A stretch of 32,000 nt of DNA from contig CP001848.1 of NCBI GenBank assembly GCA_000025185.1, positions 3,180,001 to 3,212,000 on the forward strand, in the 5' to 3' direction. How positions within the stretch are numbered: the first letter of the stretch is position 1; every line of letters starts with the position of its first letter. Positions 1 to 32,000 of the stretch are shown one piece after another. The notes under the pieces are model-generated. The model saw only the letters and a list, made by a program, of their open reading frames with translations, did not search any database and was not told where the DNA came from. This DNA is from Pirellula staleyi DSM 6068 (lineage in GTDB: Bacteria; Planctomycetota; Planctomycetia; Pirellulales; Pirellulaceae). The translations under genes were made by a program, and so were the position numbers.

Positions 1-202
1 GTTTCACTTCATCCGCAACCATAGTCGACCTACGCTTCTATAAAGCGAATCCGTGGGCAAAAGCGATTCACTACCTCAACTTCTCTTCAATTACATCGAT
101 CTATTTCTACTCTTCGCGGAAAGTCGGTTTCAGGCAACTTTTCCGCGAGAATTTCAATCGTGGAGAGGAAAAAACGACAGGACAATTTTCGATCACAAGC
201 TG

Positions 203-730
203 CTACTGATTCGGTCCGCCGTGGACAGGCTCGGCGATGACTTTCGACTCAGCAACGGCAGTGGGGTTGAGGGTCGAACGGCCCCAGGCCACTTCCAGTG
301 GAAGTCGCGAGAAGTCGACAATGCAACCATCGCGGCTGTAGCAGCTCAGATCGTGCGTGGCTCCCATGAAAATGCAATCGACCGGGCAGGGCTCGACGCA
401 CAATGCACAAAACATGCACTTCGAATAATCGATGGCAAAACCGGTGATTTTGAAGCCTTTGCTCCCCTCGACCCGCTCTTTACCGATGTAAATGCAGTCG
501 ACCGGGCAAGCCTTGGCGCACTGGTCGCAGGCGATGCAGGTGGTGAGGTCGTAGCGATGAAAACCACGATAGCGGGCCGCCACCGGCACGGGCTTTTCGG
601 GGTACTCAAAACGCTCGGTGAATGTGCCACGCTCAGGCTGATAGGTGATAAGCCAATAGCGGAGCGTGACATACATACCGTGGCCGACGGTGTAGACAGC
701 CAGATAGATGTTTCGCAGCCAATCCCACAT
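203..730 (-). CDS. nuoI: NADH-quinone oxidoreductase subunit I (2x[4Fe-4S] ferredoxin-type subunit)
   Basis: 175-aa ORF with ATG at 730. Two CxxCxxCxxxCP cluster motifs ([12 protein letters not shown] and [12 protein letters not shown]). The N-terminal hydrophobic segment plus YPEKP...RYRGFH is typical of NuoI/TYKY. Confidence 0.9.
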
Positions 731-1151
731 AGGAAGTGATCTTCAGCAAGCTGTTGCAGCTACGCGGGTTCGGAAGAACCTTCGTGGCAGCATGGTTGGT
801 AACAGGCGCATTTTTGCCGATCGACTTAGCCGATTATAGGCGGCTGGCGATGGTCCGCAAGCGAGGGTGCTGGCAACGGAATTCCACAAAATCTACCAGT
901 GCGCGATCGGTTTCCGCACAATCGAGCACACTGACGCAGCTCGCCAAATTCGTCCACTGAAGCCGTAGCTGTCGAAGATACTGATCACAGAACCTCCGAA
1001 AGATGGTTTTACAATTGTAGTTTCGACAGGCTTTTCGAGGGTGCATCGGCGGTTGTGGGGTGAAAACGAATTTCACCGCGAGTTGTCTGGCATAATGGAA
1101 CTACAGATACCACCTGAAGTAGCGTGCTCGCTAGCGATGGGGGCTTGAATG

Positions 1152-1436
1152 CTAGCAGATTTTTGGCTGATGCCGCCGAATGTTCCAGGCGTCAAGTCGC
1201 ATGCTATTGGCAGATCGAGAGTTAGGGCGAGAAATGAACTTAGTCAGCTGGGTGTTAAATGGGGCAGTTCTTGCCTTTTGTATCGGGCGCTTTTCCAATA
1301 ATTTTTCGAATTCCCAAGCTTCTGGCGCTTGAATTCTTGACTGGCAGTTTTCGCGATCCACAATAAAACGAAGGCCTACCTTAAACTTGTCCTCTTCGGA
1401 CAGGTAGCGCCTCCTCGCTCGATGGTCCGCTAGCAA
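1152..1436 (-). CDS. Doubtful small hypothetical ORF (94 aa, TTG start) in an AT-richer patch
   Basis: Only an open frame. No recognisable motif, a rare start codon, and AT-rich codons atypical for the rest of the window. It may be non-coding. Confidence 0.2.
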   Translation of the reverse strand: MLADHRARRRYLSEEDKFKVGLRFIVDRENCQSRIQAPEAWEFEKLLEKRPIQKARTAPFNTQLTKFISRPNSRSANSMRLDAWNIRRHQPKIC

Positions 1437-1515
1437 TTTTGATCAGCGTCTAGCAAATCATTCTCAAGCGTGAGGGGATGCGGCAGGAATCGCTCCGGTA
1501 CGGAAGGAACGCGCC

Positions 1516-1713
1516 ATGTTGGTGCTATCACGGAAAAAGAACGAGAGTATCGTCATCAACAACGACATCACGATTGTGGTGGTCGAGATTCGCGGCGACA
1601 AAGTACGTCTGGGAGTTGAAGCTCCTAAGGAAGTGCCAGTCCACCGCCGCGAGGTCTACGATGCCATTAAGCGTGCCGAAGCTGGTGAGTCGGCTCCCAA
1701 GCCGGCTGAATAG
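1516..1713 (+). CDS. csrA: Carbon storage regulator CsrA (RNA-binding translational regulator)
   Basis: 65 aa. MLVLSRKKNESIVI...VRLGVEAPKEVPVHRREVY matches the CsrA/RsmA signature (MLILTR...IGI.AP..V.V.REE.Y). A GGAAGGA SD-like element lies 8-14 nt upstream of the ATG. Confidence 0.95.
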   Translation: MLVLSRKKNESIVINNDITIVVVEIRGDKVRLGVEAPKEVPVHRREVYDAIKRAEAGESAPKPAE

Positions 1714-2075
1714 TTTCGGGGCATTGCACGTAGGCCCTGTCGCTGCATCTTGTTGTAAGCGAGAGGGTTAGCGTATTCGTTCGTATGCGTTCCCAGAGGC
1801 TTGCCTACCAATCTGCCAGTTCAGCACCCCTCGATTGCTGCTGGCCTTCGGTTATTGTTCGCCCACCTGTTTTTTAAAAAAAACGTGCACCGTCCGTGAA
1901 CTCACAAGCCCATTTGCGGGTCTCTTGGTCGGATGGAAGAGAAGATCGTCGATGCAGGCTGTACTGCATCCCCTTGACGATCAGAACATCTCTGTCGTAT
2001 ATCAAAGGCTTGCTGAACAGCGGGTTCCGCAGTTGCCGATAACTGTTGGAGTACTCGCTGGTTTGCATTTTAGAC

Positions 2076-2148
2076 GGCCCCATCGTCTAGAGGCCTAGGA
2101 CATCGCCCTTTCACGGCGGTAACAGGGGTTCGAATCCCCTTGGGGTCA
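2076..2148 (+). tRNA. tRNA-Glu (anticodon UUC)
   Basis: Hand-folded cloverleaf. Acceptor stem GGCCCCA/TGGGGTC (one G-U pair), D-arm GTCTAGAGGCCTAGGAC, anticodon loop CTTTCAC (anticodon TTC), T-arm GGGGTTCGAATCCCC, discriminator A. CCA is not encoded. Near-identical in layout to bacterial tRNA-Glu. Confidence 0.93.
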
Positions 2149-2159
2149 GTTTTTCGAAA

Positions 2160-2194
2160 CCGCTGCGGAGTGAATCGCTCCACAGCGGTTTTTT
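2160..2194 (+). terminator. Rho-independent terminator downstream of tRNA-Glu
   Basis: Stem CCGCTGCGGAG / CTCCACAGCGG (10 bp plus 1 mismatch), 7-nt loop, followed by T6 at 2189-2194. Confidence 0.8.
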
Positions 2195-2356
2195 CGTGCG
2201 CTCACCGAGTCGCGCTCGCCCCGCACCGTTGCTTTTGGTCCGCACGAATCTAAAGTGCGGGGATGATTTAGTGGCCAGTGTCTCATCCCAGCGGCACTGG
2301 CGATTCCTCTACAATCGTGCTCAGCAACCTTTGTCTCAGGCAGCGGAGAATTTCTA

Positions 2357-3409
2357 GTGGCGGCCAACTACGACGCGTTCCTGCTTATTTCCTTCGGTGG
2401 TCCCGAGGGACCCGACGATGTGATGCCGTTTCTCGAAAACGTGCTCCGTGGCAAGAACGTCCCGCGTGAGCGGATGCTCGAAGTGGCTGAGCACTACAAC
2501 CATTTCGGTGGCGTGAGCCCGATCAACAGCCAATGCCGCGAGTTGCTCGAGGCGTTGAAAGTGGAGTTTGCTGCGAGCGGTGTCAACTTGCCCATCTACT
2601 GGGGCAACCGCAACTGGACACCCATGCTCCGCGACACCATGGAGCAGATGAAGAAGGATGGAGTGAAGCGGGCGATTGCTTTTTTCACGTCGGCCTACAG
2701 CAGCTACAGCGGCTGTCGCCAGTATCGCGAAAACATCATGACCGCTCAGCAAGAGGTGGGAGAAGGGGCACCTGCAGTCGACAAGCTGCGCGTCTTTTTC
2801 AACCATCCTGGCTTTATCGAGCCGATGATTGCTCGCACGCGCGATGCGATTGCAAAGTTGCCCCCCGAGAAGCAATCGGGGGTAAAGATTCTCTTCACCG
2901 CTCATAGCATTCCGATGGGGATGGCGACGAATTGCCGCTATGAAGTGCAGCTCAGCGAGGCCTCGCGACTGGTGGCCGAAGGGGTAAACATTCCCGACTG
3001 GAAACTGGTGTATCAGAGCCGCAGTGGACCTCCGTCGCAGCCGTGGCTCGAGCCTGATGTGTCCGATGCACTGGCCACTATTGCTGCCGAGCATCCAGGA
3101 GCCGGTGTTGTCGTCGTGCCGATCGGATTTATTTCCGATCACATGGAAGTGATGTTCGACCTCGATGAGGAAGCGATGCACAAAGCAGGCGAGCTAGGCC
3201 TCTCGATGGTGCGTGCTGCAACCGTGGGAAGTGATCCACAGTTTGTGCAGATGATTCGCCAGTTGGTGGTTGAGCGGATGAGCGACAATCCCGAACGTTT
3301 GGTGCTTGGGCAATTGCCGCCGAATCACGATGTTTGCCCGGCAGATTGCTGTAAGTATGAGCCGGTTCGGCCACCGATGGGGGCTGGACGACCAGCAGCG
3401 AGGCCGTAA
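2357..3409 (+). CDS. hemH: Ferrochelatase (actinobacterial/CpfC-like type with Cys-rich C-terminal extension)
   Basis: 350 aa with a GTG start directly after an in-frame TAG. Motifs: N-terminal DAFLLISFGGPEGPDDVMPFLENV, FTAHSIP (catalytic His region), IGFISDHMEV. The C-terminus carries C327-x3-C331-C332. Confidence 0.9.
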   Translation: MAANYDAFLLISFGGPEGPDDVMPFLENVLRGKNVPRERMLEVAEHYNHFGGVSPINSQCRELLEALKVEFAASGVNLPIYWGNRNWTPMLRDTMEQMKKDGVKRAIAFFTSAYSSYSGCRQYRENIMTAQQEVGEGAPAVDKLRVFFNHPGFIEPMIARTRDAIAKLPPEKQSGVKILFTAHSIPMGMATNCRYEVQLSEASRLVAEGVNIPDWKLVYQSRSGPPSQPWLEPDVSDALATIAAEHPGAGVVVVPIGFISDHMEVMFDLDEEAMHKAGELGLSMVRAATVGSDPQFVQMIRQLVVERMSDNPERLVLGQLPPNHDVCPADCCKYEPVRPPMGAGRPAARP

Positions 3410-3429
3410 CGAATTCCGAGCGTTGCGGC

Positions 3430-4611
3430 TCACGGCTGAAGTTCCACGGCGATGGCAACGGCGCCTCCTCCGCCAAGGCAAAGTGTGGCCACGCCTCGCG
3501 AGAGGCCTCGCGCGGCAAGTGCATGAAGCAAAGTGACCACGACCCGTGCACCGCTGCATCCGATGGGGTGTCCCAGGGCAATGGCCCCCCCATGCACGTT
3601 CAGCCGATCGTGCTTGATCGAGAGCCCGCGCATGCAGGCTATGGTTTGAGAAGCAAATGCTTCGTTGATTTCCCACAGATCGACATCGGCGCTGTTCCAC
3701 CGCGCGCGATTGAGCAGCTGATAGACAGCGTCGATAGGGGCTTCAAACAAGTCGCGAGGTGCACGGCTCACGCTGCTGGTGGCCACTATTTTCGCCCGTA
3801 ATGCTCCAGTGGCATGACTAGCGATTTCTTCACTCACCACCACCACTGCAGCTGCTCCGTCGCTGATCTGCGAGGCATTCCCGGCGGTCGTTGTTCCCGC
3901 TGGATCGAACGCGGGACGCAGTCGCGCAAGATCATTTGCAATGATTCCCGGTCGGGGACCTTCGTCGCGATCCACGGTGGTGGTTCCCGATTTCGCCGTG
4001 ATTGAAATCGGTACGATCTCTTTTTGAAAGAGCGCCAGTTCTTGGGCTTTGGCTGCGCGATGATGACTTTCGAGCGCGAAGGCATCGAGTTCTTCGCGCG
4101 CGATCGAATGTTGGGTCGCCAGCCGATCGGCAATGGCTCCCATCGAGAGTTTTTCGGTGGCGCAGGTGAGCCCGTCGTGCTGCAGCGCGTCGAGGAGCGT
4201 GAGGTCGCCAAACTTCACGCCGGTGCGACCTGTGGTTAGCAAATGGGGTGCTCGGCTCATGCTCTCCATGCCGCCCGCCACCACCACGCGCGCATCGCCA
4301 GCACGAATCATTCGAGCGGCTTGCGTAATCGCATCGAGCCCCGAACCGCAAACGCGGTTGATCGTCACCGAGGTTGTCGCGACAGGTAAGCCGGCCAGCA
4401 GCAGCGCTTGGCGCGCGGGGGCTTGTCCCGCACCCGCCTGGAGCACTTGTCCCAGAATCACTTCCTCGACGAGAACAGGATCGATATTCGCATCGGCGAC
4501 AGCAGCGAGCATTGCCATGGAAGCAAGTTCCTGCGCCGAGAAACTTGCGAGTGCGCCGGTAAGTTTTCCCAGAGGTGTTCGGCGTGCCGCAATCAAATAA
4601 GGAGTCGACAT
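3430..4611 (-). CDS. Acetyl-CoA C-acetyltransferase (thiolase II)
   Basis: Motifs: NRVCGSGLDAI (active-site Cys), NEAFA, GHPIGCSGARV, CLGGGGAVAI. The start is set at the internal ATG 4611 (MSTPYLIAARRTPLGK...), which has AAAGGA upstream. The ORF is open up to 4692. Confidence 0.9.
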   Translation of the reverse strand: MSTPYLIAARRTPLGKLTGALASFSAQELASMAMLAAVADANIDPVLVEEVILGQVLQAGAGQAPARQALLLAGLPVATTSVTINRVCGSGLDAITQAARMIRAGDARVVVAGGMESMSRAPHLLTTGRTGVKFGDLTLLDALQHDGLTCATEKLSMGAIADRLATQHSIAREELDAFALESHHRAAKAQELALFQKEIVPISITAKSGTTTVDRDEGPRPGIIANDLARLRPAFDPAGTTTAGNASQISDGAAAVVVVSEEIASHATGALRAKIVATSSVSRAPRDLFEAPIDAVYQLLNRARWNSADVDLWEINEAFASQTIACMRGLSIKHDRLNVHGGAIALGHPIGCSGARVVVTLLHALAARGLSRGVATLCLGGGGAVAIAVELQP

Positions 4612-4751
4612 CGCGAGATTCCTTTCGCCAGTAAGTTTAGCGATCGAGGAGGAGAGGTTTCGCGCAAGCGAACTGACGGCTGCAGGGTACAATCAGCTGC
4701 TATCTGCATTCTACCTGATTGCGCATCTCACCTCGCAGCGGACTATTTCTC

Positions 4752-5738
4752 GTGACCACTCCGACTTCCCCCGTCGAGCGCCGAGAGCTCGGAAAAACAG
4801 GCATTTTTGTATCACCGGTCGCCCTCGGATGCTGGCCAATTGCCGGGATGACGAGTCTGGATGTAAACGACCAGGACAGTTTGGCAACGCTTCAAGCGAC
4901 ACTCGATTCGGGGATCAATTTTCTCGATACCGCCTATTGCTACGGCGCATTTGGCGAGAGTGAAAAGTTGATAGCCGAGGCGATTCGAGGGCGTCGCGAG
5001 AAAGTGGTGATTGCTACGAAGGGTGGATTGCACTGGAAGTCGCCCACCGAGCGAGCCTACGACGGGACCCCACAGAAATTGATCGCCGAGTGCCACGAAA
5101 GCCTTGCGCGACTCGGCACCGACTACATCGACCTGCTGTACCTACATGCCAGTGATCCGAAAACGCCGGTGGAAATTTCAGCCGAGGCGTATGTGGCCCT
5201 GAAATCGGAAGGGAAGATTCGTGCCGTTGGTGTTTCGAATCTCACGCTCGAGCAACTGCAGAAGTTCGCTGCGGTTTGTCCGGTCGATGCCATCCAGCCA
5301 CCTTACAACATGCTGCAACGCGAAATTGAAAACGACTTACTGCCGTACTGTCTCGAGCACTCGATTGCCGTTTGCGTCTACTGGCCTCTGATGAAAGGCT
5401 TGCTGGCTGGCAAGCTTCCGCGTGACTACGTTTTTCGGCCCGGTGATGGCCGCGCAAAGTATCCAATGTTTCAAGGGGAAGAGTGGCTGAAGAATCAGGA
5501 CTTTCTCGATGAACTTCGCGTCATCGCCGCTGAATGCGGAAAAACGGTGGCTCAGCTGGTAGTGAACTGGACGATCCACCAACCTGGGATTACGGTGGCT
5601 TTATGCGGCGCAAAACGCCCCGATCAAATCGCGGAGACCGCCGAAAGCATGGGCTGGAGTCTCTCCGCGTCTCAGATCGAGCGTATCGAAACGGCACTAG
5701 CTCGGCGTGGTTTACCACTCACACGCGGGGCGGTTTAA
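4752..5738 (+). CDS. Aldo/keto reductase family oxidoreductase
   Basis: N-terminal RELGKTGIFVSPVALGCW. Catalytic tetrad context: LDTAYCYG (Asp, Tyr), ATKGG (Lys), LLYLHASD (His). The start is ambiguous between GTG 4752 (preferred on family N-terminal length) and TTG 4719. Confidence 0.85.
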   Translation: MTTPTSPVERRELGKTGIFVSPVALGCWPIAGMTSLDVNDQDSLATLQATLDSGINFLDTAYCYGAFGESEKLIAEAIRGRREKVVIATKGGLHWKSPTERAYDGTPQKLIAECHESLARLGTDYIDLLYLHASDPKTPVEISAEAYVALKSEGKIRAVGVSNLTLEQLQKFAAVCPVDAIQPPYNMLQREIENDLLPYCLEHSIAVCVYWPLMKGLLAGKLPRDYVFRPGDGRAKYPMFQGEEWLKNQDFLDELRVIAAECGKTVAQLVVNWTIHQPGITVALCGAKRPDQIAETAESMGWSLSASQIERIETALARRGLPLTRGAV

Positions 5739-5930
5739 CCCCGCAATCTCACTCGGCAAGCCCTGGGCGAAGTCGCTTTGTGTGGCTATCTTAGGGAGAG
5801 CCGAACTGACTCCACCGGGGACATGTTCGGCATTCATTTTGGCAACTTGGTAGACGTTGAACTCGCGCTTCGCACCCGTGGATTGCACGTGGCACGAGCG
5901 TCCCAGTAATCGAGAGAAGCAGCACCCGCT

Positions 5931-6350
5931 ATGCAGTATGGAATTATCAAGTCGGTTTCGTTCGAGCGAGGTTTTGGATTTATCCGGCAGCAGCGAGGTC
6001 TCGACGTCTACTTTCATGCGACCGTGGTCGTCGATCAGGCATTCGAGCGCATCCAGCCCGATCAGCCGGTGAAATACGAACTGGAAAAGCGTGATCGCGA
6101 TGCGCCGAAAGATCCCCGCGAAAAAGGTCCTCGCGCCATCAAGGTCGAGTTGATCGATCGCGTACCGGGAGGCATTCTCGCCCCACCTCCACCAGCACAA
6201 GCTCCCAAACATCATCCCCGCGCCCGTCAGCGAAAGCCGACTTGGCGACGCAGCATTGGCGAGCCTGCTCCCTCCGCCGATGCCCCCGACAGCTCAGGTG
6301 CGGAAGGGGTGACGGACGCAGGCGGATCGGATATACCATCGCAAGAGTGA
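5931..6350 (+). CDS. Cold-shock-domain protein with long Pro/Arg-rich C-terminal extension
   Basis: 139 aa. N-terminal MQYGIIKSVSFERGFGFIRQQ...DVYFHAT matches the CSD RNP1 (GFGFI) and RNP2 (V.FH) motifs. The second half is low-complexity (PPPPAQAPKHHPRARQRKPTWRR...). Confidence 0.8.
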   Translation: MQYGIIKSVSFERGFGFIRQQRGLDVYFHATVVVDQAFERIQPDQPVKYELEKRDRDAPKDPREKGPRAIKVELIDRVPGGILAPPPPAQAPKHHPRARQRKPTWRRSIGEPAPSADAPDSSGAEGVTDAGGSDIPSQE

Positions 6351-6389
6351 TTGGTTTCGATTTCGCAGCGCTTCGTGGGAGTCATCGCG

Positions 6390-6938
6390 ATGAAACTGAC
6401 GATTCCCGTGGCCCTGGCCACGGCACTGATCCTGGGTTCGATGGCTCACGCTGCTGACGACGCTGCCGAAGCATCGGATGCCGCATCGATTTCACAACGT
6501 CACCTCGCAGCGTGGCAATTGGCCTTTGCTGCAACGATCGATCGCCATCAAGTTGAGGCGGCTGTTTCGAGCGACGATGCAGTGATGCGCTACTGGGGCG
6601 CGATGGCCATTTTGCGAACGCCCCGTGATTCAGCCGAGCGAGCTGAGATGCTCCCGCTGGTTCAGCCGCTGCTGGCCGATGCCTCACCAGCCGTGCAAGT
6701 GGTCGCTGCCGAAATCGTCGCTCTTTCGCCCGATTCCAAGGTGGGTATCACGCGGCTCGAGACCCTCAGCCAGCATCCGCAAGAGGCGGTACGCGTGCAG
6801 GTGCTGGCAGCTATCGAGCGACTTGCGGCCCATGCGGAAGTCTTGCGCCCAGTTTTGACCGAGGCGCAGAACGATTCGAGTGAGTACGTGAAACGAATCG
6901 CTAGTCGCACGCTCGCGAAACTTAATCAGCAGCCCTAA
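6390..6938 (+). CDS. Secreted HEAT-repeat protein
   Basis: Signal peptide MKLTIPVALATALILGSMAHA, from the ATG at 6390 with GGGAG upstream. Repeated HEAT-like helices (ASPAVQVVAAEIVA, EAVRVQVLAAIERLA, SEYVKRIASRTLAKL). The ORF is open from 6351. Confidence 0.7.
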   Translation: MKLTIPVALATALILGSMAHAADDAAEASDAASISQRHLAAWQLAFAATIDRHQVEAAVSSDDAVMRYWGAMAILRTPRDSAERAEMLPLVQPLLADASPAVQVVAAEIVALSPDSKVGITRLETLSQHPQEAVRVQVLAAIERLAAHAEVLRPVLTEAQNDSSEYVKRIASRTLAKLNQQP

Positions 6939-7068
6939 AAGCTCGTAGTTCGCCGTGCTGCTTTCTTCGTAATTCTTTCTCGGCCCTCCGGCGAAATGGT
7001 TGAATCGGCTCACACGCCCCGCGATGATTGAGGCAGCCTAACAGCCTCTTCCAGCGAGTGAGCGCGCG

Positions 7069-9384
7069 ATGCCATCTCTTCCGTTCCCTACGTTTCGACC
7101 TCTCTTCTTCGCAGCAATGCATCTCGTCGCCTCGCTGCTGATCGCACAGCAAATACCATCGCTCGGGGCCGAAGCACCTGCACCGGCGAAAACGCCCACC
7201 GATACGACTCCACCCGCCATCGCAGCGGCGAAAGAGCTAGCCACGATGGTGCAAAATCTGGCCCGCGATGCACGCAGCAGTGTGGTGGTTGTCACAGCCA
7301 GTGGACGTGAAGCTAGCGATACGCAGCTCGGCACCGGCTTTATCATCTCGGCCGATGGACTTGTTGCTACGAACTATCACGTCATTGGCGAAGGTCGGCC
7401 ACTGGAAGTTCGCACCGCCGACGGCAAGCAACTCGAAGTCATCGAGATTCACGCGACCGATCGTAATGCTGACTTGGCAGTTTTGCGGGTAAAAGCCGAA
7501 GGACTTCCGTTCCTGAAGCTGGGGGACTCGGCAAAGGTGGCTGAAGGGGAGCCGATTGTAGTGCTTGGGAATCCGCGCGGACTGAGGCACAGCGTGGTGA
7601 GTGGCGTGATCAGTGGCATGCGCGATATCGACGAGGCGGGGCTGAAACAAAAGATGCTGCAAATCGCCATGCCGATCGAGCCTGGCAACAGCGGCGGACC
7701 GGTTCTGAATCTGGCCGGGGAAGTGCTCGGCGTGGTGACAATGAAATCGCTTGTCACCGAGAATCTCGGCTTTGCAATCCAGGTGAGCGATCTGAAGCGA
7801 ATTCTCGAAAATCCCAACTCGCTGCCGATTGCACGCTGGATCTCCATCGGTGCGCTCGACCCCAAGCAGTGGACCACGCTGTTTGGCGCACGTTGGTCGC
7901 AGCGTGGTGGCAAACTCCTCGTCACAGGGCAGGGGAACGGTTTTGGTGGCCGCTCTCTCTGTTTATCGCAAGAGAAACCGCCTGAGCTTCCCTTCGAAGT
8001 TTCGGTAATGGTGAAAATGGACGACGAAGCCGGAGCTGCGGGGCTCGTGTTCCACAGCGATGGCGAGAATCGACACTATGGGTTCTATCCTTCGGCTGGC
8101 AATGTGCGGCTCAGCCGATTTGAAGGCCCCGACGTCTTTAGCTGGCAAGTTCTCTACGACAAACCGACAAAGGCCTATCGCGCGAAGGAGTGGAACACGC
8201 TCAAGGTGCGTGTGGAAGAAGGGGCGATCTCTTGCTTCGTCAATGACGAGCTTGTCACGAAGGTAGAAGATCGCGTCTACACCTCGGGACAGGTGGGACT
8301 TGCCAAATTTCGACAAACTTCGGCTGAATTTCGCCGTTTTCAGGTGGGTAAGAGTGTCCCACGTGCTCTGCCGAGTGAATCGGAGGCGAGTAGCATTCGC
8401 GAGCAAGTGGCGATGATTCCATCGCTACGCGAAATTGTGAGCGAGTCGCTTTCCCCCTTCACCAAGAATGCCAGCGCCAGCGTGCATGTGTTGCGAGACG
8501 AAGCGGCCCGCTTGCGGGCACGTGCCGATGAGCTCACGCGTATCGCAGCAGATGTTCGAACCGCGTCGGTCGTGGAAGAGCTTCGTAAAGTCGCAGGTCC
8601 CGAAGTGGCCGAGGTCGATCTCCTGGCAGCCTCGCTTTGGATTGCCTCGCTCGACGAAGAGGATGTCGACGTCACGGCGTACATCAAGCAAGTCGATCGT
8701 ATGGCAGCGGAGGTAAAGTCCTCTTTCACCGAGAAGCCCGCCGATGACGAAAAGATCACCAAACTCAATCGGCTGTTGTTCGATGAACTCGGATTTCATG
8801 GGAGCAGGGCTGACTATTATCAGCGCGCGAATAGCTACTTCAATCGTGTCCTCGATGATCGCGAAGGATTGCCGATCACCTTATCGGTGCTCTACCTTTC
8901 GCTGGCCAAGCGAATCGATTTGCCGATGGAAGGTGTCGGCATGCCAGGACATTTTCTCGTGCGGCATCGACCCGTCGAAGGGGAGCCGCAACTGCTCGAT
9001 CCGTTTGATCGCGGCGCAAAAATCTCGCGTGAGCAGGCTGCCAAGTTGATGCTCGAAAGCAGCGGTGCTGTGCTGGAAGATGAGCATCTAGTCGCAACGC
9101 CCCACCGGGCCATTGTGGTGCGGATGCTGCAGAACTTGCTAAATCTCGCACAAGGATCGCAAGATCGCGAGGCGATGATCCGCTATCTCGACGCTATGAT
9201 TGCCGTCGACCCAGCCTTGGTTCGCGAACGAGGCTTACGAGCGATTGTTCGTTTCGAAACTGGTCGGAAGCAAGCCGCTGCTATCGATCTCGACTGGTTC
9301 CTCGAAAAGAAACCGGAAGGGATCGACCTCGAGCAAATCGAAAGTATGCGGGCCTTTTTTCTCGAAGATAGCGGAAAGAACTAG
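7069..9384 (+). CDS. Secreted multidomain protein: S1C (HtrA/DegP-like) serine protease + DUF1080/concanavalin-like domain + SirB1-like transglutaminase-fold/TPR domain
   Basis: 771 aa with a hydrophobic N-terminus. Protease triad contexts: TNYHVI (His104, 7378-7380), DLAVLRV (Asp), GNSGGPVLN (Ser208, 7690-7692). The middle region (about 7861-8349) has the DUF1080-like pattern (AGLVFHSDG...WNTLKVRVEEGAISCFVNDELV...GQVGLAKF). The C-terminal region (about 8596-9363) parallels E. coli SirB1/YchA (LNRLLFDELGF...REGLPITLSVLYLSLAKRIDLPMEGVGMPGHFLVRH...LLDPF...RERGL). Confidence 0.85.
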   Translation: MPSLPFPTFRPLFFAAMHLVASLLIAQQIPSLGAEAPAPAKTPTDTTPPAIAAAKELATMVQNLARDARSSVVVVTASGREASDTQLGTGFIISADGLVATNYHVIGEGRPLEVRTADGKQLEVIEIHATDRNADLAVLRVKAEGLPFLKLGDSAKVAEGEPIVVLGNPRGLRHSVVSGVISGMRDIDEAGLKQKMLQIAMPIEPGNSGGPVLNLAGEVLGVVTMKSLVTENLGFAIQVSDLKRILENPNSLPIARWISIGALDPKQWTTLFGARWSQRGGKLLVTGQGNGFGGRSLCLSQEKPPELPFEVSVMVKMDDEAGAAGLVFHSDGENRHYGFYPSAGNVRLSRFEGPDVFSWQVLYDKPTKAYRAKEWNTLKVRVEEGAISCFVNDELVTKVEDRVYTSGQVGLAKFRQTSAEFRRFQVGKSVPRALPSESEASSIREQVAMIPSLREIVSESLSPFTKNASASVHVLRDEAARLRARADELTRIAADVRTASVVEELRKVAGPEVAEVDLLAASLWIASLDEEDVDVTAYIKQVDRMAAEVKSSFTEKPADDEKITKLNRLLFDELGFHGSRADYYQRANSYFNRVLDDREGLPITLSVLYLSLAKRIDLPMEGVGMPGHFLVRHRPVEGEPQLLDPFDRGAKISREQAAKLMLESSGAVLEDEHLVATPHRAIVVRMLQNLLNLAQGSQDREAMIRYLDAMIAVDPALVRERGLRAIVRFETGRKQAAAIDLDWFLEKKPEGIDLEQIESMRAFFLEDSGKN

Positions 9385-9418
9385 CTCTCTTCCCGCTCGT
9401 TTTTAGGCACTTCACGCA

Positions 9419-10819
9419 CTAGCGGTAGATGCTGCCGCGATCTTCAATGCCGCCTGCCACGGTCGTGTCGACTGGCTCGCGGGCAATGTTGGCACCATCG
9501 CGCGACGCTGCATCGCCTTGCCAAGGTTGGTTCACGGGACGTTCCCACTGAAACAGCACTCGCCCACTGGGAGCAGTGCGAGCAGTTGGTTGTGCCTGAA
9601 TGGGAGTGAGTTCGCGGTCCAGCACATTGCCACCGACCGGGCTCGAAATCGGACTCGAAGCAGGTATCGGAGCATAGCGATCGATGGTTCGTTCGCCAGC
9701 GACAGGAGCCGACGATGGCAAGGTTGTCGACACAGGCTGAAAGGGAGAGCCGGCAGGGGGGCTCGGCATTTGAGCCTGATCACGACGGTTTGAATACCAA
9801 CCTTCGGAGACCGGGCGCGAAACCGTTTCCGATTCGCGAGCGTCGGTCATTGGGGCTGCATTTTTGCTGGGAGCAGCGGGGAAGTTCGTCGGAGCGGCGG
9901 GCTGTTCGTAGCTGGCAGCAAACTCGCGGGCCGTATTTGTGCGTGGTTCGTCGAACTGCTGACGTGCAGCGCGAGCTGAACTTGCAAAATCACGACCATC
10001 CGATTCGCGTGTCGCTGCAGCAATCGATTCTTCGGTCGGAGCAGGTGCCAGGTCAGGACTTCCTTGACGAACCCACTCGAGCCAAGTCACTTGAAGTTCC
10101 GAGAGGCTCGAAAAACCGTAGAAGCGACGTGTCGTGGCGGTCCAGTTGTTGGTCTTCATCCCTTCGCCGACATAGTCGACGTACTTCCGCTTCCCACCTT
10201 GGAAAATTAGGTAGCGAGCGAGCGAGTAACCTTGCGAATAGAGGGGAAGAATGTCTTGAGGATACTCGGTCATCGCAAACATTTGATTGAAGGCGATACC
10301 CCGATCGGTGGTGAGGAACTGAATCAGGAACTTGTCTTGCTTCGCTTTCTCGACGTCGTGTTCCACCGTGGTGCAGGCACCTTCATCGGCCCAGCGTGGA
10401 AGAGGACGACCGAAGTGCGTAGCAAAGATGGTGTGGGTGATTTCGTGAGGCAGAACCGAGTCGAGCACACGTTCGCGTGATCCTTGGATCGACATCGTCC
10501 AGCCGAAAGGGACGCCCCGTTCGAACATGAAGGTCGTGGCGCCACCGGCACCGAGATTGTGATGCACGGTCGCTTCGATGGGGCAAGGTTGTTGCCACGG
10601 TGGAAGCTCGCGGCCAAGCCATTCAATCGCCAGGTCGCGTCGCAGCGTTTCAGCGGTGCGACAGATCTCTTCCGCGAGTTCAGGTGTGCTCGTGGTGACG
10701 AGAAAGTTTTGCGATCGTGCGCTGGCAGCCGAGGCCAGATTGCCTGTTGAGAGAGTGGCAACGATGGCGAGCGAGGCGACGATCAAACGTCGCGCGATGC
10801 AACTAGTACGAGCTTCCAT
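9419..10819 (-). CDS. Secreted zinc metallopeptidase (HExxH...E gluzincin-type) with long Pro/Ala/Ser-rich C-terminal tail
   Basis: 466 aa. Signal peptide RRLIVASLAIVATLSTGNLASAAS. HEITH at codons 125-129 (10433-10447), with a downstream RWADEGACT supplying a candidate third ligand Glu. About the last 210 aa are low complexity. Confidence 0.75.
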   Translation of the reverse strand: MEARTSCIARRLIVASLAIVATLSTGNLASAASARSQNFLVTTSTPELAEEICRTAETLRRDLAIEWLGRELPPWQQPCPIEATVHHNLGAGGATTFMFERGVPFGWTMSIQGSRERVLDSVLPHEITHTIFATHFGRPLPRWADEGACTTVEHDVEKAKQDKFLIQFLTTDRGIAFNQMFAMTEYPQDILPLYSQGYSLARYLIFQGGKRKYVDYVGEGMKTNNWTATTRRFYGFSSLSELQVTWLEWVRQGSPDLAPAPTEESIAAATRESDGRDFASSARAARQQFDEPRTNTAREFAASYEQPAAPTNFPAAPSKNAAPMTDARESETVSRPVSEGWYSNRRDQAQMPSPPAGSPFQPVSTTLPSSAPVAGERTIDRYAPIPASSPISSPVGGNVLDRELTPIQAQPTARTAPSGRVLFQWERPVNQPWQGDAASRDGANIAREPVDTTVAGGIEDRGSIYR

Positions 10820-11179
10820 GCTCAGGGTCCTTCCCGGGGGGCGGATGGTACGCTCGTGACTTCATGCCACGAGCGGATCGAGTTTGCGGGATAGTTACTT
10901 GCGGGAGCAACAATCGGGCCAAACTCGACACAATCCTTGTTGCCGTGTGGTTGAGATCGTCTCAACTACTGATGGCTTCAAGTTTTCAGCTACCTTCAAA
11001 CCGGGCGAGCAGCAGCATCCTAACTGACAGTCGACTCGGTGTTTTGGGCAGCTCCTTTGTAAGGTTTTCAAACTTAAACCGACTTTGGAAAAATCTCCTA
11101 GACCGAATCAGCCCCCGCCGACCGTTTTGCGAAAAGTTCTCCGAAGTTCTTCACTGCTGTTAGCTAGCACTGCGTGCTT

Positions 11180-11572
11180 TTATGGGCGGGTAAGATGTGC
11201 CAGTAATTCGCTATTTCCGGCCGGGAATTCATAGCTGTTTAGCTGAGACCGTTCGACCCAGCGATAGCCGTCGGCTGCTGGTTGACTGGGGTCGAGCGGC
11301 TCGCAATCGAAGAAGTGCAGTTCGATCGTGGCGTGATCGTAGGTTTGCCTGCGTCCTGGTAACGGAGCGACGATGCGAACTGCTAAGTTGGTTTCTTCCA
11401 GGCATTCGCGAATCGCCGCATCAGCCGCTGATTCACCCGGCTCGACTTTGCCACCGGGAAACTCCCACAGTCCGGCAAGTTTGCTTCCTGGTGGACGCTG
11501 GCCGATCAAAAATCGATCGCCACTGCGCACCACAGCCACTGCAACGACAACCTGAGGTCGATTGTCTGCCAT
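11180..11572 (-). CDS. Nudix hydrolase (MutT-like 8-oxo-dGTP diphosphatase family)
   Basis: Nudix box GGKVEPGESAADAAIRECLEETNL (Gx5Ex7REUxEE). The start is set at ATG 11572 (MADNRPQVVVAVAVV), with GGAGAG 7-12 nt upstream. The ORF is open to 11671. Confidence 0.85.
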   Translation of the reverse strand: MADNRPQVVVAVAVVRSGDRFLIGQRPPGSKLAGLWEFPGGKVEPGESAADAAIRECLEETNLAVRIVAPLPGRRQTYDHATIELHFFDCEPLDPSQPAADGYRWVERSQLNSYEFPAGNSELLAHLTRP

Positions 11573-11715
11573 CGAAATCTCTCCAGGCTCTGGGCTATGA
11601 CTACGAGACGCTGATGCAGGGGCATAAAAAATCGTGAGTAACCCGGGAGTGTTTGCTCCCAAGTGACTCACGATCGAGTGGATCTACTAGTTTCGTTGGC
11701 TTGCAAACAGGCGGT

Positions 11716-12546
11716 TTACTTGCCAGCGGCTTTCAGCTTATCGAGCATTCGACCGGGCGAACCCATGGCGTTGTAGCCACCGTCGATGTGCAGCACTTCC
11801 GAGGTGATACCGTCCGACATATCCGAGAGCAGGAACGCGCCGGTTTTTCCCACTTCGCTGTGCGTGACGTTGCGGCCGAGCGGTGCCATTTCTTCGTAAA
11901 GGAATTGCATTTCGCCGACACCAGCCGCTTGACCTGCGAGGGTCTTGAGCGGGCCAGCACTCAGCGCGTTCACACGCACACCCTTGGCACCCAGATCGTA
12001 GGCCAAGTAGCGCATCGAAGCTTCGAGCGCTGCCTTGCAGATACCCATGACGTTATAACCCGGCACGCACTTCTCGCCGCCGAAATAGGTCATCGTGAGT
12101 ACGGCACCGCCAGGCTTCAGGATATCTTTGGCGTGGTTGCAAACGGCAATCAGGCTATAGGCCGAGATTTCCATCGCCAGCTTAAAGCCTTCGCGGCTGG
12201 TTTCGATCGTGTCGCGTTTCAGATCGTCAAGCGTGGCAAAGGCGATGGAGTGAAGCAGAAAATCGATTTCCCCCATTTCGCTTTTCGCAAGAGCCATCAC
12301 CGAGGCGATGTTCTCGTCGTTCTGCACGTCGAGTGGCACCAGGAACTTGCAGTTGTTGGGATATTCGTCGGTGAGGGTCGAAACGCGGCGGCGATTCTTC
12401 TTGCGCTCGTCGTCTGCCTTATCGGGCAGGTGAGTAAAGCCGCATACGCCCCCTTGTTCCATGATGAACTTGGCAATGGCCCAGGCAATCGACCGATCGT
12501 TGGCAACACCCAGGATCAAACCCTTCTTACCCTCGAACATTCCCAT
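11716..12546 (-). CDS. fabI: Enoyl-[acyl-carrier-protein] reductase (NADH), FabI
   Basis: [22 protein letters not shown] cofactor-binding N-terminus. [11 protein letters not shown] (Tyr-x6-Lys). SAGPLKTLA. The start is ATG 12546 or 12540, downstream of GAGGAG. The ORF is open to 12561. Confidence 0.92.
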
Positions 12547-12854
12547 TCCCAATCTCCTCATCGACTCTGATACGTCGGACGTGCGATAGATGGATCACCA
12601 GCGAAGAAGCATACCGTTTCTACTGCTGTTTCACTACGCCACCCGCCAGGGATGCCGGCGAGAAAGCTCGACGCAGCGACACTGACTGATGAATCGCCCT
12701 GTTGGCGTGAATATCGTCCCCTGAGGTTCATTTTGATGCCAGAAGTGGTAAACTTGCGTCTGCAAAATGAGGGCGCTGGCCGAGATGTCACCGGGCGTTA
12801 GAGTGGACGCGATCAGCAGTCGCAGTTTGGGCAACGAACGAGAAGGGGAGAGCC

Positions 12855-14810
12855 GTGCGATCTAGAAATCGAGAAATGTCGCTCGTCGAATCGCTGGAAG
12901 CCTATCCGGCACTTGCTGAGGCAGCCGCTCAGCTGTTCTATGTCGCATGTCAATCAGAAGTTACGCAGCAGCTTGTGGAACGTTCGTTGCCGGTCGTAGC
13001 GGGGGCGCTCGGAGCTTCCTATGCCGCCGTGATGACCGGTGAAAAGGGTGTTTGGCGCCCCGTTGCGGCGTTTGGTCGCGAGAAAACCGTGCCGATCGAG
13101 TTGCTCTCGGATGTGCTCGACTTGGATGCGCCTCGTGGGCTCGCCGATTGGCTGGCGACGCCACTTCGTGCTGAAGGAACCACCGGCTGGGTTTTGCTCG
13201 TCCGTGGAACTTGGGAAACAGCCCCGGCGGGAGATAGTTCGCTCGAGGTGGTCTGCCGTTGGCTCGGCGAAGCGATCGCCACCACAATGGGGCATCAGCA
13301 GTCGCGGGCTCGGCTCGCCCGGCTCGAGGCGATTGTCGGACTCGTAGCCCAGTGGCGTCAGCATAGTGCTATGGAGCCTCTGCTCGTCAGCATTGCCGAA
13401 ACTTCCACGCGGCTGCTCGAAGCCGAGCGGGCCAGCATTTTTCTGTGGGATCGCGCGAGCAAAACGCTCGTCGGACGCCCCGCTTTAGGCGTGGAAGGAG
13501 GAGAGCTGCGCATCCCTGAGAACGCCGGGATTGTGGGCCAGGTCGTCGCTTCGGGGGAGGTGCGGCGGGTGGATGCCGACATCGAAGCCGATCAGCGCGA
13601 AGTCGATCGCCGCGTCGATAAGAAACTGAAGTTCGAAACGCGTTCGATCCTATGCGTCCCCCTGCGAGGTGCCGGCGGTGTCTTGCTCGGCGCTTTCGAG
13701 GTGCTCAACAAACGCCAAGGAAATTTCACGCGTGACGATGAACTGGCGCTCGTCGAACTCGCGGCTCATGCAGCTACAGCGCTTGAGAGCACTCAGACGA
13801 TCGAAAATCTGGTGCAGACGCGCAAGCAACTCGTGGACCACGCTGCCTCGGGGGTGGAACTGGTTGGCGAGTGCGCATCGATCGGCGCGCTTCGTAGTGC
13901 GGTCAAGCGAGTGGCTGATACCGACCTCGCGGTACTGATTCTGGGCGAAAACGGCACCGGTAAAGAAGTGGTTGCGCAGTCGATTCACTACTTGAGCAAA
14001 CGCCGTCACGAACCCTTCATTGCCGTGAACTGCGCCGCCATTTCGGAGTCGCTGCTCGAAAGCGAACTGTTCGGCCACGAAAAAGGGGCGTTCACTGATG
14101 CTCGCGAGATGCGGGTGGGTAAGTTCGAACTAGCAGCCGATGGAACCCTGTTTCTCGACGAAATCGGCGATATGAGCCTCGGTGGTCAAGCCAAGCTGCT
14201 TCGCGTGCTCGAAGAAAAAGTGGTGGTGCGTGTCGGTGGCAGCGTGCCGATTCCGACAAAGGCCCGGGTGCTCGCCGCCACGAATCAGAACCTCGCGGAA
14301 CTCGTACGTGCAAAACGGTTTCGCGAAGACTTGTTCTTTCGCCTCAACGTTGTGTCGCTCGATTTGCCCCCACTCCGAGCACGCGGCGAAGATATCGTGC
14401 TGCTGGCCGAGCACTTTCTCAAGCAGTTTGCTGCCCGAGCACGGCGTCGGTTGCCAAAATTCACCGCAGCTGCTCGCAAACGACTCCTGATGCATCCTTG
14501 GCCCGGTAACATTCGCGAGCTGCGTAACCTGATGGAACGTTTGGCCTATTTGGCTCCGGAAGATCAGGACAAGATCGACGCCGGGGATCTCGAGTTCATA
14601 CTTTCGCCTGGAACCTCCCCAGCCACTTCGCTCGGCGATGGAACCCTGGCCGATGCGACCCGCGAATTCCAAATGGAATTTATCCATAAGACGATCGAAT
14701 CGACCCGAGGGAACATGACCCTCGCCGCCGAAAAAATGGGGCTCCAGCGATCGAACCTCTATCGCAAAATGCGTCAGCTGCAGATGGATGTGGGCGAGGA
14801 TAATAACTAA
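12855..14810 (+). CDS. Sigma-54-dependent transcriptional activator (GAF-GAF-AAA+-Fis HTH; no receiver domain)
   Basis: 651 aa. Walker [24 protein letters not shown] (GAFTGA-loop variant, 14085-14102), Walker [20 protein letters not shown], and a C-terminal Fis-type HTH ([19 protein letters not shown]). The N-terminal about 320 aa look like two GAF-type sensor domains (e.g. ERASIFLWD...[11 protein letters not shown]...SILCVPL). The start is GTG 12855 or ATG 12876. Confidence 0.9.
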
Positions 14811-15119
14811 AGAGCAGGTCAACCTCGGCGCTCAAGAGGCTATCTAGGAAGCTGGTTCCATAGACCGTGCTTTAAGCAAGCGTTCCTGGATGCCACAAAT
14901 CGGCCGAATGTCGCGTCTTGGTTCTACAACGAGCACACCCTTTCGAGCTAGAATGAGGGCTTGAGCCGACTAAATCCAGAATCGAGTTTCGGTGGTGGCT
15001 TCTAACGAGGAATCCCCGACCAGGATCCTGTCAGGCAGCTTCCTGGCTGTGAGATGATGGACGTGACGACGCAAAGGGCTCTGCTGAAGAGTCGCGAGAT
15101 TCGCGTGAAAGGAATTGCC

Positions 15120-16979
15120 ATGTTGGTGCGATCATCCCGACGACTGCTGAATCCATGGCTGCTGACGATGCTGCTGGCCATCCCTTCCTTCAGCATTCTT
15201 GCGGGCGACGATAAGCCCGCGCTTCCCGCCGCCACACCTGCAGCGAGCGAAGACAAAATCTCCGAGCTGATTCGCCTTCTCGGGTCGGAAGAGTTTGCCG
15301 AGCGCGAGCGCGCCCAAACGGAACTCAGCCGCCTTGGTCTCGAGGCGTTCGATGCCCTGCACCAAGCCCAGTACAACGAAGATGTCGAAATCAGCTTACG
15401 CGCCCGCTATTTAATTCGGGCCATGAACGTCCAGTGGTTCGAGGAAGAAGATCCTGTCGAAGTTGTTCGCATTCTGAAGGGCTACGGTGAGAAATCTGAC
15501 ATCGACCGCCGGAGTCTGATGGATCAGCTGACGCAACTTCCCCCCGATCAAGTGCTGGGCCCTCTTTGCCGCTTGGTCCGTTTTGAGACCGACAACGTCT
15601 TGTCGAAATATGCTGCGCTGAAAGTCCTCAACCTACCTGTCCCCCAAGACGACGCGGCAAAGCAAAAAGTAATCAACACGCTGAACGACACGGTCGGTCC
15701 CAGCAAACGAACTGCTGCGGGCTGGATTCGCACCTTCGCCAAGTCGATCACCGCTCCCGAGGAAACCATCGATACGTGGACTGCCCACGCACTCGCCGAA
15801 CACGAAACACTCACCCATTTCCCCGAGCGAACCAGTCGCGAAATTGTCCGCGACTTGTACCGCTGGGAAGTCGAACTCCTCCGCAAATTCAATCGCGAGG
15901 AAGAGATGCTCGCCGTCATTCGGCGCACGATTCCCTTGATCGAAGGGGCACCTGATCAGCTGCAAGAGGTTGTCGACTGGCTCGCTGAACGCAATGCCAG
16001 CACGATTGTGCGCGAAATCGCTGCGAAATTTCCGCAGCCGTTCACCACCAATCCCTCGCTCATGTATCGCATGGCCGAGATCGAGCTGAAGAGTGGCAAC
16101 AAGCAGCAAGCGGAAGAGATCGCCGACAAAGCGCTCGCCATTCGTCCCGAGAGTCTTCCGGACCATCTTCGCGTCGGCTATCTCCTGCAAGAGCGTGGCC
16201 TGCGTGAGTGGTCGGAACGCGAGTATCGCTCGGTTATGAAGAATGCCACTGCTGGAACGCAGTACGACATCCAGGCCCGCTTTTTTCTCTCTGAAATGCT
16301 GCACGATTTCACCGAAGAGCTCGAAGCGGCCAACACGCTGCAAGGTGTGTGCGACTTGGCCGACAAAGATCCGGCCGTGCGCGACATGATGGGGCGACTC
16401 CGCCGCAACAAGCCCAACGGTGTCTATGCCCGGATGCATTACTTCTACGCTCGTCACTGGAACGGTGCGGGAGACGTGGCCAAGGAGCGTGAGGCGCTCC
16501 TTAAAGCGGTGGAATACGACGACACCGATGCCGATGTTCTGATCGCTCTCTTTCGACTAAAAGAAGCGAGCGACATGGTCCGTACACTCACTCGCGAGAA
16601 GATCGAAACAGCCGCCAAAGGTTTCCGCGACGATTGGCAAGAATTGCGCCAAGCCGCTGAACAAGCACCGAACGAACAGTTTCGCCGCGAGTACGACGAA
16701 CAGATCGCCACCGCCTGCAATCAACTGGCCTGGCTCGTGAGCAACACGTTTGGCGATTTCGACGAAGCACTGGCCGCCAGCAAGCGATCTCTCGAACTGG
16801 TCCCTGAATCGGCTGGCTATCTCGACACCTTGGGACGCTGCTACTTTGCCAAAAAAGACCTGAAAATGGCCATTGAAACGCAGCGCCGGGCAGTGAAACT
16901 GGAACCCAATTCGCGACAACTGAAGCGACAGCTCGACGAATTCGAAAAAGCACTCGCAGCCCAAGGCGCGATGCCATGA
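15120..16979 (+). CDS. Secreted TPR-repeat protein
   Basis: Signal peptide MLVRSSRRLLNPWLLTMLLAIPSFSILAG, from ATG 15120 with AAAGGA 7 nt upstream. TPR-like helical repeats run throughout (e.g. AGYLDTLGRCYFAKKDLKMAIETQRRAVKLEPN). The ORF is open from 15054. Confidence 0.8.
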   Translation: MLVRSSRRLLNPWLLTMLLAIPSFSILAGDDKPALPAATPAASEDKISELIRLLGSEEFAERERAQTELSRLGLEAFDALHQAQYNEDVEISLRARYLIRAMNVQWFEEEDPVEVVRILKGYGEKSDIDRRSLMDQLTQLPPDQVLGPLCRLVRFETDNVLSKYAALKVLNLPVPQDDAAKQKVINTLNDTVGPSKRTAAGWIRTFAKSITAPEETIDTWTAHALAEHETLTHFPERTSREIVRDLYRWEVELLRKFNREEEMLAVIRRTIPLIEGAPDQLQEVVDWLAERNASTIVREIAAKFPQPFTTNPSLMYRMAEIELKSGNKQQAEEIADKALAIRPESLPDHLRVGYLLQERGLREWSEREYRSVMKNATAGTQYDIQARFFLSEMLHDFTEELEAANTLQGVCDLADKDPAVRDMMGRLRRNKPNGVYARMHYFYARHWNGAGDVAKEREALLKAVEYDDTDADVLIALFRLKEASDMVRTLTREKIETAAKGFRDDWQELRQAAEQAPNEQFRREYDEQIATACNQLAWLVSNTFGDFDEALAASKRSLELVPESAGYLDTLGRCYFAKKDLKMAIETQRRAVKLEPNSRQLKRQLDEFEKALAAQGAMP

Positions 16980-17530
16980 TTCACAACGGGCGCGATTCTC
17001 ATCGCGATGCAGCTCCCGAGTCGATCTCCGAAGATCAGCTCCAGGTGGTCGCTGAATCGCCTGAAGCAAACAGACTCGAGCCGGAAGATAACGACGCTGG
17101 ATCGAGCACAAAACAGCCCGATCCGCTCTATCGCTGGGTCATCCTCGGGATGTCGACCGGCGTGATGCTGCTCTCGACCCTGATGTCGATTCGCGACGAG
17201 AAGCAGGTGGTGGTTCCGCTGCTAGGCAAGCCGCTCCCCGAACTCTGTCAGCTGCGGCGTTATACGGGGCTCGATTGTCCCGGCTGTGGTCTCACCCGTT
17301 CGTTCATTTCGATTGGGCATGCCCAGTTTGGACAAGCGTGGCGCTACAATCCGGCCGCATTTGTCCTGTTCCCTGTTATTGCGCTGCAGATTCCCTTTCA
17401 ACTTTTGCAGCTCGAGCGTATTCGCCGAGGACTCCCCGAGTTATCGGTGCAACGACTCAGCCAAGTGGTGCTGGGAATCGTCACCGTGACGCTGCTTTCG
17501 CAGTGGATTCTTCGTCAAATTGGTTTTTGA
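16976..17530 (+). CDS. DUF2752-family membrane protein
   Basis: 184 aa. CPGCGLTRSFISIGH...NPAAFVLFP is the DUF2752 signature, flanked by hydrophobic helices. The ATG overlaps the upstream stop codon (ATGA at 16976-16979). Confidence 0.75.
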   Translation: MIHNGRDSHRDAAPESISEDQLQVVAESPEANRLEPEDNDAGSSTKQPDPLYRWVILGMSTGVMLLSTLMSIRDEKQVVVPLLGKPLPELCQLRRYTGLDCPGCGLTRSFISIGHAQFGQAWRYNPAAFVLFPVIALQIPFQLLQLERIRRGLPELSVQRLSQVVLGIVTVTLLSQWILRQIGF

Positions 17531-17595
17531 TTTCCGTGGCGACATCGATGTTGCCGTCGAGGCTCTAGTGTTTCCACTATCAAGGATTTGACGAA

Positions 17596-18396
17596 ATGAA
17601 AACCGCAACAATCGACACACGGACAATGGCTTATCACGAGGCGGGGCAGGGCCCAGCGCTGCTGCTTGTGCACGGCTTTCCGCTCGATCATTCGATGTGG
17701 AATGAGCAAATTGCCTCGCTCTCGAATCAGTATCGCGTGATTGCTCCCGACCTACGTGGATTTGGCAAATCCGACGGAGCAGGTGAAGTGACCACGATGG
17801 CTGATTTTGCCGACGACGTGGCCAAACTCGTCGACCACTTGGGAATTGAAGAGCCGATCCATTTCTGTGGGCTCTCGATGGGGGGCTATGTCGCGTGGCA
17901 ATTTTTTCTGCGACATCGGGCCAAGCTGGCGTCGCTGATGGTGTGCGACTCGCGAGCCGCAGCTGACTCACCGGAAGCTGCAGAAGGGCGCCGCAAAACG
18001 GCTTCCAAAGTTTTGGCAGAAGGTTCCGCTGTCGTCGCCGACGCCATGCTCCCCAAGTTGTTCGGAGAGTGGGTTCGCTCGGCCATGCCAGAAGTTGTCG
18101 AAGCGACCGATCGCGTGATGCGTCGCACCAGTCCTGTGGCTGTCGCAGCTGCACTAGGCGGAATGGCAGCACGGATCGACTTTACCCCCCATCTTGCCAA
18201 GGTCGATCTGCCGACGCTGATTGTGTGCGGCGAGCACGATGTCATCTCGCCACTTGCGGAAATGAAGACCATCGCCGACGCGATTCCGGGTGCCAAGTTC
18301 TGTGCTGTCGAGGGTGCCGGGCACATGTCGCCACTGGAGAAGCCGCAAATTGTCAGCGGCGCGATTCGTGAGTTTTTGACGAGCGCGATGGCGTAG
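17596..18396 (+). CDS. Alpha/beta-fold hydrolase (enol-lactonase/esterase-like)
   Basis: 266 aa. HGFPLDHSMW, nucleophile elbow GLSMGG, C-terminal GAGHMSPLEKP (catalytic His region). AAGGA lies upstream of the ATG. Confidence 0.85.
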   Translation: MKTATIDTRTMAYHEAGQGPALLLVHGFPLDHSMWNEQIASLSNQYRVIAPDLRGFGKSDGAGEVTTMADFADDVAKLVDHLGIEEPIHFCGLSMGGYVAWQFFLRHRAKLASLMVCDSRAAADSPEAAEGRRKTASKVLAEGSAVVADAMLPKLFGEWVRSAMPEVVEATDRVMRRTSPVAVAAALGGMAARIDFTPHLAKVDLPTLIVCGEHDVISPLAEMKTIADAIPGAKFCAVEGAGHMSPLEKPQIVSGAIREFLTSAMA

Positions 18397-18443
18397 GAGT
18401 GTACCCCTGTTCGCGAAAGACGTGACAGGCAGCGTCGGGCGAG

Positions 18444-18983
18444 CTACGGAAGTTCGAATACGCTGGTGATTTTCACCACGGCGCTGTCGTCGGGAAACGT
18501 GTGAAACGCTTTCACGACCAAGCTCCGGTTGCGAGCTTCGGGGTGGATATAGCTCACAGCACCGAGTGCCATGCGACCACTCGAATCGAACGTTTGCAGT
18601 ACACCGGTGGGGTCGTTTTCGCGTGTCAGTTCTTCTTGAAACGACCAAAAGACTTCGGGCGCGACGGTCTCGAGCTCGAAGTTCATGTGATACATCACCC
18701 CTCCACGGCACTCGACTCGATCGTTGCGCGATCCTTTGAGTCGGTACGACAGCAAACGACGCTTTTCGGGAAGCGGATGCTGGGCGGAGCAGGCGACTTC
18801 AGTGAGTGTGAGACCACGGTAGCGCCAGGTGATCACATGACCTGCCGAAGTGATGTCGATGGTGGCTTGATAGTCCCCACGTGATATCACTTGCGACTTG
18901 TGAACCGCGAAGAGTTCGGGATGCAGTGCTCGCCCGAAAAGCTGAAACGAAAGCTCGGCAACTTTGGGGCGAACAGTCAACAT
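18444..18983 (-). CDS. Conserved-looking hypothetical cytoplasmic protein (possibly DUF2617-like; family name uncertain)
   Basis: 179 aa from ATG 18983 (MLTVRPKVAELSFQLFGRALHPELF...). Composition is coding-like and there is no signal peptide or TM segment. I recognise no catalytic motif, and the DUF2617 attribution is only a weak recollection. The ORF is open to 19142. Confidence 0.55.
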   Translation of the reverse strand: MLTVRPKVAELSFQLFGRALHPELFAVHKSQVISRGDYQATIDITSAGHVITWRYRGLTLTEVACSAQHPLPEKRRLLSYRLKGSRNDRVECRGGVMYHMNFELETVAPEVFWSFQEELTRENDPTGVLQTFDSSGRMALGAVSYIHPEARNRSLVVKAFHTFPDDSAVVKITSVFELP

Positions 18984-19181
18984 GGCGACGGCAATTCCTT
19001 CGAAACACTGGGGACCAATCGCTGCTCGGGGCAACGTGTTTGACCCTCGCGATGGGTGCATTATACGCTTCGTGACGCGGGTCCACAAAGGCAGTTTAAT
19101 CCTTGAAAAGAACCGTGAAAAACGGCTCTTGACACGGCGCAAAATCGCGAGTCAGTCGCCCCCGAAGTGATCGAAGAACTG

Positions 19182-19973
19182 CTAGTCTTGCACGAAGGCC
19201 ACGAGGACGTCGTAGATGGCATGAGCGCCAGCAGCGATGCCAAAACCACGGTATGCAAACAAGACTGCGAAGTACGCGCCGGCGAGTGCTCGAAACACAA
19301 AACTGCTCCAGGCAAAGCGATCGCCAATCGTGGTTGCAAAGCGATACCCCAGGATTTCAAAATCGAATTGATAGTGGGCTGCTGCAAACAAAAGACTCGA
19401 GGCGATCACAGCTACCATCGTGGCAGCTGTGGGTTTGAGTCGCACGGCGAGCAGCACCCCATAGCAGATCGAAAACAGCAGCAGCCGAAACATTAGCTCT
19501 TCGTAGAGTCCCGCGCCGAGATAGCCGATCATCCTGGCCAACACCTCGGACATCGAGCCTGCAGTCGATGGAACGTAGAGCGACGGGAGCTGGGCAAAGT
19601 AGCTGCCGACAACAAACGCGATCGCCAGGAGCAGCGAACCGAGCGCCAACGACTCGAGCCACATCCAGCGGATGATCCGCATTTCGATCTTCCATGGATC
19701 GCGGCGCGTGTGATGCCATCCGAGCAAAATGGCCACGACCAGGATGGGGAGCAGAAAATACTGTCCAAAGCCGGCATAGGTGAGGGACTTGCGGAGCCAG
19801 ACGTCGGCACCATTACGGACGGCCCCACTTCCGAGCGCAACGACCCCAATCTCGTAGGCCAAGATCATCGGCAGTACGAAAATGAGCGCGGTGAGCGGAC
19901 GCTGCGACGCCTGCAAGTAGGCCTTAGCGCGCGAGTTCACCACGGAGTTAGGTGCCGCCGATTCGCCGGGCAA
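19182..19973 (-). CDS. CPBP-family intramembrane glutamic endopeptidase (CAAX protease/Abi-like)
   Basis: 263 aa, polytopic. Three CPBP motifs: EELMFR (EExxxR), FAAAH (FxxxH) and HAIYD (HxxxD/N). TTG start with GAAGGA 8 nt upstream. Confidence 0.85.
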   Translation of the reverse strand: MPGESAAPNSVVNSRAKAYLQASQRPLTALIFVLPMILAYEIGVVALGSGAVRNGADVWLRKSLTYAGFGQYFLLPILVVAILLGWHHTRRDPWKIEMRIIRWMWLESLALGSLLLAIAFVVGSYFAQLPSLYVPSTAGSMSEVLARMIGYLGAGLYEELMFRLLLFSICYGVLLAVRLKPTAATMVAVIASSLLFAAAHYQFDFEILGYRFATTIGDRFAWSSFVFRALAGAYFAVLFAYRGFGIAAGAHAIYDVLVAFVQD

Positions 19974-20002
19974 CGGAAGGTCCTTCAGGTCGTCAAGAAA
20001 TG

Positions 20003-20044
20003 AAAAAGCCGCGAAGCTACCGACATTATCGGCAACTTCGCGGC
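20003..20044 (-). terminator. Rho-independent terminator after the Hint-domain gene
   Basis: 9-bp stem GCCGCGAAG/CTTCGCGGC (20008-20016 / 20036-20044) with additional inner pairing. On the minus strand it is followed by T5 (complement of A 20003-20007). A second short hairpin (AGCGAGG/CCTCGCT, 20061-20082) lies just upstream. Confidence 0.7.
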
Positions 20045-20087
20045 CAAATTTCTCAAGTCGAAGCGAGGCTACCCTCGCTTTTCGCTC

Positions 20088-22028
20088 CTAAGGGCGTGGT
20101 AGCCCCGGTACAAGCGTGCTCACCGGTTCTCGCATCGTCAGGTCGTGCGAAAGCAGCCGGTTTGAGCCGACAAAATAGCTGTGGAAGTCAGCGACCACCA
20201 GATTGTAGGTTTCGGCGACTCCTTCTTCGTCCACACTACTGACGCGCACACTGCCGTTTAAGCTGTGCAGCACCATGCCACTCTGTAAGTCGCTCGCTTT
20301 TTTCCACCCTTCACCGGCGACCCAGAAGACATGGCCGCCGCTGCAGGAAATGGTTTCGCCCCCGCAATCGATTTTGATGAGCTTCCCCGCTGGCCGTGTA
20401 CTCTTGCTCGTCGCAGGTCGCAGGGCGAGTTCGCCCGTTTTTGTATCCTGGGTGTAGATCAGGTCACCGACTTGGATCTTCTCGACCGCGACAGGACCAC
20501 GTGCTGTCCAAACCGGAGTTCCAGCGACAAGGCAATCCTTCGGTCGTCTCTGCTGATCCCAGTTAAAACCGCCGGTCAGAGGCTGGGAGGAGACTTGGGT
20601 GCTGCGCGGTGAATCGAAGCCCGGCTGAATTTGCCGGTCGATAATTTCGACTTGCCGGAACTCTTGCGAAATGGTGGTGGCTTTCGTTCCGACCGTTTGA
20701 AACTCGTTGTACTTCGTCCACCAATCCCACCAGGCTGAAGGTTCGGCTGCGATTTTGTCTTCGCTTGTTGCGATCGAGAGGACCCAGCAAATGCGATCGT
20801 TGATCTGCTGCGTGATGCGGTTTTCTGCTTCCGCTGCACTCAGGTTCTCGCCAATCTCAGCGGCGATTTCGGCTTGTGCTCGTTCTGTCGCGTTTTGCTG
20901 GATAGCGTTTCGCTCGGCACTTGAGTAGCGACGTCCACGATTGCCACTGTTTTGCTCGCGTACGAACTCGGCCTGGGCCACGGCAATTTCCCGGCGATCT
21001 TGGGTTTCTCGGACAAAGACTTGCTGGGTCCCGATCCGTCCCCCTTCGAGTTGCACCACAGCCCACTCGGCTCGAATGGGAGTGACCATCGAAGCGAGCA
21101 GCAGCGGAACGTAGGAATGCAGGTCGCGATCTTGCAGCAGCTTGGCCGCTTCTTCGCGAATGAACAGGCTGTCGTGCATCACAGCGTGCCGAGCCAGAGA
21201 TCGCGAGGCCTCTGTTTCAGGAATGGTTGCGAGCCACTCGATGGCGAGCATGCAAGGGACCTGGCCACTCGTGGAAACGATCGCTTCCACGGCAAACACA
21301 GCTTCGACATCACGCAGGGCCAGCAGTTCCTTCTTGGCCGCTTCACGCTGAATCTGGCTCCCCTTCACCAACTTTTCGACGATCTTTTGGAGCTGAACGC
21401 GGTACTTTTTGACGGAAGCAGCGCGGCGTGATTGTTCGATAGCACCGGCGGCTAGTTCAGCCTCGGTGGTCCAGCGCCCCTCGATGTTTTGAAAGCCGAG
21501 CATCCGCCGGGCAACAGCGTGGTCGGGATCGAGTTCGATCACCCGCTCGAGGTGCCCTCGGGCTTGCAAATGGAGTTTTTCAGCGAGGCACCACTCGGCC
21601 AGCTGAAGCTGTTCATTAGGGGTGTCGAGAAATTCACTCCGTTTGCGTTCGTACTTGGCGAGGCGTTTTTGCCAGAGTGGATCGACGAGCATGTCGTCGA
21701 CCGACTGCCACTCGCTCCGTTCGTTTCGCATCATCCCTTGCATCCAGCGGGGGGCCGGCAACTCGGGAGCGAGTCGGGCAGCCTCTTGCAGCAGTTCGCT
21801 CCGTTCGTCCGACAGGCCGTAGATTTCGCGCTGGAGCGCTTCGGCAACGTTTTCTTTCGCTTGGGTGAGCGCCGCAGCGCCACGCAGTTTTTCGACACGC
21901 GTCGCTTGCTGAGACCTTCCGACGGGAGAAGCTGCCGACGCCAATCGAGCTGCGATGAAATCGCCGAGCAAGATTGCCATCCCCAGCAGCAGAACAACGC
22001 GCAGAACCAACCCCCAAGAACGCAGCAT
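20088..22028 (-). CDS. Secreted/anchored TPR-HEAT-like protein with C-terminal Hint (bacterial intein-like) autoprocessing domain
   Basis: 646 aa from ATG 22028 (MLRSWGLVLRVVLLLGMAILLG...ASA, with AGAGGGG upstream). The ORF is open to 22094. The N-terminal about 500 aa are helical-repeat-like. The last 148 aa carry Hint blocks (see the separate domain feature). Confidence 0.85.
   Translation of the reverse strand: MLRSWGLVLRVVLLLGMAILLGDFIAARLASAASPVGRSQQATRVEKLRGAAALTQAKENVAEALQREIYGLSDERSELLQEAARLAPELPAPRWMQGMMRNERSEWQSVDDMLVDPLWQKRLAKYERKRSEFLDTPNEQLQLAEWCLAEKLHLQARGHLERVIELDPDHAVARRMLGFQNIEGRWTTEAELAAGAIEQSRRAASVKKYRVQLQKIVEKLVKGSQIQREAAKKELLALRDVEAVFAVEAIVSTSGQVPCMLAIEWLATIPETEASRSLARHAVMHDSLFIREEAAKLLQDRDLHSYVPLLLASMVTPIRAEWAVVQLEGGRIGTQQVFVRETQDRREIAVAQAEFVREQNSGNRGRRYSSAERNAIQQNATERAQAEIAAEIGENLSAAEAENRITQQINDRICWVLSIATSEDKIAAEPSAWWDWWTKYNEFQTVGTKATTISQEFRQVEIIDRQIQPGFDSPRSTQVSSQPLTGGFNWDQQRRPKDCLVAGTPVWTARGPVAVEKIQVGDLIYTQDTKTGELALRPATSKSTRPAGKLIKIDCGGETISCSGGHVFWVAGEGWKKASDLQSGMVLHSLNGSVRVSSVDEEGVAETYNLVVADFHSYFVGSNRLLSHDLTMREPVSTLVPGLPRP
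20142..20534 (-). other. Hint / bacterial intein-like (BIL) domain within the 20088-22028 CDS
   Basis: Starts at Cys (codon 20532-20534) in CLVAGTPVWT. SGGHVFWV is the block B (T/S)xxH. YNLVVADFHSYFVGSNRLLSHD are the terminal blocks, ending His-Asp (Asp codon 20142-20144) instead of His-Asn. The next residue is Leu, and only 17 residues follow. Confidence 0.8.
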
Positions 22029-22379
22029 GGCAAGCCCCTCTAGATACGAGGAAAGGAAGAGTAGAGTTGCTAGTGCTTGCCCCACACTCTGCAACGACCG
22101 GAATGCTACTTCTTTCTGGGAGTGCCGATCAAGATAAAAACGAAGAAACTTTTCCGAATGGATGAGTGAAAGGTGCAGCAGTGAATTGCTTCCTGGGAAC
22201 TGTGTTTTTCCTGGGTTTTAGTTAGGTGGCCTACTGGTCTCTGGGGTGGAGGGCCACCGGTACCGCAGCCTGTTCGTTGTTGCACGTGCTCTACTGGGGA
22301 ACTTACAATCCTGTGATATCTGTTGGTCTCCTCACCGCCAACTTCCCGCCTGTCACTCTGATTTGAGGAGTTGCTTTTG

Positions 22380-23048
22380 ATGTTTCGCTGCCATGCGATT
22401 GTCCGCTCGGTTGTTTTTGCTTTCGGTCTGGCGCTCGCTACTTTCGGCGTTGCTGCCGAGGGTGAGAAAGACGAAGGTTTCGTTCCTCTGTTCGACGGCA
22501 AAACCCTTGCTGGCTGGACCGGCTCGGTCGACGGCTATGTCGTGGAAGATGGTGCTATCGTTTGCTTGCCCGACAAAGGTGGCAATCTCTACACCGACAA
22601 AGAATATGCCAACTTTGTGTTCCGCTTTGAGTTCAAGCTCACCGCCGGCGCGAACAACGGCATTGGCATTCGCACCGCTCCCAAGGGTGATCCGGCTTAT
22701 GTCGGGATGGAAATCCAAGTCCTCGACGACAGCTCGGATAAGTACAAGGGAATTGCTCCCTATCAGCATCACGGTTCGGTCTACGGTGTCGTTCCCGCCA
22801 AGACAGGTTTCCTGAAGCCTGTGGGTGAATGGAACACGGAAGAGATCACCTGCGATGGCCGGAACATCAAGATTGTGCTCAACGGCGAAACGATTGTCGA
22901 AGCCAATCTGGATGAGGCGAGCACCCCAAAGACGATCGATGGGAACGCTCACCCCGGTCTGAAGAACGAAAAAGGCTACATCTGCTTCTGCGGCCACGGC
23001 GCGAAGGTTGCGTTTCGTAACCTGAGCATCAAGGTGCTCGAGAAGTAA
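22380..23048 (+). CDS. Secreted DUF1080 (3-keto-disaccharide hydrolase / concanavalin-like) domain protein
   Basis: Signal peptide, then EGFVPLFDGKTLAGWTG...VVEDGAIVC...GNLYTDKEYANFVFRFEFKL..GANNGIGIR...EIQVLDD...WNTEEITCDGRNIKIVLNGETIV...FRNLSIKVL, the classic DUF1080 pattern. ATG 22380 lies 9 nt after GAGGAG. The ORF is open from TTG 22371. Confidence 0.88.
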   Translation: MFRCHAIVRSVVFAFGLALATFGVAAEGEKDEGFVPLFDGKTLAGWTGSVDGYVVEDGAIVCLPDKGGNLYTDKEYANFVFRFEFKLTAGANNGIGIRTAPKGDPAYVGMEIQVLDDSSDKYKGIAPYQHHGSVYGVVPAKTGFLKPVGEWNTEEITCDGRNIKIVLNGETIVEANLDEASTPKTIDGNAHPGLKNEKGYICFCGHGAKVAFRNLSIKVLEK

Positions 23049-23107
23049 GATGCGCCAGAGATACGAGTAGTTACGTAAGTTAATACGTGTCTGCTGATCG
23101 GATACCC

Positions 23108-23153
23108 GAAGGGATGGAGATGGCACAGAGCCGTTTCCCTCCCTTCTTTTTTT
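23108..23153 (+). terminator. Rho-independent terminator after the DUF1080 gene
   Basis: Stem GAAGGGATGGAG / TTCCCTCCCTTC (7 bp, one mismatch, 3-4 further pairs), followed by T7 at 23147-23153. Confidence 0.8.
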
Positions 23154-23427
23154 GCTAGCGATGCAACGCTGCGATGGCACGCTTCAGCCTCGCGCAACGG
23201 CAAACTGTACACCACCAATTCTTTTGCCTGATATTGTGAAGAACCGCTGGCCGATAAGTGCAAAGCGAGAACTTGTCTCCTCGCAGATAGTGGGGACATG
23301 CTAGCAAACGTTTCGGAGCCTCTTTTTTGCGAGGCTGTCACTGGGAATGTTGGCTCGGCAGGTTCCTTAGGAGGCTGTTAAACCGTTCTCTCCAAACAGG
23401 GCAATGGATTGCCCGGTAGGTACAAGG

Positions 23428-25344
23428 ATGTTGCTAAAAAAACTCTTTATCGCGCGGACCCTCGTGGTTCATGCGCTCCTCGCGCTTGTTACAGCCACCG
23501 CCTGGGCCGACCCAGCCGATGACGCGTTCGCTAGTGCTTATAAACAATACACCGCAGGTGAGTGGGCTACTGCTGCGCAGTCACTCGTGCAGTTCTCGGG
23601 CGATTTTCAGTCGCACCCTCGTGCCAATGAAGCCCTGTTCTACGCTGCCGAAGCGCTCGTCCAGGACAATAAGCTGGCCGAAGCGACAGTAATGCTCGAG
23701 GATCTCGTTAGCAAAGAGATCGATCCCGAACTTCGTCGGCAGTCCGATTTCCGACTCGCCGAAATCTCCTACCTCGATGGCAACGACGCCGACGCTCGCA
23801 AGCGTTTGATCGCGTTCCGTCAGGCGTATCCCAACGACTCGCTCAACGCCATGGTGCTGATGTACCTCGGCGAGATTGATCTCGCTTCCGAACAAATCGA
23901 CTCGGCGATTTCGCTCTTCTCGGAGTCGCTCGAAAACTATCCGAAGTCGACTTGCCGCCAGCAAGTACAGCTCGGTTTGGCCTGCGCTTGGCTCCGTCAA
24001 AAGCAAGTGAAGCCAGCGGTCGATGTGCTCGAGCAACTCGTCAAGAGCAGCGATGCCACGGTGGTGCGCAGCGCCAAAGACCTGCTCGAAATTGCCGCTG
24101 AAAATGAAAACGTAGCCGGTGGCACGGCGCTTCCACCAGCAGAGGCAGCGCTAGCTCGTGCTCGCCAGTTGCAGCAAGCACGGCAACTCGATGCGGCGAT
24201 CGCTCAGTTCACCGCCATCTATCGTCAGTATCCCAATAGCCCTCAGGCACCTTTGGCCAAACTCGGTGCAGCTCGCGTCCATCTCGAACAGAAGCAGTAC
24301 CGCGAAGCAGAATCGCTCCTCGCTTCGATCGACGAAAACGGCGCGAACGTCACGAACCTCGATGCCGTGCTGTACGAACGCGGCTGGGCTTTGGCGATGA
24401 TGGAAGTCCTCACGAAATCGGACGAGCTTTTTCAGCGTCTGCACAAAGAGTTTCCACACAGCATCTACTGGGCCGACGCCACCTATCGTTTGGCCGAACG
24501 CTCGGCGCGTCGTGGCGATTCGAAAGCCGCAATGACGCTGGTCGGAGAAGTGCTCGATTCGAAATGCGACGACTCGCTTCGTGTGCATGCTCTGTATCTC
24601 AAGGGGCAACTCGCTGCCACCGATCAGGAGTGGGCTGTAGTTTCGAAAACCATGGACGAACTCCTTGCGAGCGACGCCAATTCGCAGCTGGCTCCAGCAG
24701 CTCGCTACTGGAAAGCGGAAGCGACGTTCCGCCAAAAAGATTTTGAGTCCGCTGCCGAGCAGTTCGAGATCCTGGCAGCCCAGACCAGCGGTCGCGCCGA
24801 AACCTGGCTCGCGATGGTCGAACTCCGTCGTGCTCAAATCCTGGCCCACAAAGAAGAGTGGCAACAGTCGCTCGACATGCTCACGAATCTTCGCAAGCGA
24901 TTTCCAGCTTTCGCGCAGAAGCATGAAGCCGACTACCTGGAAGGTCGTTGCCTCGCCGCACTAGCGCTGCTTGATGATGCCCGCGCTGCTTACATGCGAG
25001 TTCTCGCCAGCGCCAGTGGCCAAGATACCGAAACGGCTGCCATGGCCGCTTGGATGATTGGCGAAAGTTATTTCCATCAGAAACGCTATCCCGAAGCGAT
25101 TGAAGCTTACGAACAGTGTGCACGTGGACACAAATTTCCCACGTGGCAATCGGCTTCGCTGCTGCAAGCGGGCAAGTGCCTGCAGCTGCAGAACAAAAAG
25201 TCCGAGGCTGCAGAATACTATCGCCGCGTGGTAAACGAATTTGCCGAAACCACGTACGCTGCCGAAGCTCGCGAACGTCTCGCCACCACCGATATGCCAG
25301 CGGCCGAAACAGCCGAAGGAAAAGCGGTCAGCAGCCGCGAATAG
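23428..25344 (+). CDS. Secreted TPR-repeat protein (YbgF/CpoB-like repeats), first gene of the ExbB-ExbD cluster
   Basis: Signal peptide MLLKKLFIARTLVVHALLALVTATAWA. Many TPR-like helical pairs (ANEALFYAAEALVQDNKLAEA, YPNSPQAPLAKLGAARVHLEQKQYREA, ...AEYYRRVVNEFAETTYAAEARERL). An alternative ATG lies at 23404. Confidence 0.8.
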   Translation: MLLKKLFIARTLVVHALLALVTATAWADPADDAFASAYKQYTAGEWATAAQSLVQFSGDFQSHPRANEALFYAAEALVQDNKLAEATVMLEDLVSKEIDPELRRQSDFRLAEISYLDGNDADARKRLIAFRQAYPNDSLNAMVLMYLGEIDLASEQIDSAISLFSESLENYPKSTCRQQVQLGLACAWLRQKQVKPAVDVLEQLVKSSDATVVRSAKDLLEIAAENENVAGGTALPPAEAALARARQLQQARQLDAAIAQFTAIYRQYPNSPQAPLAKLGAARVHLEQKQYREAESLLASIDENGANVTNLDAVLYERGWALAMMEVLTKSDELFQRLHKEFPHSIYWADATYRLAERSARRGDSKAAMTLVGEVLDSKCDDSLRVHALYLKGQLAATDQEWAVVSKTMDELLASDANSQLAPAARYWKAEATFRQKDFESAAEQFEILAAQTSGRAETWLAMVELRRAQILAHKEEWQQSLDMLTNLRKRFPAFAQKHEADYLEGRCLAALALLDDARAAYMRVLASASGQDTETAAMAAWMIGESYFHQKRYPEAIEAYEQCARGHKFPTWQSASLLQAGKCLQLQNKKSEAAEYYRRVVNEFAETTYAAEARERLATTDMPAAETAEGKAVSSRE

Positions 25345-25416
25345 CATCCGCAAGATGCTCCGCGATTGCGACGTCACTTGTCCAGGTCGTCCGAAAGTTA
25401 CAGCGAGATTCGAGTC

Positions 25417-26241
25417 ATGCGCCTTCGAACCAAGATTCTGCGATTCGTTGCCGCGACCAGCAGTCACTTGCGCTCGGTTGCGACGTTGACGCTGCTCGGA
25501 CTCGCAGCCTCGGCCAGCGCTCAAGAATCGATGGCAGATGTCGCCGCCGGTGAAGCGACCATTCCCACGAAAAATCTGCTCGACGTCTTCTACGACGGCG
25601 GGCCGTTGATGTATCCGATCGGGCTCAGTTCGTTCGTACTCATGATTTTTGTCTTCGAACGTTTCATCAGCCTCCGCCGTGGTCGCGTGATCCCTAAGCC
25701 GTTTGTGAAACGCTTCATCGAGCAGCTTCGCGAGGGACAACTCGATCGCGAGAAAGCGGTCGCTTTGTGCGAGCAGAATAAGAGCCCCGTTGCTGTGGTG
25801 TTCGCCGCTGCTGCGAAAAAATGGGGACGGACAGCAGTCGAAGTCGAGCAGGCGATTCTCGACTCGGGCGAACGAGTAACAAATCAACTCCGCCGGCACT
25901 TGCGGCTCCTCAACGGCATTTCGCAAGTCAGTCCTTTGCTCGGACTCCTGGGGACTGTGCTCGGTATGATCTCGAGCTTCAACGCCATCGCCACCGCTGA
26001 AGCATCTGGTCAGCGCGAAGCACTTGCCGGTGGCATTGCGGAAGCTTTGATCACCACTGCCGCAGGCATGCTGGTGGCGATTCCTGCGCTCATCGCCTAT
26101 CTCTACTTCGTCGGACGGGTCGATCAGCACATCACCGAAATCGACATGCTAGGGCAACAAGTGGTGGAGCTCATCTCGTCCGATGCGCTCGAGCAATCGA
26201 GCCGCGCTGCTCGGAAAGAACGAGCCAAAGCGGCCGCCTAG
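25417..26241 (+). CDS. exbB: MotA/TolQ/ExbB-family proton channel
   Basis: LLGLLGTVLGMISSF and GGIAEALITTAAGMLVAIPALIAYLYF match the ExbB/TolQ TM2-TM3 signatures. The N-terminal signal-like segment starts at ATG 25417. The ORF is open from 25366. Confidence 0.9.
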   Translation: MRLRTKILRFVAATSSHLRSVATLTLLGLAASASAQESMADVAAGEATIPTKNLLDVFYDGGPLMYPIGLSSFVLMIFVFERFISLRRGRVIPKPFVKRFIEQLREGQLDREKAVALCEQNKSPVAVVFAAAAKKWGRTAVEVEQAILDSGERVTNQLRRHLRLLNGISQVSPLLGLLGTVLGMISSFNAIATAEASGQREALAGGIAEALITTAAGMLVAIPALIAYLYFVGRVDQHITEIDMLGQQVVELISSDALEQSSRAARKERAKAAA

Positions 26242-26290
26242 CTCGCTACGAGGAAACCATCGCTAACTCCCCGAAAAACAGATCACTTCC

Positions 26291-26710
26291 ATGCCGCTGA
26301 AAACCCATCAAGACGAGATGCCATCGATCAATCTGACGCCGATGATCGATATCGTTTTTCAGCTCATCATTTTCTTTATGGTTGGTACTCGCTTCACGGA
26401 GATCGAGAAAAGTATCGATCTGAAATTGCCTCAGGTATCGAGTTCCGCCCCACTTTCGTCCGCTCCTCAGAAGCGGGTGATCAACGTGTTTCGCGATGGC
26501 AAAATTCAGATGAATCAACAGGAGTTGTCGCTCGGTCAGTTGACGAGCGAACTCAAAACAGCCCGCGAGCAGTACAACGAACTGGGGGTGGTGGTGCGCG
26601 GCGATGCACAGACTGACCTGCAAAATGTTGCCGCCATTCTGACCGCATGCCGCGAGGCGGGAATTTCTGATTTGGGAATCTCGGTCCGACTAGGAACCAA
26701 GGAACGATAA
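26291..26710 (+). CDS. exbD: ExbD/TolR-family biopolymer transport protein
   Basis: 139 aa. INLTPMIDIVFQLIIFFMV carries the conserved TM Asp (26348-26350). A periplasmic domain of typical length follows. Confidence 0.9.
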   Translation: MPLKTHQDEMPSINLTPMIDIVFQLIIFFMVGTRFTEIEKSIDLKLPQVSSSAPLSSAPQKRVINVFRDGKIQMNQQELSLGQLTSELKTAREQYNELGVVVRGDAQTDLQNVAAILTACREAGISDLGISVRLGTKER

Positions 26711-26713
26711 CCT

Positions 26714-28582
26714 GTGGCCGCGAGCAATTCCCTACTCCTGCTTGCTGCTGGTTCCAGCGATCGCGCCCTCGCTACGATTCTGTTCATTGGTCTAGCGATC
26801 CTCACCACGGGCCTTGTGACGTTGATGTGGACCCGCTGGGGGCATGCCCGTCCGCTCGCTAAATGCGCGGGGCTTTCGCTCTTCGCTCACTTGCTCCTTT
26901 TGATGTACGCCTATGGCACGCGCGTGCTGTTCGACTCACCAGGACGGATCACCTCGAGTGGCACGATGCAGGTGCGGCTCGCCGATGAAAATTCCGATCA
27001 AGATGCCTCCCCCGCCAGCGAAGACTCGCAGCAGCCCTGGGAATGGTCGGTTTCCGAAAAACCTGTTGGTCCCGATCTGCTGTCGCCCGATAAAGTGAAT
27101 TTGCCCGAGGAAGAGGTTGCTCAGAATCCTGCGGAAAATCCGCAGCCGAGCGACAGTCCTGCTCCGATGCCACCGCAACTGGTGCAGCGTGAACCTTCGC
27201 CTCCGGCGCTCCTGCCAGAGCCCCCAGCAGCGACTCCACCGGTTGATAAGACACCCACCGAAAACGCCGGGGATCTGGCCGAGATGGGGCCGATGCCGTC
27301 GGAAGCTGTCGCTCCAGAAGTGGCTGCTGTAGAGCCGCCAGCAGAGCCCGCGCCTCTCGTGCCCCGGCCGAACCCAGTTACCTCCTCGGCGCAGAATGTG
27401 TTCGAAACTTCCCGTGTCGGCCAGCTTCCGACCACCATTCGCCGCAGTGGCGACGGCAAGCCTGTTCCCGCACTGCTCCAAGCACGCATGCAGGCCGATC
27501 GACTCCTCATCGCGAGCCGCTTTGGTGGTACTCCGCAAACGGAAGCCTCCGTCGCTGCTGCCATCGACTGGCTAGTTGCAAATCAATCGGCCGATGGTCG
27601 CTGGGACTGCGATGCCCATGGTGGTGGCCGCGAAACTCGCACTTTAGGACACGATCGTGGCGGTGCAGGAGCACAAGCCGACACAGCAATCACAGGTCTT
27701 GCGCTACTGGCCCTCATGGGGCGTGGTGAAACACATCTGGCTGGCGATCATCGCGAGTCGGTGCAGCATGGCCTCGAGTTTCTCTTAGCCAGTCAAACTG
27801 ACGATGGATGCCTCGCAGGAAACGCCGAACTCTTTGCGGCGATGTATGCGCATGCCATCGCCACACTGGCCGTGTGCGAAGCGTTTGCGCTCACCGGCGA
27901 CGAGCGGCTGCAGCCTGGCGCGGCGAAAGCGATCGAGTACACACTTCGCGCTCAGCACGTCGCTGGTGGCTGGCGTTATCGCCCCGGAGATGCGGGCGAT
28001 ATGAGCCAGTTCGGCTGGCATGTGATGTCGCTCAAGAGCGCCGAACTCGCGGGGTTGCCGATTCCAGCCGAAACAAATCTGCGCATGCGCCGATTCTTGG
28101 CGAGTTGCACGTCGGGGCGTGCGCGGGGACTAGCGGCCTATCGTGCGGGCGATCGTCCCTCGCGCACCATGACCGCCGAAGCAATGGTTTGTCGCGGATT
28201 TCTCGGGGAAAACGTAGCCCAAGCGACCGCCAGCGAAGGGCTGCAATTCATTCTCGAAGAACGGCCGAGTGCACGCAGCGGAAACTTTTACTACTGGTAC
28301 TACGCGACCCTGGCGACGTTTCAGCAGCAAGGGCGCGAATGGGAAACGTGGAATCGTGAGCTACAGCGCGAGTTGCTTTCGACGCAGCGACTCGATGGAG
28401 CGATGGCTGGCAGCTGGGACCCCGATCAAATCTGGGGTGGCTACGGCGGACGTGTTTACAGCACGGCGCTTGGCGCACTCATGCTGGAAGTCTACTACCG
28501 CTATCTGCCGACACTGGGTGACGATGCCGCTGCTGCCGATCGTATTACTGAACGTCCCGACGTCAGCCCTTATGGGCGATAA
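26714..28582 (+). CDS. Membrane-anchored protein: two N-terminal TM segments (second with SxxxH), acidic Pro-rich spacer, C-terminal QW-motif (alpha/alpha)-toroid (prenyltransferase/squalene-cyclase-repeat-like) domain
   Basis: 622 aa. The GTG start lies 3 nt after the exbD stop. TM segments at about aa 17-39 and 50-67 (AGLSLFAHLLLLMYAYG). Residues 95-225 are rich in Pro/Glu/Ala (PSDSPAPMPPQLVQREPSPPALLPEPPAATPP...). The C-terminal region has QxxxGxW-type repeats: NQSADGRW, AQHVAGGW, SQTDDGCL, TQRLDGAMAGSW. Confidence 0.8.
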   Translation: MAASNSLLLLAAGSSDRALATILFIGLAILTTGLVTLMWTRWGHARPLAKCAGLSLFAHLLLLMYAYGTRVLFDSPGRITSSGTMQVRLADENSDQDASPASEDSQQPWEWSVSEKPVGPDLLSPDKVNLPEEEVAQNPAENPQPSDSPAPMPPQLVQREPSPPALLPEPPAATPPVDKTPTENAGDLAEMGPMPSEAVAPEVAAVEPPAEPAPLVPRPNPVTSSAQNVFETSRVGQLPTTIRRSGDGKPVPALLQARMQADRLLIASRFGGTPQTEASVAAAIDWLVANQSADGRWDCDAHGGGRETRTLGHDRGGAGAQADTAITGLALLALMGRGETHLAGDHRESVQHGLEFLLASQTDDGCLAGNAELFAAMYAHAIATLAVCEAFALTGDERLQPGAAKAIEYTLRAQHVAGGWRYRPGDAGDMSQFGWHVMSLKSAELAGLPIPAETNLRMRRFLASCTSGRARGLAAYRAGDRPSRTMTAEAMVCRGFLGENVAQATASEGLQFILEERPSARSGNFYYWYYATLATFQQQGREWETWNRELQRELLSTQRLDGAMAGSWDPDQIWGGYGGRVYSTALGALMLEVYYRYLPTLGDDAAAADRITERPDVSPYGR

Positions 28583-28621
28583 ATCGCGCGTGGTTGTTCT
28601 TCGCCATGTTGTTTTCACCTG

Positions 28622-29308
28622 CTAAGTGCCGCGCGTTGCGCCGTACCACTCGATATGTTTTCGCGGACAAAGCTGAAACCCGCGAGCGGCACAAAAGGGG
28701 GCGAGCCAAGCACTACGCGCCGCTAACTCCTCGAGCTTCGTTCCTTGCGGCATCAGCAGCACTCGTTCGGGACGAACCTCGGGAAACTCTTCGAGCCAAC
28801 TGTCGAGCTCCGCGAAATCGCTCTCGCTATCGATCACAAATTTCAGCTGATAGTCGTACTCGGCGATCATTTTGCGAATCACGTGGGGCTGATGCCGCAC
28901 GCGCTCATGACGAGCTGCCCAGCGACCAGCACGCGCCACGCTCGGCGTGCTGCTGGCGAGCTTGGGACTAATCGACATCAAATCGCAGGCAACTTCCAAA
29001 TGAAGCGTGCCTGCTGTCTCGATGGTGATGTGCAGCCCGAGTCGCTTCAGTTCCTGCGTCAGCGGCACCATTTCGCTATAGAGCATCGGTTCGCCGCCGG
29101 TGATCACCACGTGCGACGTTTGCTTCGCCTGCACCTGGTGAACGATTTCTTCGAGGCTCCAGTCTTCCCCTTCAGGTTGCCAGCTCGTGAAGGGGGTGTC
29201 GCAAAACCAGCAGCGAAGATTACAGCCGCTGGCGCGCACAAACACGCTCGGGGTGCCTGTCAGGCGCCCTTCCCCTTGCAGCGACGTGTAAAGTTCAGCG
29301 ATCAGCAT
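28622..29308 (-). CDS. queE: 7-carboxy-7-deazaguanine synthase (radical SAM), QueE
   Basis: ELYTSLQGEGRLTGTPSVFVRASGCNLRCWFCDT (Cx3Cx2C radical-SAM cluster in QueE context) and ITGGEP. The start is set at ATG 29308 (MLIAELY...). The ORF is open to 29359. Confidence 0.88.
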   Translation of the reverse strand: MLIAELYTSLQGEGRLTGTPSVFVRASGCNLRCWFCDTPFTSWQPEGEDWSLEEIVHQVQAKQTSHVVITGGEPMLYSEMVPLTQELKRLGLHITIETAGTLHLEVACDLMSISPKLASSTPSVARAGRWAARHERVRHQPHVIRKMIAEYDYQLKFVIDSESDFAELDSWLEEFPEVRPERVLLMPQGTKLEELAARSAWLAPFCAARGFQLCPRKHIEWYGATRGT

Positions 29309-29352
29309 AGCGGTAGTTGTAACCTCGCCCCCTTTGCGCGAGCCTAGCCATA

Positions 29353-29751
29353 ATGACACAATACGTAATTCACGAAAAGGAGAAGCCCGGCGTGTCTGAT
29401 ACCCCCCGAAATCTGCTCGAAACGTTCGAAAACAAGTTCCCCTCGCGCGACTATACGATCGAGATCGTCGCCCCCGAATTCACTTCGGTATGCCCCCTCA
29501 CAGGGCAGCCCGACTTTGGCACCATCACGCTCCGCTATACCCCCGATGCGAAATGCGTGGAGCTGAAGAGCTTTAAGTTCTACCTGCAAAGCTTCCGTAA
29601 TCGCGGAATCTTCTACGAGAACGTCACGAACTCGATCTTCGACGACTTGGTCGCAGTGCTTGAGCCCCGGCATCTTGTCCTCACCGCTCGCTTCACTCCT
29701 CGTGGCGGCATCTCTTCGGTCATCGAAGTGGTGCACCAAAAAACAAAGTAA
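29353..29751 (+). CDS. queF: NADPH-dependent 7-cyano-7-deazaguanine (preQ0) reductase, unimodular type
   Basis: 132 aa. [18 protein letters not shown] (nucleophile Cys) and [15 protein letters not shown] (QueF motif). Confidence 0.92.
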
Positions 29752-29827
29752 TTCGCAGTAGCAACCGCTCCCTCCTGAGTGTTGTCGTCGGTTCTTGTTG
29801 ATTTTTTGCAGCTGAAAGTTAGCGAGC

Positions 29828-31003
29828 ATGAAGATTGCATACATCGATTGCTTGAGCGGCATCAGCGGCGATATGTTCCTCGGAGCCCTCGTCGACTCTG
29901 GGGTTCCGCTCGAGCAATTGCAGGCTGCTATCGACTCGCTCGCGATTCCCGTTTGTCGGCTCGAAGCCACCAGTGTGCATCGCAAAGGGTTTCGCTCGCT
30001 GAAGGTGAAAGTGCATACCGAGCCTGAGAAGGCGCACCGCCACCTGCACCATATCGTCGACAAGATCGAAGCCTCGCAGGTTCTCACCGCGCCCCAAAAA
30101 GACCTCGCCAAACGGATTTTCACCAAGCTCGGAATCGCTGAAGCGACCGTGCATGGAACCGATCTGCGAAAGGTCCATTTCCACGAAGTGGGGGCGGCTG
30201 ATTCGATTGCCGATATCGTCGGCGCTGCGGTCGGAATTACGCTGCTGGGTGTCGATCGGATCGTCTGTTCTCCGGTGCCAACGGGAAGCGGTTTTATCGA
30301 AATCGATCACGGCCGCGTCAGCATCCCGGCTCCAGCAACCGCCGAACTCCTCAAGGGAATTCCACTCGCTCCTTCGGTTGCGACCATCGAACTCACAACC
30401 CCCACCGGTGCCGCCATTGTCGCCACTGTCGCTGACACGTTTGGTCCACTCCCGGCGATGACGATGCAAACCATCGGTATCGGGGCTGGGGATCACGACC
30501 TGAAAGTACAGCCGAACATCATGCGGCTGATCATCGGCGAGTCGACCGCTGAACTTGCTCGCGACGATGTGTGGGTCCTCGAGACCAATCTCGACGACGT
30601 CACCGGAGAAGTGATTGGCCATGCCACTTCGAAATTGCTCGACGCCGGCGCACTCGATGTCTACACCACTGCGATTCAGATGAAAAAGAATCGCCCCGGT
30701 GTTCTCATCACGGTCTTGGCTCCAGCAGAACTGGCGGCGAAGTGCGAAAAGATTTTGTTCCGCGAAACCGGCACGCTTGGAATCCGGCGCTACCTGGCGA
30801 GTCGTCACAAACTCGAGCGCCGGGCATGTTCGGTGGAGACATCGATCGGCCTCGTCGCTGGCAAACTGGCGACCCTTTCCGACGGCACGGAAAGTTTCTC
30901 TCCCGAGTACGAAGCTTGCCGCGTGATTGCTGCCGAAAAGAATCTGCCTCTACGCGAGGTCTATGAAATTGCTCTTCGCGCGTTTGAGCAGAAAACAACT
31001 TAA
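29828..31003 (+). CDS. larC: LarC-family nickel insertion protein (nickel-pincer cofactor biosynthesis; DUF111)
   Basis: 391 aa. MKIAYIDCLSGISGDMFLGALVDSGV and HFHEVGAADSIADIVGAAVG are the LarC/DUF111 N-terminal signatures. The C-terminal domain is of typical length. Confidence 0.85.
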   Translation: MKIAYIDCLSGISGDMFLGALVDSGVPLEQLQAAIDSLAIPVCRLEATSVHRKGFRSLKVKVHTEPEKAHRHLHHIVDKIEASQVLTAPQKDLAKRIFTKLGIAEATVHGTDLRKVHFHEVGAADSIADIVGAAVGITLLGVDRIVCSPVPTGSGFIEIDHGRVSIPAPATAELLKGIPLAPSVATIELTTPTGAAIVATVADTFGPLPAMTMQTIGIGAGDHDLKVQPNIMRLIIGESTAELARDDVWVLETNLDDVTGEVIGHATSKLLDAGALDVYTTAIQMKKNRPGVLITVLAPAELAAKCEKILFRETGTLGIRRYLASRHKLERRACSVETSIGLVAGKLATLSDGTESFSPEYEACRVIAAEKNLPLREVYEIALRAFEQKTT

Positions 31004-31093
31004 ATCTCGATGAATAATGGCGTTTCGTGAGGGCGTAATGTCCTGAGAAACGACCACTCATTTTCGCGAGTCTTAGCAAACAGTCGTTGCCCC

Positions 31094-32000
31094 ATGCCGT
31101 CGCCACTCATCATTCTCGGGGCATCGACCCGCGCTTTGGCCCAGTCGGCTGTGCGGGCTGGCTATGAGCCTTGGTGCGTGGATCTCTTTGCCGATCAGGA
31201 TCTGCGGGCCCTTGCGCCGGTCGTGCAGATTCAGCGCTATCCCACCGAGTTCCTGCGCGCTATCGATCAGGCTCCTGAGGCACCTTGGATTTACACAGGT
31301 GGCCTCGAAAACTATCCGCTGCTGATCGAGCGCATGGCGCGGAAACGTCGCCTGCTGGGTAACCATCCAGAGACGCTCCGTGCGGTGCGATCGCCAACCC
31401 TCGTTCAGCAAATGGCGAGTCGCGCTGGTTTGCGCGCGCTAGACGTACGATTCGCTGCTGATCAACTCGCTGGCTCTCAGCAGCGCTATCTCGTGAAGCC
31501 ACTTCGATCGGCAGGTGGACTGGCGATTCGATCGCTCACTACCAGCGAAACGATTCCACGTCGCTGTTTTGCCCAAGAGCATGCGGAAGGAGAATCTCTA
31601 GCGATTTTGGTAGTGGTTTCTCGCGGGGGAGTGCAGCTGCTTGGCGCGACACGTCAGCTGCACGAACAAGCGCATCCGCGCGGGGCATATGTTTACGCTG
31701 GATCGATCGGTCCCCTATCGCTCACAGAAGTTGAAACTACGCAGATCCGAAGTTTTGTGAAGCTTTTTGCTGCCGAGCATCGACTGGTGGGAATTGTCGG
31801 GATCGATTGCATTCGAACTTCCAGCGGACTTGCCGTGGTCGAGATCAATCCGCGTTATACGGCCAGCGTAGAAATCCTCGAACGTGCCACCGGTGTCCCT
31901 GCGCTCGACTGGCATTGTCGCGCTTGTGGAGGGGATTTAGACGTCGCCAGTCTAACTATTGCCGATCGTGCCGATCGACGCATTGTGGGGAAGCAAATTG
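31094..32000 (+). CDS. ATP-grasp superfamily protein (carboligase-like), 3'-truncated by window end
   Basis: I hand-translated the open frame from ATG 31094 to the window edge (302 codons, no stop). It is absent from the ORF track, presumably because it has no stop. N-terminal PLIILGASTRALAQSAVRAGY is a Rossmann-like pre-ATP-grasp segment. VVEINPRYTAS (Glu 31841-31843, Asn 31847-31849) is the ATP-grasp Mg-binding E-x-N motif. Confidence 0.7.
   Translation, partial: MPSPLIILGASTRALAQSAVRAGYEPWCVDLFADQDLRALAPVVQIQRYPTEFLRAIDQAPEAPWIYTGGLENYPLLIERMARKRRLLGNHPETLRAVRSPTLVQQMASRAGLRALDVRFAADQLAGSQQRYLVKPLRSAGGLAIRSLTTSETIPRRCFAQEHAEGESLAILVVVSRGGVQLLGATRQLHEQAHPRGAYVYAGSIGPLSLTEVETTQIRSFVKLFAAEHRLVGIVGIDCIRTSSGLAVVEINPRYTASVEILERATGVPALDWHCRACGGDLDVASLTIADRADRRIVGKQI

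Follow-up and report, generated by a model that had tools for sequence, protein, structure and literature searches.

The window, by which is meant the whole 32,000-nucleotide stretch of Pirellula staleyi DSM 6068 DNA that was analysed, encodes on its minus strand a probably exported protein whose last 148 residues appear to form an obligate self-processing cassette of the A-type BIL kind, made up of a Hint domain and a short tail. The reading we favour, at a probability of roughly 0.4, is one of cis-autoproteolytic maturation in which the thioester made by the Hint domain would be hydrolysed. The protein belongs to a large, phylum-wide family that was previously undescribed. The broader proposal, that a catalytically competent Hint domain probably closes an exported and toxin-free scaffold, stands because the HMM matches are significant, the orthologues carry no toxin and the residues of the acyl shift are invariant.

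The reading frame and all the codons given for it, including those of Cys1, the SGGH motif and the terminal His-Asp pair, were borne out by translation (Table 1). The ATG at 22028 is favoured over an upstream TTG at 22094, a choice supported by the 646-residue gene calls of the 99%-identical P0001 and its cluster, and orthologue alignments begin at the position of this ATG. A terminator-like hairpin with its T-run is indeed present, starting 43 nt past the stop codon, but it runs from 20045 to 20007 on the minus strand and not over the 20003-20044 first given for it. That the gene truly ends here was a sound judgement: besides the terminator on its 3' side, essentially every one of the more than 300 relatives examined keeps the short tail.

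Table 1. Coordinates of the gene, its protein segments and the downstream hairpin.
Feature	Position in window	Strand	Basis
Complete gene, 646 aa + stop	20088..22028	(-)	ORF list
N-terminal signal sequence or anchor, aa 1-35, MLRSWGLVLRVVLLLGMAILLGDFIAARLASAASP	21924..22028	(-)	Translation; family hydrophobic segment
N-terminal domain, aa 42-468	20625..21905	(-)	AF2 model, Pfam
Cys147 (21588-21590) and His159 (21552-21554)	21552..21590	(-)	Family conservation
Trp-rich motif PSAWWDWWTKYNEFQ, aa 430-444, P-x-x-W-W-x-W-W-N-x-x-N-E	20697..20741	(-)	Conservation, model, covariation
Disordered length-variable linker, aa 469-498, ending at -1 residue Asp498	20535..20624	(-)	pLDDT, entropy
Hint domain, A-type BIL / PT-HINT class, aa 499-629 (131 aa)	20142..20534	(-)	Pfam, 2LWY, Foldseek
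Cys1 = C499, in CLVAGTPVWT	20532-20534	(-)	Translation
Block B S563-G-G-H566	20331-20342	(-)	Translation
Block F Asn609	20202-20204	(-)	Residue counts
Terminal His628-Asp629	20142-20147	(-)	Translation
C-terminal tail LTMREPVSTLVPGLPRP, aa 630-646 (17 aa)	20091-20141	(-)	Translation, conservation
Stop codon	20088-20090	(-)	Translation
Intrinsic-terminator-like hairpin, 18-bp stem, 10 G-C pairs, then TTTTCATTTC	20007..20045	(-)	Sequence read directly

What kind of Hint domain is this? The blocks that had been placed by eye in the last 148 residues are matched by profile, sequence and fold alike. The PT-HINT profile PF07591 matches the window protein significantly, at 62.4 bits where the cut-off is 27.7 (E=7e-17), as it does 32 of the 32 family members tested. 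Hint_2 (PF13403), the profile of B-type BILs, reaches 29.7 bits, just over its cut-off of 28.4, and covers only profile positions 2-37 of 147. PDB 2LWY, a bacterial intein-like domain from C. thermocellum, is matched in sequence at E=1.3e-16, and Foldseek superposes the model on it with a TM of 0.88-0.91 and an rmsd of 1.4-1.9 A, the best fit (TM 0.91, rmsd 1.4 A) extending over 137 columns in which the model has a pLDDT above 95. The family and 2LWY have the block-F signature Y-N-[LF]-x-V-x-D-F-H-T-Y-x-V-G in common. The Hog Hint profile, PF01079, has no match in the window protein up to an E of 1, and its matches in the family are weak and confined to 7 of 32 members (best E=5.8e-5). By sequence and modelled fold, the domain is of the A-type BIL / PT-HINT class and not a Hog domain.

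The residues associated with the chemistry were counted in 229 diverse family sequences. Cys1 (C499) is found in all of them (229/229), and no degenerate member lacking it came to light; the block-B Ser/Thr-x-x-His is kept as Ser or Thr at 563 in 227/229 and as H566 in 228/228, N609 in 228/228 and the penultimate H628 in 225/229. The terminal Asp, read from the window as taking the place of Asn, proves to be a family trait, since D629, which aligns with the terminal position of 2LWY, occurs in 227 of 228 sequences and Asn in none. Such invariance points either to chemistry at the C-terminal junction or to a catalytic role specific to a carboxylate, and with it a third candidate, BIL-type splicing to the tail, joins release and attachment of the N-terminal domain.

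The tail itself, judged by its conservation, is a motif and not a leftover. Fourteen of its residues follow the pattern [N/V/L]-T-x-R-x-P-T-x-x-x-V-P-G-L, with PGL at 20100-20108, and 2-4 variable residues come after it; across the family the stop falls 0-18 residues past PGL, mostly 2-3. Of 119 sequences, 116 keep the HD-x11-PG spacing exactly. P641 is present in 224/229 and G642 in 225/229, and the column entropies (1.66 bits for the Hint domain, 1.71 for the tail and 2.50 for the N-terminal domain) make the Hint domain and tail the most conserved parts of the protein. At P641 and G642 the family draws on every one of the four Pro and four Gly codons, which argues that purifying selection acts on the protein and not on the DNA; conservation through an overlapping DNA feature was rejected on these grounds and because the genomic contexts differ. 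The Leu noted at +1 is correct for the window but represents a minority state, as the family has Asn in 167 sequences (~73%), followed by V in 32, I in 10, F in 7, L in 6 and T in 2, with Thr or Ser at +2 in ~86%.

A constant tail of this type bears directly upon the suggestion that the gene is a decayed or truncated polymorphic toxin, the product of a frameshift, an assembly artefact or the loss of its toxin. Relatives are indeed named 'polymorphic toxin-type HINT domain-containing protein' by PGAP, and PF07591 is normally a pre-toxin domain, but the same stop position, 2-4 residues past PGL, recurs in hundreds of independent genomes and metagenomes, which effectively refutes the suggestion and leaves it hardly any probability. 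The family is, moreover, conserved and not polymorphic, there is a strong terminator behind the stop codon, no toxin domain follows the Hint domain in the window protein, and no immunity-like conserved neighbour appears in 84 loci. The absence of a toxin module, as first read, is accordingly a real property of the family, whose orthologues never continue into a toxin domain, and not a truncation, frameshift or artefact.

Clusters at 50% identity that have the full architecture number more than 150 and come almost entirely from Planctomycetota, and 155 relatives occur in GTDB genomes, again nearly all Planctomycetota, with several paralogues per genome being common. A word-indexed protein database queried twice with full-length sequences returned 6 relatives only, and the family emerged from an exhaustive representative search, which gave 2,424 matches at E<=1e-30. 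Within it, the coupling of the N-terminal domain to the Hint domain is obligate. When the N-terminal domain alone was used as bait (8 closer sequences, an 18-sequence alignment being too divergent for the scan), the reading frames followed to their stop all carried the Hint domain and tail, save for three apparent frameshift fragments, and no Hint-less homologue was seen in the limited sample of ~33 frames so followed and ~84 genome loci. Conversely, the Hint and tail cassette was not found on other N-terminal domains: the best 120 profile matches are 135-277 residues long, and 13 that were examined on long contigs are truncated gene calls or fragments of the same family. No literature was found that links planctomycetes with Hint or intein-like domains.

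The genomic neighbourhood is not shared across the family. All-versus-all clustering of flanking reading frames at 84 loci gave no family-wide conserved neighbour, the largest cluster beyond the gene's own overlapping frames occurring in 12 of the 84. An Rce1-like/CPBP intramembrane protease encoded immediately downstream (19182..19973) was considered as a partner in processing of the tail and rejected, being adjacent only in the 5 closest of the 84 loci and absent beside P0003, P0005 and P0006. DUF2617 is adjacent in 6 of the 84.

At the other end of the protein, an N-terminal hydrophobic segment unaccompanied by any other TM-like segment is present in 144 of 158 family members, and the protein is probably exported by way of a Sec signal. 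The N-terminal domain, ~430 residues of mixed helical and beta structure which AF2 models with pLDDT mostly above 90, combines in AF2 and Pfam a TPR-like stretch (137-178), a HEAT-like stretch (~225-312) and a three-strand beta-meander (319-358), after which AF2 places a 50-residue long helix (370-421), a Trp-rich helix (430-440) and a strand (450-463). The description of this region as a TPR/HEAT-like scaffold survives in part, for there is one weak TPR_14 match in the window protein and HEAT_2 is matched in 16 of 32 members, but the beta-meander, the long helix and the Trp-rich helix fall outside it. No relative of the domain was found in the PDB by sequence or fold, and NCBIfam gave no match. 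The linker that leads to the Hint domain has a pLDDT below 50 over residues 469-496 in the first model and 474-493 in the deep-alignment model, has the highest column entropy of the protein (3.10 bits), and closes with a -1 residue that is Asp in 80, Glu in 74 and Ser in 69 of the 229 sequences, the two acidic residues together accounting for 67%.

How are these parts arranged in the precursor? In the deep-alignment AF2 model, which is compact with a pTM of 0.85, the tail has a pLDDT of ~92 and forms strands at 638-640 and 643-644. The tail is predicted to dock in the precursor, and the Trp-rich motif, in which W433, W434, W436, W437 and N441 are each at least 90% conserved, to touch both the Hint junction and the first part of the tail. 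Comparison of two AF2 models shows a beta-bridge at Q444 newly formed once the tail docks, and the top covariation partners of tail residues 630, 632 and 633 are residues 441, 443 and 444 of the N-terminal domain, this docking partner being deduced from changes in DSSP assignment and from mutual information without correction, and from these alone. Residues 630-633 also covary with the -1 residue and with block-B neighbours, +1 against -1 reaching z=3.0. The distal tail covaries with Hint strands and not with the N-terminal domain, suggesting that it stays with the Hint domain.

A compact precursor of this type could also belong to a protein that is never processed, in which the Hint domain is inert, or its thioester reversible or trapped, and plays a structural or regulatory part in an intact 610-residue periplasmic protein. 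It might, for example, be a redox sensor acting through Cys499 and Cys147. The family has just these two conserved cysteines, C147 being kept in 223/229 sequences (and H159 in 225/229), and redox-trapped intein precursors are known in the PDB, with 3NZM among the fold matches. Nevertheless, an acyl-shift machinery that is invariant as a whole across the phylum, with Cys1 never missing, is hard to explain without catalysis, and we regard this account as distinctly improbable.

That the processing chemistry takes place is itself an inference, as are the way in which the thioester is resolved and what Asp629 and the tail contribute. Under hydrolytic maturation, the Trp-rich end of the N-terminal domain, the scissile D498|C499 bond, the Hint active site and the tail would pack together in the precursor with the linker looping out. 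Cys499, helped by block-B Ser563-x-x-His566, would then undertake an N-to-S acyl shift that leaves the N-terminal domain on a thioester, and resolution of this thioester would part the ~460-residue N-terminal domain from the Hint domain and tail, hydrolysis being the simplest fate. Asp629 may help to resolve the thioester, its carboxylate serving as general base, or may slowly cleave the C-terminal junction, and the 14-residue motif would be a docking clamp within the cassette and not the vestige of a toxin linker. In inteins, acidic -1 residues favour N-terminal cleavage. Type A BILs pass through an N-terminal thioester, and for the most part what they yield is cleaved (PMC4031507, PMC7664689). 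However, hydrolysis alone does not explain (i) why the terminal residue is Asp and never Asn, (ii) the strong conservation of the 14-residue tail and of the interface between the N-terminal and Hint domains, or (iii) why conservation is higher in the Hint domain than in the domain that it would merely release; in addition, Cys1 could be oxidised in the periplasm, where Cys147 might trap it.

Candidates for resolving the thioester are water, an envelope nucleophile and the amine of the tail, and release and Hedgehog-like attachment to the envelope are both possible outcomes, which sequence alone cannot tell apart. In the case of attachment, which we consider unlikely, an envelope nucleophile would attack the Cys499 thioester in the manner of Hedgehog or BUBL and so anchor the N-terminal domain covalently via Asp498. 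The acceptor might be, for example, a peptidoglycan or protein amine, a glycan or a lipid hydroxyl, with Asp629 as the general base, the Trp-rich motif and tail as the acceptor site and the linker as a flexible tether. A carboxylate-specific role fits an Asp629 that is never Asn though one mutation away, prediction or covariation places the aromatic WWxWW motif and the tail beside the junction, the Hint domain is conserved above the domain released, and the flexibility and variability of the linker suit a tether. There is also precedent, with Hedgehog being transferred to cholesterol and Tetrahymena BUBL BIL2 forming isopeptide bonds to Lys (PMC8616854). Against this, no partner gene is conserved in the 84 loci and the acceptor is only hypothetical, the role given to Asp629 is speculative, the tail is far too short for a sterol-recognition-like domain, and characterised A-type BILs mainly hydrolyse (PMC4031507).

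Splicing of the A-type-BIL kind we rate as quite unlikely. Here Asp629 would cyclise to an anhydride, the alpha-amine of residue 630 on the freed tail would attack the thioester, and the Hint domain would be excised, giving a product in which the N-terminal domain and linker are ligated to the 17-residue tail, with the tail held by docking. The invariant His-Asp does sit where the His-Asn of inteins sits, Asp or Gln can replace Asn in the cyclisation and type A BILs use the same aminolysis route (PMC4031507), a docked and conserved tail would hold its amine near the thioester, and the +1/-1 covariation is in keeping with ligation. Yet two scans covering ~120 complete reading frames contained no 'pre-spliced' homologue with the N-terminal domain joined directly to the tail, the distal tail's covariation is with the Hint strands, splicing is a minor outcome in known BILs, and a Hint domain that is excised but highly conserved is hard to rationalise.

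The interest of hydrolytic maturation, and of its alternatives, lies in the setting. What is known of Hint/BIL domains in bacteria concerns chiefly selfish inteins and the release modules that precede polymorphic toxins. Here Hint chemistry appears to have become fixed in a conserved, phylum-wide exported family that has no toxin, and the combination of invariant catalytic residues, a non-canonical Asp and a tail predicted to dock points to housekeeping maturation or attachment in the planctomycete envelope, which is itself poorly understood. If attachment were to be true, it would represent a new bacterial route to covalent protein anchoring, independent of sortase and L,D-transpeptidase, and a bacterial counterpart of Hedgehog/BUBL chemistry in housekeeping envelope biology, and would provide protein engineers with a useful, naturally Asp-terminated Hint domain.

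Among known systems, the class 1 mini-inteins (gp41-1, Npu/Ssp DnaB, Mtu RecA) share the fold of the domain (TM 0.75-0.87) and its step-1 residues, and rare inteins terminate in Asp or Gln (PMC4031507). Unlike canonical inteins, the domain lacks a +1 nucleophile, has a C-terminal flank of only 17 residues and is not inserted at a conserved site of a housekeeping protein, with no intein-less alleles found in a limited sampling. With the Hedgehog Hog proteins it shares an exported cargo followed by Hint and then a short C-terminal extension, as well as Cys1 and T-x-x-H for the acyl shift and the lack of a +1 nucleophile, which in both cases implies that the thioester is resolved by something other than splicing. 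Hog proteins have a sterol-recognition region of ~60-70 residues and a Gly at -1. The planctomycete extension is 17 residues long, with no sterol-recognition region or known lipid acceptor, its protein has D, E or S at -1, and the C-terminal His-Asp is kept. The Hedgehog-like architecture proposed at the outset consequently fits only loosely, in the order of its parts, for a domain that is A-type BIL / PT-HINT by sequence and fold. Tetrahymena BUBL BIL2 (PDB 6Y75/6TMM), whose thioester conjugates its N-terminal flank to amines (PMC8616854), ranks second among the structural matches with a TM of ~0.8, but BIL2 is eukaryotic, has ubiquitin-like flanks, a terminal Asn and no signal peptide, and is ~20% identical. 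The best match in sequence and fold remains the A-type BIL / PT-HINT group (2LWY and the Hints of MafB, CdiA and Rhs-type toxins), with which the domain shares Cys1, the block-B T/S-x-x-H, the block-F Asn in Y-N-L/F, DFHTY-VG, the penultimate His, a ~131-residue mini domain without endonuclease, a secreted host and, in the window, the lack of a +1 Cys, Ser or Thr (T occurs in 2 family members). It departs from that group, and from polymorphic toxin systems with their C-terminal toxin domain and adjacent immunity gene, in ending in Asp in place of the Asn of a C-terminal His-Asn, in passing straight to a 14-residue docking motif and a stop with no toxin or variable C-terminal region, and in belonging to a host family that is conserved across a phylum instead of hypervariable and that always carries its Hint domain.

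The minus-strand open reading frame at 20088..22028 is borne out as a real gene, encoding 646 amino acids counted from its ATG. Starting instead from the TTG further upstream, at 22094, would extend the protein by 22 residues; the 646-residue form is used here since it is shared by the gene calls of near-identical proteins and by orthologue alignments. All the codons named in the sequence-only reading agree with the translation, and the terminator it placed 3' of the gene is a hairpin with an 18-bp stem and a T-run at 20045..20007.

Features of the Hint protein and its neighbourhood (nucleotide positions within the window; aa, protein residues)
Feature	Position	Strand	Basis or remark
Cys1 codon, start of CLVAGTPVWT	20532-20534	-	translation
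SGGH	20331-20342	-	translation
His-Asp	20142-20147	-	translation
Tail LTMREPVSTLVPGLPRP	20091-20141	-	translation
Stop codon	20088-20090	-	translation
Helical repeats	within N-domain aa 42-468		AlphaFold model
Three-strand beta-meander	aa 319-358		AlphaFold model
50-residue helix	aa 370-421		AlphaFold model
Trp-rich helix	aa 430-440		AlphaFold model
Strand	aa 450-463		AlphaFold model
Linker	aa 469-498		disordered, length-variable
Rce1-like/CPBP intramembrane protease (PF02517)	19182-19973	-	directly downstream of Hint gene, after strong hairpin
DUF2617 protein	18444-19142	-	downstream, same strand as Hint gene
3-keto-disaccharide hydrolase-like gene and TPR/ExbB cluster			upstream, divergent from Hint gene

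The assignment of the Hint domain is far above chance. PT-HINT (PF07591) matches at E=7e-17, its 62.4 bits exceeding the cut-off of 27.7, and Hint_2 (PF13403) scores barely over its threshold with the first 36 positions alone covered. The sequence also matches the solved bacterial intein-like (BIL) domain of Clostridium thermocellum, 2LWY (E=1.3e-16), in which Cys499 pairs with the mutated residue 1 and His628 with the penultimate residue, thereby placing Asp629 at the terminal position. Superposed on 2LWY, the domain as modelled by AlphaFold gives a TM-score of 0.88-0.91 and an rmsd of 1.4-1.9 Å, the next structural matches being Tetrahymena BUBL BIL2 and many mini-inteins. Over 229 non-identical family sequences Cys1 is present in 229/229, the block-B Ser/Thr in 227 of the 229 and its His in 228/228, the penultimate His in 225 of the 229, and the block-F Asn, which is the A-type-BIL state (cf. 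VYNF in 2LWY), in 228/228. Asn is the canonical terminal residue and lies a single nucleotide change from Asp. The Asp read at this position is found in 227/228 sequences, and terminal Asn is absent from every member of the 229-sequence set. No other part of the protein is as conserved as this domain, whose mean column entropy is 1.66 bits versus 2.50 for the N-domain, which is the opposite of the pattern seen in selfish inteins and polymorphic toxins. Judged by its residues, the Hint domain appears built to be active and, because the step-1 residues are invariant, the Asp498-Cys499 bond is very probably converted to a thioester.

The 17-residue tail is a conserved motif. Past His-Asp the consensus reads [N/V/L]-T-x-R-x-P-T-x-x-x-V-P-G-L; 2-4 variable residues and the stop come next, and the HD-x11-PG spacing is exact in 116/119 sequences. 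Pro641 (224/229) and Gly642 (225/229) are each written with all four synonymous codons, and tail entropy is 1.71 bits, equal to that of the Hint domain, rising to 3.49 bits for the last three residues. The +1 Leu previously noted holds for the window protein and is a minority state in the family, where Asn is usual. One paralogue type carries 15-18 additional residues past PGL. The only PG-less reading frame among 131 retrieved loci, apparent frameshift fragments aside, is at locus L071 (5764-7461), which ends SHDNTLCRQIADAVTAAQP, retaining HD and N-T, and may represent either a genuine variant without the tail or a mistake in sequencing.

AlphaFold leaves the tail disordered when given a 32-sequence alignment; with 144 sequences the whole model is compact (pTM 0.85) and the tail ordered (pLDDT ~92). 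Residues 638-640 and 643-644 then form short strands, and beta-bridges not seen before arise at Gln444 and Lys497. Mutual information with APC correction over the 229 sequences, uncorrected for phylogeny, identifies as best partners of residues 630, 632 and 633 the N-domain residues 441, 443 and 444, the -1 residue, and 564 and 567 beside the block-B His; for the distal tail there is weak pairing to Hint strands (546, 576, 584-586 and 599-602). Model and covariation offer a matching picture, in which the tail would exit the active site, contact the segment past the WWxWW helix and then rest on the Hint sheet.

A profile search run exhaustively recovers thousands of relatives. These include full-length matches (575-740 aa, >498 bits) from more than 150 50%-identity clusters, with alignments extending to the last 1-3 profile positions; a word-indexed search returned just 6, with the full-length query or the profile. 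The short tail is kept by orthologues as a family trait, and a truncated toxin or artefact is effectively excluded. The 155 relatives in species-representative genomes are nearly all Planctomycetota (Pirellulales, Planctomycetales, Thermoguttaceae, Schlesneria). Two loci, L066 and L084, in MAGs labelled Deltaproteobacteria and Granulosicoccus are probably mis-binned planctomycete contigs rather than horizontal transfers. Several MAGs hold two unlinked loci, and tandem paralogues, two full-length genes head to tail, occur at L003 (1575-5474), L074, L066 and L079. With the N-domain alone as bait in metagenomes, all reading frames followed to their stop, three apparent frameshift fragments excepted, carry Cys1 33-73 residues past WWxWW and the HD-x11-PG tail. 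A Hint-plus-tail profile finds 530 proteins, the best 120 all of 135-277 aa, and the 13 inspected are fragments of the same family; on these reciprocal results, N-domain, Hint and tail appear to form an obligate unit. The NCBI pipeline labels such fragments 'polymorphic toxin-type HINT domain-containing protein'.

A hydrophobic signal-like segment lies at the N-terminus of 144/158 members, with no further TM-like stretch, so the proteins are probably exported. The N-domain (aa 42-468, pLDDT mostly >90) was earlier described as TPR/HEAT-like, which is only partly right, since Pfam gives a single weak TPR match and detects HEAT_2 in only one member out of two, PDB sequence and fold searches found no relative, and a beta-meander, a long helix and a Trp-rich helix are also modelled. 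Near-invariant Cys147 (21588-21590) and invariant His159 (21552-21554), 12 residues apart, sit on adjacent helices of a TPR-like hairpin; Cys147 could be a redox partner, ligand site or acceptor. That Cys147 and the catalytic Cys499 are the family's only conserved cysteines would suit a structural or redox role without processing, which is improbable.

Clustering of flanking ORFs at 84 loci reveals no family-wide neighbour, toxin or immunity gene. The CPBP protease was considered as a tail protease and rejected as a family-wide partner, as it adjoins the gene in 5/84 loci only, all close relatives; the order Hint, CPBP, DUF2617 is limited to the closest relatives (L001, L009, L010, L011; partly L059, L004, L008). 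Since C-terminal signals are substrates of CPBP proteases elsewhere, one could imagine a connection with the PGL tail restricted to this lineage, though nothing supports it. The cluster at 23404-28582 (+) encodes a 646-aa TPR protein, ExbB/MotA and a protein of 622 aa in which squalene-hopene-cyclase-like repeats are weakly recognisable. It is syntenic in L001 and L009, with ExbD called between the last two genes in L001, and resembles a module of Tol/Ton type for energising the envelope, paired with an alpha/alpha-toroid protein.

What, then, becomes of the thioester? Type A BILs form an N-terminal thioester and cut the C-junction by Asn cyclisation, yielding mostly cleavage and sometimes splicing by aminolysis from the freed C-flank, and in some inteins Asp or Gln replaces Asn (PMC4031507, PMC7664689). 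The thioester of BUBL BIL2 leads to isopeptide bonds to Lys (PMC8616854). Hydrolysis, which would release the N-domain, is favoured at a probability of about 0.4, since no other fate is simpler and the nearest relatives to have been characterised mostly behave this way. In inteins an acidic -1 residue favours N-terminal cleavage, and this position is Asp in 80/229, Glu in 74/229 and Ser in 69/229 sequences. Several traits hint at something beyond plain cleavage: the terminal Asp that is never Asn, the modelled packing of aromatic motif and tail at the junction, a linker resembling a tether and the strong conservation of the Hint domain. They would fit transfer of the N-domain to an envelope nucleophile, a rather unlikely outcome. 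Splicing of the N-domain onto the tail in the BIL manner, made chemically plausible by His-Asp and the docked tail, is quite unlikely, given that no pre-spliced homologues were found among about 120 complete reading frames and that the distal tail seems to belong with the Hint domain. Release and attachment, both proposed from the sequence alone, are still candidates, and splicing has to be added as a third fate.

A literature search found no paper connecting planctomycetes with Hint or intein-like domains. The C-terminal Hint/BIL domain with a 17-residue tail and no toxin, as first observed, is upheld by translation, HMM, 2LWY and the family. The Hedgehog-like label stands for architecture, but the domain is not a Hog domain: the window protein lacks a PF01079 match, a sterol-recognition region and Gly at -1, and retains His-Asp. 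Nor is it a canonical intein, since it lacks a +1 nucleophile and the N-domain bait brought up no Hint-less alleles. One MAG holds, ~1.3 kb downstream of its family gene (L049, 8965-11034), a 690-aa ORF whose Hint domain, in contrast to the family's HD-tail form, ends canonically in ...VLVHN|QSNGG before a long C-terminal extension of ~220 residues. In profile, fold and block signatures the family's domain belongs to the A-type BIL/PT-HINT class. However, that class as usually described ends in Asn and precedes a polymorphic region within a variable protein, whereas this BIL cassette is fixed, ends in Asp, carries a conserved docking tail in place of a toxin and defines an undescribed family of planctomycete envelope proteins.

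Follow-up and report, generated by a model that had tools for sequence, protein, structure and literature searches.

A probable Ton/Tol-type gene cluster of Pirellula staleyi with a candidate toroid-headed force transducer

A four-gene cluster in Pirellula staleyi DSM 6068 appears to encode a PMF-driven envelope machine of the Ton/Tol type, in which the last gene product (gene 4) would act as a periplasm-spanning transducer with a new head domain; we put the probability of this reading at about 0.65. It is favored because the two preceding genes belong to the ExbB and ExbD families and keep key residues, because exbD and gene 4 meet at a 3-nt junction and the adjacency to exbBD is conserved, and because gene 4 combines a conserved S-x3-H anchor, a D-box-like strand and a Pro-rich linker with a toroid as its sole globular domain in place of TonB_C or TolA, an arrangement for which vWA heads provide a precedent. 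Counted against it are an incomplete SHLS motif, an apparently missing Trp in ExbB TM1, two TM helices rather than one, a D-box that exists as a pattern only, the lack of any outer-membrane partner gene linked to the cluster, and invariant polar and aromatic toroid residues that are also compatible with an enzyme.

Organization and recurrence of the cluster

The window, a 32,000-nucleotide stretch of contig CP001848.1, contains four co-directional genes at 23428-28582, encoding a TPR protein, an ExbB-type and an ExbD-type subunit and a 622-aa protein, with intergenic gaps of 72, 49 and 3 nt (Table 1), as an earlier note on this DNA had described. These gaps presuppose starts at 23428 for gene 1 and 25417 for gene 2, and both are supported by the gene calls of a 78%-identical syntenic contig (L082), where the four products are 638, 274, 139 and 634 aa long and the gap between exbD and gene 4 is also 3 nt. 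The strong terminator proposed upstream proved real, since RNA folding gives a hairpin at 23108-23146 with a 16-bp interrupted stem followed by U7 (-28.4 kcal/mol, z = -4.71), a stability equalled by 0 of 200 shuffles; the convergent queE downstream was likewise confirmed.

Table 1. Coordinates of the cluster, its flanks and the segments of gene 4.
Feature	Position	Strand	Remarks
Intrinsic terminator of upstream DUF1080/3-keto-disaccharide hydrolase gene	23108..23153	+	5' boundary of cluster; RNA fold
Gene 1, secreted all-TPR protein, 638 aa	23428..25344	+	alternative ATG 23404; start backed by L082
Gene 2, ExbB/TolQ-family proton-channel subunit, 274 aa	25417..26241	+	PF01618 2e-29; longest ORF from 25366
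Gene 3, ExbD/TolR-family subunit, 139 aa	26291..26710	+	PF02472 8.1e-29
Gene 4, candidate force transducer, 622 aa	26714..28582	+	AlphaFold2 model, homologue alignments
Gene 4 TM helix 1, residues 17-38	26762..26827	+	helix 16-39 in AlphaFold2 model; moderately conserved
Gene 4 TM helix 2, residues 51-68	26864..26917	+	TonB/TolA-type S-x3-H motif
D-box/motor-box-like strand, residues 84-90 (TMQVRLA)	26963..26983	+	~15 residues past TM2
Acidic, then Pro-rich disordered linker, residues 92-240	26987..27433	+	domain II equivalent
(alpha/alpha)6 toroid head, residues 245-597	27446..28504	+	pLDDT ~90; four prenyltransferase/squalene-cyclase-type repeats
Disordered C-terminal tail, residues 598-622 (...DRITERPDVSPYGR + stop codon)	28505..28582	+	pLDDT <50
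queE (radical SAM)	28622-29359	-	convergent, downstream of cluster

The motor genes are what the earlier note took them to be. Gene 2, which has a signal-peptide-like N-terminal extension, is an intact ExbB/TolQ channel whose translation contains the motifs GLLGTVLGM and IAEALITTAAGMLVAIPA, and gene 3 is an ExbD/TolR protein with its TM Asp20 (codon 26348-26350) within TPMIDIVF. Gene 1 begins with a signal-peptide-like segment (...TAWA/DP), contains no lipobox Cys, and matches TPR_6 (1.4e-25) as well as TPR_21, TPR_16 and YfiO in Pfam; its repeats are YbgF/CpoB-like, as proposed, and BamD-like.

The exbD-toroid adjacency had been set beforehand as an observation on which the proposal could fail, and it is conserved: in all 76 informative genome loci exbD immediately precedes the gene-4 homologue in the same orientation, and exbB is upstream in 71 of 71. 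Tight exbD-gene 4 junctions (3-4 nt gaps or overlaps) are repeated in many loci, and the adjacency to exbB and exbD is also seen in the 78%-identical syntenic relative and in two divergent members, one of which carries S55 -> Ala. Because the arrangement is repeated in every informative related locus, it is not a chance juxtaposition. The TPR homologue is less constant, being found upstream of exbB in ~45 of the ~68 loci with enough upstream DNA and absent from about one third.

Such a cluster might be the Tol-Pal system of Pirellulales, with gene 4 replacing TolA, gene 1 as the CpoB equivalent, and gene 4 stabilizing or invaginating the outer membrane in budding division; this narrower version of our main explanation we regard as decidedly unlikely. 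The stator proteins do score higher with TolQ and TolR than with ExbB and ExbD models, gene 1 exceeds the cut-off of the YbgF model TIGR02795 (158.9 bits), and outside the Proteobacteria most TolA proteins share the Pro richness of the gene-4 linker (PMC12204202). However, the best NCBIfam match of gene 2, TolQ, reaches 96.6 bits against a cut-off of 221, and gene 3 scores 64 bits with TolR (cut-off 127) and 45 bits with ExbD, both below the equivalog cut-offs. The YbgF score is a sum over six repeat stretches of a 638-aa TPR protein, which scores only 36.5 against the CpoB equivalog NF008068 (cut-off 383), and, as noted above, about one third of loci lack the TPR gene. Moreover, a scan of the larger ORFs of the window gave no domain of TolB, Pal, TonB_C or a TonB-dependent receptor, in agreement with the earlier note, and in related loci neither tolB nor pal occurs among the conserved neighbor clusters or the called genes.

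Anchor, linker and head of gene 4

Gene 4 starts with GTG, directly after exbD as previously noted, and its product opens with a membrane anchor of two helices, continues through a disordered Pro-rich linker into an (alpha/alpha)6 toroid and closes with a short tail that terminates in Arg. The claim that it carries neither a TonB C-terminal domain nor TolA domain III holds: TonB_C, TolA and TonB_N gave no match when the whole protein was searched at E<=0.1 or residues 1-249 at E<=10, and NCBIfam, like Pfam, yielded no TonB_C or TolA domain. More than 1200 homologues exist, whose names indicate Pirellulaceae, and all named sources of the family are Pirellulales (Planctomycetota). A search with a profile of the anchor only returned 627 representatives (50% identity) out of 1.84 billion, and since all 43 near-full-length matches aligned from the best 150 of these share the identical full-length architecture, anchor and toroid behave as an obligate pair. 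Conservation figures below refer to 44 representatives of about 40-49% identity.

The anchor is the best-conserved stretch within the N-terminal half. TM helix 1 keeps G26 and L34 in >=90% of sequences, and the basic loop that follows it (residues 39-50, TRWGxxRPxxK) would place this helix in an out-to-in orientation by the positive-inside rule, which by itself predicts an N-out, C-out topology for the protein. In TonB and TolA, a TM-helix S-x3-H behind a basic cytoplasmic segment forms the motor-binding hub, where the Ser and His dock onto TM1 of ExbB/TolQ (PMC12905483, PMC12204202). S55-x3-H59 of TM helix 2 is, to judge from sequence, the same motor-docking signature (codons 26876-26878 and 26888-26890). 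The motif had gone unmentioned in the earlier note. All representatives share T40, G43, K50, C51, L54 and H59, while S55 is kept in 95% and A58 in 98% of them. SHLS is not retained in full, its Leu (+7) and Ser (+11) equivalents being Ala66 and Arg70. In a manual alignment with E. coli sequences, TM1 of the ExbB protein also appears to lack the Trp that touches the motif in E. coli.

Beyond TM helix 2, the D-box-like strand may bind ExbD. Its alternating hydrophobic pattern (for example VIQVRV, FRVRLV or VIRVSL) is kept in the 44 representatives while the residues vary, so that the pattern is conserved and the sequence is not, and the segment is unfolded in the AlphaFold2 monomer model; the E. 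coli TonB D-box QPISVTMVTPAD has a comparable position and pattern (PMC10907165). Residues 73-239 have pLDDT <50, and the linker contains 22% Pro (family median 15%), ranges from 112 to 254 aa in the family and cannot be aligned among homologues. The 76 of 76 exbD adjacency, the anchor motif and the Pro-rich linker together support the proposal that gene 4, built as an anchor plus a spacer, occupies the TonB/TolA slot.

The toroid-like domain suspected in the earlier note is modeled with confidence as the sole globular part of the protein. Its repeats (L..Q...[DG]G) begin at residues 287, 357, 411 and 554, and its Foldseek matches in the PDB, GH76 alpha-1,6-mannanase, AprG transaldolase, single-domain class II terpene cyclases and cellobiose 2-epimerases, are solely toroids of the six-hairpin/terpenoid-cyclase type (TM about 0.55-0.64, 10-16% identity, best E 6e-5). 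In the disordered tail, the final residue is Arg in 148 of the 178 family members that extend to the C-terminus, and an R-phi-T-[ED] motif marks the closer subfamily.

These matches raise the idea of gene 4 as a periplasmic enzyme anchored in the membrane, co-transcribed with ExbBD for one pathway and not driven by the motor, for example a six-hairpin glycan hydrolase, lyase or epimerase or a lipid- or isoprenoid-processing enzyme, with the TM2 His structural or otherwise used. The nature of the best matches, the toroid's many invariant residues (Arg, Tyr, Trp, His, Gln, Glu) and faint Pec_lyase matches in many homologues all speak for it. However, the fold matches are weak, E489 is the only invariant acidic residue, DxDD is absent, and a plain anchored enzyme could do without so long a Pro-rich spacer, an invariant His in TM2 and 100% exbD adjacency, and we therefore consider this reading unlikely.

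Some database names ("squalene--hopene cyclase") would make gene 4 a genuine terpenoid cyclase or prenyltransferase, and the PF13243 match (32.5 bits, gathering cut-off 26.1), weak PDB sequence matches to squalene-hopene cyclase (E = 0.0016) and the class II cyclases among the Foldseek matches point that way. However, the PF13243 match is partial, covering profile positions 201-284 of 319 in one repeat region, TIGR01507 gives 38.7 against a cut-off of 431, the protein has a single toroid where SHC has two domains, and the toroid is predicted to sit in the periplasm at the end of a long Pro-rich tether. Neither DxDD nor the C-x-EQ thioester motif is present in gene 4, and in the family DxDD occurs in 0 of 44 members and DDxxD in just 2 of 44. 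With the catalytic motif missing, this identity is effectively refuted and highly improbable. Motif content instead makes the toroid a putative binding module rather than a terpene cyclase.

Relation to known transducers and proposed mechanism

The closest published analogue of gene 4 is the group of vWA "force transducers" encoded in TPR-tolQ-tolR-tolR-vWA operons of PVC and other bacteria (Williams-Jones et al., 2025, Mol Biol Evol, PMC12204202, section 8). Going by the published description, both have an inner-membrane TM helix with the conserved His of the SHLS type, a predicted motor box, a Pro-rich or disordered domain II and a globular C-terminal head unrelated to TonB or TolA, both are encoded immediately after tolQ/exbB- and tolR/exbD-like genes with a TPR gene at the operon head, and both occur in Planctomycetes. 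They differ in the head, an (alpha/alpha)6 toroid versus the Rossmann-type vWA fold, in the single exbD/tolR gene versus a heterologous pair, in the extra N-terminal TM helix of gene 4 and in its documented range. Because vWA heads were published in 2025 (PMC12204202), a non-TonB/TolA head on an SHLS-type anchor beside a TPR-tolQ-tolR cluster in PVC bacteria is no longer a new category. Of the earlier suggestion of a distinct PMF-driven envelope system of PVC-type bacteria, the toroid head thus stands as new, no report of a toroid-headed transducer having been found in the literature, whereas the general idea was already published and the range documented is Pirellulales.

With TonB, gene 4 shares the exbB-exbD linkage, the S-x3-H in an anchoring TM helix behind a basic cytoplasmic segment, the D-box-like strand just outside the membrane and the Pro-rich periplasmic spacer, but it lacks TonB_C (PF03544) by sequence and by fold, has two TM helices without the Leu and Ser of SHLS, and lies near no gene for a TonB-dependent transporter, a class of which Pirellulales genomes reportedly have few or none (PMC3422733). 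Canonical TonB homologues, by contrast, have been reported from some Pirellulales, namely Pirellula staleyi and Blastopirellula marina (PMC3422733); some ExbBD pairs could have these as their true partners, and the toroid protein is thus not simply the sole available partner. The TolA system has the same motor-motor-transducer gene order, stators that fit TolQ/TolR models best and a TPR protein with YbgF-type repeats, but gene 4 lacks TolA domain III (PF06519), the cluster lacks tolB/pal and the equivalog cut-offs are unmet, and gene 1, unlike CpoB, lies upstream rather than downstream and is about 2.4 times longer. The toroid itself has the (alpha/alpha)6 fold of single-domain class II terpene cyclases, prenyltransferase beta-subunits and six-hairpin glycosidases, and its "L..Q...DG.W"-type repeats are typical of the prenyltransferase/squalene oxidase repeat superfamily, but it differs from all of these in the missing motifs, the low identity, the TonB-like inner-membrane tether and the predicted periplasmic action.

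In the transducer reading, ExbB and ExbD would form a 5:2 inner-membrane stator, as family membership and the conserved Asp20 suggest, and TM helix 2 of gene 4 would dock peripherally on the ExbB pentamer by way of Ser55 and His59, as in TonB and TolA, in keeping with the motif, its position and the obligate gene linkage. The periplasmic ExbD dimer may capture the D-box-like strand, as the sequence pattern suggests, and the linker of ~150 residues would, from sequence and structure model, span the periplasm. Gene 1 would supply an accessory scaffold, common in these loci yet dispensable, comparable to what CpoB is for Tol-Pal and the TPR gene for the vWA-transducer operons. The toroid may grip a ligand at the level of the peptidoglycan or outer membrane, candidates being a glycan, an isoprenoid- or lipid-type molecule or a protein partner, and proton flow through the motor would pull or move the bound ligand. 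Gene 4 thus probably represents a class of envelope force transducer not described before.

The operon and its stator genes

The cluster consists of four co-directional genes, which encode a TPR protein (gene 1), an ExbB/TolQ protein (gene 2), an ExbD/TolR protein (gene 3), and a 622-residue protein with a predicted toroid head (gene 4). Taking 23428 and 25417 as the starts of genes 1 and 2, the ORF coordinates reproduce the intergenic gaps of 72, 49, and 3 nt reported in an earlier note on this DNA. A syntenic contig from a related genome (L082), in which the gene 4 protein is 78% identical, has called genes of 638, 274, 139, and 634 residues and also the 3-nt junction.

Features of the operon and of neighboring genes (window positions)
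Feature	Positions	Strand	Remarks
Multidomain protein gene	7069-9384	+	
HINT-domain protein gene	20088-22094	-	
DUF1080/3-keto-disaccharide hydrolase gene	22371-23048	+	Secreted product; just upstream of cluster
Terminator	23108-23153		Hairpin + U7, 3' of DUF1080 gene; RNA folding
Gene 1	23404/23428-25344	+	ORF, alternative starts
Gene 2	25366/25417-26241	+	ORF, alternative starts
Asp20 codon of gene 3	26348-26350		
Gene 3	26291-26710	+	ORF
Gene 4	26714-28582	+	ORF, GTG start
Gene 4 tail	28505-28579		Residues 598-622
queE/queF pair, then LarC-type gene	28622-31003		

The strong terminator that had been placed upstream of the cluster was confirmed by direct folding (-28.4 kcal/mol, z = -4.7, with 0 of 200 shuffles as stable), although it was missed by a consensus terminator scan because its loop and bulge fall outside the rules of that scan. 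Downstream, queE converges on the cluster, as the same note had stated, and the candidate intrinsic terminator 3' of gene 4, a hairpin at 28588-28609, shows no advantage over shuffled sequence. This queE (radical SAM) gene is paired divergently with queF and is followed by a gene for a LarC-type nickel-insertion protein (PF01969, 9e-140). The listed queE ORF overlaps the start of queF and its L082 relative is 17 residues shorter, which suggests that the true queE start is probably at about 29308. Elsewhere in the window, a 668-residue protein with an N-terminal signal or anchor carries a C-terminal pretoxin-HINT domain (PF07591, 7e-17) and stops right after it with no obvious toxin module; its gene is syntenic in L082. 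Another gene encodes an unusual multidomain protein combining a trypsin-like peptidase, a DUF1080/3-keto-disaccharide hydrolase domain, a transglutaminase-like core, and TPR_9.

Genes 2 and 3 encode the intact channel and the ExbD/TolR with its essential transmembrane aspartate that had been read from the sequence. Gene 2 matches PF01618 (2e-29, 102.4 bits against a gathering cut-off of 22.9), and its translation contains GLLGTVLGM and ITTAAGMLVAIPA, with the TM2/TM3 Thr/Pro signature of MotA/TolQ/ExbB channels. Gene 3 matches PF02472 (8e-29, 100.7 bits against 25.4), the aspartate being Asp20. The best-scoring models for the two are TolQ and TolR, with scores far under the equivalog cut-offs (for gene 2, TolQ 96.6 against 221 and ExbB 60.9 against 206; TIGR02796 and TIGR02797), and they are members of their families with no assignable orthology. 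A Zorya/MotAB-like defense system was considered and rejected, as the only PADLOC matches were marginal ones of ZorA to ExbB (E = 3e-4, 17.7 bits), genes 3 and 4 giving none.

The product of gene 1 is secreted and consists entirely of TPRs (TPR_6, 1.4e-25). CpoB/YbgF proteins are about 260 residues long, comprise an N-terminal coiled coil and a TPR domain, and are encoded after pal. Gene 1 does not conform to this description, being 638 residues long and encoded upstream of exbB; its score of 158.9 bits against TIGR02795 (YbgF) is summed across six TPR stretches, and against the CpoB equivalog NF008068 it scores 36.5, where the cut-off is 383. Scans of the larger window ORFs gave no domain of TolB, Pal, TonB_C, or a TonB-dependent receptor, in agreement with the reported lack of tolB, pal, and TonB-dependent receptor genes, and neither TolB nor Pal occurs in the conserved neighbor clusters or called genes of related loci.

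Anchor, linker, and toroid of the gene 4 protein

The AlphaFold2 model (19-sequence alignment) and the family alignments agree with the anchor-plus-spacer layout proposed earlier for gene 4, with two helices at the N-terminus (residues 16-39 and 47-68), then a disordered region (residues 73-239, pLDDT below 50), an all-helical domain modeled with confidence (residues 245-597, pLDDT about 90), and a disordered tail. Conservation was assessed with 19 close members and 44 more distant ones that are 40-49% identical to the window protein. The best-conserved segment of the N-terminal half is T40-R-W-G43-x3-P47-x2-K50-C51-x2-L54-S55-x2-A58-H59-x-L-L, in which H59 of the second helix (TM2) never varies and 95% of the 44 representatives keep S55, giving the Ser-x3-His of the TonB family. 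The complete SHLS spacing (Ser-3x-His-6x-Leu-3x-Ser) is not present, as its Leu/Ser half is replaced by Ala66 at His+7 (93%) and Arg70 at His+11. In cryo-EM structures, the Ser four residues ahead of the His is the hub for contact of TonB/TolA with TM1 of ExbB/TolQ (PMC12905483), and Ser-x3-His in an anchoring TM helix has also been used for recognizing new force transducers (PMC12204202). The anchor of gene 4 is TonB/TolA-like in this respect, a feature that the earlier note does not mention.

The basic loop TRWGxxRPxxK ahead of TM2 suggests, by the positive-inside rule, that TM2 runs in-to-out and that the remainder of the protein is therefore periplasmic; by the same rule, the extra first helix would run out-to-in. 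About 15 residues past TM2, residues 84-90 (TMQVRLA) have an alternating-hydrophobic strand pattern that the family retains as a pattern and that, in position and character, recalls the D-box QPISVTMVTPAD of E. coli TonB, the segment that the ExbD dimer captures (PMC10907165). The linker that follows (residues 92-240) is acidic and then, as in TonB-type proteins, proline-rich, with 22% Pro and family lengths of 112-254 residues.

Foldseek searches of the PDB with the head returned only (alpha/alpha)6 toroids (TM about 0.55-0.64, 10-16% identity), namely GH76 mannanase, AprG, single-domain class II terpene cyclases, cellobiose 2-epimerases, and prenyltransferase beta subunits. These matches indicate that the predicted domain is correctly read as the (alpha/alpha)-toroid-like fold claimed for it, with no close structural relative among the PDB matches.

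A true terpene cyclase or prenyltransferase would be in keeping with some of these folds, with four "L..Q...[DG]G" repeats in the head, and with a match to PF13243 (SQHop_cyclase_C) that is partial (32.5 bits, profile positions 201-284 of 319), but this identity is highly improbable and is contradicted by the missing motifs. DxDD and DDxxD are both lacking in the window protein and occur in 0 and 2 of 44 family members, respectively, and the squalene-hopene cyclase model TIGR01507 gives 38.7 against a cut-off of 431. A thioester function of the alpha-2-macroglobulin TED-like kind was likewise rejected, the window protein having no C-x-EQ; PDB sequence searches matched SHC and TEP1 only marginally. 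The 44-member alignment has a single invariant acidic residue. The lack of cyclase and thioester motifs together with this single residue leads us to read the toroid as a probable binding module rather than a cyclase, a reading that also allows an enzymatic role.

TonB_C (PF03544) binds the Ton box by beta-augmentation. No match to this domain was found in gene 4 at E<=0.1 (Pfam, NCBIfam), and the modeled C-terminal part is a toroid followed by a disordered tail. A hidden TonB_C, TolA, or TonB_N domain was rejected, with residues 1-249 scanned up to E<=10, so the claim that gene 4 has neither a TonB C-terminal domain nor a TolA domain III holds for the whole protein and for this region. The last residue of the disordered tail is Arg in 148 of the 178 members reaching the C-terminus, and the closer subfamily keeps the motif R-phi-T-[E/D]-R-P ... 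P-R-COOH; the tail may act as a short linear motif that binds, for example, the TPR protein or an outer-membrane partner. Public names in this family (P0009, P0015, P0028, P0041, P0097, and others) include 'outer membrane biosynthesis protein TonB', 'squalene--hopene cyclase', 'prenyltransferase/squalene oxidase repeat-containing protein', and 'Pectic acid lyase'. The domain tests support none of these four names, and TonB, squalene-hopene cyclase, and pectic acid lyase are misleading.

Linkage of the toroid gene to exbB and exbD

A one-genome-per-species scan gave 161 stretches encoding relatives of gene 4, and 80 loci were retrieved. The named sources are all Pirellulaceae/Pirellulales or unclassified Planctomycetota, including Anatilimnocola, Blastopirellula, and Mariniblastus. 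By tblastn, 76 of the 80 loci have exbD immediately 5' of the toroid gene in the same orientation, and in the other four the available upstream sequence is shorter than about 220 nt; the exbD-toroid adjacency is thus kept wherever enough upstream sequence is available. Junctions to the toroid gene in the 80 loci are often of 3-4 nt or overlapping. exbB was found in 71 loci, the remaining nine being cut by contig ends, and two divergent members retrieved independently also lie in TPR-ExbB-ExbD-toroid operons. A TPR gene like gene 1 is located 5' of exbB in about 45 of the ~68 loci having enough upstream DNA and is clearly missing in A. aggregata.

A profile of the anchor only (residues 1-91) gave 627 matches at E<=1e-3 among 1.84 billion representative proteins. 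Among the best 150 of these, all 43 aligned near-full-length proteins match the window protein over its whole length, with no vWA or other head among them, and matches under about 450 residues look contig-truncated. Taken together with the synteny, these whole-length matches show that anchor, linker, and toroid form a single coherent family obligately linked to ExbBD.

Several neighboring genes were also observed. In 48 of 80 loci, the toroid gene is followed at ~150-500 nt by a small gene of the TatA/B/E family in the same orientation (MFG.GxxELLVxGVIAxLLFGxxLP...; e.g., L084:10099-10266, L083:10068-10262, L039:2898-3251, L022:10582-10902, and L059:10545-10868); this small gene is absent from the window, where queE converges instead, and may reflect plain synteny or an operon extension. 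A DUF1080/3-keto-disaccharide hydrolase-type gene was seen by eye directly 5' of exbB in at least three TPR-less loci (L001, L053, and L020), and an ORF cluster homologous to the DUF1080 gene of the window occurs in 13 of 80 loci. Two loci (L007:207-572 and L057:160-528) contain a further exbD-like gene, divergent from gene 3 (33% identity) and located ~7.5 kb 5' of the toroid operon, so that these genomes have more than one ExbD; in L007, a PSCyt-type (planctomycete cytochrome-like) protein is encoded ~0.5 kb downstream of it.

A candidate force transducer with a toroid head

The earlier note had assigned gene 4 to the slot of the TonB/TolA partner, and this interpretation is supported and sharpened by the conserved S55/H59 and the strict linkage to exbD. 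We propose, with a probability of roughly two in three, that gene 4 is a force transducer coupled to the ExbBD motor, on the observed basis of its domain content, conserved motif, disordered Pro-rich spacer, predicted toroid fold, and strict synteny. ExbB5-ExbD2 would be the proton-driven stator, TM2 of gene 4 would dock onto ExbB through S55/H59, and the post-membrane strand would engage ExbD. The linker would span the periplasm, and the toroid would grip a ligand in the peptidoglycan or outer-membrane layer, on which motor activity would put force, with the TPR protein as a possible accessory scaffold. A periplasmic enzyme that is tethered with no mechanical coupling to the motor would fit the enzymatic role that the toroid allows, and is unlikely given the same S55/H59 and exbD linkage.

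Compared with TonB, gene 4 shares Ser-x3-His and the Pro-rich linker but has neither TonB_C nor the full SHLS. Compared with TolA and the Tol-Pal system, it has no domain III (PF06519; no Pfam match) and no linked tolB or pal. A specifically Tol-like role, stabilizing the outer membrane, is a sub-case of the force-transducer reading and, with these Tol-Pal features lacking, appears unlikely.

In the vWA-headed force transducers of TPR-tolQ-tolR-tolR-vWA operons, an SHLS-type TM helix and a motor box are combined with a Pro-rich domain II and the vWA head (PMC12204202, section 8). Gene 4 shares with them the TM His, the disordered, Pro-rich domain II, and the place downstream of TPR-tolQ-tolR genes, but its head is an all-helical toroid with no vWA Pfam match, it has an additional N-terminal helix, and its operon has one exbD gene, whereas theirs have two tolR/exbD genes. 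Apart from toroid head, single exbD, and extra helix, the design is the same. Overall, gene 4 would work like TonB, TolA, and the vWA transducers although it falls outside all three groups, and our verdict is that it represents a third head type on their common chassis, a general concept with a 2025 precedent. The toroid-headed family was not described in the literature found by full-text searches on ExbD/TolR/ExbB with toroid, prenyltransferase, squalene cyclase, SHLS, force transducer, and Planctomycetes.

Canonical Ton is sparse in planctomycetes yet present. In the survey of planctomycete genomes by Speth et al. 2012, just four contained TonB homologues, and a single TonB-dependent receptor was predicted for each of Pirellula staleyi and Blastopirellula marina (PMC3422733). 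Since some canonical Ton components do occur, ExbBD may have partners besides the toroid protein. The toroid system is conserved across the order Pirellulales and experimentally tractable, and it bears on how planctomycetes, with very few TonB-dependent transporters, energize uptake or outer-membrane maintenance.

To our knowledge, Ton and Tol were long the sole known tethered-transducer routes from inner-membrane energy to the outer envelope in diderm bacteria. The vWA-headed class was proposed only in 2025 (PMC12204202), and a second non-canonical head, linked to ExbBD order-wide, would make the anchor-plus-spacer a general chassis for different "grippers". We consider the odds about even that PMF-driven periplasmic force transducers come in a third structural class, the toroid proteins, alongside those with the TonB/TolA C-terminal domain and those with the vWA head, and that in Pirellulales a toroid gripping glycans or lipids is the means by which inner-membrane energy is applied to a process in the outer envelope. 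If so, Pirellulales, with few or no TonB-dependent transporters, could thus energize the outer envelope, the candidate processes being energy-dependent uptake of macromolecules or polysaccharides, outer-membrane lipid or hopanoid homeostasis, and envelope remodeling in FtsZ-less budding. With one operon and one invariant His, the proposal provides a testable handle on planctomycete envelope biology.
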